A stretch of 64,000 nucleotides of DNA. Origin: Escherichia coli. Lineage in GTDB: Bacteria; Pseudomonadota; Gammaproteobacteria; Enterobacterales; Enterobacteriaceae. How positions within the stretch are numbered: position 1 is the first letter of the stretch; each line of letters starts with the position of its first letter. The stretch is from the NCBI RefSeq assembly GCF_030013205.1, contig NZ_CP122648.1, one strand, 5' to 3'. A program made the position numbers and the translations under genes. Below, piece by piece: positions 1-64,000 of this stretch. The notes under the pieces were generated by a model. The model saw only the letters and a program-made list of their open reading frames with translations, searched no databases and was not told the origin of the DNA.

Positions 1-1
1 G

Positions 2-592
2 ATTGGTCTGCTGCTGGCAGGATTAGTCTACTGGGGCTGTACGGTAGTCGTCTTACACTTCGACGCCTATGGTGAACAAATGGCGGCAGCAGCATCGCTT
101 CCAAAAATTGTAGTGCAACTGTTCGGTGTAGGAGCGTTATGGATTGCCTGCGTGATTGGCTATCTGGCCTGCTTTGCCAGTCTCAACATTTATATACAGA
201 GCTTCGCCCGCCTGGTCTGGTCGCAGGCGCAACATAATCCTGACCACTACCTGGCACGCCTCTCTTCTCGTCATATCCCGAATAATGCCCTCAATGCGGT
301 GCTCGGCTGCTGCGTGGTGAGCACGTTGGTGATTCATGCTTTAGAGATCAATCTGGACGCACTTATCATCTATGCCAATGGCATCTTTATTATGATTTAT
401 CTGTTATGCATGCTGGCAGGCTGTAAATTATTGCAAGGACGTTATCGACTACTGGCGGTGGCTGGCGGGCTGTTATGCGTTCTGTTACTGGCAATGGTCG
501 GCTGGAAAAGTCTCTATGCGCTGATCATGCTGGCGGGGTTATGGCTGTTTCTGCCAAAACGAAAAACGCCGGAAAATGGCATAACCACATAA
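2..592 (+). CDS. yjeH: YjeH-family amino-acid exporter, C-terminal part (5' end lies outside window)
   Basis: Open frame from window edge with no stops; hydrophobic multi-TM sequence; position opposite fxsA and before aspA as in E. coli. Confidence 0.8.
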   Translation: MGLLLAGLVYWGCTVVVLHFDAYGEQMAAAASLPKIVVQLFGVGALWIACVIGYLACFASLNIYIQSFARLVWSQAQHNPDHYLARLSSRHIPNNALNAVLGCCVVSTLVIHALEINLDALIIYANGIFIMIYLLCMLAGCKLLQGRYRLLAVAGGLLCVLLLAMVGWKSLYALIMLAGLWLFLPKRKTPENGITT

Positions 593-607
593 TCCGGCGT
601 TTCGGCA

Positions 608-1084
608 TTAATCCTGGCGATCGTCTTTATGATCAAGGCGGTCGCGGTCATCATCCTTTCGCTGGTACTCACCATCAAAAGTATTACCGCCACCGGTCCC
701 GGCGCTAAAACCGCCGCCAGGCATACGGGAAAAACGCAAATGCGGCATCAACTTCACTGTCAGATGCTTTTGCACCGGCGGTAATAAAAGCAGAAGACCG
801 AGGAAGTCGGTGAAAAAGCCCGGTAATAAAAGCAGCAAACCGGCAATGATCAGCGAAACACTTTTAATCATCTCCGCCGCTGGGTTTTCACCTGCCGCCA
901 TTTTTTGCTGCATCAGCACGAAATTCTTAAAGCCCTGGTTACGTACCAGTGACATACCGATAACTGACGTGAATATAACCAGCACGAGGGTCAGCAATAC
1001 CCCCAATACATGGGCAACCTGAATAAAGATTGAAATCTCAATATAGACATAAAGGAAAATGGCAATAAAAGGTAACCAGCGCAA
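608..1084 (-). CDS. fxsA: FxsA inner-membrane protein
   Basis: 158-aa ORF, N-terminal TM helices plus acidic C-terminal tail; conserved position next to aspA. Confidence 0.88.
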   Translation of the reverse strand: MRWLPFIAIFLYVYIEISIFIQVAHVLGVLLTLVLVIFTSVIGMSLVRNQGFKNFVLMQQKMAAGENPAAEMIKSVSLIIAGLLLLLPGFFTDFLGLLLLLPPVQKHLTVKLMPHLRFSRMPGGGFSAGTGGGNTFDGEYQRKDDDRDRLDHKDDRQD

Positions 1085-1420
1085 AGGTTTCTCCTGTAAT
1101 AGCAGCCGGTTAAACCCGGCTACCTGAATGGGTTGCGAATCGCGTTCAGCTTATATTGTGGTCATTAGCAAAATTTCAAGATGTTTGCGCAACTATTTTT
1201 GGTAGTAATCCCAAAGCGGTGATCTATTTCACAAATTAATAATTAAGGGGTAAAAACCGACACTTAAAGTGATCCAGATTACGGTAGAAATCCTCAAGCA
1301 GCATATGATCTCGGGTATTCGGTCGATGCAGGGGATAATCGTCGGTCGAAAAACATTCGAAACCACATATATTCTGTGTGTTTAAAGCAAATCATTGGCA
1401 GCTTGAAAAAGAAGGTTCAC

Positions 1421-2857
1421 ATGTCAAACAACATTCGTATCGAAGAAGATCTGTTGGGTACCAGGGAAGTTCCAGCTGATGCCTACTATGGTGTTCACAC
1501 TCTGAGAGCGATTGAAAACTTCTATATCAGCAACAACAAAATCAGTGATATTCCTGAATTTGTTCGCGGTATGGTAATGGTTAAAAAAGCCGCAGCTATG
1601 GCAAACAAAGAGCTGCAAACCATTCCTAAAAGTGTAGCGAATGCCATCATTGCCGCATGTGATGAAGTCCTGAACAACGGAAAATGCATGGATCAGTTCC
1701 CGGTAGACGTCTACCAGGGCGGCGCAGGTACTTCCGTAAACATGAACACCAACGAAGTGCTGGCCAATATCGGTCTGGAACTGATGGGTCACCAGAAAGG
1801 TGAATATCAGTACCTGAACCCGAACGACCATGTTAACAAATGTCAGTCCACTAACGACGCCTACCCGACCGGTTTCCGTATCGCAGTTTACTCTTCCCTG
1901 ATTAAGCTGGTAGATGCGATTAACCAACTGCGTGAAGGCTTTGAACGTAAAGCTGTCGAATTCCAGGACATCCTGAAAATGGGTCGTACCCAGCTGCAGG
2001 ACGCAGTACCGATGACCCTCGGTCAGGAATTCCGCGCTTTCAGCATCCTGCTGAAAGAAGAAGTGAAAAATATCCAACGTACCGCTGAACTGCTGCTGGA
2101 AGTTAACCTTGGCGCAACAGCAATCGGTACTGGTCTGAACACGCCGAAAGAGTACTCTCCGCTGGCAGTGAAAAAACTGGCTGAAGTCACTGGCTTCCCA
2201 TGCGTACCGGCTGAAGACCTGATCGAAGCGACCTCTGACTGCGGCGCTTATGTAATGGTTCACGGCGCGCTGAAACGCCTGGCTGTGAAGATGTCCAAAA
2301 TCTGTAACGACCTGCGCTTGCTCTCTTCTGGTCCACGTGCCGGCCTGAACGAGATCAACCTGCCGGAACTGCAGGCGGGCTCTTCCATCATGCCAGCTAA
2401 AGTAAACCCGGTTGTTCCGGAAGTGGTTAACCAGGTATGCTTCAAAGTCATCGGTAACGACACCACTGTTACCATGGCAGCAGAAGCAGGTCAGCTGCAG
2501 TTGAACGTTATGGAGCCGGTCATTGGCCAGGCTATGTTCGAATCCGTTCACATTCTGACCAACGCTTGCTACAACCTGCTGGAAAAATGCATTAACGGCA
2601 TCACTGCTAACAAAGAAGTGTGCGAAGGTTACGTTTACAACTCTATCGGTATCGTTACTTACCTGAACCCGTTCATCGGTCACCACAACGGTGACATCGT
2701 GGGTAAAATCTGTGCCGAAACCGGTAAGAGTGTACGTGAAGTCGTTCTGGAACGCGGTCTGTTGACTGAAGCGGAACTTGACGATATTTTCTCCGTACAG
2801 AATCTGATGCACCCGGCTTACAAAGCAAAACGCTATACTGATGAAAGCGAACAGTAA
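1421..2857 (+). CDS. aspA: aspartate ammonia-lyase
   Basis: 478 aa from ATG at 1421 ([13 protein letters not shown]...), fumarase/aspartase family; track ORF begins 15 codons upstream. Confidence 0.97.
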
Positions 2858-2878
2858 TCGTACAGGGTAGTACAAATA

Positions 2879-2910
2879 AAAAAGGCACGTCAGATGACGT
2901 GCCTTTTTTC
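2879..2910 (+). terminator. rho-independent terminator after aspA
   Basis: GC hairpin ggcacgtc/gacgtgcc followed by T6. Confidence 0.6.
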
Positions 2911-2974
2911 TTGTGAGCAGTAACTTAAAAATAACAATCTAATATCAACTTGTTAAAAAACAAGGAAGGCTAAT

Positions 2975-4276
2975 ATGCTAGTTGTAGAACTCATCATAGT
3001 TTTGCTGGCGATCTTCTTGGGCGCCAGATTGGGGGGAATAGGTATTGGTTTTGCAGGCGGATTGGGGGTGCTGGTTCTTGCCGCTATTGGCGTTAAACCC
3101 GGTAACATCCCGTTCGATGTCATTTCCATTATCATGGCGGTTATCGCCGCTATTTCTGCCATGCAGGTTGCTGGCGGTCTGGACTATCTGGTTCATCAGA
3201 CAGAAAAGCTGCTGCGCCGTAACCCGAAATACATCACGATCCTCGCACCGATCGTGACCTATTTCCTGACTATCTTTGCTGGTACTGGCAACATCTCTCT
3301 GGCGACACTGCCAGTTATCGCTGAAGTTGCGAAGGAACAAGGCGTTAAACCTTGCCGTCCGCTGTCTACTGCAGTGGTATCCGCGCAGATTGCGATCACC
3401 GCATCGCCAATCTCAGCGGCAGTGGTTTACATGTCTTCCGTAATGGAAGGTCATGGCATCAGCTACCTCCATCTGCTCTCCGTGGTCATCCCGTCCACCC
3501 TGCTGGCGGTTCTGGTGATGTCCTTCCTGGTCACTATGCTGTTCAACTCCAAACTCTCTGACGATCCGATTTATCGCAAGCGTCTGGAAGAAGGCCTGGT
3601 TGAACTGCGCGGTGAAAAGCAGATTGAAATCAAATCCGGTGCAAAAACGTCCGTCTGGCTGTTCCTGCTGGGCGTAGTTGGCGTTGTTATCTATGCAATC
3701 ATCAACAGCCCAAGCATGGGTCTGGTTGAAAAACCGCTGATGAACACCACCAACGCAATCCTGATCATCATGCTCAGCGTTGCAACTCTGACCACCGTTA
3801 TCTGTAAAGTCGATACCGACAACATCCTCAACTCCAGCACCTTCAAAGCAGGTATGAGCGCCTGTATTTGTATCCTGGGTGTTGCATGGCTGGGCGATAC
3901 TTTCGTTTCCAACAACATCGACTGGATCAAAGATACCGCTGGTGAAGTGATTCAGGGTCATCCGTGGCTGCTGGCCGTCATCTTCTTCTTTGCTTCTGCT
4001 CTGCTGTACTCTCAGGCTGCAACCGCAAAAGCACTGATGCCGATGGCTCTGGCACTGAACGTTTCTCCGCTGACCGCTGTTGCTTCTTTCGCTGCGGTGT
4101 CTGGTCTGTTCATTCTGCCGACCTACCCGACGCTGGTTGCTGCGGTACAGATGGATGACACGGGTACTACCCGTATCGGTAAATTCGTCTTCAACCATCC
4201 GTTCTTCATCCCGGGTACTCTGGGTGTTGCCCTTGCCGTTTGCTTCGGCTTCGTGCTGGGTAGCTTCATGCTGTAA
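2975..4276 (+). CDS. dcuA: anaerobic C4-dicarboxylate transporter DcuA
   Basis: 433-aa polytopic membrane protein, paralogous to the DcuB ORF at 52105. Confidence 0.95.
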   Translation: MLVVELIIVLLAIFLGARLGGIGIGFAGGLGVLVLAAIGVKPGNIPFDVISIIMAVIAAISAMQVAGGLDYLVHQTEKLLRRNPKYITILAPIVTYFLTIFAGTGNISLATLPVIAEVAKEQGVKPCRPLSTAVVSAQIAITASPISAAVVYMSSVMEGHGISYLHLLSVVIPSTLLAVLVMSFLVTMLFNSKLSDDPIYRKRLEEGLVELRGEKQIEIKSGAKTSVWLFLLGVVGVVIYAIINSPSMGLVEKPLMNTTNAILIIMLSVATLTTVICKVDTDNILNSSTFKAGMSACICILGVAWLGDTFVSNNIDWIKDTAGEVIQGHPWLLAVIFFFASALLYSQAATAKALMPMALALNVSPLTAVASFAAVSGLFILPTYPTLVAAVQMDDTGTTRIGKFVFNHPFFIPGTLGVALAVCFGFVLGSFML

Positions 4277-4285
4277 TGACCAATC

Positions 4286-4311
4286 GCGGGGCTTCAGGCC
4301 CCGCTTTCTTT
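4286..4311 (+). terminator. rho-independent terminator after dcuA
   Basis: hairpin gcggggc-ttcag-gccccgc followed by T-rich tract. Confidence 0.55.
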
Positions 4312-4390
4312 CCCGCCGACTAACATCCTTCCCCCGTCCGTTGTATAGTGACCTCTCTCTTGCGGTTCCATCTGTTCTTGCGAGGTGTTT

Positions 4391-4729
4391 ATGCTTGATG
4401 AAAAAAGTTCGAATACCGCGTCTGTCGTGGTGCTATGTACGGCACCGGATGAAGCGACAGCCCAGGATTTAGCCGCCAAAGTGCTGGCGGAAAAACTGGC
4501 GGCCTGCGCGACCTTGATCCCCGGCGCTACCTCTCTCTATTACTGGGAAGGTAAGCTGGAGCAAGAATACGAAGTGCAGATGATTTTAAAAACTACCGTA
4601 TCTCACCAGCAGGCACTGCTGGAATGCCTGAAGTCTCATCATCCATATCAAACCCCGGAACTTCTGGTTTTACCTGTTACACACGGAGACACAGATTACC
4701 TCTCATGGCTCAACGCATCTTTACGCTGA
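4391..4729 (+). CDS. cutA: divalent-cation tolerance protein CutA
   Basis: 112 aa from ATG 4391 ([14 protein letters not shown]...), SD gcgaggtg upstream; 3' end overlaps dsbD start. Confidence 0.9.
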
Positions 4730-6402
4730 TCCTGCTACTTTGCAGCACTTCCGTTTTTGCCGGATTATTCGACGCGCCGGGACGTTCACAATTTGTCCCC
4801 GCGGATCAAGCCTTTGCTTTTGATTTTCAGCAAAACCAACATGACCTGAATCTGACCTGGCAGATCAAAGACGGTTACTACCTCTACCGTAAACAGATCC
4901 GCATTACGCCGGAACACGCGAAAATTGCCGACGTGCAGCTGCCGCAAGGCGTCTGGCATGAAGATGAGTTTTACGGCAAAAGCGAGATTTACCGCGATCG
5001 GCTGACGCTTCCCGTCACCATCAACCAGGCGAGTGCGGGAGCGACGTTAACTATCACCTACCAGGGCTGTGCTGATGCCGGTTTCTGTTATCCGCCAGAA
5101 ACCAAAACCGTTCCGTTAAGCGAAGTGGTCGCCAACAACGCAGCGTCACAGCCTGTGTCTGTTCCGCAGCAAGAGCAGCCCACCGCGCAATTGCCCTTTT
5201 CCGCGCTCTGGGCGTTGTTGATCGGTATTGGTATCGCCTTTACGCCATGCGTGCTGCCAATGTACCCACTGATTTCTGGTATCGTGCTGGGCGGTAAACA
5301 GCGGCTCTCCACTGCCAGAGCATTGTTGCTGACCTTTATTTATGTGCAGGGGATGGCGCTGACTTACACGGCACTGGGTCTGGTGGTTGCCGCCGCAGGG
5401 TTACAGTTCCAGGCGGCGCTACAGCACCCATACGTGCTCATTGGCCTCGCTATCGTCTTTACCTTGCTGGCGATGTCAATGTTTGGCTTGTTTACTCTGC
5501 AACTCCCCTCTTCGCTGCAAACACGTCTCACGCTGATGAGCAATCGCCAACAGGGCGGCTCACCTGGCGGTGTGTTTGTTATGGGGGCGATTGCCGGACT
5601 GATCTGTTCACCATGCACCACCGCACCGCTTAGCGCGATTCTGCTGTATATCGCCCAAAGCGGGAACATGTGGCTGGGGGGCGGCACGCTTTATCTCTAT
5701 GCGTTGGGCATGGGCCTGCCGCTGATGCTAATTACCGTCTTTGGTAACCGCTTGCTGCCGAAAAGCGGCCCGTGGATGGAACAAGTCAAAACCGCGTTTG
5801 GTTTTGTGATCCTCGCACTGCCGGTCTTCCTGCTGGAGCGAGTGATTGGTGATATATGGGGATTACGCTTGTGGTCGGCGCTTGGTGTCGCATTCTTTGG
5901 CTGGGCCTTTATCACCAGCCTACAGGCCAAACGCGGCTGGATGCGCGTGGTGCAAATAATCCTGCTGGCAGCGGCATTGGTTAGCGTGCGCCCACTTCAG
6001 GATTGGGCATTTGGTGCGACGCATACCGCGCAAACTCAGACGCATCTCAACTTTACACAAATCAAAACGGTAGATGAGTTAAATCAGGCGCTCGTTGAAG
6101 CCAAAGGCAAACCAGTGATGTTAGATCTCTATGCCGACTGGTGCGTCGCCTGTAAAGAGTTTGAGAAATACACCTTCAGCGACCCGCAGGTGCAAAAAGC
6201 GTTAGCAGACACGGTATTACTTCAGGCCAACGTCACTGCCAACGACGCACAAGATGTGGCGCTGTTAAAGCATCTTAATGTCCTTGGCCTACCGACAATT
6301 CTCTTTTTTGACGGACAAGGCCAGGAGCATCCACAAGCACGCGTCACGGGCTTTATGGATGCTGAAACCTTCAGCGCACATTTGCGCGATCGCCAACCGT
6401 GA
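4705..6402 (+). CDS. dsbD: thiol:disulfide interchange protein DsbD
   Basis: 565 aa from ATG 4705 ([13 protein letters not shown]...); CxxC thioredoxin-like C-terminal domain (WCVACK). Confidence 0.95.
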
Positions 6403-6438
6403 ACGACACTTGCAGTGGGAAAGACGGAGGAAAATAGC

Positions 6439-7014
6439 GTGCAACGTGAAGATGTACTGGGAGAAGCCCTGAAATTATTAGAATTACAAGGGATTGCCAA
6501 CACCACGCTGGAGATGGTTGCTGAACGTGTGGATTATCCACTGGACGAGCTACGCCGCTTCTGGCCAGACAAAGAGGCAATCCTCTACGATGCGCTGCGT
6601 TATCTTAGCCAACAGATAGATGTCTGGCGTCGTCAGCTGATGCTGGACGAAACGCAAACCGCCGAACAAAAGTTGCTGGCACGTTATCAGGCGTTATCGG
6701 AGTGCGTTAAAAACAACCGCTATCCGGGCTGTCTGTTTATCGCTGCCTGTACGTTTTATCCCGATCCTGGCCACCCTATTCATCAACTGGCCGATCAGCA
6801 AAAAAGCGCGGCCTACGATTTCACCCACGAACTGTTAACCACACTGGAAGTTGACGATCCGGCGATGGTAGCAAAGCAGATGGAACTGGTGCTGGAAGGC
6901 TGTTTAAGCCGAATGCTGGTGAATCGTAGCCAGGCGGATGTCGACACCGCACATCGGCTGGCGGAAGATATCCTGCGCTTCGCCCGCTGCCGCCAGGGTG
7001 GTGCTTTGACCTGA
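6439..7014 (+). CDS. yjdC: TetR-family transcriptional regulator YjdC
   Basis: 191 aa from GTG 6439 with SD ggagg; N-terminal HTH. Confidence 0.85.
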
Positions 7015-7120
7015 CAGAAACACAGAAAAGAAGCGATTTGCCGCAATCTTAAGCAGTTGAATCGCTTTTACTGAAATTAGGTTGACGAGATGTGCAGATT
7101 ACGGTTTAATGCGCCCCGTT

Positions 7121-7196
7121 GCCCGGATAGCTCAGTCGGTAGAGCAGGGGATTGAAAATCCCCGTGTCCTTGGTTCGATTCCGAGTCCGGGCACCA
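7121..7196 (+). tRNA. pheU: tRNA-Phe (anticodon GAA)
   Basis: 76-nt cloverleaf sequence GCCCGGATAGCTCAGTCGGTAGAGCAGGGGATTGAAAATCCCC...CCA; anticodon loop TTGAAAA. Confidence 0.95.
7174..7196 (+). repeat. attL core (3' end of pheU), duplicated at 38277-38298
   Basis: 23 nt ttcgattccgagtccgggcacca; 22 of these recur (one G fewer) at 38277. Confidence 0.75.
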
Positions 7197-7208
7197 AATT
7201 CATATCAA

Positions 7209-7236
7209 CGGACCTCCACGGAGGTCCGTTTTTCGT
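7209..7236 (+). terminator. terminator hairpin downstream of pheU
   Basis: ggacctcc-acg-gaggtcc followed by T5. Confidence 0.6.
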
Positions 7237-7393
7237 TTCAGAACACCATGATTTAAGTGTTCTTCCTCCAAATCAATTCTACCGAACTCAACCAAATTCT
7301 CCCCACATCAACCTCATTGTGTGGGTATAATTGCGGGTATACCCCAGTTCGACAGAATTTATACCCTCTTTAACGCATTCAGAAGGCTGAACT

Positions 7394-8656
7394 ATGGCAC
7401 TGACTGACGCAAAAATCCGGGCTGCAAAGCCCACTGACAAGGCTTATAAACTCACTGACGGGGCCGGCATGTTCCTGCTGGTTCATCCTAATGGTTCCCG
7501 TTACTGGCGTCTCCGCTATCGTATTCTGGGTAAGGAGAAGACTCTGGCACTTGGTGTGTATCCAGAAGTTTCTCTCTCCGAAGCTCGTACAAAACGGGAT
7601 GAGGCCCGAAAACTGATTTCAGAGGGGATTGACCCTTGCGAACAGAAAAGAGCTAAAAAAGTTGTCCCTGATTTACAGCTCTCTTTTGAACATATTGCAC
7701 GACGCTGGCATGCCAGTAATAAACAATGGGCACAATCACACAGCGATAAAGTACTCAAAAGCCTCGAGACACACGTTTTCCCCTTTATCGGCAACCGGGA
7801 TATCACAACACTCAGTACCCCGGACCTGCTTATCCCTGTTCGTGCTGCAGAAGCTAAACAAATTTATGAAATCGCCAGTCGTCTGCAGCAAAGAATATCT
7901 GCTGTAATGCGTTATGCCGTACAGTCTGGCATCATCAGATATAACCCGGCTCTGGATATGGCTGGTGCATTGACCACGGTAAAACGCCAGCATCGCCCTG
8001 CACTGGATCTTTCACGCCTGCCTGAACTTCTGTCGCGTATTGACGGTTATAAAGGCCAGCCTGTCACCCGACTGGCAGTTATGCTGAATTTACTGGTTTT
8101 TATTCGTTCCAGTGAACTCAGATACGCCCGCTGGTCTGAAATTGATATTGACAATGCCATGTGGACTATTCCAGCCGAACGCGAACCTCTGCCTGGCGTA
8201 AAATTCTCACACCGGGGCTCCAAGATGCGAACACCACATCTTGTGCCACTCAGCAAACAGGCTGTAGCCATACTGGCAGAACTACAGACATGGGCTGGTG
8301 AAAATGGTCTGATCTTTACGGGAGCACATGACCCGCATAAACCAATCAGTGAAAATACTGTAAATAAAGCCCTGAGGGTGATGGGGTATGACACAACCCA
8401 GGATGTCTGTGGCCATGGATTCCGTGCGATGGCATGTAGTGCGCTGATCGAATCAGGTTTGTGGTCCCGCGATGCTGTTGAACGTCAGATGAGCCATCAG
8501 GAACGTAACGGTGTACGCGCTGCGTATATCCATAAAGCCGAACATCTGGAAGAACGCCGGCTGATGCTACAGTGGTGGGCAGATTTTCTGAATGCGAACA
8601 GAGAGAAATGTATCAGTCCGTTTGATTATGCAAAGATCAACAATCCATTAAAATAG
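7394..8656 (+). CDS. int: P4-type tyrosine integrase
   Basis: 420 aa directly downstream of tRNA-Phe; N-terminal MALTDAKIRAAKP... and C-terminal HGFRAMA...RAAY tyrosine-recombinase signature. Confidence 0.9.
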   Translation: MALTDAKIRAAKPTDKAYKLTDGAGMFLLVHPNGSRYWRLRYRILGKEKTLALGVYPEVSLSEARTKRDEARKLISEGIDPCEQKRAKKVVPDLQLSFEHIARRWHASNKQWAQSHSDKVLKSLETHVFPFIGNRDITTLSTPDLLIPVRAAEAKQIYEIASRLQQRISAVMRYAVQSGIIRYNPALDMAGALTTVKRQHRPALDLSRLPELLSRIDGYKGQPVTRLAVMLNLLVFIRSSELRYARWSEIDIDNAMWTIPAEREPLPGVKFSHRGSKMRTPHLVPLSKQAVAILAELQTWAGENGLIFTGAHDPHKPISENTVNKALRVMGYDTTQDVCGHGFRAMACSALIESGLWSRDAVERQMSHQERNGVRAAYIHKAEHLEERRLMLQWWADFLNANREKCISPFDYAKINNPLK

Positions 8657-8819
8657 TAATAATCCCCGGGCAAAATGCCCGGGGTACTTTGAATGACTAT
8701 TTTTCTTTGGGCGTGATGAAGAAGATTGATGGTAAGACAAATTACTCCCGACTCTTACGTATTTTCATGGAAAGAAATCCCCCAATATCATCCATCGGGA
8801 TCGAGTAATAACCTGTAAT

Positions 8820-9005
8820 ATGCTGCAGGTTCCGACAGCGGCGGCAAATATGCAGCACATATTGTGCTCACTGATCGGCACCTGCCGTCTGAACAATGCG
8901 GAGTCAGAAAAATTGCTGCATTACGTCACAGATCATATGCAGGACTGGTCGGCAAACCGGGTACGCGATCTGTTGCCCTGGAAAGTTGATCTGACCTCTC
9001 AGTAA
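8820..9005 (+). pseudogene. IS66-family transposase C-terminal fragment
   Basis: 61-aa ORF ...LIGTCRLN...LLPWKVDL matches the C-terminus of the larger IS66-like fragment at 9730-10251. Confidence 0.5.
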
Positions 9006-9069
9006 ATATCAATACGGTTCTGGCGAGCCGCTTACAATCGAACTGGGATACAGGGAGATAAAACAGACG

Positions 9070-9429
9070 ATGCAACTGAGCAGGCTGACGCTGAGAAGTA
9101 AAAAGCCGGAGCTTGTGGAGCAAGAGCTGTGGGGTGTCTTACTGGCTTATAATCTGGTGAGATATCAGATGATTAAAATGGCGGAACATCTGAAAGGTTA
9201 CTGGCCGAATCAACTGAGTTTCTCAGAATCATGCGGAATGGTGATGAGAATGCTGATGACATTGCAGGGCGCTTCACCGGGACATATACCGGAGCTGATG
9301 CGCGATCTTGCAAGTATGGGACAACTTGTGAAATTACCGACAATAAGGGAAAGGGCCTTCCCGAGAGTGGTAAAGGAGAGGCCCTGGAAATACCCCACAG
9401 CCCCGAAAAAGAGCCAGTCAGTTGCTTAA
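9070..9429 (+). pseudogene. DDE transposase C-terminal fragment (IS4-like)
   Basis: 119-aa truncated ORF resembling a DDE transposase C-terminal region; no N-terminal catalytic part. Confidence 0.4.
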
Positions 9430-9753
9430 CTGACTGGCATTAGGCCGCCGGGGGCGTTTTTTTACCACCGGGACTTCGGACATAACGGTGTTTTCAGTAA
9501 GTACGACAGGTACTGTGGAGGCACTCCCGTAAAGACGGGCATCAAGTTCCCGCTCCGACATACCTGCGGGCAGAGGCCATGAAAGGCCAGCTTTTCGGAA
9601 GCGCACGAACATACCACAAACTGTTGATTTTGGTACGCCCAGGCGACGTCCGGCCACAATCCGTGGTAAATGTTCTTCAAAGTGAAGACGTAAAGCTTCA
9701 GTGATCCAGGTCCGGTATTCCATACGATAGTGTCCATTAAAAATGATGGACAT
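9418..9753 (-). pseudogene. transposase N-terminal HTH fragment (family uncertain)
   Basis: 111-aa ORF with HTH-like segment (RRLGVPKSTV), embedded among IS debris. Confidence 0.3.
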
Positions 9754-10251
9754 TATTTTTGTGGAGCCGGAGGAAACACACCAGACTGTTTAAATGAGCC
9801 GGTTACCGAAATACGCGGGTTGCCGGTGTCTGAACGCCTGGCGGTCAGGCAAATGCAGAGTAAACCGCTACTGACTTCCCTGTATAAGCTGATGCAGGAG
9901 AAAGAACACACATTATCGAAAAAATGCCGTCTGAGAGATGCGTTCCGGTATATCCGGAAGCACTGGGTTGCGTTGTGCAACTTCTGTGATGATGGTCTGG
10001 CGGAGGCGGATAATAATGCCGCGGAAAGAGCGCTTCGTGCAGTCTGTCTCGGAAAGAAAAACTTTATGTTCTTCGGCAGCGATCACGGCGGCGAGCGAGG
10101 AGCACTGTTGTACGGGCTGATCGGCACCTGCCGACTGAACGGTATCGATCCGGAAGCGTATCTGCGCCATATCCTGAGCGTACTGCCGGAATGGCCTTCC
10201 AACCGAGTTGACGAACTCCTGCCATGGAACGTAGTACTCACCAATAAATAA
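9730..10251 (+). pseudogene. IS66-family transposase (TnpC) C-terminal fragment
   Basis: 173-aa ORF ending ...GIDPEAYLRHILSVLPEWPSNRVDELLPWN; gtaagcg-type end motif about 40 bp downstream. Confidence 0.6.
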
Positions 10252-10385
10252 GCGTCAATACGGCACTCCGTTAACGCTTACGTTTAAGTCATAAAGCCAT
10301 GCAGAACGCTCACCTCCCAAGATCTTGGTTTTTATAAGGTGTAATGATAATGTAAGCTAATGTTTCACATGCCAAAGGAAACACC

Positions 10386-11714
10386 ATGAGCCACAGGGAA
10401 TTGTTCAGCGAATTTCTTGAAAATTTGAATCTTGACCTCAAACAGGCAAAAAAGATCAGCTATCACTATCGAAAAATAACCAAGTCATTAAATCTTGCGT
10501 TCAGAGGAACGAGTTCCCGGGTAGCAAACCGCTTGAAAGTGGGGTCAGTAGGCAGACATACCGCAATAAAAGGCATATCCGATCTGGATATGCTTTATAT
10601 TATGCCCCCCAATCAGTATGAATATTATAACCGTAAGGATAATGGTCAGTCTGCATTGCTTACAGATGTCAGAAACATTCTGGCGGAAGAATATCCTGAC
10701 CAGACTGTGAAAAAGGACAGACTGGTTGTTCAGATCATCTTTAAAAACTTTTATGTCGAGGTTCAACCTGTATTCAGACAGGATGATGACAGCTTTAAAT
10801 TCCCTGAAAGCTATAATGGAGGAGCATGGCGCATTACAAAACCTCTTCACGAAAAGGCGGCCATGACCGCATTTTCGCGAGATAAATCCAATAATCTGCG
10901 CAAGCTGTGTAAAATGATCAGAGCCTGGAAGAACCTGCATGGCGTCAATATGGGTGGCTTACTGATAGACACACTAGCGTATCGCTTTCTTTCATCAACA
11001 TCAGATTATGACAATACCGGAAATGGCAGCCTGGGAGCCCTCGCCAGAGACTTTTTTGAATATCTGTCAAATGAGGAGAGAAAGGAAAGGTATCTCGCGT
11101 TAGGCAGTAATCAGCATGTACGTGTTAAATCTCCCTGGTTTGGCCGGGCAGCGAAACACGCGTATGAATTATGTTGTGATGCCTTAGACGCTGAGGGGGC
11201 TGCCAGTGAAAATGACCGCTGGCGCAAAGTGTTCGGACGAGCCTTCCCCAGACGTAAAGTGGGTATTATGGAAGCCCGTCTTGGTCTGGAATCGCATGCG
11301 GCAGATGCTGTTCCCTGGACCGATACCGAAGAGTTTATAGAGGATAAATATCCGGTGGATATCAGGTACTCACTCAACCTTGACTGTACCGTAACCCAGG
11401 ATGGTTTCCCTCCCAGAAGCCTGAGGGAGATGCTTACCAGAAGATTCCGCCTCTCCGCTCGAAAATCTCTCCTTTTCCGGGCAGACTTGACAGAAATGGA
11501 GGCAGAGGAACCCTACACCGTTATGTGGAAGGTACTGAACGTGGGTGACGAAGCACGCAGAAGAAATATGATCCGGGGACAAATCGTTTCGGACGGCGGC
11601 TACTGTACGAAGAAAGAAACTACCGACTTCCGCGGAGATCACATGGTAGAATGCTATGTGATAAAAAATGAGGTTGTGGTTGCCCGGGCCCAGATTGAAG
11701 TTCCCATAAGCTGA
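10386..11714 (+). CDS. Pol-beta-fold nucleotidyltransferase with C-terminal extension (SMODS/CD-NTase-like plus AGS-C-like region)
   Basis: ATG with SD aaagga; GS-x10-SDLD nucleotidyltransferase signature (VGSVGRHTAIKGISDLD); about 150-aa C-terminal extension; AT-rich gene. Confidence 0.6.
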   Translation: MSHRELFSEFLENLNLDLKQAKKISYHYRKITKSLNLAFRGTSSRVANRLKVGSVGRHTAIKGISDLDMLYIMPPNQYEYYNRKDNGQSALLTDVRNILAEEYPDQTVKKDRLVVQIIFKNFYVEVQPVFRQDDDSFKFPESYNGGAWRITKPLHEKAAMTAFSRDKSNNLRKLCKMIRAWKNLHGVNMGGLLIDTLAYRFLSSTSDYDNTGNGSLGALARDFFEYLSNEERKERYLALGSNQHVRVKSPWFGRAAKHAYELCCDALDAEGAASENDRWRKVFGRAFPRRKVGIMEARLGLESHAADAVPWTDTEEFIEDKYPVDIRYSLNLDCTVTQDGFPPRSLREMLTRRFRLSARKSLLFRADLTEMEAEEPYTVMWKVLNVGDEARRRNMIRGQIVSDGGYCTKKETTDFRGDHMVECYVIKNEVVVARAQIEVPIS

Positions 11715-11721
11715 GGTTTTT

Positions 11722-12297
11722 ATGACGCAATCAGAGATGCTGAAATTAATCGCCCGACATGGTTATAACGTTGGATTTGGCGCTAAGAAAAACTTTGCCA
11801 CCTATGATCTGATTTGTAAGGCATCCGGTTGGATTAGCTTTATTTCTCTTGCTGTCGGTGTGTTCGCCCTTTTTATTCCTGAGCTGGCCACAAACGTCAT
11901 TTCCGCGATATTAATTATATTTGGTGTTGCTACAATGTACATTCAGTTTTATGACTCGGAAAAGCAGAGTTATGAAAGTGCGGGGATTGAGCAGACCAAA
12001 ATTTTTAATGAACTTGAAGTCATCTACCGCAACGTAAAAAGCGATGCAAACTTTGACTATCAGCGTACACAACAATCCATCGACGCTATCATGTCCCGGT
12101 TTTACGGCACGGTCATCAGCAAACAGATCTTCGGAAGTAACTGGTACGCACATTATAAATTTTACTGTGAATTTGAAAAAGCATGGGTTGAAGAAGAGCT
12201 GAACCTGACACTGAAGGACAAAATCCCGCTTTCGCTCTGCTTTCTCGCCGGTCTGGCGATCATTTTTACTATAGCTGTCATCTGGAAAACGCCCTGA
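11722..12297 (+). CDS. small multi-TM membrane protein (SLATT-like predicted effector)
   Basis: 191 aa, starts 8 nt after the nucleotidyltransferase stop with SD gagg; two adjacent N-proximal hydrophobic helices and one C-terminal helix. Confidence 0.55.
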   Translation: MTQSEMLKLIARHGYNVGFGAKKNFATYDLICKASGWISFISLAVGVFALFIPELATNVISAILIIFGVATMYIQFYDSEKQSYESAGIEQTKIFNELEVIYRNVKSDANFDYQRTQQSIDAIMSRFYGTVISKQIFGSNWYAHYKFYCEFEKAWVEEELNLTLKDKIPLSLCFLAGLAIIFTIAVIWKTP

Positions 12298-12848
12298 TGC
12301 TGCAGCCAATGAAAAATTCAGCAAGCTGACTGTCAAATATGCGATGTATAGCCGGTATCACCATCCAGTGTACGTTCTATAAGGGGGGCGCTTGGAAAAC
12401 GGGTAGAGTCAAGATGTGGCGCGGTAATTTTACAGGTCAGGCATATCTGTTGCCGCCTCTTTCGATTGGCGGTGCCTTACTGTCCTGACCATAAATCCTG
12501 TTTCCACACCCCGCTCATCGAAGCGGACATGCGCTTCTAACACATCCGGCTCTCGGACAGAATCATGCCTTCGCCCACGGAAACCTCTGCGGGAGCTTCG
12601 GTGCATATTTTCATGGAAGGGGATCACCCAATAACTTCCATCGAGATCGGGTCATAACGGCCAATCCGTGATCGAATAGAGCGGAATACGCACTCTGACG
12701 AACTGCTTACATTTAAACTAATTACAAACTATATAAATCCGCCTTGCTCATTCACAGGGTAGATATATTCTTACTTTTAATTTTATGTGTAATTAACTGA
12801 TGACGAAAAATGAATTGAACTGTAAATGCATATCTAAGTTTTTCATTC

Positions 12849-13574
12849 TTATGATGTACATAATACCTTAAAATTATCAACTAGCTGAGCATTAACCTCC
12901 ATCTGACTAATCCCCCATAATGCGGCTAACTGTTTCTCTGCAATCCCACTATCCCATGGCATTAGTGGGTCATTACGAAACTTAGCAAATGGCCCATCTG
13001 TTTCTGTAAGAATGCGTGATTTGGGTATTTTCAAAACTAAGGCCTTACCCTTTATTGTATCGAGCATAGCAGGCCCCACTGAGAACCAGCATCCTAAATC
13101 AATTGCCCTTTCAAGCTGCTTAGGTGTTCCAGTGAACCAATGCAATATTGCCACCCCATCGATATTTTCAATCTCATCAAGCACCGCTGATGCACTTCCC
13201 CGACTATGGATAGTCATAATCTTGCCACCAGCCCGATTTACACTGTTGAGAATGTGTCGGAACACTTTCAATTGAATATCCCAATGTTCTTTAAATCCCT
13301 GTCCACCATCAAGCCCTATTTCCCCTACATACTTAGTTTCCGAAAGCAATGAATCAAACAGGTCTAACTCATGCGATCTTTGATGCGCGATTTGAGGATG
13401 TAGCCCAAGAGCAGTTCGGATTCGTTGACTTTCTTTAGCCAATAAAGAAGTACCATGCCATGCTTTAGGTGTTGTTGTCACCGACAGAATATAAGTCCCT
13501 CGACGTTTACTTTCTTCAGCCACGAGGTCTGGCCGAGGATATAAGTCTAGATGACAGTGCATATCGATGCTCAT
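12849..13574 (-). CDS. qatD: TatD-family metal-dependent DNase (QatD)
   Basis: 241 aa; N-terminal HxH metal motif (MSIDMHCHLDLYP); start ATG overlaps qatC stop (ATGA). Confidence 0.8.
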   Translation of the reverse strand: MSIDMHCHLDLYPRPDLVAEESKRRGTYILSVTTTPKAWHGTSLLAKESQRIRTALGLHPQIAHQRSHELDLFDSLLSETKYVGEIGLDGGQGFKEHWDIQLKVFRHILNSVNRAGGKIMTIHSRGSASAVLDEIENIDGVAILHWFTGTPKQLERAIDLGCWFSVGPAMLDTIKGKALVLKIPKSRILTETDGPFAKFRNDPLMPWDSGIAEKQLAALWGISQMEVNAQLVDNFKVLCTS

Positions 13575-14890
13575 ACTATGTTCTCACTCAGTAAATAGCT
13601 TTCAACCTCATCCAGGCCATCCTTAAATACTTGCTTGAAATTATCAAATTCTGCCGTAGGCAAAGGGCCACTTTTGGCAATCCATGTACCTATTTTCAAA
13701 GTCGATTTCTGCGTGATCGCAATCCTAAGGGCGATCAGGTCGTCCCTGCGATCTATTTCATTCATTACTTTAGCTAAGGACTGGAAAATATATTCAACAT
13801 CTCTACTAATTCCCCCTGCATGAAGTGATGCTCGTCGAATGATACACGGTATACATACCCCACATTGCTGCCCCATTCGTTTCCAATGACTGCAGGATAC
13901 TGTACTTTCCACAATTTTAGATAAGAGCTGCTTATTTGAACATTCGGAGATCATTTTTCCTTTTGTCTTAAACTGATATGGATTGATTATTTGACAAGAA
14001 ATACCGAGCGCATCAAAGATCTTTTGTATGCTCGTAATAAAATGTGGATGTGTTGTTCGTGTGCTCAGCGAACCTATCCGCCGTGGAGTAAGTGGTGCAT
14101 TTAATGAGATAAATCCATTTTCAGGTACGAACAAATCAATCTTTTCTTGTTGAGATATCTCTTGTACGGCACAAGCACCTACGGCCGCAAAGGCAAGAAA
14201 ATTGAGGCTACGAGTTCGCATCGTAATATCAGTCACGCCTTGATAAATGTGTGGGTCAGCATTAATCTCAAAGCGCGAAAATTGGCCACTTAATTTTTCA
14301 GCAATCTGATCTTGACGAGACTTATCCCCCTTATAAGCATGACTAACCAAAAGTGGAGCGCGCCCTGCAGCCAGAAGATCTATTGCACCAATAGCTGAAT
14401 CCAGACCTCCTGAAAATAGGCTGACACAGTCAAGCCCTTTTAGCTTAATCAGACGATGCCTTGAATGCTGGCTATAAGGCTCTGGCGGTGCATAACCATC
14501 GTCACAAAATTCGAAATCCCAGATGTCTCCACTAAGAAAATGCAAAGCACTCTCAAGTTCTTTCTTTAGACTAATCCATCTGGATGGTTCATGAAGGGGG
14601 AGTCGTAACGACAATTGGCGGGTCCAACCATCCTCGGAACTTTCACGCTGAACGAAAGTATCTGCTGCAGTTACTGCTAATGCAACACTCAGAAAATCCA
14701 TGACCTTAGCTGGAAGCTGTACTCCCAAACGTCTGATCCGATCAATCGCAGGATTCCCGATAACAGATATATCTCCGCGCCTCTGACCACTTAATCCATA
14801 TAGCTGAACAGGTAACACTTTCTCACTTGCTGGCGGCAAATGGTGATGTTTATGATGGAAAACTAATTGTGTCACTGGTATGCCTCCCAT
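13571..14890 (-). CDS. qatC: QueC-like PP-loop ATPase (QatC)
   Basis: 439 aa; PP-loop SGGLDS; C-terminal Cys cluster CSHW...CGVCIPC as in QueC. Confidence 0.8.
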   Translation of the reverse strand: MGGIPVTQLVFHHKHHHLPPASEKVLPVQLYGLSGQRRGDISVIGNPAIDRIRRLGVQLPAKVMDFLSVALAVTAADTFVQRESSEDGWTRQLSLRLPLHEPSRWISLKKELESALHFLSGDIWDFEFCDDGYAPPEPYSQHSRHRLIKLKGLDCVSLFSGGLDSAIGAIDLLAAGRAPLLVSHAYKGDKSRQDQIAEKLSGQFSRFEINADPHIYQGVTDITMRTRSLNFLAFAAVGACAVQEISQQEKIDLFVPENGFISLNAPLTPRRIGSLSTRTTHPHFITSIQKIFDALGISCQIINPYQFKTKGKMISECSNKQLLSKIVESTVSCSHWKRMGQQCGVCIPCIIRRASLHAGGISRDVEYIFQSLAKVMNEIDRRDDLIALRIAITQKSTLKIGTWIAKSGPLPTAEFDNFKQVFKDGLDEVESYLLSENIV

Positions 14891-15624
14891 TCTTGCCAGG
14901 CCTCAATAATGGCCTGACGTTCAATTTTTACCATTTGGTTTCGTGTGAACGATCTTATGTTACCGGCAAGTTTTGGTGCCATATGTTTATCAACAACAAC
15001 TTTAATCAATTCCCGGAGTTCAATTTCTGCATGAATTGCCTTTGAAGGTGTATCTGCTTTGTTCCATGCCCTATTAGAATCCATTACCATCTGAAGGAAA
15101 ATACTTTCCGCTAGATAACCAATCATTGTGTCAACAATCACACCATCAGTTATTTTTTGAGGATCGAAAATTTCTACGCCATCAAGAGCCTCCACTAAAG
15201 CATGGTTCATGGCCGCACAGATCTTTTCTGAGTCACCATCCTGTGATGTTAAAGCTTGAGCAATAGTTGATATTGCTATTTCGCATGGAAGGCCTGCCAA
15301 ACTGCCCAAATCGATGCTTGGTTCTCCGGGAGCCGAAGGCATTCCCACTAAAGCCCCAAATAATTCGGCCCCAGCTTGCGTGACACTCCCTAATCGCCGA
15401 GCAGCGTTACTGCTCCCTCCGGAGGCTTTTCGCGCGTAGTGCCCTATGGCTTTTCTGAAATCTGCTCGATTTCCATTTGATACCGCATTTCCCAACGATT
15501 CTCGAAATGGCGCAAACCTCCTTTCTTGCGGCGAGGGTAACGGTTGCTGTGGCTGATCATCAGCCCATGGTGGAACCAGCGGAGAGCCACCTCCTGGACC
15601 TTTACTTGATTGTGATGTTCCCAT
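14872..15624 (-). CDS. qatB: QatB (function unknown)
   Basis: 250 aa Gly/Pro-rich protein between the KAP ATPase and QueC-like genes; start overlaps qatA stop by 1 nt, 3' end overlaps qatC by 19 nt. Confidence 0.65.
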   Translation of the reverse strand: MGTSQSSKGPGGGSPLVPPWADDQPQQPLPSPQERRFAPFRESLGNAVSNGNRADFRKAIGHYARKASGGSSNAARRLGSVTQAGAELFGALVGMPSAPGEPSIDLGSLAGLPCEIAISTIAQALTSQDGDSEKICAAMNHALVEALDGVEIFDPQKITDGVIVDTMIGYLAESIFLQMVMDSNRAWNKADTPSKAIHAEIELRELIKVVVDKHMAPKLAGNIRSFTRNQMVKIERQAIIEAWQEWEAYQ

Positions 15625-17408
15625 TAAGCGTCCTTATTCCATTGTTCATCTTTTAATGCTGCAGTCATCCACGCTGGTCGTTTCATCCCCAACTGTAATT
15701 CCTGTAGATAACGAATTAATATGCTGGCTGCATCTGTTGAGTAGCGGGCCAACAGACATGCGCCGGAAAAGCCTCTGGGCTTACGATCCCAATCTGATAC
15801 CTGCCGTAACTGGTTAATTAAACCTTCCATTACAGGTATTTGCTCCTCACGAGGAAGTGCTTTCAAAAGGTTTTCTGCTGTAGGAGAACTAGTGTTTTTC
15901 AATTCAATTAGTGCATTTAGTACTTCCCGTCCAGATGGCGATAAACCAACCACATATGCACCTATTGGCATAGTTTCTCGGGACAGATATATGGCGGCCC
16001 TTAAGTCAATCCCACCAAGACGAGGTTCAAGTTGGGCCCATTGACTGATGAAAGATTTAGTCGTTGGACTATCAGTCCATGTCTTTGGTGCATCAGTAGG
16101 TATTTGACCGCCATTATCGTCAAGCTGTTTAAGTATCTGGGGAACACCTTGTTCAATATCCACGAGATGATATAAATCAGCGGTGCCATCCACTCCAACA
16201 CAGCGTTCAAAAATTACTAGCTTAGTAATAATTGCTTCATCCAAAGGCATTGCTCGTCGCTTCGCAATTTGAGATCGCATTTTCACAACATTCAACAAGC
16301 GTTTAACGATCCTGGGATTACCATGAATAATTGGAGAGTTGGCTAAAATGGGAGCAATACGGTCAGCACGCGCAAACGCCAGCGCGAGGTTGCTATCATC
16401 CGCTTCACCAGTCATTTTTAAGGCCTCCTGACGTGAGATTGGTTCATCTTTCCAGGATTGCTGTAACGCCTTCTCTAAGCCCTCACGGAGCATAGTTATT
16501 TTTTCGCCTTCTAAGCCATGTTCAATGGCATAAAGCATGAACAGATACGAACGGATCTCACGGACCCCAGCCTTAGGCACCCGAATAGGAACCTGGATTA
16601 GCTTATCCAGATAATCTATTTGATGGCGCTGTGATGCCCCTTTGAAGTAATCAGCCACAGAAGAGCGAATCATGTCCTCATCTGCTGCAATAATAAAGGC
16701 TGTATTAGTCAAGAAAAGGAATAGCCTGATAGCTTCAAGTGTATGGATAGCATTGGCAGGGAGACAGCGGTCTAGGTTATCTATTACCACAATGAGTGGC
16801 TTTCCAAGTTCTTCTAGAATTTCCCCATATTCCTTACGAAAGGCATCAATCTGCTGAGGGGGGCTTTTTTTTGTTTGTGGTTTAATCAAACCACAAGCAG
16901 TTTCTTTACCTTCTTTAGCTATATTGCCTAAAGCCTCATACTCTTCCTGACTCTGGATGCCATCGGTGATATTTCTTAATGCACCAATCCCCCTAGAAAG
17001 CAAACCGCCAGTAGGTAATCCTGCCATTAAAGCTGTACCCTCAGCTAGTAATCCCATAGCTCTAAAACCATCAACTCGACTAAGGAGTCTCTTAGTTTTT
17101 GATATAAGGGTAGAATTACCTTCAGCAGCTTTTGTCAATTCTGTAGCGATGACTTCAAGAAGTGCGGCACGGGCGTCGTCGTACCCCTGATAGAGCCAAG
17201 AGTCAAAATTGATAACAATCCAATCTTTGTCGTCTTGCTCAAGTTTTTGCTCTATCAGTTTTAACAGAGAGGATTTACCTGCCCCCCAGTTTCCAAAAAT
17301 TCCGATAGATACTGGTAACATATCTTTCGTGGTAAGTACATCCACGGCTAACTGAGATACTTCACCAAAATTTAGGTAGTCTTCTGATGACTCTTTGTCT
17401 GACCACAT
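15624..17408 (-). CDS. qatA: KAP-family P-loop NTPase (QatA)
   Basis: 594 aa; Walker A GNWGAGKSS near N-terminus. Confidence 0.8.
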   Translation of the reverse strand: MWSDKESSEDYLNFGEVSQLAVDVLTTKDMLPVSIGIFGNWGAGKSSLLKLIEQKLEQDDKDWIVINFDSWLYQGYDDARAALLEVIATELTKAAEGNSTLISKTKRLLSRVDGFRAMGLLAEGTALMAGLPTGGLLSRGIGALRNITDGIQSQEEYEALGNIAKEGKETACGLIKPQTKKSPPQQIDAFRKEYGEILEELGKPLIVVIDNLDRCLPANAIHTLEAIRLFLFLTNTAFIIAADEDMIRSSVADYFKGASQRHQIDYLDKLIQVPIRVPKAGVREIRSYLFMLYAIEHGLEGEKITMLREGLEKALQQSWKDEPISRQEALKMTGEADDSNLALAFARADRIAPILANSPIIHGNPRIVKRLLNVVKMRSQIAKRRAMPLDEAIITKLVIFERCVGVDGTADLYHLVDIEQGVPQILKQLDDNGGQIPTDAPKTWTDSPTTKSFISQWAQLEPRLGGIDLRAAIYLSRETMPIGAYVVGLSPSGREVLNALIELKNTSSPTAENLLKALPREEQIPVMEGLINQLRQVSDWDRKPRGFSGACLLARYSTDAASILIRYLQELQLGMKRPAWMTAALKDEQWNKDA

Positions 17409-17539
17409 TTTTATATCCTTTACATCACCAATTTTTACGTCATTGAGTAAACTACAGGTTTGATAAAACCAACTCTGTTCAGGTGGGCAAATTCAGTGTA
17501 CCACTTCATCAATAATCCAATATGATGACTGCTATAGAT

Positions 17540-18742
17540 CTATTTTTTAAAGAATGAAATAAGCTTTCTTATCCCAGTCCATATTTTCCTATCAGAATCC
17601 GAAGGGTTAAATTCGCTCTTGTCAAAATCAGCAACCTCAGCAACCTCAGCAACCTCAGCAACCTCAGCAACCTCAGCAACCTCAGCAACCTCAGCAACCT
17701 CAGCAACCTCAGCAACCTCAGCAACCTCAGCAACCTCAGCAACCTCAGCAACCTCAGCAAGGTTTATTCTATTTTGATGAGCTGTCAAATGTTCTTTGTT
17801 AATTTCATCTCTAATTAGCTGTTCTTTTTCTATGCTGTAGTTTTTGTCATTATAAGTCACATCAAAATCATCTAAGAAAACGATATAAATCAATTTAAAA
17901 AAACTAGTCTTAAATAAAAAACTATCGCACTCATCAGGAAAACCAAAAAAGAAAACATTAAGATATTTGGTTGCTTTGCGCTTGTCTTTTAGTCCATTAT
18001 AATACTTATTTGCTTCTGCTCTTTGTTTTTCATACTCACTACAGAAAAAACTCTTTTTACTTTCATCCCATTCTGAAGCATCAATTTCAAGTTTATATGC
18101 TTGTTTGGTACCTTTCTTTCTGGCTAAAAAAGTAAGGTAATATCTATTCGAATTTATCTCCAGCCGTATATTAGATTGAATTTTACCAAAATAAATTGCT
18201 GGCTTATTATATCTAATTCCTTCTTTATAGATGATTAGTTGAAAAGTATCTTTATAAGTTCTAACTCCATAAGGGGGAATTGATAATGGTTCATAGAGAT
18301 TATCTCCATTAATGTAGTAGTCTACTACCGGTTTGATGCTTGAAGATGACACAGGGTGTACTTTACCTCCCAAATCTTTTTCATCATCTCGCGTCTGTTT
18401 GATAATTCTTCTGCCAGAAGAGTCGTAATTTCTTTCAGACACATCAAGTTTCAGAAGAGATATAGCTAATGCCGGTGGTGAATTATGCTTTTTATTATTC
18501 TTTGAGTTACACTTATTTTTACTCTTAGGATCATGAATCTTACATCCCGGCCTATGAGTCTCTTTATATCGAAAGTATGATTGATTTAAATTTATTTCTT
18601 TGAAGCTACATGGAGTAGCGGGTATCCTACATTTGTCATACGGGCATTCAAAAGTGGTTGTTCGTATATAAAGATCATCCATTTCCCGAAGATCATGACC
18701 ATGAACAATTTCACCACTAACAGAATCTCTTGCTATTGTCAC
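17540..18742 (-). CDS. hypothetical protein with N-terminal Cys cluster and C-terminal (Ala-Glu-Val)n repeat
   Basis: 400 aa; GTG start preceded by perfect SD AAGGAG at 5-nt spacing; C33/C38/C45/C67 with flanking His; AT-rich; co-directional with qatA 131 bp downstream. Confidence 0.6.
   Translation of the reverse strand: MTIARDSVSGEIVHGHDLREMDDLYIRTTTFECPYDKCRIPATPCSFKEINLNQSYFRYKETHRPGCKIHDPKSKNKCNSKNNKKHNSPPALAISLLKLDVSERNYDSSGRRIIKQTRDDEKDLGGKVHPVSSSSIKPVVDYYINGDNLYEPLSIPPYGVRTYKDTFQLIIYKEGIRYNKPAIYFGKIQSNIRLEINSNRYYLTFLARKKGTKQAYKLEIDASEWDESKKSFFCSEYEKQRAEANKYYNGLKDKRKATKYLNVFFFGFPDECDSFLFKTSFFKLIYIVFLDDFDVTYNDKNYSIEKEQLIRDEINKEHLTAHQNRINLAEVAEVAEVAEVAEVAEVAEVAEVAEVAEVAEVAEVAEVAEVADFDKSEFNPSDSDRKIWTGIRKLISFFKK
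17628..17760. repeat. perfect 9-bp tandem repeat (gcaacctca), about 14.8 copies, in-frame within the 400-aa CDS
   Basis: Direct reading of sequence; encodes the AEV repeat on the minus strand. Confidence 0.97.
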
Positions 18743-18980
18743 ACAATCTCCTTTGATAAAAATTAATAGATTCTAATTTCATACCAAGGCTAATTTAAAT
18801 AAAGGCTATTTAAGAGAAAAACAAGTCAGCCTGACAGACATATCCCCTCCCATGGCAATATGCCGCTATTTCGCGTTTTTTTTCACGCCATAATGCGTTT
18901 CAAGGTAGCGAATATCTTCGATTGCCCATGGTGTGCGCATTCTTTTGGGTTTATTTTCCATTACCATGTTTTATCAGCCA

Positions 18981-19190
18981 TCATGGCAGCCTCTCCGGTT
19001 TGCCAGCGTGTTCCACCTGATAACGATTAATCAGCTGATTCAGTGCCATTTCAGCCTGTTTTTGCTGCTGTTCACTGCCATTCTGGTTACGGGCTTCATC
19101 ATAGCGACGTAACTGCTCTTCCGCCGGGATATGCCGGTTAAAAGCCTGCATGATGCCAAACACCTCTGTTTTCAGTTCACTGACCGTCAT
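18981..19190 (-). CDS. small hypothetical protein
   Basis: 69 aa from internal ATG with SD gggga (track ORF 84 aa); Gln/Glu-rich helical sequence. Confidence 0.4.
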   Translation of the reverse strand: MTVSELKTEVFGIMQAFNRHIPAEEQLRRYDEARNQNGSEQQQKQAEMALNQLINRYQVEHAGKPERLP

Positions 19191-19950
19191 GTATTTTCCC
19201 CGCTGTTCATCCAGACGGTTCAGGCGCTCAGCCATCCGCGGCCTGAAGAGATAAAGGCGATAATAAAACAGACATCAGTGTCAGTGACAGCAAGGACGGA
19301 CAGCGCCGGAATAAGCTTTGTTCCTCAGCCCTCACGTTCCTGCAACATAATTTTCCAGCCAAACGAAAAACCTTTTATTCATGCCATACCAATAATCGCC
19401 AGCCTCCTGGCGATGCCTCCCACCATGTTTTGCAGTGGTACGCTACCGCCCTTCCGGTATTTACCCGCATCAACCGGTACCAGAATGCTGAGTAACAAAC
19501 CAGCTCAGAACTGACTGAATTTTGATCATTATAGAATAATGATCTGAACTGCAGCAATATAACAGATTTATCGATCGATATAACGCAAATGAACAGATCT
19601 TTATTCTGTCATATATCGCAAAAACAGCACATTACAAAATTTATAACCATAATTAATGGAAAAGTGCAGAAAATTATTCCACTGAATGCTTTTAATACAG
19701 TTAGTTAGCTAAAAAAATAGCAATTTTTGATTTCAGTCATTGAAAATTGCAATGCGTGACGATTCAACAGCATTTAAGTGAGTTTCAGGATATGGGAAGG
19801 ACATGAAAGGAGGAGCGCAATAAAATATACAGGAAGAAGGGGAAAATGTTTCGTAAAAACAGAAAATTAACAGCGCACATCAGGAAACTCAGTCTCCTGA
19901 TTCAGTGCTACCACATGAAAATTTAGTTAACTGTTACCGTACTAAAATTT

Positions 19951-20142
19951 ATGTCAGAAGATGTTCCATTACCGAAAGTCAATCAGCGATACAAAGACGA
20001 TCATGGTGCGCTTGTCACCGTGACCAGTGTTGAGGAAACCCGGGTGGTGTTTATGCGGGACGGCTATCCGCATCCCTGCATGCGACCGATGTACAACTTT
20101 CTGGGAAAATTCAAACCCGAACCCCGGGAAGAAACAGAATAA
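19951..20142 (+). CDS. small island protein (DUF4222-like)
   Basis: 63-aa ORF MSEDVPLPKVNQRYKDDHG...; family assignment from memory. Confidence 0.4.
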   Translation: MSEDVPLPKVNQRYKDDHGALVTVTSVEETRVVFMRDGYPHPCMRPMYNFLGKFKPEPREETE

Positions 20143-20194
20143 AACGAAATCCCTGCCGGCAATCACACTGCCTGATGGCAGCATAATCCACTTA

Positions 20195-20428
20195 TTAATT
20201 CTCATCCCCGGAGACAAGCCCAGAAAACCACTCCGGGTGTTCACTGTATGCCGTGTTCAGCGCATCCCAGGAAACGTTTATATAAAAGCTGTCCTGCAAT
20301 TTCCGGGTAACCACCTCTGCCAGGCGGTTCCGGTTATCCGCCAGTCCGGCATAACCTCTCTCTGTCAGCCACTCATTCAGTTCATGTTTCAGAGACAGAT
20401 TAATAATCTCATAATCGGACCTTGCCAT
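20195..20428 (-). CDS. small hypothetical protein
   Basis: 77 aa from ATG 20428 with SD aagga upstream. Confidence 0.4.
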   Translation of the reverse strand: MARSDYEIINLSLKHELNEWLTERGYAGLADNRNRLAEVVTRKLQDSFYINVSWDALNTAYSEHPEWFSGLVSGDEN

Positions 20429-20523
20429 TCCCGTTTCCTTAGCACATATTTTCAGGCACGGGGATAAAGTATAAAGAATGTCGTACTGCTGCTGCCAGAG
20501 CAATATTCCCCCTGATGGTTGTA

Positions 20524-21159
20524 TCAGAGATGGTATGCCGGTACTTTGCGGGTTGTTCCTGTCAGGTTATCGTGCACCTCCACGGTCGTGGTCACCACCG
20601 GCATTCCGGCCTTTCTCAGCCTCAGAACATCAGCCGCAATACGCTGACTGCCAAACCAGAACAGGCCGTCCAGTGCAGTCACCAGTAAACCCGCCTCCAG
20701 TGCATACTTCAGCCGTTCACGGGGCGCTTTCACTTCCCGGGCAACCTGCTGATATGGCAATGATGTGTTTTCATTCCCAACCACGCGACGAATACGGTGA
20801 GACAGATGATACCGGAATGTATCCGGCACACCAGAAAGGCTGGCCTTCAGGCTGTACACGCAACCAAACCGTTTATCGTTAAACACCACATTTTTCTGGC
20901 TGATGCCCCATTCTTCACGCAGCGCGGCAATCAGTTGTGGTGTCCGGGTAAGCAGCAAGCGAAAAGGCAGTTCAAAACTGGTGACGTAATCCACATTCAG
21001 CAGTGCAATACGCAGCCGTTCTTCTGGCCCGGCCTCTGTCTGCCGGCACTCCTCCAGAACATCCTGCCACTGCTGGCGAAGACGGGGCGATTCGCTCCGT
21101 TCTGTAAAACAGTATTTATCCGCCAGATAGTCAATTTGTGTACGCATACTGAAGAGCAT
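20524..21159 (-). CDS. hypothetical island protein
   Basis: Long ORF (219 aa from a TTG); first ATG at 21159; start uncertain. Confidence 0.4.
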   Translation of the reverse strand: MLFSMRTQIDYLADKYCFTERSESPRLRQQWQDVLEECRQTEAGPEERLRIALLNVDYVTSFELPFRLLLTRTPQLIAALREEWGISQKNVVFNDKRFGCVYSLKASLSGVPDTFRYHLSHRIRRVVGNENTSLPYQQVAREVKAPRERLKYALEAGLLVTALDGLFWFGSQRIAADVLRLRKAGMPVVTTTVEVHDNLTGTTRKVPAYHL

Positions 21160-21456
21160 TCCGTATAAAGATTCAGCTGACAAAACTTTATCAGTCCATA
21201 AGAATCAACGGAAGCACCGATGGTTCACTTGGTCATCGCCAAGTTTTGCCATAACCGGTAGCAATGATCATTCTGTGTAACTATTTGGCCCACAGATGAT
21301 GATGTTTATCGATGTCTCCTCTGTCTGAATGTCGCATAAAGAGGATCATCAGCAGACACAGCCAGTGAACCACCGTCCGCGGAACAAAGCGCCGGACCAC
21401 ATCCGGATCCGGCAGGGACATGACTGGCATGATCAAGTAATTATGTCGCATCTCCC

Positions 21457-21870
21457 TCACTCCTGGTCCCGGAGCAAATCTGGCTGGTATCTGTAAACAT
21501 ACTTCGTACATGCCGCTCTGCAATAAATCCCCGTATCACAGGTTTCACAGAACTTCTTCCCATGAAAAAGCCTCTCGCACATCACGCAATGCCACTCCAG
21601 CACGACAGGTAATGGCGATAAAAACATCGCCATATCATCAATGTAAGGATGGGATTTTTCCGGATTCAGCACCACGCAGGCCGCCTTCTGTTGCGCGCTC
21701 AGGGCATGTAAATCATGCTCAAACCACGCCCCCTGAGCATCTGTCTGCAAAATCAACCGGCCACGACAGGAAAGGCAGAAACACTGCCGGATATTTCTGC
21801 TGAGCGCAGAGTTGGCACTGATAATGTGCTCACCCGGCGTGATCCCCAGCCCCATTTTTATGCCGTTCAT
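21457..21870 (-). CDS. Cys/His-rich small protein (putative zinc-binding)
   Basis: 137 aa with multiple CxxC pairs; ATG overlaps upstream gene stop (ATGA). Confidence 0.5.
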   Translation of the reverse strand: MNGIKMGLGITPGEHIISANSALSRNIRQCFCLSCRGRLILQTDAQGAWFEHDLHALSAQQKAACVVLNPEKSHPYIDDMAMFLSPLPVVLEWHCVMCERLFHGKKFCETCDTGIYCRAACTKYVYRYQPDLLRDQE

Positions 21871-22256
21871 CCTGCTACCACCTCCTCACTGAAGCGCCCG
21901 GTCTGGCAGTGTGTGCAGTACTGCTCCCCATAATAATCGTGGTGACATTGTCTGCAGTACCAGCTGGCTTTACGTACTACGGGTAAGGCATCCGGTACGA
22001 ATTGCTGCAGACGTTTAATCAAACGTATTTCTCTGCGTTCCGGTCTGACATAAGGGCACTCATGACCGTGCTCAGTCAGCCCATCGTCAGTGTGTTCAAA
22101 CCAGGGACGTTCAGTGTCGTATTGCGGGTGGTATCTGAGTGCACTGCCACAAAGATGACAGGTATAACGATCATATGGCGCAGTCTGTGCGGTACGGGCA
22201 CCGGTCAGACGTCCGTTGCCATCAAATGCGAGAAAAGATTTTGCGTACATAGTCAT
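21867..22256 (-). CDS. Cys/His-rich small protein (putative zinc-binding)
   Basis: 129 aa; SD gagga; CHLCG...CPY...CRQCHH...CTHCQ motifs. Confidence 0.55.
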   Translation of the reverse strand: MTMYAKSFLAFDGNGRLTGARTAQTAPYDRYTCHLCGSALRYHPQYDTERPWFEHTDDGLTEHGHECPYVRPERREIRLIKRLQQFVPDALPVVRKASWYCRQCHHDYYGEQYCTHCQTGRFSEEVVAG

Positions 22257-22509
22257 ATTCCTCAGCCGCCAGACGACACGCAGGCAACAGCCGTCCCGGT
22301 ACGGGCAGCGTGGTCAGGGTGTGAATGGCGGTTCAGTTAAAATCTGGACTGGAGTTTGGGTAAAGCAGGCTGGTTGCTGTTACAGCACTGTGGTTGTCAC
22401 ACAATGGAACACTGACGTAAAAAACAGTCCGTGGGCGAGTGGATACATCGTTGCTGCCAGACAACAACCCATACTTTTGGTTTGCCGGGTATTGGCGCGC
22501 CAGTCGTGC

Positions 22510-23079
22510 TCAACTCCGGCTACAGCCAAAATTACGCTCACCGGTACCGTTGACTTTGGTGTACTCTTTCGCGAGATAGTCAGCACGGTTCAGCATATCC
22601 CGTAAACCAGCATCATCATCGCGTTCCAGCCACACCACCGGCCTGGCCGGAAAATGCACCAGCGTGGCATAGCATCCGGCATCCACCCCCAGGGCACTGC
22701 ACCACGCCTGTTTAATCATCCCGGCCAGTGACCCCGGATCGCGGTAATCGCCCGCACCACACCAGGTATCACGGTTGACCAGCAGTATCAGGTGATAGTG
22801 TTTTTTACCCCTGAGCACCCCGAATTCCCGGGCCCAGACGTAATGCAGCCTTGTGGTATGTACGCGTTTACCTTCACGGCGCTTACGCTTCTGGTAAGCA
22901 TCGATTCGGGCTTTCAGGGCATTGATGAAGCGGGATATCACTGCTGCGTCAGTTGCTGCCGGTACATCCGGGAGACGCAGGTCAACCCGCAATGCCGTCA
23001 GACGGGGATGAACATCAAGTGCGCGCAGCACCGTCTCACGGATACGTTGTTGCCAGAAGGGTTTGTACTCGTGTGTCAT
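22510..23079 (-). CDS. YagK/YfjJ-family (inovirus Gp2-like) protein
   Basis: 189 aa; SD ggag; resembles YfjJ-type proteins of CP4-57-like elements (from memory). Confidence 0.55.
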   Translation of the reverse strand: MTHEYKPFWQQRIRETVLRALDVHPRLTALRVDLRLPDVPAATDAAVISRFINALKARIDAYQKRKRREGKRVHTTRLHYVWAREFGVLRGKKHYHLILLVNRDTWCGAGDYRDPGSLAGMIKQAWCSALGVDAGCYATLVHFPARPVVWLERDDDAGLRDMLNRADYLAKEYTKVNGTGERNFGCSRS

Positions 23080-23282
23080 GGTTAAATCTCCGTATGGTTT
23101 CGTTCATACGGAATAACCACGCCGTTAAAAATGCGCAGAGTCCCTGAAGTGATCGCCAACCAGGCAATATCTCAGGCACCCGGTGATAACCCGACAGTCG
23201 TCTCCGGACTGACGGCTGAATTTTCAGCGTTGTTTTTTTAATGCAAAAAGCCGGTTACGGGGAAGGTTGTGAGGAGGACGTG

Positions 23283-23480
23283 ATGGTGATACGCCAAACG
23301 GTGTGCAGGGATTGTGATAACGCCATCCCTCATAATACGGAATGTTGCCCGAGCTGCGCGTCAACAGCTTCCTCAGGCTATTACCGAAATACCGATCGTC
23401 TGCTCTTTCTACTGACGTTACTGTCTGTGCTGATTCTGGCTGTCGTTTCAGGCGTCAGTGTATTTGTACTGTTGCGGTAG
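23283..23480 (+). CDS. small zinc-ribbon membrane protein
   Basis: 65 aa from ATG with strong SD gaggagg; CxxC...CCPSC followed by a C-terminal TM helix. Confidence 0.4.
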   Translation: MVIRQTVCRDCDNAIPHNTECCPSCASTASSGYYRNTDRLLFLLTLLSVLILAVVSGVSVFVLLR

Positions 23481-23818
23481 GTTACAGGGGAGGAATTATC
23501 CGGAATCAACGGGGCAGAACGCCCCGCCGCCTCTGCGTTTGCTGTGCCAGACAGTAACGCGCCGGATCCCCGGTAAATACGAGAAAACCTCAGCATATAC
23601 AGGCCGGTAATGCCCGAAAATCAGCCCATGACCACCCACACCTCCGGATACCATTCCCTTTTGATTTCGAATTCTTCGCTATACCGCTTAACGTTCCCGG
23701 TATTATCCTGGTTCCCGACAACAGGAACATATTCAGCTTTTAACAACCTGAGAAAACCCAAAAAGAATCACACAGAGCAGATAACACCTGGCGCAATACC
23801 GCTGTGATTGCCAAACGT

Positions 23819-24031
23819 TCAGGTGACATATTTCCAGACGGAAGCCGGCACGCGATCATAAAGTTTGTTCATCGTCAGTTCTGCCAGCCGGTGATCGACC
23901 GCAGAGTTGAAAGCTTCCAGCTCCGCAGGGGTAAGTTTATAACGCGTGTGGGAAATCACTTTTTCCAGTGTCTCCCGGGATGAACAACGACGGAACTGAT
24001 ACAGCCAGTCTTCTTTGGTTTTAACTTCCAT
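23819..24031 (-). CDS. small hypothetical protein
   Basis: 70 aa, SD gagagg upstream. Confidence 0.4.
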   Translation of the reverse strand: MEVKTKEDWLYQFRRCSSRETLEKVISHTRYKLTPAELEAFNSAVDHRLAELTMNKLYDRVPASVWKYVT

Positions 24032-24733
24032 TAGCCTCTCATTACTTTATGCTGCAATTAACGTGATACTGTCAGCATGCCGCACCAGACCGGCATTCTG
24101 GTACCCTCCCCAAACTTATTACTCCCGTGCCACCACTTAACCGGTATCTCAGACTGACACTCACCAGGTCGGATACGTTTACCGCTCAAATACACTCTGT
24201 TCACGTGTGTTGCAGGTACGTTTTATATACGCAGGTTATACGCCAGCTATCAGAGATAGCCCTGTGGGTACAACGCAATCTGTTGTTACTGCGTTCTCAT
24301 ACCCACTGATCACACTCACAGTGTTTATTTCACATATATGAACTCATGTATTTGATCTCATGTGTTTGCTCTCTCTTATATATTTAATACCAATCAGACA
24401 GTCTTATCCCATCGGTGATACCTGTCGCCTGCCCGCCGGACACGGGCTGCCCCACCGTAACCGCCCCGTAAATAACTCTGCAATTATCAGAACGACGGCT
24501 CTTCCCCTCATCCTCCCGAAAAGCATCCCTTCTCTGTCGTGCGTACGCGCGGGAAGCATCGTTTCGCGGTAGCCACCGGGTATCTCAGCATCATGCCCCC
24601 TGTTTATCTCTCGGCAGGAATATTCCCCTACTCATTTTTTACGTTTCTCCCCGGTTGTTATGCCGGTGAAGGTGGTGCGTTGTTTTTATCACCAATGCCG
24701 GTTGAGATTAACAACATCCGAAGGAACATTTTC

Positions 24734-24940
24734 ATGAATATCCCAGTTTCACTGATGGATGACCAGATGGTCGACATGGCGTTTATCACTCAACTGACCG
24801 GCTTAACCGATAAGTGGTTTTACAAGCTCATCAAGGATGGTGCCTTTCCAGCCCCCATCAAACTCGGCCGCAGCTCCCGATGGCTGAAAAGTGAAGTGGA
24901 AGCCTGGTTGCAGGCGCGTATTGCTCAGTCCCGTCCGTAA
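24734..24940 (+). CDS. alpA: AlpA-family phage transcriptional regulator
   Basis: 68 aa from ATG with SD aagga; HTH, ...RSSRWLKSEVEAWL... typical of AlpA/Vis. Confidence 0.7.
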   Translation: MNIPVSLMDDQMVDMAFITQLTGLTDKWFYKLIKDGAFPAPIKLGRSSRWLKSEVEAWLQARIAQSRP

Positions 24941-25025
24941 TTCCTGACCGTTATCCGTTCAACCGCAGCGAATACACTATCCGGCCTCCGGAGGCATTCT
25001 GCTGCGTGCTAAAGGAGAAAATATT

Positions 25026-25598
25026 ATGCAAAAACTTGAAAACCGGTGTGATCTGCTGCTCATCCAGCATCAGAAATGGATGGCAAGTGTAACCCGGTTT
25101 ATTGTCGCTCATGGAATGGGCTCTCCGCATCTTCATGGTTATCACCGCCTGACCCTGGCCCACTTTTTTCTGCCGGAAAAAGGCACCATTATCTCGGTGG
25201 CACCACAGGGACTCTATCAGGTCGTCAACCCGGGAACGCCACCGTTCCTTCCTGCCATTCAGGAAGGGTTAATGACCAGCATTCAGACGCATGAAATCAT
25301 GCTGCTTACACATTTTAACCTGGGTGGTGTTTTACTCAGTGAACTACATCGTCTGGGCGAAAGCCGGCTGGCAAACAGGCTGAACAGTCTGCTCCGGCGT
25401 TTTGACGATCGCGATCTCTACCACACCCTGATATGGCTGTGCTGGTATGATCTGATGTGCGCCCGCTCCATGCAGCCCTGGACTGAAGAGTTAAAGCATA
25501 AATCACACGCAGAACTTGAACGCTGGGCTGTGGCACGCAAACGGGAAAAGCGCGAGCTTGAACTGATGATTGACGAGTATCTGCTATACGCCTGTTGA
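25026..25598 (+). CDS. hypothetical island protein
   Basis: 190 aa, SD aaggag. Confidence 0.5.
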   Translation: MQKLENRCDLLLIQHQKWMASVTRFIVAHGMGSPHLHGYHRLTLAHFFLPEKGTIISVAPQGLYQVVNPGTPPFLPAIQEGLMTSIQTHEIMLLTHFNLGGVLLSELHRLGESRLANRLNSLLRRFDDRDLYHTLIWLCWYDLMCARSMQPWTEELKHKSHAELERWAVARKREKRELELMIDEYLLYAC

Positions 25599-25712
25599 TT
25601 CATAACATTCCCGGGCCTGCGCGCATTCACTTTTCTTCCGTCACCATCATACAAAAGCTGGTGGTGACGAACATACGGCAATACAGCCTGAATAATCAGT
25701 CTCAGTGAGGCA

Positions 25713-27218
25713 TTATGACCGAAAGAATTGCTCTTTCCATTCTCTCAGTTTCTGGCTGTGATAGCCCTGCTCGTAACACGCCTTCAACTCAGAGAACGTG
25801 ATATTGTTTACTCTGGAAAGCAGGACATAGGTTGTTTTACCTTCTCTCTCAAAGGAAAGCTTTAACTGAGACGCAAGAATGTTCAACAGTGCGTTCAGTT
25901 TTTTTCTGTTTCTGAAACGCCCCGGGCCACACTGGAGAATATAATTTTTCCTGACACGAGGCGGGCATTCTCCGCGGCACTCCTCAATGAGCCAGTCGAG
26001 CAGCTCCTGTGCGTCCTGCAGCTGCAGTTCAGATTCATCAGGTAACGCAAATAATTTTTTATATTCATCTGTGTACCACGAACTTATTACGACAGCAGAC
26101 GTCATGATATCGGCAGTAATTTTCCCTTCCCCCTGACTGAAATACTGCAATAATGCAGCAATTCTCGCAATGTTTTCTGTTTTTTTTGAAACATGTCCCC
26201 GAAACGCACTTAACGGACCGGAAGGAGATAAATCCTGCTCAAGAACATTATAGTGCTCAATAAATATTTTTTGCGCTTCAGGCGAAAAATGCAGACAATA
26301 CCGTTCATCCTTACTGGATTTTTCAATACTGGCTCTGGCCAGTTCCATTAATCGTTCATGAAATGCCGTTAACGATCCTCCCGGGGTCACAGCTCCGTTA
26401 ATAAAGCGTTTCCCCTGCGTGCTTGCAGGTTTACTGATAAGGCAACGGGCAAGAAAACCACTGTCTCTGGCAACAGCACCTTTTCGCTCCATATATCGGT
26501 CAAAAAGACCGGGTTGCACCATGAGGGATAACGTCATTCTGGCATTTTCAATCATCTGTTCGGGTTCATTCTTTCTGTCCACAGACAACACTGAGCCATC
26601 CCACATTTTGTTAATAAAAGGCAACTCAGACAGGGTATATCCATCAAATATAATACCAGCTTCATCTGACATAATACCAACTGAACGCCATTTACCACAA
26701 AGCTGATTCTTAATTGCCGCAGTCGTGGCATCATTAACAATGAATTTATACCTCACAGGTTCTTCCGCACTGTTTTTCTGAAGTACTTCCAGTTGTCTGA
26801 GGGTTTCTGACTCATCCGCGCCTTTGCGGAGTTCTTTATTCAGTTTTGACAACAATGCTTTTTTCTGAGCCTTTAAAAGCTCTTCCTTGTTTTTCCAGAC
26901 AGCCAGTTCACTTTTGTATCTGGAATATAACTGCATCTCCTGCTGGTACAGGGGCTTCATTAATAATTTGTCCACTGCGGTTTTTCGTTCTCCGGACTCG
27001 GCAAGCGTCAGGAAAAAAAGAGAAACCGGCCCCCGCAGTGTATTCAGTCTGCAGACATCAATCAGATTCTGGCAGACAAGTGAAACAGCGCCCAGTGCAG
27101 ATGCTGCCACAAGCCCAAGGGGAGCCTGCGTAATTTGCTGAGCTTCAATAACGGCATCACGAATGAGTGGAGGCAGCGAACTCAGGGGGAACTCATCACA
27201 AGGCTGACCGAATGACAT
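25713..27218 (-). CDS. DUF3987-like (YfjI-family) island protein
   Basis: 501 aa from ATG 27218 with SD tgaggt (track ORF starts at upstream TTG); follows alpA as in CP4-57-like elements. Confidence 0.5.
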   Translation of the reverse strand: MSFGQPCDEFPLSSLPPLIRDAVIEAQQITQAPLGLVAASALGAVSLVCQNLIDVCRLNTLRGPVSLFFLTLAESGERKTAVDKLLMKPLYQQEMQLYSRYKSELAVWKNKEELLKAQKKALLSKLNKELRKGADESETLRQLEVLQKNSAEEPVRYKFIVNDATTAAIKNQLCGKWRSVGIMSDEAGIIFDGYTLSELPFINKMWDGSVLSVDRKNEPEQMIENARMTLSLMVQPGLFDRYMERKGAVARDSGFLARCLISKPASTQGKRFINGAVTPGGSLTAFHERLMELARASIEKSSKDERYCLHFSPEAQKIFIEHYNVLEQDLSPSGPLSAFRGHVSKKTENIARIAALLQYFSQGEGKITADIMTSAVVISSWYTDEYKKLFALPDESELQLQDAQELLDWLIEECRGECPPRVRKNYILQCGPGRFRNRKKLNALLNILASQLKLSFEREGKTTYVLLSRVNNITFSELKACYEQGYHSQKLREWKEQFFRS

Positions 27219-28402
27219 AGTAACCTCACTACATACAGATATAAAAGCACTGCAATTTTGGCTATTAATAGCAAAAATAGCAGTCAAATCAATATGAGGT
27301 AAAAATTTTTGTTGATTTAATGGTTAAATAATAACCACAGTGTGTTTTGCTGCTGAAGAAAGACAAAATGAATCTGTGTGTCCCCTCCTTCCCTTCGGAG
27401 CATATCTACTGTTCAAATTTTACACAATCACGTACAAACAAAAAGCATCATCCCGGGTATTGCAGATACCGGTTTCCTGCCGGGAAGAATCATAAACAGA
27501 AAACCCGGAATAACACCTTCAGAAAGCGACTTCCCTCCTGAAGAATAATAAAGAAGACGATAATTCCTGTCCTGAATTCGATATTTCATGGATATGACGC
27601 CATTTTTATAAATGACAAAAAAGCATTTAATGCTGACACATCAGGAAAAACAAAATAATACCCCCCTGCCGATACAGATAAAACACACCAATTTTCTTTG
27701 AATGCTCCCGCATAATTGTCAGACAGTGATAAAAATGGGTTATGACAATCTTTCTTCAACAAAAACCTGTCTTCTGTTTTTTTACATCAGCATCCTGCTT
27801 AAATTAAACGTAAACGAGCACAGCATTTCTGTACCAGAACTAAAAATCAGCTATTATTCAGCACCCTCAATCAATAAAATCTCAACAATATTATCCGGAA
27901 CAGCATGGTACCTCTATCAAAGGTTTTTAACAGGACAATTAACATTACTGAACAGCCTTCCTGCAGAACCACTGCAAATATAAAACCAGGGCGCAGGATA
28001 AATAATCACACCCTGAAAAATGCTGTCACACAAAAAAAAATTAATCACTGCACATAATCCGGAAGCGAAATACCAAACAACCCGGTATCAACAGGTATCA
28101 TTGCGTGCGCCACTCTTATAAAAAACACACAGCAGAAGTAAGATAATTATAAACGTAATTTTAATATCTCTCTGCCCCCCACAAAAAAACACTGAAAAAA
28201 AAATACTCACATCAGTAAACATGAGCACACCTGATAATCAGGCTGTCAGAGGAATGATATTTCCCTTTTACGGGATAGTCAGCCCGCCATTGAACAATGT
28301 TCAAATCGATTCAAAATAATTTCAGACAGATATTATCGTTGTGAGTCCCCCGCCACCTTTCCGGTACGCGGGATTTTGTCTTTTTTCACCGGGAATACAT
28401 GT

Positions 28403-29275
28403 ATGAATCCGTCTGATGCCATTGAGGCAATTGAAAAACCGCTCTCCTCCCTGCCTTATTCGCTTTCCCGTCACATCCTGGAACATCTGCGTAAACTCAC
28501 CAGCCACGAACCCATGATTGGCATTATGGGGAAAAGCGGGGCCGGTAAATCCTCACTCTGTAATGCGCTGTTTCAGGGGGAGGTCACCCCGGTCAGTGAT
28601 GTTCACGCCGGCACCCGGGAAGTGCGGCGCTTCCGTCTGAGTGGCCACGGTCACAGCATGATTATCACTGACCTGCCCGGGGTGGGCGAGAGCCGGGACA
28701 GGGATGCAGAGTATGAAGCCCTGTACCGTGACATTCTGCCTGAACTTGACCTGGTACTGTGGCTGATTAAAGCCGATGACCGTGCCCTGTCTGTGGATGA
28801 GTATTTCTGGCGACACATCCTGCACCGGGGACATCAGCGGGTACTGTTTGTGGTGACGCAGGCCGATAAAACGGAGCCCTGCCATGAATGGGATATGGCC
28901 GGTATTCAGCCTTCTCCCGCACAGGCACAGAACATTCGCGAAAAAACGGAGGCGGTATTCCGTCTGTTCCGGCCCGTACATCCGGTTGTGGCCGTATCGG
29001 CCCGCACCGGCTGGGAACTGGATACGCTGGTCAGCGCGCTCATGACAGCACTTCCCGACCATGCCGCCAGTCCCCTGATGACCCGCCTGCAGGACGAGCT
29101 GTGCACGGAATCTGTCCGGGGGCAGGCCCGTGAACAGTTTACCGGTGCGGTGGACCGGATATTTGACACGGCGGAGAGCGTCTGTGTTGCCTCTGTTGCA
29201 CGCACGGTTCTGCGTGCCGTCCGTGACACGGTGGTCTCTGTTGCCCGCGCGGTATGGAACTGGATTTTCTTCTGA
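28403..29275 (+). CDS. yeeP: YeeP/YkfA-family GTPase
   Basis: P-loop GKSGAGKSS; placed immediately upstream of the antigen 43 gene as in CP4-44. Confidence 0.7.
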   Translation: MNPSDAIEAIEKPLSSLPYSLSRHILEHLRKLTSHEPMIGIMGKSGAGKSSLCNALFQGEVTPVSDVHAGTREVRRFRLSGHGHSMIITDLPGVGESRDRDAEYEALYRDILPELDLVLWLIKADDRALSVDEYFWRHILHRGHQRVLFVVTQADKTEPCHEWDMAGIQPSPAQAQNIREKTEAVFRLFRPVHPVVAVSARTGWELDTLVSALMTALPDHAASPLMTRLQDELCTESVRGQAREQFTGAVDRIFDTAESVCVASVARTVLRAVRDTVVSVARAVWNWIFF

Positions 29276-29389
29276 ACAGTCTGCCAGGGAAATGCCTGAT
29301 TACATTACGTTAACCAACTGAAAACATGACACAAACACCTCATACTCCTCCTGTTTCTCTTGCATGACTGCCTCGTCATTAATAGAATA

Positions 29390-29432
29390 AAACGATCGAT
29401 AAAACAGGTATCGATCGCCATCATCGATCGTT
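29390..29432. promoter_or_regulatory. three clustered GATC sites upstream of Ag43 (Dam/OxyR phase-variation switch)
   Basis: GATC at 29394, 29413 and 29426 within 36 bp, about 220 bp upstream of the Ag43 start. Confidence 0.6.
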
Positions 29433-29646
29433 TATAGTGGTTAATGACCTGCGAAAAGGCAGTTGATTCTCTTCATCATGCAGAACGGAATTGCACACAA
29501 CGGACTGATGCTTCTCTGGCGGATGAGAGAGGGGAAGCATTTATGTCCGAGAAAAACCACTTTATCTGACCATGCTGTTTTGTACCTGCCGGTATCCACA
29601 TTTGTGGGTACCGGCTTTTTTATTCACCCTCTGTAAGGAAAAGCTG

Positions 29647-32493
29647 ATGAAACGACATCTGAACACCAGCTACAGGCTGGTATGGAATCACATTACGGGC
29701 ACCCTGGTGGTGGCTTCCGAACTGGCCCGCTCACGGGGGAAACGTACTGGCGTGGCGCTGGCGCTGTCTCTTGCCACCGCCACTTCAGTCCCGGCCCTGG
29801 CTGCTGACAGTGTTGTACAGGCAGGGGAAATCGTGAACGGCGGGACACTGGTAAATCATGACAACCAGATTGTCTTCGGTACGACCAACGGAATGACCAT
29901 CAGTACCGGGCTGGAGTATGGGCCGGATAACGAGGCCAATACCGGCGGGCAATGGGTACAGGATGGCGGCACAGCCAGTAATACCACCATCAGCAACGGC
30001 GGGCTCCAGTTTGTAGGTGCCGGGGGAAAGGCTACAGACACAATAATCAATGAAGGAGGCGGACAAAGTCTGAAGGGACTGGCACTGAACACCACGCTGA
30101 ATGGTGGCGAGCAGTGGATGCATGAAGGTGCGATAGCCACAGGAACCGTCATTAATGATAAGGGCTGGCAGGTCGTCAAACCCGGCGCAGTGGCAACAGA
30201 CACCGTTGTGAATACCGGCGCAGAAGGAGGACCGGATGCAGAAAATGGTGATACCGGGCAGTTTGTTCGCGGAAATGCCGTACGTACCACTATCAATAAA
30301 AATGGTCGTCAGATTGTGGTAGCCACCGGAGTGGCAAACACCACGGTGGTTTATGCCGGCGGCGACCAGACGGTACATGGCCACGCACTGGATACCACGC
30401 TGAATGGCGGTAACCAGTATGTGCACAACGGCGGTACAACGTCTGACACTGTTGTGAACAGTGACGGCTGGCAGATTATCAAGGAAGGTGGTCTGGCGGA
30501 TTTCACCACCGTTAACCAGAAAGGCAAACTGCAGGTGAACGCCGGTGGTACAGCCACGAATGTCACCCTGAAGCAGGGCGGCGCACTGGTCACCAGTACT
30601 GCTGCAACGGTTCTTGGCAGCAACCGTCTGGGGAATTTCACGGTGGAAAACGGTAAGGCTGACGGCGTTGTTCTGGAGTCCGGCGGTCGCCTGGATGTAC
30701 TGGAGGGCCATTCAGCGCAGAATACCCTGGTGGATGACGGCGGTACCCTGGCAGTGTCTGCCGGTGGTAAGGCAACAGATGTCACCATGACATCCGGTGG
30801 TGCCCTGATTGCAGACAGTGGTGCCACTGTTGAGGGGACCAATGCCAGCGGTAAGTTCAGTATTGATGGCATATCCGGTCAGGCCAGCGGCCTGCTGCTG
30901 GAAAATGGCGGCAGCTTTACGGTTAATGCCGGGGGACAGGCCGGTAACACCACTGTCGGATATCGTGGAACACTGACGCTGGCTGCCGGGGGAAGTCTGA
31001 GTGGCAGAACACAGCTCAGTAAAGGTGCCAGCATGGTACTGAATGGCGATGTGGTCAGTACCGGCGATATTGTTAACGCAGGGGAGATTCGCTTTGATAA
31101 TCAGACAACACCGGATGCCGCGCTGAGCCGTGCTGTTGCAAAAAGTAACTCCCCGGTAACGTTCCATAAACTGACCACCAGTAACCTCACCGGCCAGGGC
31201 GGCACCATCAATATGCGTGTCAGCCTTGATGGCAGTAATGCCTCAGACCAGCTGGTAATTAATGGTGGTCAGGCAACCGGCAAAACCTGGCTTGCGTTCA
31301 CAAATGTCGGAAACAGCAATCTCGGGGTGGCAACCTCCGGACAGGGTATCAGGGTTGTGGATGCACAGAATGGCGCCACCACAGAAGAAGGTGCGTTTGC
31401 CCTGAGTCGCCCGCTTCAGGCCGGCGCCTTTAACTACACCCTGAACCGTGACAGCGATGAAGACTGGTACCTGCGCAGTGAAAATACTTATCGTGCTGAA
31501 GTCCCCCTGTATGCCTCCATGCTGACACAGGCAATGGACTATGACCGGATTCTGGCAGGCTCCCGCAGCCATCAGACCGGTGTAAGCGGTGAAAATAACA
31601 GCGTCCGTCTCAGCATTCAGGGCGGTCATCTCGGGCACGATAACAACGGTGGTATTGCCCGTGGGGCCACGCCGGAAAGCAGCGGCAGCTATGGCTTCGT
31701 CCGTCTGGAGGGTGACCTGCTCAGAACAGAGGTTGCCGGTATGTCTCTGACGACAGGGGTGTATGGTGCTGCAGGCCATTCTTCCGTTGAAGTTAAGGAT
31801 GATGACGGCTCCCGCGCCGGCACGGTCCGGGATGATGCCGGCAGCCTGGGCGGATACCTGAATCTGGTACACACATCCTCCGGCCTGTGGGCTGACATTG
31901 TGGCACAGGGAACCCGCCACAGCATGAAAGCGTCATCGGACAATAACGACTTCCGCGCCCGGGGCTGGGGCTGGCTGGGCTCACTGGAAACCGGTCTGCC
32001 CTTCAGTATCACTGACAATCTGATGCTGGAGCCACAACTGCAGTACACCTGGCAGGGACTTTCCCTGGATGACGGCCAGGATAACGCCGGTTATGTGAAG
32101 TTCGGGCATGGCAGTGCACAACATGTGCGTGCCGGCTTCCGTCTGGGCAGCCACAACGATATGACCTTTGGTGAAGGCACCTCATCCCGTGACACCCTGC
32201 GCGACAGTGCAAAACACAGTGTGCGTGAACTGCCGGTGAACTGGTGGGTACAGCCTTCTGTTATCCGCACCTTCAGTTCCCGGGGTGACATGAGCATGGG
32301 GACAGCCGCTGCCGGCAGTAACATGACGTTATCACCGTCACAGAATGGCACGTCACTGGACCTGCAGGCCGGACTGGAAGCCCGTGTCCGGGAAAATATC
32401 ACCCTGGGGGTACAGGCCGGTTATGCCCACAGCGTCAGCGGCAGCAGTGCTGAAGGTTATAACGGTCAGGCCACGCTGAATGTGACTTTCTGA
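29647..32493 (+). CDS. flu: antigen 43 self-associating autotransporter
   Basis: 949 aa from ATG 29647 (MKRHLNTSYRLVWNH...); long Gly/Thr-rich beta-helix passenger and C-terminal beta-barrel. Confidence 0.9.
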   Translation: MKRHLNTSYRLVWNHITGTLVVASELARSRGKRTGVALALSLATATSVPALAADSVVQAGEIVNGGTLVNHDNQIVFGTTNGMTISTGLEYGPDNEANTGGQWVQDGGTASNTTISNGGLQFVGAGGKATDTIINEGGGQSLKGLALNTTLNGGEQWMHEGAIATGTVINDKGWQVVKPGAVATDTVVNTGAEGGPDAENGDTGQFVRGNAVRTTINKNGRQIVVATGVANTTVVYAGGDQTVHGHALDTTLNGGNQYVHNGGTTSDTVVNSDGWQIIKEGGLADFTTVNQKGKLQVNAGGTATNVTLKQGGALVTSTAATVLGSNRLGNFTVENGKADGVVLESGGRLDVLEGHSAQNTLVDDGGTLAVSAGGKATDVTMTSGGALIADSGATVEGTNASGKFSIDGISGQASGLLLENGGSFTVNAGGQAGNTTVGYRGTLTLAAGGSLSGRTQLSKGASMVLNGDVVSTGDIVNAGEIRFDNQTTPDAALSRAVAKSNSPVTFHKLTTSNLTGQGGTINMRVSLDGSNASDQLVINGGQATGKTWLAFTNVGNSNLGVATSGQGIRVVDAQNGATTEEGAFALSRPLQAGAFNYTLNRDSDEDWYLRSENTYRAEVPLYASMLTQAMDYDRILAGSRSHQTGVSGENNSVRLSIQGGHLGHDNNGGIARGATPESSGSYGFVRLEGDLLRTEVAGMSLTTGVYGAAGHSSVEVKDDDGSRAGTVRDDAGSLGGYLNLVHTSSGLWADIVAQGTRHSMKASSDNNDFRARGWGWLGSLETGLPFSITDNLMLEPQLQYTWQGLSLDDGQDNAGYVKFGHGSAQHVRAGFRLGSHNDMTFGEGTSSRDTLRDSAKHSVRELPVNWWVQPSVIRTFSSRGDMSMGTAAAGSNMTLSPSQNGTSLDLQAGLEARVRENITLGVQAGYAHSVSGSSAEGYNGQATLNVTF

Positions 32494-32820
32494 TAATCAG
32501 GTCACTCCCCTTCAGGCCCCGGCCATCATGACCGGGGCTTTTTACTTTCAGGGAGCAACAGATATGCCTGGTTGTACATCACGTTTATTGCCCGAAGGCC
32601 CTTTTGCTGCCAAATGGCATCTGAATCGATCACAGTTTGACCGGTTATTACCCGATCCCGATGGGGTTATTGGGTGATCTCCTTCCATAAAAATACGCAG
32701 CTCGCCAGTGAAGGGCTTCTCAGACAATAAACGTCATTCATTTCATCGGTCAGGCCGCGTCTTCTCCGGGAGACGCGGCTTTTTCATTTATACCGCTAAC
32801 TCATTCATAAGGAGCAAATC

Positions 32821-33639
32821 ATGCGATTAGCAAGTCGTTTTGGTCATGTAAACCAGATACGCCGTGACCGTCCGCTGACACATGAAGAACTGATGCACTA
32901 TGTACCCAGTATTTTTGGGGAAGATCGGCATACCTCCCGCAGTGAACGCTATGCGTACATTCCCACCATCACCGTACTGGAAAGCCTGCAGCGGGAAGGT
33001 TTTCAGCCATTCTTCGCCTGCCAGACCCGCGTGCGCGATCCGGGCCGCCGGGGATACACCAGACACATGCTGCGTCTGCGGCGGGCCGGGGAGATAACCG
33101 GACAACATGTCCCTGAAATTATTCTGCTCAACTCCCATGACGGTACCTCCAGCTACCAGATGCTGCCGGGTTACTTCAGATTCGTCTGCCAGAACGGCTG
33201 CGTCTGCGGTCAGTCTCTGGGGGAAGTCCGTGTGCCCCACCGGGGAAATGTGGTGGACAGAGTCATTGAAGGGGCTTACGAGGTAGTGGGCGTTTTTGAC
33301 CGGATTGAGGAAAAGCGTGATGCCATGCAGTCTCTGGTCCTGCCGCCACCGGCACGTCAGGCGCTGGCACAGGCGGCACTGACTTACCGTTATGGTGACG
33401 AACATCAGCCGGTCACCACCGCCGACATTCTGACGCCACGACGCAGGGAGGATTACGGTAAGGACCTGTGGAGTGCATATCAGACCATCCAGGAGAATAT
33501 GCTGAAAGGCGGGATTTCCGGTCGCAGCGCTAAAGGAAAACGTATCCACACCCGTGCCATTCACAGCATCGACACGGACATTAGGCTCAACCGCGCATTG
33601 TGGGTGATGGCAGAAACGCTGCTGGAGAGCCTGCGCTGA
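32821..33639 (+). CDS. DUF945/YfjQ-family protein
   Basis: 272 aa, SD aaggag; CP4-type island protein. Confidence 0.65.
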   Translation: MRLASRFGHVNQIRRDRPLTHEELMHYVPSIFGEDRHTSRSERYAYIPTITVLESLQREGFQPFFACQTRVRDPGRRGYTRHMLRLRRAGEITGQHVPEIILLNSHDGTSSYQMLPGYFRFVCQNGCVCGQSLGEVRVPHRGNVVDRVIEGAYEVVGVFDRIEEKRDAMQSLVLPPPARQALAQAALTYRYGDEHQPVTTADILTPRRREDYGKDLWSAYQTIQENMLKGGISGRSAKGKRIHTRAIHSIDTDIRLNRALWVMAETLLESLR

Positions 33640-33730
33640 TGCTGTTTCCCTGAAAGTGCAGCCCTGACTCACGTCTGTACCAGTCCCCAGGCATTCTTCC
33701 ATTCATTTGCTTTTTATAAGGAATAATCTC

Positions 33731-34216
33731 ATGACAACCTCTTCGCATAATTCCACCACACCTTCTGTTTCCGTAACCGCTGCATCAGGGAATAACCAGT
33801 CTCAACTGGTTGCCACTCCCGTCCCTGATGAACAGCGCATCAGTTTCTGGCCGCAGCACTTTGGCCTCATTCCACAGTGGGTGACCCTGGAGCCCCGTAT
33901 CTTCGGCTGGATGGACCGTCTGTGTGAAGACTACTGCGGTGGTATCTGGAATCTGTATACCCTGAACAACGGCGGGGCATTTATGGCACCCGAACCGGAT
34001 GACGATGATGACGAAACATGGGTACTGTTCAATGCCATGAACGGTAACCGCGCTGAAATGAGCCCGGAAGCCGCCGGTATTGCCGCCTGTCTGATGACGT
34101 ACAGCCATCATGCCTGTCGTACGGAGTGTTATGCCATGACGGTCCATTATTACCGGCTGCGGGATTACGCCCTGCAGCATCCTGAATGCAGCGCCATTAT
34201 GCGCATCATCGACTGA
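33731..34216 (+). CDS. antirestriction protein (YfjX/KlcA-like)
   Basis: 161 aa from ATG with SD aagga; acidic DDDDDE patch. Confidence 0.65.
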   Translation: MTTSSHNSTTPSVSVTAASGNNQSQLVATPVPDEQRISFWPQHFGLIPQWVTLEPRIFGWMDRLCEDYCGGIWNLYTLNNGGAFMAPEPDDDDDETWVLFNAMNGNRAEMSPEAAGIAACLMTYSHHACRTECYAMTVHYYRLRDYALQHPECSAIMRIID

Positions 34217-34230
34217 GCCGGAGAAGCACA

Positions 34231-34707
34231 ATGCAACAACTTTCCTTTCTGCCCGGAGAGATGACAACCAGAGAGCGCAGTCTCATTCTGCGGGCCCTGA
34301 AAACCCTGGACCGCCATCTTCATGAACCCGGTGTGGCCTTCACCTCCACGCATGCGGCACGGGAATGGCTGATTCTGAACATGGCAGGACTGGAGCGGGA
34401 AGAGTTCCGGGTACTGTATCTGAACAACCAGAATCAGCTGATTGCGGGTGAAACCCTCTTCACCGGCACCATCAACCGCACGGAGGTCCATCCCCGGGAA
34501 GTGATTAAACGTGCCCTGTACCACAATGCCGCTGCCGTGATACTGGCACACAACCACCCGTCCGGTGAAGTCACTCCCAGTAAGGCAGACCGGCTTATTA
34601 CGGAACGTCTGGTACAGGCACTGGCCATGGTGGATATCCGGGTGCCGGACCATCTGATAGTCGGTGGCAGCCAGGTTTTCTCCTTTGCCGAACACGGTCT
34701 GCTTTAA
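34231..34707 (+). CDS. RadC-like JAB-domain protein (YeeS/YfjY family)
   Basis: 158 aa; JAMM motif HNHPSGE. Confidence 0.8.
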   Translation: MQQLSFLPGEMTTRERSLILRALKTLDRHLHEPGVAFTSTHAAREWLILNMAGLEREEFRVLYLNNQNQLIAGETLFTGTINRTEVHPREVIKRALYHNAAAVILAHNHPSGEVTPSKADRLITERLVQALAMVDIRVPDHLIVGGSQVFSFAEHGLL

Positions 34708-34775
34708 CCCGTCACCGTCACAACCACATCACACCTGTTTTCACTTTTATCTTCTGTCTTCAGAGGTATCCCACC

Positions 34776-34997
34776 ATGAAAATTATCACCCGTGGTGAAG
34801 CCATGCGCATTCACCGTCAGCATCCGGCATCCCGTCTTTTTCCGTTCTGCACCGGTAAGTACCGCTGGCACGGCAGCACTGAGGCATATACCGGTCGTGA
34901 AGTGCAGGATATTCCCGGTGTGCTGGCCGTGTTTGCTGAACGCCGTAAGGACAGTTTTGGCCCGTATGTCCGGCTGATGAGTGTAACCCTGAACTGA
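34776..34997 (+). CDS. YeeT/DUF987-family protein
   Basis: 73 aa, SD gagg. Confidence 0.6.
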   Translation: MKIITRGEAMRIHRQHPASRLFPFCTGKYRWHGSTEAYTGREVQDIPGVLAVFAERRKDSFGPYVRLMSVTLN

Positions 34998-35015
34998 GTC
35001 AGGAAGGGAATTCTG

Positions 35016-35660
35016 ATGAGCAGAATTATCACCACCACCGTGTATACGCTGGATGAACTTTCCTGCCCGGCACGGGAAAAAGCCCGCGACGGGTACCGTC
35101 AGCATCATGCTGACAGCAACTGGTATGAAAACGTGTATGAAGACTTCAGGGAGGTCTGTGACATTTTCGGGATTAACCTCCGCCAGCGTGTTATCCGGCT
35201 CAGCAGTGGCAGGTTTATGGAAGAGCCGTGCATCTGGTTCAGCGGATTCTGCAGCCAGGGGGACGGAGCCTGTTTTGAAGGACGCTGGCACTGGCAGTCA
35301 GCAACAGCCAGGAGAATCCGGGAGTATGCCCCACAGGACCGTGAAATTCATCGTATCGCGGATGCCCTGCAGTCGGTACAGAAGCGTAACTTCTGGCAGT
35401 TACAGGCTGAAATCAGTCACCGGGGACGTTACTGCCATCCGTACAGCATGGATATCACCGTCACCCGGAACAGTCCGACTGGTCAGGTAATGACAACCGA
35501 TGCGGAAGCCGCTGTCAGCGAAGCCCTGCGCGACCTGGCCTTCTGGTTGTACCGTCAGCTGGAAAACGAGTACGACTGGCTGACCTCAGACGCCGCTGTG
35601 GATGAGGCCCTTCTCATCAACGAATACACCTTCACCGAAGCCGGTCTGCGCGCCGGCTGA
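35016..35660 (+). CDS. hypothetical protein (Cys/Trp-rich)
   Basis: 214 aa, SD ggaaggg; sits between yeeT-like gene and cbeA. Confidence 0.5.
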   Translation: MSRIITTTVYTLDELSCPAREKARDGYRQHHADSNWYENVYEDFREVCDIFGINLRQRVIRLSSGRFMEEPCIWFSGFCSQGDGACFEGRWHWQSATARRIREYAPQDREIHRIADALQSVQKRNFWQLQAEISHRGRYCHPYSMDITVTRNSPTGQVMTTDAEAAVSEALRDLAFWLYRQLENEYDWLTSDAAVDEALLINEYTFTEAGLRAG

Positions 35661-35709
35661 CTCGTCATCGTTAAACTATCATTCACCGATTTTCTGTGAG
35701 GATTTTATC

Positions 35710-36078
35710 GTGTCAGACACACTCCATGAAACAAATTATCCCGACGACAACAACGACCGCTCCTGGTGGGGGCTACCCTGCACCGTGACGCCCTGTTTCA
35801 GGGCACGTCTGGTGCAGGAAGGGAACCGGTTGCATTACCTTGCAGACCGTGCCGGTATCAGAGGCCGGTTCAGCGACGCGGATGCGTACCATCTGGACCA
35901 GGCCTTTCCGCTGCTGATGAAACAACTGGAACTCATGCTCACCAGCGGTGAACTCAGTCCCCGCCATCAGCATACCGTCACGCTGTATGCAAAAGGGCTG
36001 ACCTGCGAAGCCGACACCCTCGGCAGTTGTGGCTACGTTTATATGGCTGTTTATCCGACGCCCGAAACGAAAAAGTAA
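35710..36078 (+). CDS. cbeA: CbeA/YeeU-family type IV antitoxin
   Basis: 122 aa from GTG 35710 with SD gagga (MSDTLHETNYPDD...WWGLPCTVTPCF...). Confidence 0.8.
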   Translation: MSDTLHETNYPDDNNDRSWWGLPCTVTPCFRARLVQEGNRLHYLADRAGIRGRFSDADAYHLDQAFPLLMKQLELMLTSGELSPRHQHTVTLYAKGLTCEADTLGSCGYVYMAVYPTPETKK

Positions 36079-36167
36079 ATAATCAGAATAACCTTCTGCT
36101 CCGGCCAGGTGCTTTCACCACACCACTTTCCCATTTCTCATCTCTGCATATCAGGAAAATCTTCAGT

Positions 36168-36545
36168 ATGAAAACATTACCTGTATTACCCGGGCAGGCG
36201 GCCGGTTTACGCCCGTCTCCGGTTGAAATCTGGCAGACACTGCTTACCAGACTGCTGGACCAGCATTACGGCCTCACGCTGAATGACACGCCGTTTGCCG
36301 ATGAACGTGTGATTGAGCAGCATATTGAGGCAGGCATATCACTGTGTGATGCGGTGAACTTTCTCGTGGAAAAATACGCGCTGGTGCGTACCGACAAGCC
36401 GGGATTCAACGCCTGTACCCACTCTCAGTTAATAAACAGCATCGATATCCTCCGGGCCCGCCGGGCAACAGGCCTGATGACCCGCGACAATTACAGAACG
36501 GTGAACAATATCACCCGGGGTAAACATTCGGAGGCGAAACGATGA
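36168..36545 (+). CDS. cbtA: CbtA/YeeV-family toxin
   Basis: 125 aa (MKTLPVLPGQAAGLRPSPVEIWQ...) directly downstream of the antitoxin. Confidence 0.8.
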   Translation: MKTLPVLPGQAAGLRPSPVEIWQTLLTRLLDQHYGLTLNDTPFADERVIEQHIEAGISLCDAVNFLVEKYALVRTDKPGFNACTHSQLINSIDILRARRATGLMTRDNYRTVNNITRGKHSEAKR

Positions 36546-37030
36546 AACTGACCCTGACACTGGAAGCCGACAGTATTAATGTGCAGGCACTGAACATGGA
36601 GCGAATTGTTGTTGACGTCGATGGTATTGAGCTCGCTGAACTGATTAATAAGGTCGCTGAAAACGGTTATTCACTCCGCGTGGTGGATGCTCCCGAACAG
36701 CAGACAACGGATTCTCCACCATCGTTTACGGCCCTTACCGGCATACGCTGCAGTACCGCACATATCACGGAAAAGGATAACGCCTGGCTGTACTCGCTGT
36801 CACACCAGACCAGTGACTTCGGTGAATCAGAATGGATTCATTTCACAGGTAGCGGATATCTGTTACGTACCGATGCGTGGTCATATCCGGTTCTGCGGCT
36901 TAAACGCCTGGGGCTGTCAAAAACGTTCCGTCGTCTGGTTGTCACACTCATCCAACGTTATGGCGTCAGTCTCATTCATCTGGATGCCAGCGCTGAATGT
37001 CTGCCGGACCTGCCCACTTTCGACTGGTAA
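36542..37030 (+). CDS. YeeW-like protein
   Basis: 162 aa, start overlaps cbtA stop (ATGA). Confidence 0.55.
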   Translation: MKLTLTLEADSINVQALNMERIVVDVDGIELAELINKVAENGYSLRVVDAPEQQTTDSPPSFTALTGIRCSTAHITEKDNAWLYSLSHQTSDFGESEWIHFTGSGYLLRTDAWSYPVLRLKRLGLSKTFRRLVVTLIQRYGVSLIHLDASAECLPDLPTFDW

Positions 37031-37031
37031 C

Positions 37032-37239
37032 CAGGAACAACATGAAATCATTAACCACAGAAACCGCACTGGATATTCTGATTGCGTGGCTACAAGACAA
37101 TATCGACTGCGAATCGGGAATTATCTTTGACAACGATGAGGATAGAACGGATTCGGCAGCACTGTTGCCCTGTATCGAACAGGCCAGAGAGGATGTCCGT
37201 ACCCTGCGTCAGCTGCAGTTTCTGCAACAGAACCGGTGA
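37032..37239 (+). CDS. small island protein (YpjJ-like)
   Basis: 68 aa from ATG with SD agga. Confidence 0.4.
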
Positions 37240-37323
37240 GTCTTACTCACCAGACTTCATTCCACTGACGCCAGCCTGAATACGGCTGGCGTTTTCGTTT
37301 ATCTGCAAAAAGGAATATCGATT

Positions 37324-38166
37324 ATGTCTGAAATCACAGCCTCTCGTCCGGAAGTGGTCAACGGGCATACGGACGTTATCTGCTCAACCAGTATCCGCCA
37401 CATTCTGGCTGTACGAAAGAGTACATTGCTGCAAATCGACACACTTATCCGGCAACTGGCTGAAATATCAGCAATGACAGAAAGTATTGGAGGTAAAACG
37501 GCTCTGGACTGGGCCATGAAACAGGATTTTCGCTGCGGTTGCTGGCTGATGGAGAAACCGGAAACCGCAATGAAAGCCATCACACGCAATCTTGATCGCG
37601 AACTCTGGCGTGATCTGATGCAACGTTCCGGGTTGCTGAGTCTGATGGATGCGCAGACCCGGGACACATGGTACAGGTCACTGGAATATGATAATTTTCC
37701 GGAAATCAGCGAAGCGAACATTCTGAGCACATTTGAACAACTGCACCAGAACAAAGATGAAGTGTTTGAACGGGGAGTGATCAACGTCTTCAAAGGGCTG
37801 AGCTGGGATTACAAAACCAACTCACCCTGTAAATTTGGCAGTAAAATTATCGTCAACAATCTGGTGAGGTGGGACCAGTGGGGATTTCATCTTATCAGTG
37901 GAATGCAGGCAGATCGCCTGGCTGACCTGGAAAGAATGTTGCATCTGCTCAGCGGTAAACCGATCCCCGACAACCGGGGGAATATCACCATTAATCTGGA
38001 TGACCACATACAGTCCGTTCAGGGTAAAGGACGCTATGAAGATGAGATGTTCATCATTAAATACTTTAAGAAGGGATCTGCACACATCACTTTCAAAAGG
38101 CTGGAGCTGATTGACAGAATTAACGATATAATAGCTAGGCACTTTCCTTCTGTGCTCTCAGCCTGA
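37324..38166 (+). CDS. DUF4942-like island protein
   Basis: 280 aa, SD aaagga; family assignment from memory. Confidence 0.5.
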   Translation: MSEITASRPEVVNGHTDVICSTSIRHILAVRKSTLLQIDTLIRQLAEISAMTESIGGKTALDWAMKQDFRCGCWLMEKPETAMKAITRNLDRELWRDLMQRSGLLSLMDAQTRDTWYRSLEYDNFPEISEANILSTFEQLHQNKDEVFERGVINVFKGLSWDYKTNSPCKFGSKIIVNNLVRWDQWGFHLISGMQADRLADLERMLHLLSGKPIPDNRGNITINLDDHIQSVQGKGRYEDEMFIIKYFKKGSAHITFKRLELIDRINDIIARHFPSVLSA

Positions 38167-38276
38167 CCCCGAGTTTGATTCCCTTTCGATATCAAAAGGG
38201 ACTGCGGGTACAAAAGAGGGTACATCTTTCACCAAACCAAACAAAATAAACTAATATCAACATGATAGAAGCATTC

Positions 38277-38298
38277 TTCGATTCCGAGTCCGGCACCA
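38277..38298 (+). repeat. attR: duplicate of pheU 3' end
   Basis: ttcgattccgagtccggcacca matches 7174-7196 with one G fewer; flanking about 150 bp also resembles the region downstream of pheU. Confidence 0.75.
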
Positions 38299-38463
38299 AA
38301 TTCATATAAACGGACCTCCACGGAGGTCCGTTTTTCGTTTCAGGACGCCACAATTTAAGCGTTCTGCCTAAAAATCATTTCTACCGAACTCAACCAAATT
38401 CTCCCCACAACACCAGCATTTTGCGGGTATATCCCAATTCGGGAAAATTTGTTCCTGAGCTAT

Positions 38464-38655
38464 AGCGCTGACTGACGTGAAATGTCGTGCGACCCCGTGA
38501 TGCTGTTGAATGTCAAATGACGTCATCAGGAGCGTAACGCATCCATAAAGCACAACACCGGTCTGAACGCCGACTGATGAGATTTTCTGAATGAGAACAA
38601 AGAGAAATGTATCAGTCCGCTTGCTCATGCAAAGACTAACAATCCATAAAAATAG
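38464..38655 (+). pseudogene. integrase remnant (first codons fused to 3' end; internal deletion)
   Basis: gctgactgacg matches int start at 7399; 38490-38655 parallels int 8460-8656 including the stop. Confidence 0.6.
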
Positions 38656-38914
38656 TAAGCGCGCCGGGCAATTTCCCATGGATTATTTTCTGAACATTTT
38701 TCTTTGGCAAAGATGATGAATTTTGATGATAAGGAATATTACTTCTGGTTCTCAGTAAAATCCTTTCGTAATACTATGTAATCAAGAAGTTTATGGCTGG
38801 TAAAAATAACGTCTTGCATTCACCAATAATATGTAAATAAAACCATCTATAGATGGTAAAAATAGGTTGTGGCAATTATCATTGCATCATTCCCTTTTCG
38901 AATGAGTTTCTATT

Positions 38915-40453
38915 ATGCAACAACCTGTAGTTCGCGTTGGCGAATGGCTTGTTACTCCGTCCATAAACCAAATTAGCCGCAATGGGCGTCAACTTACCCT
39001 TGAGCCGAGATTAATCGATCTTCTGGTTTTCTTTGCTCAACACAGTGGCGAAGTACTTAGCAGGGATGAACTTATCGATAATGTCTGGAAGAGAAGTATT
39101 GTCACCAATCACGTTGTGACGCAGAGTATCTCAGAACTACGTAAGTCATTAAAAGATAATGATGAAGATAGTCCTGTCTATATCGCTACTGTACCAAAGC
39201 GCGGCTATAAATTAATGGTGCCGGTTATCTGGTACAGCGAAGAAGAGGGAGAGGAAATAATGCTATCTTCGCCTCCCCCTATACCAGAGGCGGTTCCTGA
39301 CACAGATTCTCCCTCCCACAGTCTTAACATTCAAAACACCGCAACACCACCTGAACAATCCCCTGTTAAAAGCAAACGATTCACTACCTTTTGGGTATGG
39401 TTTTTTTTCCTGTTGTCGTTAGGTATCTGTGTAGCACTGGTAGCGTTTTCAAGTCTTGATACACGTCTTCCGATGAGCAAATCGCGTATTTTGCTCAATC
39501 CACGCGATATTGACATTAATATGGTAAATAAAAGTTGTAACAGCTGGAGTTCCCCGTATCAGCTCTCTTACGCGATAGGCGTGGGTGATTTGGTGGCGAC
39601 ATCACTTAACACCTTCTCCACCTTTATGGTGCATGACAAAATCAACTACAACATTGATGAACCGAGCAGTTCCGGTAAAACATTATCTATTGCGTTTGTT
39701 AATCAGCGCCAATACCGTGCTCAACAATGCTTTATGTCGGTAAAATTGGTAGACAATGCAGATGGTTCAACCATGCTGGATAAACGTTATGTCATCACTA
39801 ACGGTAATCAGCTGGCGATTCAAAATGATTTACTGGAGAGTTTATCAAAAGCGTTAAACCAACCGTGGCCACAACGAATGCAGGAGATGCTCCAGCAAAT
39901 TTTGCCTCATCGTGGTGCGTTATTAACTAATTTTTATCAGGCACATGATTATTTACTGCATGGCGATGATAAATCATTGAACCGTGCCAGTGAATTATTG
40001 GGTGAGATTGTTCAATCATCCCCAGAATTTACCTACGCGAGAGCAGAAAAAGCATTAGTTGATATCGTGCGCCATTCTCAACATCCTTTAGATGAAAAAC
40101 AATTAGCAGCACTGAACACAGAAATAGATAACATTGTTACACTACCGGAATTGAATAACCTGTCCATTATATATCAAATAAAAGCGGTCAGTGCTCTGGT
40201 AAAAGGTAAAACAGATGAGTCTTATCAGGCGATAAATACTGGCATTGATCTTGAAATGTCCTGGCTAAATTATGTATTGCTTGGCAAGGTTTATGAAATG
40301 AAGGGGATGAACCGGGAAGCAGCTGATGCATATCTCACCGCCTTTAATTTACGCCCAGGGGCAAACACCCTTTACTGGATTGAAAATGGTATATTCCAGA
40401 CTTCTGTTCCTTATGTTGTACCTTATCTCGACAAATTTCTCGCTTCAGAATAA
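38915..40453 (+). CDS. cadC: membrane-integrated transcriptional activator CadC
   Basis: 512 aa; N-terminal winged-helix, single TM (FTTFWVWFFFLLSLGICVALVAF), periplasmic sensor. Confidence 0.95.
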   Translation: MQQPVVRVGEWLVTPSINQISRNGRQLTLEPRLIDLLVFFAQHSGEVLSRDELIDNVWKRSIVTNHVVTQSISELRKSLKDNDEDSPVYIATVPKRGYKLMVPVIWYSEEEGEEIMLSSPPPIPEAVPDTDSPSHSLNIQNTATPPEQSPVKSKRFTTFWVWFFFLLSLGICVALVAFSSLDTRLPMSKSRILLNPRDIDINMVNKSCNSWSSPYQLSYAIGVGDLVATSLNTFSTFMVHDKINYNIDEPSSSGKTLSIAFVNQRQYRAQQCFMSVKLVDNADGSTMLDKRYVITNGNQLAIQNDLLESLSKALNQPWPQRMQEMLQQILPHRGALLTNFYQAHDYLLHGDDKSLNRASELLGEIVQSSPEFTYARAEKALVDIVRHSQHPLDEKQLAALNTEIDNIVTLPELNNLSIIYQIKAVSALVKGKTDESYQAINTGIDLEMSWLNYVLLGKVYEMKGMNREAADAYLTAFNLRPGANTLYWIENGIFQTSVPYVVPYLDKFLASE

Positions 40454-40818
40454 GTAACTCCCGGGTTGATTTATGCTCGGCAATATTTGTTGTTGAGTTT
40501 TTGTATGTTCCTGTTGGTATAATATGTTGCGGCAATTTATTTGCCGCATAATTTTTATTACATAAATTTAACCAGAAAATATCCCGCAATCCATTGTAAA
40601 CATTGAATGTTTATCTTTTCATGATATCAACTTGCGATCCTGATGTGTTAATAAAAAACCTCAAGTTCTCACTTACAGAAACTTTTGTGTTATTTCACCT
40701 AATCTTTAGGATTAATCCTTTTTTCGTGAGTATTCTTAGCACCAGTTTGGTCTGGTCAGGAAATAGTTATACATCATGACCCGGACTCCAAATTCAAAAA
40801 TGAAATTAGGAGAAGAGC

Positions 40819-42153
40819 ATGAGTTCTGCCAAGAAGATCGGGCTATTTGCCTGTACCGGTGTTGTTGCCGGTAATATGATGGGGAGCGGTATTGCATTAT
40901 TACCTGCGAACCTAGCAAGTATCGGTGGTATTGCTATCTGGGGTTGGATTATCTCTATTATTGGTGCAATGTCGCTGGCGTATGTATATGCCCGACTGGC
41001 AACAAAAAACCCGCAACAAGGTGGCCCAATTGCTTATGCCGGAGAAATTTCCCCTGCATTTGGTTTTCAGACAGGTGTTCTTTATTACCATGCTAACTGG
41101 ATTGGTAACCTGGCGATTGGTATTACCGCTGTATCTTATCTTTCCACCTTCTTCCCAGTATTAAATGATCCTGTTCCGGCGGGTATCGCCTGTATTGCTA
41201 TCGTCTGGGTATTTACCTTTGTAAATATGCTCGGCGGTACCTGGGTAAGCCGTTTAACCACTATTGGTCTGGTGCTGGTTCTTATTCCTGTGGTAATGAC
41301 AGCTATTGTTGGCTGGCATTGGTTTGATGCTGCGACTTATGCTGCTAACTGGAATACTGCGGATACCACTGATGGTCATGCGATCATTAAAAGTATTCTG
41401 CTCTGCCTGTGGGCCTTCGTGGGTGTTGAATCCGCAGCTGTAAGTACTGGTATGGTTAAAAACCCGAAACGTACCGTTCCGCTGGCAACCATGCTGGGTA
41501 CTGGTTTAGCAGGTATTGTTTATATCGCTGCGACTCAGGTGCTTTCCGGTATGTATCCGTCTTCTGTAATGGCAGCTTCCGGTGCTCCGTTTGCAATCAG
41601 TGCTTCAACTATCCTCGGTAACTGGGCTGCGCCGCTGGTTTCTGCATTCACCGCCTTTGCGTGCCTGACTTCTCTGGGCTCCTGGATGATGTTGGTAGGC
41701 CAGGCAGGTGTACGTGCCGCTAACGACGGTAACTTCCCGAAAGTTTATGGTGAAGTCGACAGCAACGGTATTCCGAAAAAAGGTCTGCTGCTGGCTGCAG
41801 TGAAAATGACTGCCCTGATGATCCTCATCACTCTGATGAACTCTGCCGGTGGTAAAGCATCTGACCTGTTCGGTGAACTGACCGGTATCGCAGTACTGCT
41901 GACTATGCTGCCGTACTTCTACTCTTGCGTTGACCTGATTCGTTTTGAAGGCGTTAACATCCGCAACTTTGTCAGCCTGATCTGCTCTGTACTGGGTTGC
42001 GTGTTCTGCTTCATCGCGCTGATGGGCGCAAGCTCCTTCGAGCTGGCAGGTACCTTCATCGTCAGCCTGATTATCCTGATGTTCTACGCTCGCAAAATGC
42101 ACGAGCGCCAGAGCCACTCAATGGATAACCACACAGCGTCTAACGCACATTAA
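40819..42153 (+). CDS. cadB: lysine/cadaverine antiporter CadB
   Basis: 444-aa APC-family transporter, paralogous to the AdiC ORF. Confidence 0.95.
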   Translation: MSSAKKIGLFACTGVVAGNMMGSGIALLPANLASIGGIAIWGWIISIIGAMSLAYVYARLATKNPQQGGPIAYAGEISPAFGFQTGVLYYHANWIGNLAIGITAVSYLSTFFPVLNDPVPAGIACIAIVWVFTFVNMLGGTWVSRLTTIGLVLVLIPVVMTAIVGWHWFDAATYAANWNTADTTDGHAIIKSILLCLWAFVGVESAAVSTGMVKNPKRTVPLATMLGTGLAGIVYIAATQVLSGMYPSSVMAASGAPFAISASTILGNWAAPLVSAFTAFACLTSLGSWMMLVGQAGVRAANDGNFPKVYGEVDSNGIPKKGLLLAAVKMTALMILITLMNSAGGKASDLFGELTGIAVLLTMLPYFYSCVDLIRFEGVNIRNFVSLICSVLGCVFCFIALMGASSFELAGTFIVSLIILMFYARKMHERQSHSMDNHTASNAH

Positions 42154-42232
42154 TTAAAAGTATTTTCCGAGGCTCCTCCTTTCATTTTGTCCCATGTGTT
42201 GGGAGGGGCCTTTTTTACCTGGAGATATGACT

Positions 42233-44380
42233 ATGAACGTTATTGCAATATTGAATCACATGGGGGTTTATTTTAAAGAAGAACCCATCCGTGAACTTCA
42301 TCGCGCGCTTGAACGTCTGAACTTCCAGATTGTTTACCCGAACGACCGTGACGACTTATTAAAACTGATCGAAAACAATGCGCGTCTGTGCGGCGTTATT
42401 TTTGACTGGGATAAATATAATCTCGAGCTGTGCGAAGAAATTAGCAAAATGAACGAGAACCTGCCGTTGTACGCGTTCGCTAATACGTATTCCACTCTCG
42501 ATGTAAGCCTGAATGACCTGCGTTTACAGATTAGCTTCTTTGAATATGCGCTGGGTGCTGCTGAAGATATTGCTAATAAGATCAAGCAGACCACTGACGA
42601 ATATATCAACACTATTCTGCCTCCGCTGACCAAAGCACTGTTTAAATATGTTCGTGAAGGTAAATATACTTTCTGTACTCCTGGTCACATGGGCGGTACT
42701 GCATTCCAGAAAAGCCCGGTAGGTAGCCTGTTCTATGATTTCTTTGGTCCGAACACCATGAAATCTGATATTTCCATTTCAGTATCTGAACTGGGTTCTC
42801 TGCTGGATCACAGTGGTCCACACAAAGAAGCAGAACAGTATATCGCTCGCGTCTTTAACGCAGACCGCAGCTACATGGTGACCAACGGTACTTCCACTGC
42901 GAACAAAATTGTTGGTATGTACTCTGCTCCGGCAGGCAGCACCATTCTGATTGACCGTAACTGCCACAAATCGCTGACCCACCTGATGATGATGAGCGAT
43001 GTTACGCCAATCTATTTCCGCCCGACCCGTAACGCTTACGGTATTCTTGGTGGTATCCCACAGAGTGAATTCCAGCACGCTACCATTGCTAAGCGTGTGA
43101 AAGAAACACCAAACGCAACCTGGCCGGTACATGCCGTAATTACTAACTCTACCTATGATGGTCTGCTGTACAACACCGACTTCATCAAGAAAACACTGGA
43201 TGTGAAATCCATCCACTTTGACTCCGCGTGGGTGCCTTACACCAACTTCTCACCGATTTACGAAGGTAAATGCGGTATGAGCGGTGGCCGTGTAGAAGGG
43301 AAAGTGATTTACGAAACCCAGTCCACTCACAAACTGCTGGCGGCGTTCTCTCAGGCTTCCATGATCCACGTTAAAGGTGACGTAAACGAAGAAACCTTTA
43401 ACGAAGCCTACATGATGCACACCACCACTTCTCCGCACTACGGTATCGTGGCGTCCACTGAAACCGCTGCGGCGATGATGAAAGGTAATGCTGGTAAGCG
43501 TCTGATCAACGGTTCCATTGAACGTGCGATCAAATTCCGTAAAGAGATCAAACGCCTGAGAACGGAATCTGATGGCTGGTTCTTTGATGTATGGCAGCCG
43601 GATCATATCGATACGACTGAATGCTGGCCGCTGCGTTCTGACAGCACCTGGCACGGCTTCAAAAACATCGATAACGAGCACATGTATCTTGACCCGATCA
43701 AAGTCACCCTGCTGACTCCGGGGATGGAAAAAGACGGCACCATGAGCGACTTTGGTATTCCGGCCAGCATCGTGGCGAAATACCTCGACGAACATGGCAT
43801 CGTTGTTGAGAAAACCGGTCCGTATAACCTGCTGTTCCTGTTCAGCATCGGTATCGATAAGACCAAAGCACTGAGCCTGCTGCGTGCTCTGACAGACTTC
43901 AAACGTGCGTTCGATCTGAACCTGCGTGTGAAAAACATGCTGCCGTCTCTGTATCGTGAAGATCCTGAATTCTATGAAAACATGCGTATTCAGGAACTGG
44001 CTCAGAATATCCACAAACTGATTGTTCACCACAATCTGCCGGATCTGATGTATCGCGCATTTGAAGTTCTGCCGACCATGGTAATGACTCCGTATGCTGC
44101 GTTCCAGAAAGAGCTGCACGGTATGACCGAAGAAGTTTACCTCGACGAAATGGTAGGTCGTATTAACGCCAATATGATCCTTCCGTATCCGCCGGGAGTT
44201 CCTCTGGTAATGCCGGGTGAAATGATCACCGAAGAAAGCCGTCCGGTTCTGGAGTTCCTGCAGATGCTGTGTGAAATCGGCGCTCACTATCCGGGCTTTG
44301 AAACCGATATTCACGGTGCATACCGTCAGGCTGATGGCCGCTATACCGTTAAGGTATTGAAAGAAGAAAGCAAAAAATAA
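42233..44380 (+). CDS. cadA: inducible lysine decarboxylase CadA
   Basis: 715 aa from ATG 42233 (MNVIAILNHMG...); fold-III PLP decarboxylase, paralogous to AdiA. Confidence 0.97.
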   Translation: MNVIAILNHMGVYFKEEPIRELHRALERLNFQIVYPNDRDDLLKLIENNARLCGVIFDWDKYNLELCEEISKMNENLPLYAFANTYSTLDVSLNDLRLQISFFEYALGAAEDIANKIKQTTDEYINTILPPLTKALFKYVREGKYTFCTPGHMGGTAFQKSPVGSLFYDFFGPNTMKSDISISVSELGSLLDHSGPHKEAEQYIARVFNADRSYMVTNGTSTANKIVGMYSAPAGSTILIDRNCHKSLTHLMMMSDVTPIYFRPTRNAYGILGGIPQSEFQHATIAKRVKETPNATWPVHAVITNSTYDGLLYNTDFIKKTLDVKSIHFDSAWVPYTNFSPIYEGKCGMSGGRVEGKVIYETQSTHKLLAAFSQASMIHVKGDVNEETFNEAYMMHTTTSPHYGIVASTETAAAMMKGNAGKRLINGSIERAIKFRKEIKRLRTESDGWFFDVWQPDHIDTTECWPLRSDSTWHGFKNIDNEHMYLDPIKVTLLTPGMEKDGTMSDFGIPASIVAKYLDEHGIVVEKTGPYNLLFLFSIGIDKTKALSLLRALTDFKRAFDLNLRVKNMLPSLYREDPEFYENMRIQELAQNIHKLIVHHNLPDLMYRAFEVLPTMVMTPYAAFQKELHGMTEEVYLDEMVGRINANMILPYPPGVPLVMPGEMITEESRPVLEFLQMLCEIGAHYPGFETDIHGAYRQADGRYTVKVLKEESKK

Positions 44381-44392
44381 TTAGCTCGTACA

Positions 44393-44422
44393 AGGGAAGT
44401 GGCTTGCCACTTCCCTTTTTTG
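44393..44422 (+). terminator. rho-independent terminator after cadA
   Basis: agggaagtgg-cttg-ccacttccct followed by T6. Confidence 0.6.
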
Positions 44423-44438
44423 CTCATAAGGAGAACAC

Positions 44439-45896
44439 ATGAAAACACCCTCACAGCCGCGCGCGATATACTATATCGTGGCGATCCAAATCTGGGAGTA
44501 CTTCAGTTTTTACGGCATGCGTGCCTTACTCATTCTCTATCTCACCCATCAGCTTGGTTTTGATGATAACCATGCCATCAGCCTGTTCAGCGCATATGCA
44601 TCTCTGGTTTACGTTACCCCTATTCTCGGCGGCTGGCTTGCCGACCGCCTGCTCGGCAACCGCACTGCAGTGATTGCCGGCGCGCTGTTAATGACCCTTG
44701 GCCATGTGGTGCTGGGCATTGATACAAATTCAACTTTTAGCCTGTATCTGGCGCTGGCAATCATTATTTGTGGCTACGGTTTATTCAAATCAAACATCAG
44801 CTGTTTGCTTGGCGAGCTCTACGACGAGAACGATCATCGACGTGATGGCGGTTTTTCGCTGCTGTATGCTGCGGGCAATATCGGTTCTATCGCAGCCCCA
44901 ATCGCCTGCGGCCTGGCTGCTCAGTGGTATGGATGGCATGTTGGCTTTGCCCTTGCGGGTGGCGGCATGTTTATCGGTTTGTTGATTTTCTTAAGCGGTC
45001 ATCGTCATTTCCAGTCCACGCGTAGTATGGATAAAAAAGCGCTAACAAGCGTTAAATTTGCCTTACCAGTATGGAGCTGGTTAGTGGTGATGCTCTGTTT
45101 AGCCCCTGTATTTTTTACCCTGCTGCTGGAGAACGACTGGTCAGGATATTTGCTGGCGATCGTTTGCCTCATTGCCGCACAAATCATTGCCCGCATGATG
45201 ATCAAATTCCCCGAACACCGCCGTGCTCTTTGGCAAATTGTATTGTTGATGTTTGTCGGGACATTGTTCTGGGTACTGGCACAACAGGGCGGCAGTACCA
45301 TCAGCCTGTTTATCGATCGATTTGTGAATCGTCAGGCATTCAATATTGAAGTACCTACTGCACTATTCCAGTCGGTGAACGCAATTGCGGTGATGCTCGC
45401 TGGGGTTGTACTTGCCTGGCTGGCATCGCCAGAAAGCCACGGTAACTCAACATTGCGCGTCTGGCTGAAGTTTGCCTTTGGTTTACTGCTGATGGCTTGT
45501 GGCTTTATGTTGCTGGCATTTGATGCCCGACATGCAGCGGCTGACGGTCAAGCGTCAATGGGCGTGATGATATCCGGGCTGGCGCTAATGGGCTTTGCCG
45601 AACTCTTTATTGACCCGGTGGCGATTGCGCAAATCACGCGTCTGAAAATGTCTGGCGTATTAACCGGTATTTATATGCTGGCAACAGGCGCGGTCGCCAA
45701 CTGGCTGGCAGGCGTCGTGGCACAGCAGACGACAGAGTCGCAAATTAGCGGTATGGCAATTGCCGCTTACCAGCGATTCTTTTCTCAAATGGGAGAGTGG
45801 ACGTTGGCTTGTGTCGCGATCATCGTCGTATTGGCCTTTGCTGCCCGTTTTCTGTTTAGCACGCCGACGAATATGATACAGGAGAGCAACGATTAA
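44439..45896 (+). CDS. dtpC: dipeptide/tripeptide permease DtpC (YjdL)
   Basis: 485-aa POT-family transporter ([31 protein letters not shown]...). Confidence 0.9.
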
Positions 45897-46132
45897 CTGT
45901 CGTAAAAACAATTGGTTATGAATAAATTAACTTTCAGTTTATCACACTAGTAAATTGAGATTAATAAGTCATTTAAACCATTTTTATGGTTATTTATTAG
46001 TGATATCAACTTGAGGTAAGCGTTAGTTTCGATAAGATAAACTGAGTTATTAATAGTCGAGGCAGATAATACAGTGTACCGATCTGTCTCTTTATCTACG
46101 CTAAATTGAAAGCTGGATTTAGAGGAACCAAA

Positions 46133-47650
46133 ATGTCTGAACAAGAAACACGGGGAGCCAATGAGGCTATTGATTTTAACGATGAACTGAGAAATCGCCG
46201 CGAAAAACTGGCGGCACTGCGTCAGCAAGGTGTGGCGTTTCCTAATGATTTTCGCCGCGACCATACCTCTGACCAGTTGCACGAAGAGTTTGATGCGAAG
46301 GATAACCAGGAACTGGAATCCTTAAACATTGAAGTCTCGGTTGCTGGCCGAATGATGACCCGTCGTATCATGGGGAAAGCCTCCTTTGTAACGTTGCAGG
46401 ATGTCGGTGGCCGTATTCAACTGTACGTTGCAAGAGATAGCCTGCCAGAAGGTGTTTATAACGATCAGTTTAAAAAATGGGATCTGGGTGACATTATCGG
46501 TGCCCGCGGTACGCTGTTTAAGACGCAAACCGGTGAGCTTTCCATTCACTGTACTGAGCTGCGCCTGCTGACTAAAGCACTACGTCCTTTACCAGATAAA
46601 TTCCATGGTCTGCAGGATCAGGAAGTCCGTTATCGTCAACGTTATCTGGACCTCATCGCTAACGATAAATCCCGTCAAACGTTTGTTGTCCGTTCAAAAA
46701 TTCTGGCCGCTATCCGTCAGTTCATGGTCGCGCGCGGCTTTATGGAAGTAGAAACCCCGATGATGCAGGTAATTCCAGGTGGGGCATCTGCTCGCCCGTT
46801 TATTACCCATCATAACGCTCTGGATTTAGATATGTACCTGCGTATCGCGCCGGAGCTGTATCTGAAACGTCTGGTTGTAGGCGGTTTTGAACGGGTATTC
46901 GAAATCAACCGTAACTTCCGTAATGAAGGTATTTCTGTTCGCCATAATCCTGAGTTCACAATGATGGAACTCTACATGGCGTATGCGGATTACCACGATT
47001 TGATTGAACTGACGGAGTCCCTGTTCCGCACCCTGGCACAAGAAGTTCTGGGTACCACTAAAGTCACTTATGGCGAGCATGTGTTTGATTTCGGCAAACC
47101 GTTTGAAAAACTCACCATGCGCGAAGCAATCAAAAAATATCGTCCAGAAACCGATATGGCCGACCTGGATAATTTTGATGCTGCTAAAGCATTAGCTGAA
47201 TCTATCGGAATTACGGTAGAGAAAAGCTGGGGGCTGGGACGTATTGTCACAGAGATCTTTGATGAAGTGGCAGAAGCACATCTGATTCAGCCAACCTTTA
47301 TTACGGAATATCCGGCAGAAGTGTCCCCGCTGGCGCGCCGTAATGATGTTAACCCGGAAATCACCGACCGTTTTGAATTCTTCATCGGTGGTCGTGAAAT
47401 CGGTAATGGTTTTAGCGAATTAAACGACGCAGAAGATCAGGCTGAACGTTTCCAGGAACAGGTTAACGCTAAAGCTGCAGGTGACGACGAAGCCATGTTC
47501 TATGACGAAGATTACGTGACTGCGCTGGAATATGGTCTGCCGCCAACCGCTGGTCTGGGTATTGGTATCGACCGAATGATTATGCTGTTTACAAACAGTC
47601 ATACTATTCGCGACGTTATTCTCTTCCCGGCGATGCGCCCACAGAAATAA
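46133..47650 (+). CDS. lysU: lysyl-tRNA synthetase, heat-inducible
   Basis: 505 aa from ATG 46133 ([11 protein letters not shown]...); class II aaRS. Confidence 0.93.
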
Positions 47651-47664
47651 ATTTCACTTAAATG

Positions 47665-47693
47665 AACGAAGCAGTCAGGCGACTGCTTCGTTC
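47665..47693. terminator. hairpin between convergent lysU and ghoT (possible bidirectional terminator)
   Basis: 13-bp stem gaacgaagcagtc/gactgcttcgttc with 3-nt loop ; no clean T-run. Confidence 0.4.
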
Positions 47694-47768
47694 GTCGTTC
47701 CGCAAATCCAGTTATGAGGAGAGACGCTTCGTTTCAAGATAACCAGCGGGTCCACTCAACTACAGCTC

Positions 47769-47942
47769 CTAAAAGAGAGAAAAAAGTAATGCCACAGGCA
47801 GACTCATTGGCCAGGTTATTCCGACCAGGAATGCACTAAGTAAACGAATATGTGTTTTCTCATGTGAGATAAACCAGATAATGACAAAGGATATGTTCAC
47901 ACCAATCACATAAAAAATTAATATTTTAGAGAATAGTGCCAT
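47769..47942 (-). CDS. ghoT: GhoT membrane-lytic toxin
   Basis: 57 aa read manually (MALFSKILIFYVIGVNISFVIIWFISHEKTHIRLLSAFLVGITWPMSLPVALLFSLF); below ORF-track length cutoff. Confidence 0.85.
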   Translation of the reverse strand: MALFSKILIFYVIGVNISFVIIWFISHEKTHIRLLSAFLVGITWPMSLPVALLFSLF

Positions 47943-47969
47943 TTTTTATGTTCTTCTTATCCTTCCTGG

Positions 47970-48266
47970 CTACTTGTAAAACTGACGGAAATAATCATCA
48001 ACTGTCATAATGTTGAGGTCAAAGTCAATATCCGGTAAGTCTAAGCATTTAAGCCTGATTAAATCTTCGATTTCACTTGCGGCTAACGATGTCGTTATTG
48101 CGAAGGAGTTTTCATTCAATTGTCGTGGTATCCCATATTCATCAGCCACGATAGAGGAGAAATTCATATCATACATCAATGATCTTAACCTTAAGAACAC
48201 TGAGGAATAAGATGATGGATAATCAAAAGAAACAACATAAGTATTGAACTTGTTTTTACCTTCCAT
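47970..48266 (-). CDS. ghoS: GhoS antitoxin (type V, RNase)
   Basis: 98 aa directly upstream of ghoT on same strand. Confidence 0.85.
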   Translation of the reverse strand: MEGKNKFNTYVVSFDYPSSYSSVFLRLRSLMYDMNFSSIVADEYGIPRQLNENSFAITTSLAASEIEDLIRLKCLDLPDIDFDLNIMTVDDYFRQFYK

Positions 48267-48492
48267 AATATGACTCCTATCAATATTGAACGCTCTGGGG
48301 ACGCAAAACTTATTAACCCCGATCGATGATTTTCATATAGGAGATATTCTTTTTTTTGCTCAGTAAAGGGGATGACTTGGGACAAAAAAACGCTCTCTCT
48401 GCCCATTCTTTGTGCATCCCCCTACCCTTCAGATGCTCTCCTGCATCACACCGCGGAGAGCATGAAAAATATCGTGACTCTGTACTCTCCCA

Positions 48493-48765
48493 TCAACTGC
48501 GAATATCATCATACTCCCGCGTTTTATCAAATTCGTGTTTCGCAAATGGGCATAGTGGGATAATTTTTCGTTTTTCCCGACGCATTTTTTCCACGACTTT
48601 CGCAACCAGCTGTTTACCAATCCCCTGCCCTTTCAGGCTTTCATCGACATCGGTATGTTCGATAATCGCTAAATTCTCTCCGGTCGGCACAAAGACAATT
48701 TCAGCGATTTGCTTGCCTTGTTCGTCATTAATGTAAAATTTATTGTGGCCTTCGCGTATTTCCAT
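48493..48765 (-). CDS. yjdJ: GNAT-family acetyltransferase YjdJ
   Basis: 90 aa; conserved position between ghoS and yjdI. Confidence 0.8.
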
Positions 48766-48776
48766 TTTACCCTCGC

Positions 48777-49007
48777 TTATTTATGACGGTATTTCAGCGC
48801 GCCGCTCGGGCACGTATCAATCACTTTAACCACAGTGGTGACGTCAACTTCATCCGGCATGATCCACGGCTTTCGTTTGAGATTAAATAACTTGCCGTTG
48901 CCACGTACGCAATTGCCAGAATGCTGACATATCGCAGTGTTGAACCAGACATCGATCTTTTCGCCGGTATAGCAGCGATAACCACCGTCCAGTAGATCCT
49001 GATCCAT
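48777..49007 (-). CDS. yjdI: YjdI (small Cys-containing protein)
   Basis: 76 aa from ATG 49007 ([16 protein letters not shown]...); track ORF extends 19 codons upstream. Confidence 0.75.
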
Positions 49008-49186
49008 GACCTTCCCCCTCTCATCAGTATGGTTTTCGCAATAAGCATAGCCCGGAATCTTCATACCGCACCGGCAGTTTCAGTTTCCAGAGCCTCTTCC
49101 CCTATATAGCCAATCATTCTTACTCCCTTTGAATTACCCGCCTCATCAGAGATAATGCTTAAGAAATTTGTCACACAAGGAAGCTG

Positions 49187-50818
49187 ATGAGACATTCATT
49201 GCCCTACCGCATGTTACGCAAACGTCCGATGAAATTGAGTACCACAGTGATCTTAATGGTCAGCGCGGTACTGTTCTCGGTGCTATTGGTGGTGCATCTG
49301 ATTTACTTCTCGCAAATCAGTGATATGACGCGAGACGGGCTAGCCAACAAGGCACTGGCGGTGGCGCGTACCCTCGCCGACTCGCCGGAAATCCGTCAGG
49401 GCTTGCAGAAAAAACCGCAGGAGAGTGGAATCCAGGCCATCGCGGAAGCCGTACGCAAACGCAACGATCTGCTGTTTATTGTCGTTACCGATATGCAAAG
49501 TCTTCGCTACTCGCACCCTGAAGCCCAGCGTATTGGTCAGCCATTTAAAGGTGATGACATCCTTAAGGCGCTGAATGGCGAAGAAAATGTCGCTATCAAT
49601 CGCGGTTTTCTGGCGCAGGCTTTACGCGTATTTACCCCCATCTACGATGAAAATCATAAACAAATTGGCGTGGTGGCGATCGGCCTTGAGTTAAGTCGCG
49701 TGACCCAACAGATCAATGACAGTCGCTGGAGCATTATCTGGTCGGTATTATTTGGCATGCTGGTCGGACTGATTGGCACCTGCATTCTGGTTAACGTACT
49801 GAAAAAAATTCTTTTTGGCCTGGAACCCTACGAAATCTCCACGCTGTTTGAGCAGCGCCAGGCCATGTTGCAGTCCATCAAAGAAGGCGTCGTTGCCGTG
49901 GACGATCGCGGCGAGGTCACGCTGATCAACGATGCCGCACAAGAATTGCTGAATTACCGTAAGTCGCAGGACGATGAGAAACTGTCGACGCTAAGCCACT
50001 CGTGGTCACAGGTGGTAGATGTCTCGGAAGTGTTACGCGACGGTACCCCGCGCCGCGACGAAGAGATTACGATTAAAGATCGGCTATTACTGATCAACAC
50101 CGTTCCGGTGCGCAGTAATGGCGTTATCATCGGTGCCATTTCAACCTTCAGGGACAAAACTGAAGTACGTAAACTGATGCAGCGACTCGATGGTCTGGTC
50201 AACTATGCTGACGCACTTCGTGAACGATCCCACGAATTTATGAATAAATTGCATGTGATTCTCGGATTATTGCATCTGAAGAGTTATAAGCAGTTGGAAG
50301 ATTACATTCTCAAAACAGCCAATAACTATCAGGAAGAGATTGGCTCTCTGCTGGGTAAGATCAAATCTCCGGTTATCGCTGGTTTTTTAATCAGCAAGAT
50401 TAACCGCGCGACCGATTTAGGCCATACGCTGATTTTAAACAGTGAAAGCCAGCTGCCAGACAGCGGTAGTGAGGATCAGGTCGCGACGCTGATTACCACG
50501 TTGGGAAATCTGATAGAAAACGCGCTGGAGGCATTAGGACCGGAACCCGGTGGCGAAATTAGCGTAACATTGCACTACCGTCACGGCTGGCTGCACTGCG
50601 AAGTTAACGATGATGGACCGGGGATCGCACCCGACAAAATCGATCACATTTTTGACAAAGGTGTCTCGACAAAAGGAAGCGAGCGAGGCGTCGGTTTAGC
50701 ACTTGTCAAACAACAGGTAGAAAATCTCGGCGGCAGCATCGCCGTGGAATCGGAACCCGGGATTTTCACACAATTTTTTGTCCAGATACCCTGGGACGGG
50801 GAGAGGTCGAACAGATGA
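49187..50818 (+). CDS. dcuS: C4-dicarboxylate sensor histidine kinase DcuS
   Basis: 543 aa; two TM segments, periplasmic sensing domain, kinase core. Confidence 0.95.
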   Translation: MRHSLPYRMLRKRPMKLSTTVILMVSAVLFSVLLVVHLIYFSQISDMTRDGLANKALAVARTLADSPEIRQGLQKKPQESGIQAIAEAVRKRNDLLFIVVTDMQSLRYSHPEAQRIGQPFKGDDILKALNGEENVAINRGFLAQALRVFTPIYDENHKQIGVVAIGLELSRVTQQINDSRWSIIWSVLFGMLVGLIGTCILVNVLKKILFGLEPYEISTLFEQRQAMLQSIKEGVVAVDDRGEVTLINDAAQELLNYRKSQDDEKLSTLSHSWSQVVDVSEVLRDGTPRRDEEITIKDRLLLINTVPVRSNGVIIGAISTFRDKTEVRKLMQRLDGLVNYADALRERSHEFMNKLHVILGLLHLKSYKQLEDYILKTANNYQEEIGSLLGKIKSPVIAGFLISKINRATDLGHTLILNSESQLPDSGSEDQVATLITTLGNLIENALEALGPEPGGEISVTLHYRHGWLHCEVNDDGPGIAPDKIDHIFDKGVSTKGSERGVGLALVKQQVENLGGSIAVESEPGIFTQFFVQIPWDGERSNR

Positions 50819-51534
50819 TCAATGTATTAATTATCGATGACGACGCAATGGTCGCGGAGCTGAATCGCCGATACGTGGCACAAATCCCGGGCTTTCAATG
50901 CTGTGGAACGGCTTCGACGCTGGAGAAAGCCAAAGAGATTATCTTCAATAGCGATACGCCTATCGACCTGATATTGCTAGATATCTATATGCAAAAAGAG
51001 AACGGGCTCGATTTACTGCCTGTCCTGCATAACGCGCGTTGCAAAAGTGATGTGATTGTCATCTCCTCCGCAGCCGATGCGGCAACCATTAAAGATTCGC
51101 TGCATTACGGTGTCGTGGATTACCTGATCAAACCCTTCCAGGCTTCCCGCTTTGAAGAGGCGCTCACCGGCTGGCGGCAAAAGAAAATGGCGCTGGAAAA
51201 ACATCAGTATTATGACCAGGCCGAGCTTGATCAGCTAATCCACGGCAGCAGCTCCAACGAGCAGGATCCTCGTCGCTTGCCAAAAGGCTTAACGCCGCAG
51301 ACGTTACGCACGCTGTGCCAGTGGATTGACGCGCATCAGGACTATGAGTTTTCAACCGACGAGCTGGCTAACGAGGTTAACATTTCGCGTGTTTCCTGCC
51401 GTAAATACCTCATCTGGCTGGTCAACTGCCACATCTTGTTCACCAGTATCCATTATGGCGTCACGGGGCGTCCGGTTTACCGTTACCGTATTCAGGCAGA
51501 ACACTACTCACTGCTGAAACAATATTGCCAATAA
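50815..51534 (+). CDS. dcuR: response regulator DcuR
   Basis: 239 aa; start overlaps dcuS stop (ATGA); receiver domain plus HTH. Confidence 0.95.
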   Translation: MINVLIIDDDAMVAELNRRYVAQIPGFQCCGTASTLEKAKEIIFNSDTPIDLILLDIYMQKENGLDLLPVLHNARCKSDVIVISSAADAATIKDSLHYGVVDYLIKPFQASRFEEALTGWRQKKMALEKHQYYDQAELDQLIHGSSSNEQDPRRLPKGLTPQTLRTLCQWIDAHQDYEFSTDELANEVNISRVSCRKYLIWLVNCHILFTSIHYGVTGRPVYRYRIQAEHYSLLKQYCQ

Positions 51535-52104
51535 CGGATCGCTGGTTATCTGTAAGTAATAATTATTACTGTAATGCAAAATATTCCTGGCACAAGTTAC
51601 ATTCTTCATCAGTAAAACTTGTGCCAGATCAAATATAATTATCCCTCCATCATCGTTAAAAATTAATATCTCTTCAGATGAACGGTGTTTTTAATTTCAA
51701 AACGCTAACAAAAGTTAATTAACTATTATGTCACCCGCATTATGTGTATTTTTACCCACAAATGGGTAGATCAGATTAATCTATAAACCTAATGATATCT
51801 GCCCTGAGAACAAAAAATAGACCGATAAATATCAATAAGATAACAGCAAACAAAACATTAACATCTGCGCAGTACAAACTATAAACCCATCGCCAGAGAG
51901 TTTTTCTCTCTGAAAAAGCCGCTTATCACAGTGCATAAATTTGCCGCTGCTTTAATCAGCCAATATTCACTGTGAGGTATTTGCTAAAGCCGGTAACGAC
52001 CAAACGGATATTTAGTCAGGCTCTGAAAACAGTTCATACAAAACAGAACGTGACTGTGATCTATTCAGCAAAAATTTAAATAGGATTATCGCGAGGGTTC
52101 ACAC

Positions 52105-53445
52105 ATGTTATTTACTATCCAACTTATCATAATACTGATATGTCTGTTTTATGGTGCCAGAAAGGGTGGTATCGCGCTGGGTTTATTAGGCGGTATCGGT
52201 CTGGTCATTCTGGTCTTCGTCTTCCACCTTCAGCCAGGTAAACCACCGGTTGATGTCATGCTGGTTATCATTGCGGTAGTGGCGGCATCGGCGACCTTGC
52301 AAGCTTCGGGCGGTCTTGATGTCATGCTGCAAATTGCCGAGAAGCTGCTGCGCCGCAACCCGAAATATGTCTCAATTGTCGCGCCGTTTGTGACCTGTAC
52401 GCTGACCATTCTTTGCGGTACGGGTCATGTGGTTTACACCATTCTGCCGATCATCTACGACGTCGCCATTAAGAACAACATCCGTCCGGAACGCCCGATG
52501 GCGGCAAGTTCTATCGGTGCACAGATGGGGATTATCGCCAGTCCGGTGTCGGTTGCAGTCGTGTCTCTGGTTGCGATGCTGGGTAATGTCACCTTTGATG
52601 GTCGCCATCTTGAGTTCCTCGACCTGCTGGCAATCACCATTCCATCGACGTTAATCGGTATCCTGGCGATCGGTATCTTCAGCTGGTTCCGCGGTAAAGA
52701 TCTGGATAAAGACGAAGAGTTCCAGAAATTCATCTCCGTACCGGAAAACCGTGAGTATGTTTACGGTGATACTGCGACGCTGCTGGATAAAAAACTGCCG
52801 AAAAGCAACTGGCTGGCAATGTGGATCTTCCTCGGGGCAATCGCTGTAGTCGCCCTTCTTGGTGCTGATTCGGACCTGCGTCCATCCTTCGGTGGCAAAC
52901 CGCTGTCGATGGTACTGGTTATTCAGATGTTTATGCTGCTGACCGGGGCGCTGATTATTATCCTGACCAAAACCAATCCCGCGTCTATCTCAAAAAACGA
53001 AGTCTTCCGTTCCGGTATGATCGCCATCGTGGCGGTGTACGGTATCGCATGGATGGCAGAAACCATGTTCGGTGCGCATATGTCTGAAATTCAGGGCGTA
53101 CTGGGCGAAATGGTGAAAGAGTATCCGTGGGCCTATGCCATTGTTCTGCTGCTGGTTTCCAAGTTTGTAAACTCTCAGGCTGCGGCGCTGGCGGCGATTG
53201 TTCCGGTCGCGCTGGCGATCGGCGTTGATCCGGCATACATCGTGGCTTCAGCACCGGCTTGCTACGGTTATTACATCCTGCCGACTTATCCGAGCGATCT
53301 GGCAGCGATTCAGTTTGACCGTTCCGGCACCACCCACATCGGTCGCTTCGTCATCAACCACAGCTTTATTCTGCCGGGGTTGATTGGTGTGAGCGTATCG
53401 TGCGTCTTCGGCTGGATCTTCGCCGCGATGTACGGGTTCTTATAA
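52105..53445 (+). CDS. dcuB: anaerobic C4-dicarboxylate transporter DcuB
   Basis: 446 aa, DcuA paralogue; long AT-rich regulatory region upstream (51535-52104). Confidence 0.95.
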
Positions 53446-53522
53446 ATGCACTTTGCGTGCCGCCCGTGACTACGCGGCACGCCATTTTCGAATAACAAAT
53501 ACAGAGTTACAGGCTGGAAGCT

Positions 53523-55169
53523 ATGTCAAACAAACCCTTTATCTACCAGGCACCTTTCCCGATGGGGAAAGACAATACCGAATACTATCTACTCACTTCC
53601 GATTACGTTAGCGTTGCCGACTTCGACGGCGAAACCATTCTGAAAGTGGAACCAGAAGCCCTGACCCTGCTGGCGCAGCAAGCCTTTCACGACGCTTCTT
53701 TCATGCTCCGCCCGGCCCACCAGAAACAGGTCGCGGCTATTCTTCACGATCCAGAAGCCAGCGAAAACGACAAGTACGTGGCGCTGCAATTCTTAAGAAA
53801 CTCCGAAATCGCCGCCAAAGGCGTGCTGCCGACCTGCCAGGACACCGGCACTGCGATCATCGTCGGTAAAAAAGGCCAGCGCGTGTGGACCGGTGGCGGT
53901 GATGAAGAAGCGCTGTCGAAAGGCGTCTATAACACCTATATCGAAGATAACCTGCGCTATTCACAGAACGCGCCGCTGGACATGTATAAAGAGGTCAACA
54001 CCGGCACGAACCTGCCTGCGCAAATCGACCTGTACGCGGTAGATGGCGATGAGTACAAATTCCTTTGCGTTGCGAAAGGCGGCGGCTCTGCCAACAAAAC
54101 GTATCTCTACCAGGAAACCAAAGCCCTGCTGACTCCCGGCAAACTGAAAAACTTCCTCGTCGAGAAAATGCGTACCCTCGGTACTGCAGCCTGCCCGCCG
54201 TACCATATCGCGTTTGTGATTGGCGGTACGTCTGCGGAAACCAACCTGAAAACCGTCAAGTTAGCAAGCGCTCACTATTACGATGAACTGCCGACGGAAG
54301 GGAACGAACATGGTCAGGCGTTCCGCGATGTCCAGCTGGAACAGGAACTGCTGGAAGAGGCCCAGAAACTCGGTCTTGGCGCGCAGTTTGGTGGTAAATA
54401 CTTCGCGCACGACATTCGCGTTATCCGTCTGCCGCGTCACGGTGCATCCTGCCCGGTAGGCATGGGCGTCTCCTGCTCCGCTGACCGTAACATTAAAGCG
54501 AAAATCAACCGCGAAGGTATCTGGATCGAAAAACTGGAACACAATCCAGGCCAGTACATTCCACAAGAACTGCGTCAGGCCGGTGAAGGCGAAGCGGTGA
54601 AAGTCGACCTTAACCGCCCGATGAAAGAGATCCTCGCCCAGCTTTCGCAATATCCGGTTTCCACTCGTTTGTCGCTCACCGGCACCATTATTGTGGGTCG
54701 AGATATTGCACACGCCAAGCTGAAAGAGCTGATTGACTCCGGTAAAGAACTTCCGCAGTACATCAAAGATCACCCGATCTACTACGCGGGTCCGGCGAAA
54801 ACGCCTGCCGGTTATCCATCAGGTTCACTTGGCCCAACCACCGCAGGTCGTATGGACTCCTACGTGGATCTGCTGCAATCCCACGGCGGCAGCATGATCA
54901 TGCTGGCGAAAGGTAACCGCAGTCAGCAGGTTACCGACGCGTGTCATAAACACGGCGGCTTCTACCTCGGTAGCATCGGCGGTCCGGCGGCGGTACTGGC
55001 GCAGCAGAGCATCAAGCATCTGGAATGCGTCGCTTATCCGGAGCTGGGTATGGAAGCTATCTGGAAAATCGAAGTAGAAGATTTCCCGGCGTTTATCCTG
55101 GTCGATGACAAAGGCAACGACTTCTTCCAGCAAATCGTCAACAAACAGTGCGCGAACTGCACTAAGTAA
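53523..55169 (+). CDS. fumB: class I (Fe-S) fumarate hydratase, anaerobic
   Basis: 548 aa; conserved Cys ligands; ends ...CANCTK. Confidence 0.95.
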
Positions 55170-55291
55170 CCTCTTCGGCCCAGCGCCTGGCAGCATGCTG
55201 CCAGGTGATCCCCCTGGGCCACCTCTTTTGCGATTGTAATTTCACGCTTGCTGGTGAATAGTCAGTATTTTCCCTGACTTGCGAACTCACC

Positions 55292-55942
55292 ATGACCCGC
55301 ACACTCAAGCCGTTAATTCTTAACACCGGCGCACTGGCGCTAACGTTAATCCTGATTTATACCGGCATTTCGGCCCGTGACAAACTCACCTGGCTGATGG
55401 AAGTGACACCGGTGATTATTGTCGTGCCGCTACTGCTTGCCACCGCTAAACGTTATCCGTTAACGCCGCTGCTCTATACGCTCATTTTCTTTCACGCCAT
55501 CATCCTGATGGTCGGCGGACAATACACCTACGCGAAAGTCCCCGTTGGTTTTGAGGTGCAGGAATGGCTGGGGTTGAGCCGTAATCCGTATGACAAACTG
55601 GGGCATTTTTTCCAGGGGCTGGTGCCTGCACTGGTGGCACGAGAGATCCTTGTGCGCGGGATGTACGTTCGCGGACATAAGATGGTGGTGTTTCTGGTCT
55701 GCTGCGTGGCGCTGGCGATAAGCGCGATGTATGAATTAATCGAGTGGTGGGCGGCGCTGGCAATGGGCCAGGGAGCGGATGATTTTCTCGGCACCCAGGG
55801 CGACCAGTGGGACACGCAATCCGATATGTTCTGCGCGCTGCTTGGCGCATTAACGACGGTGATATTCCTCGCTCGCTTTCATTGCCGCCAGCTACGGCGC
55901 TTTGGCTTAATCACCAGAGCGCCGGAAGCGATTACCCCTTAA
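55292..55942 (+). CDS. yjdF: inner-membrane protein YjdF
   Basis: 216-aa multi-TM ORF; stop overlaps melA stop on opposite strand. Confidence 0.8.
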   Translation: MTRTLKPLILNTGALALTLILIYTGISARDKLTWLMEVTPVIIVVPLLLATAKRYPLTPLLYTLIFFHAIILMVGGQYTYAKVPVGFEVQEWLGLSRNPYDKLGHFFQGLVPALVAREILVRGMYVRGHKMVVFLVCCVALAISAMYELIEWWAALAMGQGADDFLGTQGDQWDTQSDMFCALLGALTTVIFLARFHCRQLRRFGLITRAPEAITP

Positions 55943-57294
55943 CGGTGCAACCAGCCAGGCAGCCAGTCGCCGTGGGCAGCAATCAAGTCGTCAACAAGAG
56001 CATATATTTCGTCAATGCCCAGCACGGCGGCAGTATGCGGGTCCATCATCGCGGCGTGGTAAACACGGTCGCGATTTTCCGTAAGAATGGCTTCGGTCAG
56101 CAGCGTCTGTACGTTGATGTTGGTTTGCATCAGGGCGGCCAGATGCGAAGGTAGCGTACCGACTTTGGTCGGCTGAATGCCATTAGCATCAACCAGACAG
56201 GCCACTTCCACACAACATCCTTGTGGCAGGTTATCAATCAATCCATCGTTACGGACGTTGCCGTAAATCACACTCGGCTCGCCAGTCCAGATAGCGTTCA
56301 TGATTGTGCTGGCATATTCCCGTGACGGTTTAATATCAATCCGGGAGGCGTTTTTATACTCCTCCAGCTCTTTATGCCAGTTCGCCAGCTGCTCGACGCA
56401 GCGTTTCGGGTACTCATCCAGCGGTACTTTATAACGCTCAATCAAATCCTCACGACCTGGCTTAATAAACCACGGTGTGTACTCAGCAAAATGTTCTGAC
56501 GATTCCGTGACGAAGTAGCCCAGCTTTTTGAACATTTCGTAGCGCACAATATTCTGGCAGCGAGTATTGCCATGAATATTCGGCTTCGGTGCCTGCCCTG
56601 CTTCATAAGCCGCCAGCAGTTCCGGGTAGAGATTCACGTAACTGCCGTCGGCGGTTTTGCGCTCCAGTTCCAGGTAAAACGCCATATGGTTGATACCTGC
56701 ACAACGGTAACGCAGCGTAGACGGGTCGATATTGAGGTCACGCGCCAGCTCTTCCGCCGTTCCCTGCACCGAATGGCACAGCCCTACCTGTTTGATATGC
56801 GGATAGCGGGCATACATCGCCCAGGTATTCATCGCCATTGGGTTAACATAGTTGAGCATGGTGGCATCGGGGCAGACTTCCGTCATGTCCTCGCAAATTT
56901 GCCACAGATGCGGAATGGTACGTAGCGCGCGCATAATACCGCCCGGCCCCAACGTATCGGCAATGGTTTGTTCCAGACCATGCCGCTTACAGACCTCGAA
57001 ATCAGTCACCGTGCAAGGTTCATAACCGCCAATCTGAAATGCCACCACGACAAAATCAGCATCCTGTAAGGCTTCTTTCTGTTGGGTGTGGCAGGTGATT
57101 TTGCCGCTGGCCCCTGCTGAATCCATCAGCTTACGCACCACAATGTGCGACTCTTCCAGGCGGGTGGGATCAATGTCCATCAGGGCAATATGCGCCGTTT
57201 TCAGCGCCTCGCGATGGAACACATCACCAAGAATATTTTTAACGAAAATCGTCGAACCAGCGCCGATAAATGTAATTTTGGGTGCAGACATCAT
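55939..57294 (-). CDS. melA: alpha-galactosidase (NAD/Mn-dependent, GH4)
   Basis: 451 aa; N-terminal Rossmann motif GAGSTIF. Confidence 0.95.
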   Translation of the reverse strand: MMSAPKITFIGAGSTIFVKNILGDVFHREALKTAHIALMDIDPTRLEESHIVVRKLMDSAGASGKITCHTQQKEALQDADFVVVAFQIGGYEPCTVTDFEVCKRHGLEQTIADTLGPGGIMRALRTIPHLWQICEDMTEVCPDATMLNYVNPMAMNTWAMYARYPHIKQVGLCHSVQGTAEELARDLNIDPSTLRYRCAGINHMAFYLELERKTADGSYVNLYPELLAAYEAGQAPKPNIHGNTRCQNIVRYEMFKKLGYFVTESSEHFAEYTPWFIKPGREDLIERYKVPLDEYPKRCVEQLANWHKELEEYKNASRIDIKPSREYASTIMNAIWTGEPSVIYGNVRNDGLIDNLPQGCCVEVACLVDANGIQPTKVGTLPSHLAALMQTNINVQTLLTEAILTENRDRVYHAAMMDPHTAAVLGIDEIYALVDDLIAAHGDWLPGWLHR

Positions 57295-57372
57295 GCAGAT
57301 CTCCTGGCTTGCTTGAATAACTTCATCATGGCAGGCGAATCTGCAGAAAACCTCCGGCTTCCAGGTTGAGCA

Positions 57373-57426
57373 TTCCCATAAACTCAGATCCTACGTGAAG
57401 CAGCAGTAAATCTGAGTTTATGGGAA
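57373..57426. promoter_or_regulatory. 17-bp perfect inverted repeat in melA-melR divergent intergenic region (candidate operator)
   Basis: ttcccataaactcagat ... atctgagtttatgggaa separated by 20 bp. Confidence 0.4.
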
Positions 57427-57576
57427 TAAATTACCTGAAAAGCAGAGTTTTCGGCCTCAGAATGCTCGGACGGTCCCCTCGCCTCTCTGGGAAGAGAGTG
57501 AAAACCGTGCTCCCACTCGCAGTCATCCTCCCTCACTCCTGCCATAATTCTGATATTCCAGGAAAGAGAGCCATCC

Positions 57577-58485
57577 ATGAATAAAGATACGTTTATGTGC
57601 AGTAGCGACGAAAAACAGACCCGCAGCCCGCTATCGCTGTATTCGGAATACCAGCGGATGGAGATTGAGTTTCGCGCACCGCATATCATGCCCACCAGCC
57701 ACTGGCATGGTCAGGTCGAAGTGAATGTGCCTTTCGATGGCGATGTGGAATACCTGATCAACAATGAAAAAGTGAATATCAATCAGGGTCATATCACGCT
57801 GTTCTGGGCCTGTACACCGCACCAACTAACAGATACCGGAACCTGTCAGAGCATGGCGATTTTTAATCTGCCGATGCATCTGTTTCTCTCCTGGCCGCTG
57901 GATAAAGACCTGATTAACCACGTCACTCACGGTATGGTGATCAAATCACTGGCGACACAGCAACTTAGCCCGTTTGAAGTGCGCCGCTGGCAGCAGGAAT
58001 TGAACAGTCCGAACGAGCAAATTCGCCAGCTCGCCATTGATGAAATTGGCCTGATGCTCAAGCGATTTAGCCTCTCTGGCTGGGAACCGATTCTGGTCAA
58101 TAAAACCTCGCGCACACACAAAAACAGCGTCTCGCGCCATGCGCAATTTTATGTCAGCCAGATGCTGGGCTTTATTGCCGAAAACTATGATCAGGCGCTG
58201 ACCATCAACGATGTGGCTGAGCACGTCAAACTTAACGCCAACTATGCAATGGGGATATTCCAGCGGGTCATGCAATTGACGATGAAACAGTACATAACCG
58301 CGATGCGCATCAACCACGTTCGCGCGTTACTGAGCGATACCGATAAAAGTATTCTCGATATTGCCCTGACGGCAGGCTTTCGTTCAAGTAGTCGTTTTTA
58401 CAGCACGTTCGGCAAATATGTCGGCATGTCGCCGCAACAATACCGCAAACTTAGCCAACAGCGCCGCCAGACGTTTCCCGGCTAA
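57577..58485 (+). CDS. melR: AraC-family melibiose operon regulator MelR
   Basis: 302 aa; C-terminal AraC-type HTH. Confidence 0.95.
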   Translation: MNKDTFMCSSDEKQTRSPLSLYSEYQRMEIEFRAPHIMPTSHWHGQVEVNVPFDGDVEYLINNEKVNINQGHITLFWACTPHQLTDTGTCQSMAIFNLPMHLFLSWPLDKDLINHVTHGMVIKSLATQQLSPFEVRRWQQELNSPNEQIRQLAIDEIGLMLKRFSLSGWEPILVNKTSRTHKNSVSRHAQFYVSQMLGFIAENYDQALTINDVAEHVKLNANYAMGIFQRVMQLTMKQYITAMRINHVRALLSDTDKSILDIALTAGFRSSSRFYSTFGKYVGMSPQQYRKLSQQRRQTFPG

Positions 58486-58683
58486 AGACGATATCAGTAT
58501 CAGCCAAAAAAATAGTTTAGCCGTCGATAATAAGCAGTGAGAATAATTTAAAATAATCACATAACCTATTGTTTATAAAAACAAATATTTTAAAAATGTT
58601 TGTTTTTCACGCGCTTTACAGCCCGAAAAGGCCGGAAGATACTTGCCCGCAACGAAGATTCCTTCATAACCGGGTAAGCAATG

Positions 58684-60951
58684 ATGAAAGTATTAATTGT
58701 TGAAAGCGAGTTTCTCCATCAAGACACCTGGGTCGGTAACGCCGTTGAGCGTCTGGCTGATGCTTTAAGCCAGCAAAATGTTACCGTGATTAAATCCACC
58801 TCCTTTGATGATGGTTTTGCCATTCTCTCTTCAAACGAAGCCATTGACTGCCTGATGTTCAGCTATCAAATGGAACATCCGGACGAACATCAAAACGTCA
58901 GACAATTGATCGGTAAGCTTCATGAGCGCCAACAAAACGTGCCGGTCTTCCTGTTGGGCGATCGGGAAAAAGCCCTCGCCGCAATGGACCGGGATCTGCT
59001 GGAGCTTGTCGATGAATTCGCCTGGATTCTGGAAGATACCGCCGACTTTATCGCCGGACGCGCCGTTGCCGCGATGACCCGCTACCGCCAGCAACTGTTA
59101 CCGCCACTGTTCAGCGCGCTGATGAAATATAGCGACATCCATGAATATTCCTGGGCAGCGCCAGGCCACCAGGGTGGCGTTGGTTTTACCAAAACACCCG
59201 CCGGACGTTTCTACCATGACTACTATGGTGAAAACCTGTTCCGCACCGACATGGGCATCGAACGAACTTCCCTCGGTTCTTTGCTTGACCATACTGGCGC
59301 ATTTGGCGAAAGCGAAAAATATGCCGCACGCGTATTTGGTGCCGATCGCTCCTGGTCGGTAGTCGTCGGTACTTCCGGCTCTAACCGCACCATCATGCAG
59401 GCTTGCATGACCGATAACGATGTCGTGGTCGTTGACCGTAACTGCCATAAATCCATCGAACAAGGCTTGATGCTGACAGGCGCGAAACCGGTCTACATGG
59501 TGCCAAGCCGCAACCGCTACGGCATTATCGGGCCAATCTATCCGCAGGAAATGCAACCTGAAACCTTGCAGAAGAAAATCAGTGAAAGCCCGCTGACCAA
59601 AGACAAAGCCGGGCAAAAACCGTCTTACTGCGTGGTGACCAACTGTACCTATGACGGCGTGTGTTATAACGCGAAAGAAGCGCAGGATCTGCTGAAAAAA
59701 ACCTCCGATCGTCTGCACTTTGACGAAGCCTGGTACGGCTATGCACGTTTCAACCCGATCTATGCCGATCACTATGCCATGCGCGGCGAACCTGGCGATC
59801 ACAACGGTCCTACCGTTTTCGCCACCCACTCCACCCACAAACTGCTGAATGCACTGTCACAGGCCTCTTATATTCATGTACGTGAAGGTCGTGGGGCGAT
59901 TAACTTCTCCCGCTTCAACCAGGCCTACATGATGCATGCCACCACCTCCCCGCTGTATGCCATCTGCGCATCCAACGACGTGGCAGTGTCGATGATGGAC
60001 GGCAACAGCGGCCTGTCACTGACGCAGGAAGTGATCGACGAAGCGGTTGATTTCCGTCAGGCGATGGCGCGGCTGTATAAAGAGTTCACCGCTGACGGTA
60101 GCTGGTTCTTCAAACCGTGGAACAAAGAAGTCGTCACCGACCCACAAACCGGCAAAACCTATGACTTTGCTGACGCACCAACTAAACTGCTGACCACCGT
60201 TCAGGACTGCTGGGTCATGCATCCGGGCGAAAGCTGGCACGGCTTCAAAGATATTCCGGATAACTGGAGTATGCTCGACCCGATTAAAGTCAGCATCCTT
60301 GCTCCGGGAATGGGTGAAGATGGTGAACTGGAAGAAACCGGTGTTCCGGCGGCGCTGGTCACAGCCTGGCTTGGTCGCCACGGCATTGTGCCTACCCGTA
60401 CCACTGACTTCCAGATTATGTTCCTGTTCTCTATGGGCGTGACCCGTGGGAAATGGGGGACTCTGGTTAACACCCTTTGCTCCTTCAAACGCCACTATGA
60501 CGCCAACACCCCGCTGGCGCAGGTGATGCCGGAACTTGTTGAACAATATCCTGACACTTACGCGAACATGGGGATTCACGATCTGGGTGACACCATGTTT
60601 GCCTGGCTGAAAGAAAACAACCCTGGCGCACGGTTGAACGAAGCCTATTCCGGCCTGCCGGTGGCGGAAATCACCCCACGTGAAGCGTACAACGCGATTG
60701 TCGACAACAATGTCGAACTGGTATCCATTGAAAATCTGCCAGGACGCATCGCGGCAAACTCAGTTATCCCGTATCCGCCAGGAATCCCGATGCTGCTGTC
60801 TGGTGAAAACTTCGGCGATAAAAACAGTCCGCAAGTAAGTTATTTACGCTCGCTGCAATCCTGGGACCATCATTTCCCTGGGTTTGAACACGAAACAGAA
60901 GGGACAGAAATTATTGACGGTATTTACCACGTTATGTGTGTGAAAGCGTAA
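58684..60951 (+). CDS. adiA: biodegradative arginine decarboxylase AdiA
   Basis: 755 aa from second ATG (MKVLIVESEF...); CadA paralogue. Confidence 0.95.
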   Translation: MKVLIVESEFLHQDTWVGNAVERLADALSQQNVTVIKSTSFDDGFAILSSNEAIDCLMFSYQMEHPDEHQNVRQLIGKLHERQQNVPVFLLGDREKALAAMDRDLLELVDEFAWILEDTADFIAGRAVAAMTRYRQQLLPPLFSALMKYSDIHEYSWAAPGHQGGVGFTKTPAGRFYHDYYGENLFRTDMGIERTSLGSLLDHTGAFGESEKYAARVFGADRSWSVVVGTSGSNRTIMQACMTDNDVVVVDRNCHKSIEQGLMLTGAKPVYMVPSRNRYGIIGPIYPQEMQPETLQKKISESPLTKDKAGQKPSYCVVTNCTYDGVCYNAKEAQDLLKKTSDRLHFDEAWYGYARFNPIYADHYAMRGEPGDHNGPTVFATHSTHKLLNALSQASYIHVREGRGAINFSRFNQAYMMHATTSPLYAICASNDVAVSMMDGNSGLSLTQEVIDEAVDFRQAMARLYKEFTADGSWFFKPWNKEVVTDPQTGKTYDFADAPTKLLTTVQDCWVMHPGESWHGFKDIPDNWSMLDPIKVSILAPGMGEDGELEETGVPAALVTAWLGRHGIVPTRTTDFQIMFLFSMGVTRGKWGTLVNTLCSFKRHYDANTPLAQVMPELVEQYPDTYANMGIHDLGDTMFAWLKENNPGARLNEAYSGLPVAEITPREAYNAIVDNNVELVSIENLPGRIAANSVIPYPPGIPMLLSGENFGDKNSPQVSYLRSLQSWDHHFPGFEHETEGTEIIDGIYHVMCVKA

Positions 60952-61068
60952 CCACTATTCCGCTGAAGGCGTAATTGTTAAATAACATTACGCCGCCTGG
61001 CTTAAGGCCTTTTAAGTATGGCAACGTTTTCATAAAAATTGCTGCAAACAAAAAATGTCATGCTTTTT

Positions 61069-61096
61069 GCGCGGTCCCACCCCGCGCTTTTTTTTG
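61069..61096 (+). terminator. rho-independent terminator after adiA
   Basis: gcgcgg-tcccacc-ccgcgc followed by T9. Confidence 0.55.
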
Positions 61097-61286
61097 CCTG
61101 TTATTTATCCTTTTTTTAGCCTGTAAAAAAATATGTACATGAGAAATTACTATAAAAATTTGTAATATTAGTAAAACTCGTTATTTTTATGCATGTTTAT
61201 ATTCATCATACAATTATATAACCATTTCCCGGTATCGCTTTGCTTTAGCGAGAACTGGTCTTTTATTCGCACTCAGGAGTACATGT

Positions 61287-62048
61287 ATGAGGATTTGCAG
61301 CGACCAACCTTGTATTGTTTTATTGACTGAAAAAGATGTCTGGATAAGGGTGAATGGGAAAGAACCTATTAGCCTTAAAGCTAACCATATGGCGTTATTA
61401 AATTGTGAAAATAATATTATCGACGTCTCCTCTCTTAATAACACTTTGGTTGCTCATATTAGTCACGACATCATCAAAGATTACCTCCGGTTTCTGAATA
61501 AAGATCTCTCGCAAATACCAGTATGGCAACGTAGCGCTACGCCCATCCTCACTCTGCCATGCCTGACGCCAGACGTCTTTCGCGTTGCCGCGCAACACAG
61601 CATGATGCCCGCTGAAACTGAGTCAGAAAAGGAACGAACACGTGCATTATTATTCACTGTGCTATCCCGTTTTCTCGACAGTAAAAAATTCCTTTCACTA
61701 ATGATGTATATGTTACGTAATTGTGTAAGTGACAGCGTTTATCAAATTATTGAAAGCGATATCCACAAAGACTGGAATCTTAGTATGGTAGCCAGTTGTT
61801 TATGTCTTAGCCCGAGTCTGTTAAAGAAAAAGCTGAAAAGCGAAAACACCAGTTATAGCCAAATAATCACCACCTGCCGCATGCGTTATGCCGTAAATGA
61901 ATTAATGATGGACGGTAAAAATATCTCTCAGGTATCACAGTCCTGCGGCTACAACAGTACGTCGTACTTTATTTCTGTCTTTAAAGACTTCTACGGTATG
62001 ACGCCTCTGCATTATGTTAGTCAGCACAGAGAACGCACTGTCGCCTGA
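61287..62048 (+). CDS. adiY: AraC-family regulator AdiY
   Basis: 253 aa; AT-rich gene; C-terminal AraC HTH. Confidence 0.9.
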   Translation: MRICSDQPCIVLLTEKDVWIRVNGKEPISLKANHMALLNCENNIIDVSSLNNTLVAHISHDIIKDYLRFLNKDLSQIPVWQRSATPILTLPCLTPDVFRVAAQHSMMPAETESEKERTRALLFTVLSRFLDSKKFLSLMMYMLRNCVSDSVYQIIESDIHKDWNLSMVASCLCLSPSLLKKKLKSENTSYSQIITTCRMRYAVNELMMDGKNISQVSQSCGYNSTSYFISVFKDFYGMTPLHYVSQHRERTVA

Positions 62049-62184
62049 TTTTTAACCTTAACGAAGAGCTATATTAATAACGGCATCAGCGATAACCTGG
62101 TCGATAATAATTCAACTATCGAATGCAGGCGTATGATATGACGTAATTTATTGTCACGAAGCTCGCCTTCGCAGGAGTTTAATT

Positions 62185-63522
62185 ATGTCTTCGGATGCTG
62201 ATGCTCACAAAGTGGGCTTAATCCCCGTCACCCTGATGGTGTCGGGGAATATTATGGGGTCAGGTGTTTTTCTGTTACCTGCAAACCTGGCCTCCACTGG
62301 CGGGATTGCCATTTATGGATGGTTGGTGACGATTATCGGTGCGCTGGGGCTCTCGATGGTATACGCCAAAATGTCGTTCCTCGACCCAAGTCCTGGTGGT
62401 TCTTACGCTTACGCCCGCCGCTGCTTTGGCCCGTTTCTCGGTTATCAAACCAACGTCCTCTATTGGCTGGCCTGCTGGATCGGCAATATCGCCATGGTGG
62501 TCATTGGCGTAGGTTATTTAAGTTACTTCTTCCCGATTCTGAAAGATCCATTGGTATTAACCATCACCTGCGTCGTGGTGCTGTGGATCTTCGTCCTGCT
62601 GAATATTGTCGGTCCGAAAATGATCACCCGCGTGCAGGCCGTTGCCACCGTGCTGGCGCTGATCCCCATCGTCGGGATTGCCGTATTTGGCTGGTTCTGG
62701 TTCCGTGGTGAAACCTATATGGCGGCATGGAACGTCAGCGGCCTGGGCACCTTCGGCGCGATTCAAAGTACCCTTAACGTTACGCTGTGGTCGTTCATCG
62801 GTGTGGAAAGTGCCTCCGTTGCCGCAGGTGTGGTGAAAAACCCGAAACGCAACGTCCCTATAGCCACCATTGGTGGGGTATTGATTGCCGCCGTTTGCTA
62901 TGTGCTCTCCACCACCGCGATTATGGGGATGATCCCTAATGCCGCACTGCGCGTTTCTGCCTCGCCATTCGGTGATGCCGCACGGATGGCGTTGGGTGAC
63001 ACCGCCGGGGCCATTGTTTCCTTCTGCGCAGCTGCGGGTTGCTTAGGTTCACTGGGCGGCTGGACATTGCTGGCGGGTCAAACGGCGAAAGCCGCTGCCG
63101 ATGACGGACTGTTCCCACCAATTTTTGCCCGTGTTAATAAAGCGGGTACACCAGTGGCGGGGCTGATTATCGTCGGTATTTTGATGACCATCTTCCAGCT
63201 CAGCAGCATTTCACCAAACGCGACCAAAGAGTTCGGTCTGGTTTCTTCCGTCTCGGTCATCTTTACACTGGTGCCATATCTTTACACCTGTGCGGCGTTA
63301 CTGCTGCTCGGCCACGGTCACTTTGGTAAAGCACGCCCGGCATATCTGGCAGTTACTACCATTGCCTTCCTCTACTGCATCTGGGCCGTGGTGGGGTCCG
63401 GGGCGAAAGAGGTTATGTGGTCATTTGTCACCCTGATGGTCATCACCGCCATGTATGCGCTGAATTACAACCGGCTGCATAAAAACCCGTATCCCTTAGA
63501 TGCACCAATAAGCAAAGATTAA
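62185..63522 (+). CDS. adiC: arginine:agmatine antiporter AdiC
   Basis: 445-aa APC transporter, paralogous to CadB. Confidence 0.95.
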
Positions 63523-63546
63523 TTCCCCTTAATCCAGCAAACATAA

Positions 63547-63585
63547 AAGCCAACCTTAAGAACTTAAGGTTGGCTTAATTTTGCT
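63547..63585 (+). terminator. rho-independent terminator after adiC
   Basis: 14-bp stem aagccaaccttaag/cttaaggttggctt followed by T-rich tract. Confidence 0.55.
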
Positions 63586-63625
63586 TTGCGAGCATATGCG
63601 CACTTTGTTCGATGGAAACACCGTG

Positions 63626-64000
63626 ATGTTGAAGCGCCTACTAAAAAGACCCTCTTTGAATTTACTCGCCTGGCTATTGTTGGCCGCTTTTTATATCTCT
63701 ATCTGCCTGAATATTGCCTTTTTTAAACAGGTGTTACAGGCGCTGCCGCTGGACTCGCTGCATAACGTACTGGTTTTCTTGTCGATGCCGGTCGTCGCTT
63801 TCAGCGTGATTAATATTGTCCTGACACTAAGCTCTTTCTTATGGCTTAATCGACCGCTGGCCTGCCTGTTTATTCTGGTCGGCGCGGCTGCACAATATTT
63901 CATAATGACTTACGGCATCGTCATCGACCGCTCGATGATTGCCAATATTATTGATACCACTCCGGCAGAAAGTTATGCGTTGATGACGCCACAAATGTTA
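63626..64000 (+). CDS. eptA: phosphoethanolamine transferase EptA, N-terminal part (3' end outside window)
   Basis: ATG 63626 (MLKRLLKRPSLNLLAWLLLAAFYISICL...), N-terminal TM helices; open to window end. Confidence 0.85.
   Translation, partial: MLKRLLKRPSLNLLAWLLLAAFYISICLNIAFFKQVLQALPLDSLHNVLVFLSMPVVAFSVINIVLTLSSFLWLNRPLACLFILVGAAAQYFIMTYGIVIDRSMIANIIDTTPAESYALMTPQML

Follow-up and report, generated by a model that had tools for sequence, protein, structure and literature searches.

A decayed P4-type integrase behind a pheU island of Escherichia coli is the genus-wide pseudogene yjdQ, very probably the left end of an ancient element

Behind the right attachment site of a 31-kb island in the tRNA-Phe gene pheU, the E. 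coli DNA analysed here (the window, a stretch of 64,000 nucleotides of contig NZ_CP122648.1) contains the remnant of a P4-type integrase. It is yjdQ, a known pseudogene that occurs throughout the genus, is already annotated and belongs to the ordinary backbone DNA. We consider it very probable that positions 38299-38755 derive, by decay, from the left end of an ancient P4-type element in pheU, and that they were later displaced by the present island. The features of the locus are the following:

7121-7196, + strand: pheU, intact tRNA-Phe(GAA) gene (ARAGORN), identical to K-12 pheU and the sole tRNA gene of the window
7174-7196, + strand: attL core of the present island, the last 23 nt of pheU
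7197-7393, + strand: island-borne leader from the tRNA to int, with a putative terminator hairpin (~7206-7231) and the int upstream region
7394-8656, + strand: intact P4-family tyrosine integrase of the present island, 420 aa (Pfam Arm-DNA-bind_3, Phage_int_M and Phage_integrase)
7197-38276, + strand: present pheU island, 31 kb, based on the annotation of the 99.9%-identical region of ETEC4079 and on K-12, which lacks the island
38277-38298, + strand: attR core, the tRNA-Phe 3' end minus one G (GAGTCCGGCACCA)
38299-38461, + strand: ancestral chromosomal flank of pheU and probable leader of the ancient element, collinear with K-12 directly after pheU
38462-38483, + strand: codons 1 to ~8 of the ancient integrase, start codon ATA in E. 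coli
38484-38655, + strand: integrase 3' fragment, corresponding to about int 8434-8656 and following a deletion of ~1.02 kb; K-12 pseudogene yjdQ (b4654)
38656-38755, + strand: downstream sequence of the old int, homologous to 8657-8756, with a decayed int terminator hairpin
38757-38914, + strand: cadC upstream region without homology to the island, better conserved than the remnant
38915-40453, + strand: cadC, first gene of the cadC-cadB-cadA-dtpC-lysU block of the pheU-dcuS slot

Homology between the remnant and the resident island

We used blastn to compare 38230-38900 with the pheU end of the resident island (7100-8800) and obtained three collinear matches. The first (38277-38431 against 7174-7329) is identical at 139 of 156 positions (89%, E 8e-53), the second (38494-38539 against 8466-8510) at 40 of 46 (87%, E 5e-10) and the third (38580-38658 against 8581-8659) at 71 of 79 (90%, E 1e-25). 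The third match includes the TAG stop codon, which at 38653-38655 aligns with 8654-8656. The start region of the integrase is also recognizable (CTATAGCGCTGACTGACG vs CTATGGCACTGACTGACG, 20/23 identical), with the ATG changed to ATA at 38462-38464. Beyond the stop codon homology continues for about another 100 bp, to ~38755 (score 58, compared to 6 +/- 3 for shuffled sequences). The likeness of the two regions therefore extends far past the 22-nt att core, through a match of 156 nt and those within int. A preliminary description, made from the sequence, had reported a repeat of the region downstream of pheU including its terminator hairpin, at an identity of roughly 85 percent, slightly below the value found here. 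Its second observation, an integrase start fused to the integrase 3' end with the stop codon retained, agrees with the matches at the start and over the last ~70 codons with the TAG.

On the tRNA side, the remnant's leader has kept a terminator-like hairpin at 38308-38333 (-18.4 kcal/mol, z -4.25), and the hairpin of the island-side leader (~7206-7231) folds with -17.6 kcal/mol (z -4.8). Judged by its sequence, the island leader 7197-7393 is the modern counterpart of 38299-38461, in which the int upstream region is decayed and shows gaps of 12 nt and 22 nt relative to the modern island. As a separate observation, a segment of 12-13 nt in the island leader (7310-7345) duplicates a GGGTATA motif (GTGGGTATAATTGCGGGTATA) that is present as a single copy in the relic; the duplicated motif could represent Int arm-type sites or promoter elements.

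The resident Int is 55% identical to the integrase of phage P4 across 97% of its length, and the remnant shares 87-90% DNA identity with its gene (7394-8656) at both ends, which places the remnant in the P4 family. The complete reading frame with the catalytic residues (R..K..HxxR..H..Y) is missing. An internal deletion of ~1.02 kb, with a junction microhomology of AT, removed about int 7417-8433 (codons ~9-347). The 3' fragment further contains a +1 frameshift, a deletion of 16-18 nt comprising the catalytic Tyr codon with its NGVRAAY segment, and a deletion of 14 nt. Because of the large deletion, the ATA start, the frameshift and the loss of the Tyr segment, the remnant is a nonfunctional pseudogene.

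Orthology with yjdQ and the attR of the present island

Complete E. coli genomes were searched with a 640-bp query (38277-38916), and the remnant was counted as present if one place in the genome covered at least 80% of it. We found the remnant in 5218 of 5426 genomes (96%), mostly at 95-99% identity. In K-12, which is island-free, the sequence begins directly at the CCA end of the unoccupied pheU and extends to cadC. The window is 96.6% identical to K-12 over 640 bp ending in cadC, with the flanks and the collinear order of an orthologue. A three-way alignment showed that the K-12 flank is collinear with the window from 38299 onward, whereas the sequence from 7197 onward is more divergent and borne by the island. 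In the MG1655 reference record the feature at 4362191-4362353, between cadC and pheU, is the pseudogene yjdQ (b4654). PGAP labels it in K-12 and many other genomes as 'integrase / tyrosine-type recombinase, frameshifted, incomplete'. A literature search for yjdQ and b4654 returned no relevant paper. The PGAP annotation is inconsistent: in strains 7/2 and ETEC4079, the nearest to the window, the relic is unannotated although it is 100% identical there. Strain 7/2 matches over the full 640 bp, but its pheU island is different and larger.

In K-12 and other unoccupied genomes the relic lies immediately 3' of the CCA end of pheU and is transcribed away from it. In an evenly spaced sample of the genome matches, 9 of 28 full-length rows had no tRNA-Phe under the match, so that about a third of the genomes have an element between pheU and the relic.

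These data bear on the history of this strain. The preliminary description had read the remnant as the trace of a second P4-type element that lost most of its integrase and cargo at this place. A former occupant of pheU whose integrase lost ~1.0 kb is retained from this proposal; its timing and scope are not, as the same remnant occurs in 96% of complete E. coli genomes, at the empty pheU of K-12 and in other Escherichia. A recent, strain-specific tandem array, in which a second island integrated beside the present one and was then mostly deleted, would give the local order of attR followed by an integrase fragment, resembling the left end of a second island. We regard such an array as extremely unlikely: K-12 and most E. 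coli have the identical arrangement free of an island, the junction is common to other Escherichia, and the remnant is 96.6% identical to that of K-12 but only 89% to the resident island.

The present island (7197-38276) is recognized by an intact int next to the tRNA, a 23/22-nt repeat (7174-7196 / 38277-38298) and its absence from K-12. It is 99.9% identical to porcine ETEC strains, its closest relatives, and 80% or more of its length is present in only 19 genomes. Its cargo consists of IS remnants, a nucleotide-binding/SLATT pair, Qat anti-phage genes, a KAP NTPase, Ag43 and a CP4-44-like module with CbtA/YeeU. The anti-phage genes form a cluster at 10386-17408, with names taken from the 99.9%-identical ETEC4079 annotation: a nucleotide-binding-domain protein and a SLATT-domain protein at 10386-12297, and on the minus strand (12849-17408) QatD, QatC, a hypothetical protein and a KAP-family P-loop NTPase.

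The attR carries GG where the tRNA has GGG, in 7/7 copies examined; these come from MOD1-EC7003 and from six E. coli strains, among which at least three diverged island ends are represented. The 'duplicate tRNA end' of the preliminary description thus belongs to the present island, as its attR, and not to the old element. The occurrence of GG at every attR, across island ends and in another species, suggests that the one-base difference is carried by the attP of the islands rather than caused by random decay. At ATAT[C/A]AACGG, the C of attL is that of the island and the A of attR that of the chromosome. Together with the invariant GG this would place strand exchange within CACCAAATTCATAT, the 14 nt following the GG/GGG difference. 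Everything to the right of the attR crossover would then be old chromosomal flank, and the island would have entered a pheU that was already trailed by the relic, which it moved by 31 kb.

Age and decay across Escherichia

For an estimate of age we sampled cadC loci with one genome per species; the recovered set did not include E. fergusonii. The same primary junction (..CTGACTGACGYGAAATGTCGTG..) is found in Escherichia sp. E1V33, Escherichia sp. MOD1-EC7003, E. whittamii and the divergent 'E. coli' SCPM-O-B-8794. Each of the four has the relic in front of cadC, following either pheU or the attR of an island. Secondary small indels differ among the lineages sharing the junction. The 16-18-nt segment with the catalytic Tyr is kept in three lineages and gone in E. 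coli and E1V33, SCPM-O-B-8794 retains 22 nt 5' of the start that E. coli lost, and the ATG start is still present in other Escherichia lineages aligned. As part of the best explanation of these patterns, the relic very likely predates the split of E. coli from its sister Escherichia lineages. In the E. albertii representative the relic is absent and another mobile element abuts cadC, so that the age of the relic is bounded only by the lineages sampled. The E. albertii element contains a primase fragment and a 612-aa DUF927-like helicase/primase (1-4263 of the fetched locus), and homology to E. coli begins there only ~70 bp before the cadC ATG. On the other side of pheU, E1V33 has a 671-aa ORF between dicD and pheU (2179-4194 of the fetched locus), where the gap in E. 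coli is only ~106 bp; E. whittamii has a similar dicD-tRNA gap of about 2.2 kb (dicD end 2094, tRNA 4296 in the fetched locus).

We compared the identity of the remnant with that of third codon positions of cadC. Between the window and the four lineages the values were 87.7 vs 87.3, 84.8 vs 86.9, 89.7 vs 86.9 and 77.8 vs 83.0%. The 158 bp adjoining cadC are 89-99% identical, compared to 78-96% for the remnant. The old int terminator hairpin folds with -3.9 kcal/mol (z +1.3), its counterpart in the modern island with -19.2 kcal/mol (z -4.2). Since the divergence of the remnant is similar to or higher than that of cadC third codon positions, and since the int hairpin has decayed with the tRNA-side hairpin left intact, the data fit neutral decay of the remnant, except for this tRNA-side hairpin, a putative pheU terminator.

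Retention in 96% of genomes could also reflect a function beyond pheU termination, for instance as a small RNA, as a minus-strand protein (ORF 38368-38679) or as part of the cadC regulatory region, and a genomic SELEX study places a peak for a constitutive promoter of a minor sigma factor in the cadC-pheU spacer (PMC5493296). We consider such co-option quite unlikely. The remnant has no Rfam match, and a scan of 37800-39200 (E<=1) gave one spurious match to a eukaryotic lncRNA only. Promoter-like sites are not enriched (2 found, 2.5 expected). Its divergence is at the level of synonymous sites, with lineage-specific indels, and conservation is concentrated in the 158 bp adjoining cadC, outside the remnant. 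As a candidate gene, the minus-strand ORF (about 103-104 aa) was rejected; it is cut to 53-78 aa in other lineages.

For the preferred reading as a decayed ancient element we propose the following history. An ancient P4-type integrative element would have entered pheU before E. coli and its sister Escherichia lineages diverged. Its surviving parts would be the tRNA-proximal leader with the terminator, int codons 1-8 fused to ~348-420, and ~100 bp beyond int. A single internal deletion of ~1.0 kb at an AT microhomology presumably inactivated the integrase, and substitutions and small lineage-specific indels would afterwards have accumulated at a neutral rate. The tRNA-proximal hairpin may have been preserved as the terminator of pheU in unoccupied genomes. 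Much later, the present 31-kb island would have entered the regenerated pheU by site-specific recombination. As an outcome, the tRNA would have kept the chromosomal GGG, pheU would now be trailed by the int-side leader of the island, and the remnant with its old flank would have come to lie at the attR side. The ~89% likeness of the two copies would stem from a common family of pheU/pheV-targeting integrases, not from a duplication in this strain. The order of these events is our reconstruction; repeated use of pheU by integrative elements, also suggested in the preliminary description as serial integration, is supported.

Origin of the pheU flank and of the cad-lysU block

The gene order of E. 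coli on the groES..dsbD-dicD-pheU side is conserved in Salmonella, Citrobacter enshiensis and Kosakonia. Directly after the CCA end all three have a different hairpin (CTTATTCAGAAAACCCAGCC...GGCTGGGTTTTT), followed by genus-specific genes, and the ancient element is absent from the site. From the different terminator in the other genera it follows that the Escherichia flank, terminator included, is derived from the element.

The fate of the old element's cargo is a separate question. Genomic islands in tRNA genes are expected between direct repeats of the tRNA 3' end; only two such repeats occur in the window, both belonging to the present island. A third copy of the tRNA-Phe 3' end (<=3 mismatches) was not found in the window to 64 kb, including 25 kb downstream, nor was a displaced native terminator of the Salmonella/Citrobacter/Kosakonia type found anywhere in the window. 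The old element therefore has no recognizable right end, and the loss of its cargo by deletion, as proposed in the preliminary description, is only one possible outcome.

Alternatively, the cargo may still be present. The genes cadC-cadB-cadA-dtpC-lysU-ghoST-yjdJ/I (38757 to ~49186) would then be domesticated cargo, and only the integrase and the attR would have decayed. We propose this reading tentatively and judge it somewhat less probable than its opposite. The relic is located at the tRNA-proximal end and transcribed away from pheU, the usual place of an island integrase, and the cad block begins ~260 bp after its stop codon. The cadCBA-dtpC genes are conserved in Klebsiella, Raoultella, Serratia, Edwardsiella and others, where they never lie less than 5 kb from a tRNA-Phe or an integrase; they are next to pheU only in Escherichia, and their upstream neighbors elsewhere are variable. 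The pheU-dcuS slot is filled with genus-specific DNA in Salmonella (island 4305; PMC1360685), Citrobacter and Kosakonia. Its GC content is 45.5%, compared to 50.2-50.7% in the flanks, the GC3 of cadC is 38%, compared to 56-63% in backbone genes, and the slot contains the toxin-antitoxin pair ghoST. In addition, a strain with LEE in pheU has been reported to lack lysU, yjdL and cadABC as a unit of ~10 kb (PMC3408504). Against cad as cargo, no attR relic or native terminator lies near the yjdI-dcuS boundary or up to 64 kb, cadA and dtpC have a GC3 near that of the backbone (54-56%), and no donor or intact relative with cad as cargo was identified. Furthermore, deletion of cargo and attR gives the same adjacency if cad already adjoined pheU.

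Within the slot, cadC (38915-40453; GC 41.8%) and the lysU-dcuS gap (47651-49186; ghoST, yjdJ/I; GC 42%) are both markedly AT-rich compared to the neighboring backbone genes. A search of other genera for a constant neighbor upstream of the cad block gave none; even Klebsiella and Raoultella genomes differ at this place. Across genera, the sequence upstream of cadC is homologous only as far as about -40 to -70, too short a stretch to show where element DNA gives way to cad DNA. CadC fragments 100% identical to E. coli also turned up in contigs of 279-643 bp with low coverage from 'Arthrobacter sp. GMC3' and 'Alkalicoccobacillus porphyridii', and a fragment with 69% identity in a Myxococcus assembly. 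All three are most likely enterobacterial contamination.

The main value of the locus lies in a caution about island boundaries and in a lead on the origin of cad-lysU. E. coli DNA past the attR of a pheU island always has an integrase fragment, which should not be taken for a second, recently degraded island. For incoming pheU islands of the same family the relic adds a long but imperfect direct repeat (~155 bp, 89% identical and including a perfect block of 35 nt, plus the int 3' pieces), which could in principle permit RecA-dependent, integrase-free loss of the island. If the tRNA-side hairpin acts as predicted, the terminator of E. coli pheU was supplied by a mobile element. Should the cad-lysU block indeed be old cargo, the locus would clearly exemplify the complete absorption of an island by the core genome of a genus. 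The lysine decarboxylase system and the second lysyl-tRNA synthetase would then have been brought in as a pheU island ahead of the diversification of the genus, and lysine decarboxylase, a core diagnostic trait of Escherichia, would be island-borne in origin. The pheU terminator and the sequence 5' of the cadC promoter region would likewise be island DNA.

Islands in pheU and pheV have been reported with a common integrase (PMC7686366), and imperfect attR repeats of 19-23 bp have been described for GI-pheV (PMC11537424). The P4-family integrases of such islands (intP4 types of GI-pheV) are among the closest known systems: the remnant has 87-90% DNA identity to the intact member in the window. 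In contrast to the intact pheU/pheV integrases, it lacks ~340 codons including all catalytic residues and cannot encode a recombinase. In the Salmonella genus, island 4305 of S. Typhimurium occupies the same pheU-dcuS slot with genus-specific DNA and no functional integrase (Table 2 of PMC1360685). It differs in its unrelated genes (dms, rtsAB, phoN). Unlike Escherichia, Salmonella keeps the native pheU terminator and has no integrase relic beside the tRNA.

The remnant is located on the same cadC side of pheU and in the same orientation as yjdQ of K-12; it differs in lying 31 kb from pheU, with the island in between. The K-12 annotation of yjdQ covers the 3' fragment only, whereas the element-derived stretch begins at the tRNA end and continues for ~100 bp beyond the stop codon. 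K-12 has other cryptic P4-like integrase relics beside tRNA genes, e.g. intB at leuX. These are decayed integrases at tRNA 3' ends that mark past integrations and persist in the backbone of the species. Compared to these relics, yjdQ is far more reduced, and it is not followed by recognizable prophage-type cargo.

Follow-up and report, generated by a model that had tools for sequence, protein, structure and literature searches.

Why would an Escherichia coli strain keep the alpha-galactosidase gene melA and its regulator melR when no gene for the melibiose permease MelB stands beside them? This question is raised by a 64,000-nucleotide stretch of E. coli DNA (the window), in which melA runs tail to tail into yjdF. 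The gene order of K-12 MG1655 is adiA, melR, melA, melB, yjdF, fumB, dcuB, with melB at 4343369-4344790 in the annotation, so that the original prediction, which placed melB between melA and yjdF in K-12, was correct on this point. The K-12 melR/melAB locus (b4118-b4120) occupies the same site, between adiA and yjdF-fumB-dcuB, and the position of fumB indicates that the remaining synteny of the window is K-12-like. Based on the junction, its distribution and the condition of the remaining genes, we consider it highly probable that the window carries an old mel deletion allele of single origin, which has been inherited and recombined within Escherichia with MelR and MelA kept, LacY being the likely route of uptake. 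The features of the locus are as follows.

53523-55169, plus strand: fumB, flanking gene (ORF list, K-12 and K_EC180 annotation)
55292-55942, plus strand: yjdF, DUF2238 inner-membrane protein (ORF; Pfam DUF2238 at residues 42-182, E=3e-58)
55895-55924, no strand assigned: inverted repeat (hairpin) across the yjdF-side breakpoint, arms 11 nt, loop 8 nt (repeat search)
55916-55938, no strand assigned: 23-nt junction filler, delimited by the BLAST breakpoints against K-12
55939-55942, both strands: overlapping convergent stops TTAA, with the melA TAA at 55939-55941 (minus strand) and the yjdF TAA at 55940-55942 (plus strand)
55939-57294, minus strand: melA, intact GH4 alpha-galactosidase of 451 aa (Glyco_hydro_4 and Glyco_hydro_4C over the full length)
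57295-57576, no strand assigned: melR-melA divergent regulatory region, collinear with K-12
57577-58485, plus strand: melR, intact AraC-family activator of 302 aa (HTH_AraC/HTH_18)

The genes that remain at the locus are well preserved. Both melA and melR, which had been described as intact, are full-length open reading frames with the expected domains, and their nucleotide identities to K-12 are 98.5% for melA and 99.1% for melR, which is encoded divergently from melA. The stretch 55939-57600 aligns with K-12 as a single ungapped BLAST segment of 98.3% identity, and the whole run from melR through the divergent promoter region to melA is collinear with K-12 at approximately 98.3-99% nucleotide identity. 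On the other hand, melA of the window is monocistronic and lies tail to tail with yjdF, whereas the K-12 locus also holds melB, its spacers and the last two yjdF codons, all of which are missing here. The Na+/melibiose symporter MelB is not encoded downstream of melA, as no DNA lies between melA and yjdF, and a tblastn search with K-12 MelB as query did not find it in the window-identical locus (L002). Within the melR-melA intergenic region, 57338-57463 gave matches to plant miRNA-precursor Rfam families on both strands, at 24-27 bits against gathering scores above 100; these sub-threshold matches are most likely due to the inverted-repeat arrangement of the sites bound by the regulator and not to an RNA gene.

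The endpoints of the deletion were mapped by aligning 55200-57600 with the melB-containing K-12 locus, as had been proposed. Homology to K-12 is interrupted at 55915/55916 and at 55938/55939, leaving two collinear BLAST segments, one from 55200 to 55915, which begins in the fumB-yjdF spacer and ends with codon 208 of yjdF, and one from 55939 to 57600, from the melA stop onward. Between them, a 23-nt filler (55916-55938, AGAGCGCCGGAAGCGATTACCCC) stands in place of 1668 bp of K-12 DNA, namely the last 6 nt of yjdF (GGA TAA), the 138-nt melB-yjdF spacer, the 1422 nt of melB and the 102-nt melA-melB spacer, and the overall size of the deletion is 1.65 kb. The plus strand around 55930-55950 reads ...ATTACCCCTTAACGGTGC..., and yjdF on the plus strand and melA on the minus strand both terminate in the TTAA at 55939-55942. 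The sequence and the open reading frames thus confirm the predicted 2-nt overlap of the two stop codons on opposite strands; the reading frames themselves overlap by 4 nt and intergenic DNA amounts to 0 nt. Some relatives carry CTAA at the stop overlap, which gives melA a TAA and yjdF a TAG.

Since the own stop of yjdF has been lost, its reading frame runs through the filler. Codons 1-208 are homologous to K-12, and YjdF is 216 aa long in the window versus 209 aa in K-12, with the C-terminus changing from ...GLITG in K-12 to ...GLITRAPEAITP in the window as Gly209 is replaced by RAPEAITP. An altered C-terminus had been suspected, and it is borne out. The codons for the RAPEAITP tail occupy 55916-55939, most of the tail being encoded by the filler, while the DUF2238 domain (residues 42-182) is untouched by the altered end. 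A YjdF of 216 aa that ends in RAPEA(I/T)T(P/S), with its stop overlapping that of melA, is the mark of the deletion allele, and the window has exactly this form. Independently of the junction, yjdF (55292-55915) is unusually diverse in E. coli, the K-12 allele sharing no more than about 96% identity with most others, with dS values up to 0.19 and allele classes that are independent of melB status.

Across the carriers compared, the filler in melA orientation reads GG(G/T)GTA(A/G)T(C/T)GCTTCCGGCGCTCT. The 9-mer TTCCGGCGC and some adjacent bases are common to the filler and to the loop and right arm of the hairpin in the K-12 melA-melB spacer, a match with a shuffle p of about 0.03 when only this spacer is considered and of 0.19 against the whole deleted segment. 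This 9-nt exact match hints, weakly, that the filler might be a remnant of the K-12 spacer hairpin. An origin by snap-back copying from the end of yjdF was considered and rejected: the inverted repeat across the yjdF-side breakpoint (arms 55895-55905, CGGCGCTTTGG, and 55914-55924, CCAGAGCGCCG), with its 11-nt arms, is compatible with such an event but accounts for only about half of the filler.

The hairpins and REP sequences that K-12 carries 3' of melA and of melB are gone in the window. The inverted repeat at the junction folds stably on both strands, RNA folds of 55880-55990 (111 nt) having z scores of -2.9 on the plus strand and -3.6 on the minus strand. The junction hairpin is not followed by the U-tract of an intrinsic (Rho-independent) terminator, a terminator scan returned 4 sites versus 2.2 ± 1.4 in shuffles, which is not an enrichment, with none convincing at the junction, and the Rfam search found no family matching there. 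The idea that the junction holds a bidirectional terminator or a known RNA was dropped in view of the missing U-tract and Rfam match. The melA and yjdF transcripts are predicted to be convergent and probably overlap.

The junction is widespread in the species. A 200-nt probe centred on it gave an unsplit match in 1264 of 5426 complete E. coli genomes (~23%), and in the remaining probe-matching genomes the probe aligns in two pieces, one in yjdF and the other in melA. K-12 melB was found in 4136 complete E. coli genomes, and the junction and melB together account for 5400 of the 5401 probe-matching genomes, so that the two classes are essentially complementary. The original prediction that melB, and with it the dedicated permease, is missing is upheld by these complementary counts and by the lack of DNA at the locus, and from the counts we infer that melB is absent also elsewhere in the window's own genome. 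In 17 complete genomes the 2.4-kb region matches that of the window at 100% identity; almost all of these genomes come from swine, and the O139:H1 strains W13-16 and P15-25 are among them. Strain K_EC180 shares 100% identity with the window over 14.4 kb around the junction, and its RefSeq/PGAP annotation contains the same overlapping yjdF and melA.

The absence of melB from phylogroup B2 is already published, and the junction is a known gene-content polymorphism. Touchon et al. (2009, PLoS Genet, Table 5; PMC2617782) list melB, the melibiose permease, among the functions that group B2 specifically lacks, and B2 was later found to be negatively associated with melibiose degradation (Touchon et al. 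2020; PMC7314097). A description of the junction itself was not found in the literature on melB with yjdF or on melB with phylogroup. The published B2 absence corresponds to the same allele, as the junction is identical in UTI89, CFT073, 536 and ST131, with a filler showing 0 differences from the window in ST131 and UTI89. The window differs from these strains in having flanks that are not B2-like, and it matches O139:H1/ST1; edema-disease strains of this type have been assigned to phylogroup D (PMC11052496).

To establish polarity, we took one genome per species with MelA and searched it by tblastn for MelB, YjdF, FumB and MelR. The arrangement melR-melA-melB is present in Citrobacter, Salmonella, Kluyvera, Cedecea, Buttiauxella, Vibrio, Photobacterium and Pasteurellaceae, and several Citrobacter species have the order melA-melB-yjdF-fumB. 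Outside the deletion allele, YjdF stops 1-3 residues from the LIT motif, and since the native protein ends near LIT elsewhere, the RAPEAITP tail and the melB-less junction are derived. The same breakpoints and filler also occur in E. whittamii (L003), in SCPM-O-B-8794 (L004), a divergent genome labelled E. coli, and in Escherichia sp. E1V33 (L079). Together with ST131, UTI89, E04 and GF43, these carriers have fillers within 0-2 substitutions, those of E. whittamii, L004 and L079 differing from that of the window at 1-2 positions. The flanks of these three genomes differ by 3-10% from the window right up to the junction, with whole-gene identities of 90-97%, which argues that the allele is old in them and was not recently imported. 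As judged from these alignments, the shared filler and breakpoints show that the deletion arose once, and melB is shown to have been ancestrally present. The reservation that reference genomes of the same lineage might reveal the melA-yjdF junction as an ancestral state was thus half right: the junction is indeed shared by the lineage, but the melB-less arrangement is not primitive, the presence of melB being ancestral.

We propose that one ancestral event removed melB, both adjoining spacers and the last two yjdF codons and left the 23-nt filler behind. The yjdF frame would then have read eight new codons and stopped in the TTAA that terminates melA on the opposite strand. Within Escherichia, the resulting allele would have been passed on by descent and also carried from lineage to lineage by homologous recombination. 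It is fixed or nearly fixed in B2 and is also found in other backgrounds, including swine O139:H1/ST1.

Several other explanations have to be weighed against this scheme. Loss of melB through a collapsed or mis-joined assembly, against which the original prediction had cautioned, has a practically negligible probability, given that the identical junction is found in 1264 independently assembled complete genomes, that RefSeq annotates the overlap consistently, and that the junction contains no collapse-prone repeats, an inverted repeat of 11 nt being all that the repeat search returned there. A recent deletion confined to the strain or to the swine ST1 lineage would fit the existence of WCHEC4533, a close melB-positive relative with almost identical flanks. 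Yet the same 23-nt filler and breakpoints are found in B2 strains and in three other Escherichia genomes, and an independent event would not remake an untemplated filler; the near-identical flanks of WCHEC4533 are better explained by recombinational transfer of the indel, and we regard a private deletion as very improbable. The melB-less order could also be primitive, with melB as an insertion that K-12-like lineages gained between melA and yjdF, as the lack of melB in the three divergent Escherichia genomes and in early-branching B2, and the unusual uniformity of melB among its carriers, might suggest. At the family level this is wrong, since melR-melA-melB is conserved from Vibrio to Citrobacter, with melA-melB-yjdF-fumB in Citrobacter, and the yjdF of the junction is truncated and extended and the spacers are missing; we grant a primitive melB-less order a small probability, slightly above that of a private deletion.

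Loss of the permease might instead have set the whole system on a course of decay, and here the question of uptake matters. LacY, the classical lactose permease, also transports melibiose, which offers a route to MelA that is free of MelB. For UTI89, which carries the melB deletion, D-melibiose and methyl-alpha-galactoside were reported to be, besides lactose, the only lacY-dependent compounds among the Biolog carbon sources (bioRxiv 10.64898/2025.12.03.691977), and for the lineage of the window the route is proposed by analogy. In this scheme, LacY would take up alpha-galactosides, MelR would induce melA and MelA would hydrolyse the substrate; the gene lacY lies outside the window, and LacY probably supplies uptake in the window's strain. 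That melA and melR are instead turning into pseudogenes after melB loss would agree with the loss of the dedicated transporter and with pan-genome analyses in which melibiose degradation is negatively associated with B2 (PMC7314097). However, both genes are full length in every melB-less genome inspected, and UTI89 still grows on melibiose via LacY (bioRxiv 10.64898/2025.12.03.691977). Between melB-less lineages, dN/dS is 0.007-0.03 for melA, at dS of 0.20-0.45, and 0.013-0.04 for melR, values comparable to those of fumB; over dS up to 0.45 the ratios stay within 0.007-0.04. Both melA and melR are under strong purifying selection in melB-less lineages, which means that the MelA enzyme and the MelR regulator are maintained without MelB, and decay of the system is accordingly very unlikely. 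A textbook figure, cited in PMC11546641, puts the melibiose-fermenting share of E. coli at 75%; the melB-positive share of 76% resembles it, but this likeness is not counted as evidence because melB-less strains can use melibiose via LacY.

An old deletion of single origin with a preserved MelR-MelA pair also has to be reconciled with the background in which it is found. The melA of the window is 97.0% identical to that of ST131, 99.3% to that of the melB-positive strain WCHEC4533 and 98.5% to those of K-12 and O157. In 150-nt bins, the flanks of the window match WCHEC4533 near-perfectly on both sides of the junction (over 600 nt on the melA side, each bin holds 0-1 differences), while NT1F34, another carrier of the junction, has K-12/O157-like flanks. 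The markers of the Clermont scheme lie outside the window, but the indirect signs speak against B2: its flanks are nearer to non-B2 strains, and the 100%-identical strains are of O139:H1, which as ST1/O139:H1 is typed as phylogroup D. The flank haplotypes of the window and of NT1F34 imply that the allele is not confined to B2 and is present on several haplotypes. A tract imported from B2 around the junction of the window and of NT1F34 was looked for and rejected, no B2-like tract being seen in 150-nt bins; as the flanks match non-B2 melB-positive strains up to the junction, whatever tracts were transferred are too short or too old to be visible.

Deletion alleles also differ among themselves at two synonymous positions that lie no more than 10 nt from the breakpoint in yjdF, where they read either TTAATCACC or TTGATAACC. 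The form TTGATAACC is the type of melB-positive K-12, and both variants are found on deletion alleles (55907-55915 in the window and the equivalent positions of L084 and L086). Under a simple single-origin model, two variants so near the breakpoint would imply very short conversion tracts or recurrent mutation. The pattern points to fine-scale recombination around the indel as at least a partial explanation.

While the deletion allele sits on diverse flanks, melB is strikingly uniform. Of its 4136 carriers, 4127 have a copy with at least 99% identity to that of K-12, a level reached by melA in 2926 of 5399 genomes and by fumB in 2919 of 5422 (~54%). In pairwise comparisons among K-12, O157, WCHEC4533 and the clade-I-like MOD1-EC7003, melB shows 3-11 differences and fumB, yjdF and melA together show 62-129, with binomial p values for melB versus the flanks from 7e-3 down to 5e-15. 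The dS values are 0.006-0.024 for melB, 0.026-0.134 for melA, 0.063-0.164 for fumB and 0.07-0.19 for yjdF, those of melB thus being 5-20 times below the flanks, even against the clade-I-like genome. The trough of diversity coincides with melB and the melA-melB spacer, that is, with the indel segment (melB at 4370-5791 of the K-12 locus, L001; compared with L005, L085 and L089). This uniformity relative to the flanks, which may be a new observation, suggests a recent spread of the melB segment from lineage to lineage through homologous recombination, or a sweep of one haplotype. The deletion allele is found on flanks that have diverged to the level of species, and it follows that it predates or accompanies the split of E. 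whittamii and the two other Escherichia genomes. A possible further reading, which we hold tentatively and judge somewhat less probable than its opposite, is that the melB polymorphism is older than E. coli and that the melB-positive state is the younger one, re-spread or re-acquired into deletion lineages by recombination in a gene-specific sweep. If this were true, B2 and ST1 would keep the older Escherichia state, and melB would not have been 'lost' there.

The old deletion allele set against the uniform melB offers a compact, testable case in which lineages exchange an indel by homologous recombination, perhaps accompanied by a gene-specific sweep. For annotation, a missing melB beside an intact melA is a normal allele, carried by about 1 in 4 E. 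coli genomes, and needs no error flag. Strains without melB should not be called 'melibiose-negative' without considering LacY, and metabolic models that score melibiose use by melB alone will mis-call them. The presence of the allele in swine edema-disease/ETEC ST1 and in other Escherichia gives it limited value as a phylogroup marker.

Outside Escherichia, Citrobacter youngae and related genomes (L011, L019, L024, L026, L066) likewise have no melB between melA and yjdF and keep melR, melA, yjdF and fumB. Their junction is different from that of the window, consisting of a 57-70-nt spacer with a REP-like hairpin (at about 7353-7425 of each locus) and a native short yjdF end, and this difference argues for independent melB losses at the same place. 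In Salmonella diarizonae (L013), Citrobacter sedlakii (L010) and C. amalonaticus (L017), fumB comes next after melB and yjdF was not detected between them, so that the presence of yjdF at the locus varies across genera.

Elsewhere in the window, a genomic island of approximately 31 kb extends from 7121 to about 38200, after tRNA-Phe (7121-7196). It contains an integrase, IS fragments, a gene pair encoding a nucleotide-binding-domain protein and a SLATT protein, hha, YfjI, the Qat anti-phage genes qatC and qatD with a KAP NTPase, Ag43 (29572-32493), and a DUF932 / RadC / CbeA-CbtA / DUF5983 module. The window stems from a relative of K_EC180 and not from K_EC180 as such: a segment of about 4.06 kb in this region (32670-36725, with DUF932, RadC and the CbeA/CbtA toxin-antitoxin) is present in the window and absent from the near-identical K_EC180, and the two sequences also show a 90-nt length difference near 17.7 kb.

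Follow-up and report, generated by a model that had tools for sequence, protein, structure and literature searches.

The inverted repeat and its genomic setting

The question raised by the region between the divergent genes melA and melR of E. coli is why it carries a long and perfect inverted repeat, and in particular whether the two arms serve a DNA-binding protein or a structure that the nucleic acid itself would form. The DNA analysed here (the window, a stretch of 64,000 nucleotides) is from E. coli. Its melA-melR intergenic region was matched in 5,400 of 5,426 complete E. coli genomes and is 100% identical to that of strain CFSAN018748. The gene melA (55939-57294, minus strand) encodes an alpha-galactosidase of 451 aa (NCBIfam PRK15076, 736 bits), and melR (57577-58485, plus strand) encodes an AraC-family regulator of 302 aa (NCBIfam NF007693 MelR equivalog, 634 bits). 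RefSeq annotation of the identical genome concurs on both genes, so that these matches and this annotation bear out the divergent promoter context proposed in a first reading made from the letters alone (the sequence-only reading). Compared with K-12, MelA differs at 3 residues and MelR at a single one (T3K, 301 of 302 residues being identical). The outer neighbours are the arginine decarboxylase gene adiA past melR, and yjdF and fumB past melA.

The repeat is placed between the two divergent genes. It had been described as a 17-bp perfect inverted repeat with arms at 57373-57389 (ttcccataaactcagat) and 57410-57426. These arms are indeed exact reverse complements, but the perfect pairing runs one base further on each side, and the true arms are 18 bp long, with ATTCCCATAAACTCAGAT at 57372-57389 and its complement at 57410-57427. 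The bases just outside, C at 57371 and A at 57428, are unpaired. The arms are separated by a spacer of 20 bp (CCTACGTGAAGCAGCAGTAA), as had been stated, and the repeat sits 78-133 bp upstream of the melA ATG (57294), in agreement with the rounder figure of about 80-130 bp given beforehand. The complementarity continues imperfectly on both sides, with arms of 42 nt that are 76% complementary (57348-57389 and 57410-57451), and this imperfect extension spans the flanks where the MelR sites 2' and 1', described below, are located.

The repeat exceeds chance by far. A search of the 64-kb window for copies of the arm with up to 3 mismatches returned two only, both of them arms of the repeat, and at least two arm matches were obtained in none of 100 dinucleotide-preserving shuffles. 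In a whole-window scan for inverted repeats within 80 bp, the mel repeat was the longest spaced one, and the remaining ones were a terminator-like hairpin and short palindromes. At 2875-2912, the window harbors an inverted repeat of 18 nt whose loop measures 2 nt and which precedes a T run (AATAAAAAAGGCACGTCA / TGACGTGCCTTTTTTCTT); this element resembles a bidirectional intrinsic terminator. An AT-rich palindrome of 36 bp is found at 27249-27284.

Correspondence with the mapped MelR sites

The two arms almost certainly correspond to sites 2 and 1 for MelR in the melAB-melR regulatory region of E. coli, because they are identical to their K-12 counterparts and their centres match the published map. 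The mel regulatory region of the window is about 97% identical to that of K-12 MG1655, and both arms are identical base for base. The sequence-only reading had proposed a comparison with the mapped K-12 MelR sites, and the repeat was found to coincide with sites 2 and 1. Site 2 is the promoter-proximal arm (57372-57389), where the consensus 18-mer ATCTGAGTTTATGGGAAT lies on the minus strand. Site 1 is the distal arm (57410-57427), where the same 18-mer lies on the plus strand. This MelR consensus is likewise present at sites 1 and 2 in K-12 (PMC2377442).

The positions relative to the promoters could be compared by means of the K-12 landmarks, in which the melR -10 element is CATAAT, site 2 has its centre at -174.5 relative to the melR start, and the melR start is located 237 bp upstream of the melAB start (Samarasinghe et al. 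2008, PMC2377442). Both starts were transferred to the window by sequence identity, using CATAAT and the published distance of 237 bp. The melR promoter (57543-57555, plus strand) thus comprises CATAAT at 57543-57548 and an inferred start at 57555, and the melAB promoter (57318-57330, minus strand) comprises an inferred start at 57318 and a -10-like CATGAT at 57325-57330, with a TG before it. By coordinate arithmetic, the centre of the site 2 arm falls exactly at -174.5 from the melR start, which equals -62.5 from the melAB start, and that of the site 1 arm at -100.5 from the melAB start, 38 bp beyond site 2. Relative to the melAB start, Belyaeva et al. 2000 reportedly place the other centres at about -42.5 for site 2' (57352-57369), about -81.5 for CRP1 (57389-57410), -100.5 for site 1, and about -120.5 for site 1' (57430-57447). 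The -62.5 centre of site 2 derives from published landmarks (PMC2377442). A promoter and terminator scan of the intergenic region returned neither a simple sigma-70 promoter nor a terminator-like site. This blank is uninformative, because both promoters are activator-dependent and have poor -35 elements.

The sites that surround the two arms in K-12 can tentatively be placed in the window. In K-12, CRP1 is located between sites 1 and 2 (PMC2377442) and corresponds to a low-affinity CRP site within the 20-bp spacer (PMC2377442, PMC1635313), and the match of the window spacer to the CRP consensus is weak, as published for a site of this kind. Site 2' is a weak MelR site over the melAB -35 region (PMC2377442), and in its region bases are conserved across species at 57351-57355 and 57359-57362. 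Site 1' adjoins site 1 and is known from footprints (PMC2377442). At 57430-57447, the minus strand agrees with the consensus at 12 of 18 positions. The region of site 1' holds a conserved block at 57438-57447, with strong conservation at 57444-57447 and moderate conservation at 57453-57454. An alternative register on the plus strand, 57441-57458, lies 31 bp from site 1 and provides a better fit to the conservation. For both sites 2' and 1', the best consensus match and the conservation profile favour differing registers.

On the melR side, the autorepression site R (TTCTGATATTCCAGGAAA, 57548-57565, plus strand) is identical to K-12 and lies over the melR transcript start. Published site R follows the consensus at position 5, with G, and departs from it at position 13, with A, and its orientation is opposite to that of site 2 (PMC2377442). 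Site R of the window shows all three features. CRP2 (57503-57524), which is needed for melR transcription, is centred 41.5 bp upstream of the melR start and is identical to K-12. Its sequence (AACCGTGCTCCCACTCGCAGTC) contains CGTGC-N6-TCGCA.

Recognition by MelR and proposed mechanism

The sequence-only reading had suggested that the arms might represent paired operator half-sites for MelR. They almost certainly are MelR sites, but the term half-site is imprecise, each arm being a complete monomer site. In K-12, one MelR monomer occupies each 18-bp site, its two helix-turn-helix motifs contacting adjacent major grooves, and specific contacts have been described between N222 and base pair 5 and between R273 and base pair 13 (PMC2377442). 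DNase I footprints and gel shifts place MelR on sites 1/1', 2, and R (PMC2377442), and CRP fills the low-affinity CRP1 site with the required help of MelR (PMC1635313).

Given that the DNA sites are identical and that MelR differs by one residue, the mechanism known for K-12 can be inferred for the window strain. The K-12 literature (PMC2377442) is the source for binding itself, for the dependence of site 2' on melibiose, and for the part played in activation and autorepression. Two MelR monomers would bind sites 2 and 1 in opposite orientations, 38 bp apart, and the MelR molecules on either side would enable CRP to fill CRP1 in the spacer. Without melibiose, MelR would occupy sites 2, 1, 1', and R, leaving the system poised, and a four-MelR complex would mediate autorepression of melR. 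With melibiose, the weak site 2' over the -35 region would be filled by MelR as well, and melAB would be activated by four MelR molecules together with one CRP dimer located between sites 2 and 1.

Conservation across species

Eighty melR loci from other species were fetched, 64 of which harbor a divergent melA. An inverted pair of MelR-like 18-mers was found in all 64 melA-linked loci, and the repeat is therefore shared with other mel promoters, a point on which the sequence-only reading had made its proposal depend. For the best pair of each locus, the start-to-start distance is 38 bp (39 bp in four loci), and the pair is mostly located 76-78 bp from the melA ATG. The 64 loci range from Escherichia, Salmonella, Citrobacter, Klebsiella, Pantoea, and Serratia to Providencia, Vibrio, and Photobacterium. 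The two arms have a mean information content of 1.57 and 1.40 bits per position, versus 0.29 in the spacer. The spacer is conserved in length (20 bp) but not in sequence. Within the site, conservation is concentrated in two blocks, positions 1-7 (ATCTGAG) and 13-16 (GGGA). These blocks are separated by about one helical turn, the spacing needed by a monomer that carries two helix-turn-helix motifs.

Natural variation in MelR provides a further view of these contacts. Six orthologues from a Buttiauxella-type clade carry R273S together with R269H, and G13 is lost in 11 of their 12 arms, versus 5 of 114 arms for the orthologues that keep R273. Across the MelR orthologues and their arms, N222 is invariant and G5 nearly so. 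In the six Buttiauxella-type loci (L047, L048, L049, L051, L054, and L056), both substitutions fall in the second recognition helix, and arm position 13 is A or C. To judge from these sequences, the combination looks like a natural specificity change that matches the published R273-base pair 13 contact. The co-variation of R273S and G13 is confined to one clade and probably arose only once in evolution, so that it is supportive and does not amount to statistical proof. One of these loci, L054 (CACSKA010000008.1), is labelled Chryseobacterium sp. 18061 and harbors an enterobacterial-type melR-melA pair, whose MelR and MelA are 81% and 90% identical to those of E. coli, respectively. Mislabelling or contamination of this record is probable.

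A second MelR-like paralogue, 73-83% identical and without a melA neighbour, was observed at loci L041, L052, L053, L055, L057, and L061-L069, for example in Citrobacter. These loci keep an upstream inverted pair of MelR-like 18-mers with the 38-bp spacing. At L063, the divergent ORF encodes 166 aa with a weak match to DUF1236, and the gene downstream is a member of the Na_H_antiporter family.

Variation within E. coli

The mel operator and the operon that it controls vary among E. coli strains. The exact K-12 56-bp unit (both arms and the spacer) is present in 2,066 of the 5,426 complete genomes (about 38%). Another unit carries G15T in site 1 (GGGAAT to GGTAAT, at the equivalent of window position 57424) and is found in exact form in 1,767 of them (about 33%). 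The allele was seen in loci L086 and L090-L094. All 60 distinct units analysed, 59 of which come from other species, have the same base at site position 15. The unit of the window differs from that of K-12 by an A in place of G at 57393, within the spacer and CRP1, and occurs in exact form in 23 of the 5,426 genomes. With CRP1 centred at -81.5, this A would remove the first G of a TGnGn half-site. CRP co-activation may be weaker in the window strain owing to A57393. A more divergent allele, found in strains Ecol_732 and FCI5, shows eight or nine spacer changes and one change in site 2, with site 1 intact.

The operon itself is altered in the window strain, where melB, encoding the melibiose permease, is absent. 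A stretch of 20 bp (55919-55938) stands in place of 1,665 bp of K-12 sequence including melB (7268-8932 of the K-12 locus L001). As a result of this replacement, melA and yjdF converge with a 4-bp overlap, and the yjdF product is 216 aa long, versus 209 aa, with an altered C-terminus. The corresponding junction (55919-55942) is found in 1,264 of the 5,426 complete E. coli genomes (about 23%), among them that of Ecol_732, a strain with the divergent allele. In about 23% of the genomes, melA is therefore the only gene driven by the MelR-controlled promoter, and with melB deleted downstream, the physiological output differs from that of K-12. This deletion is distinct from the loss of the entire mel operon described in O80:H2 (PMC11945584).

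A separate case is locus L004 from E. coli AQ15 (NZ_CP043487.1, 4466187-4471316), which retains no more of the intergenic region than its distal 130 bp. The 5 kb around it are annotated as a chain of about 20 short pieces of unrelated genes (cadC, pmrB, proP, phnF, and others), and this stretch looks heavily rearranged or misassembled.

Alternative explanations of the repeat

Binding by MelR would account for the two sites, and a separate question is why their identity is so exact. The full identity of the arms (18 of 18 positions) is seen in Escherichia and not in other genera, where exact identity appears, from the sequences, not to be needed for MelR binding. There is a slim chance that it has been kept in Escherichia for a second purpose, either a transient cruciform arising from divergent-promoter supercoiling or recurrent gene conversion. 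If true, such a purpose would add a structural layer to mel regulation.

It is highly improbable that the repeat works through, and is selected for, a supercoiling-driven cruciform or a transcript hairpin, as the sequence-only reading had envisaged next to MelR binding. The single strand does fold into an 18-bp stem of -17.6 kcal/mol, with a z-score of -8.0 versus shuffles, but this energy is the trivial outcome of any perfect repeat. Moreover, the repeat is located between the divergent starts 57318 and 57555, upstream of both, and is contained in neither mapped mRNA. The loop would be 20 nt long, and a loop of this length disfavours cruciform extrusion. A search of Rfam at permissive thresholds returned only sub-threshold, hairpin-shaped matches to plant microRNA precursors, with 27 bits versus a gathering score of 102, and these were dismissed as chance.

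Among 51 units from different species, 86.4% of the cells pair, and two-sided changes are found in 39 cells versus 14.4 expected, an excess above every shuffle that would be anticipated if pairing were maintained. However, the excess is non-discriminating, because it is also expected for two sites of one protein or from shared ancestry, and it is partly explained by the change in the reader protein, since two-sided changes at position 13 follow the change in the MelR recognition helix. Furthermore, conservation extends to the sequence of the arms (9 invariant columns) and is not merely one of complementarity. Pairs in the middle of the stem are often broken, columns 8/49 failing to pair in 18 of the 51 units and columns 16/41 in 11. 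Several stem positions are unpaired in 20-55% of the species, and complementarity is low only at site positions 11, 12, 17, and 18. Outside Escherichia, the arms typically show 2-4 mismatches with each other, and up to 10. Within E. coli, a change in a single arm is carried by 1,767 of the 5,426 genomes, so that perfect arm identity is dispensable in the species, which argues against a structural role. Finally, the same motif stands unpaired at site R. The cruciform or hairpin was therefore not retained as the function of the repeat, given its position upstream of both starts, its 20-nt loop, the lack of conserved complementarity, and the one-arm variants.

It is extremely unlikely that the arms form one classical palindromic operator, each of them being a half-site for the same symmetric dimer, in the manner of LacI or CRP. 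Such an arrangement would account for the perfect symmetry of the two arms, and MelR is in monomer-dimer equilibrium (PMC2377442). Nevertheless, the arm centres are 38 bp apart, too far for the paired reading heads of one dimer, and each 18-bp site holds one monomer, with a CRP dimer between the sites (PMC2377442). The presence of two conserved blocks per arm, one helical turn apart, fits a single monomer of the AraC family with its two helix-turn-helix motifs. Footprints show sites 1/1' and site 2 being filled in succession and not together (PMC2377442), and full-affinity MelR binding by one arm alone has been reported for K-12 fragments without sites 1 and 1'.

The idea that the 56-bp unit is the remnant of a small mobile element can virtually be dismissed: although 18-bp terminal inverted repeats around a short variable core give it the look of a miniature transposable element, it occurs once in the window and once per genome (a median of 1 place in 5,267 genomes), lies at a fixed distance from the melA ATG in 64 loci from many genera, and has no target-site duplications at its flanks, where the bases are C and A.

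Comparison with related regulatory regions

The arms are thus best read as MelR sites 2 and 1, and the region can be placed beside those of known systems. The closest is the K-12 melAB-melR region, which shares with the window the arms, their spacing, their positions relative to both promoters, site R, CRP2, and both -10 elements, all of them identical, and differs by the spacer base at 57393 (A and not G in the window) and by the operon, which lacks melB in the window.

The araBAD-araC region is similar to mel in that an AraC-family regulator is encoded by a divergent gene, CRP acts in the control region, and monomer sites of about 17-18 bp are read by two helix-turn-helix motifs. In both systems, distant sites reinforce autorepression, a parallel that has already been drawn (PMC2377442). 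The arrangement of the sites differs, however. The AraC sites I1 and I2 are adjacent direct repeats, whereas the strongest two mel sites form an inverted pair, spaced by 38 bp and enclosing CRP. Likewise, araBAD-araC repression relies on an O2-I1 loop, whereas a four-MelR repression complex, and not a simple loop, has been argued for mel (PMC2377442).

Inverted sites are also known for RhaR and RhaS at the rhaSR and rhaBAD promoters. There, an AraC-family activator binds two inverted sites of about 17 bp, separated by about 16-17 bp, and CRP serves as co-activator. Unlike at mel, the Rha sites differ from each other, and CRP is located upstream of the pair and not in the spacer.

Significance for the mel regulon

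The repeat is already known and is an ordinary pair of MelR sites, not a new element. The MelR sites of K-12 were first described in 1989 (Webster et al.). The term 'inverted repeat' in a Sci Rep paper of 2015 (PMC4308713) refers to a protein dimer and not to the mel DNA repeat, and that candidate was set aside. For the scan, the recovery of the mel repeat from raw sequence amounts to a positive control.

The comparative gain is modest and threefold. The inverted pair keeps its fixed 38-bp spacing in Enterobacterales and as far as Vibrionaceae, natural co-variation parallels the published contact of R273 with base pair 13, and E. coli is polymorphic at the mel locus. The operator and melB variants of E. 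coli could explain strain differences in the melibiose phenotype.
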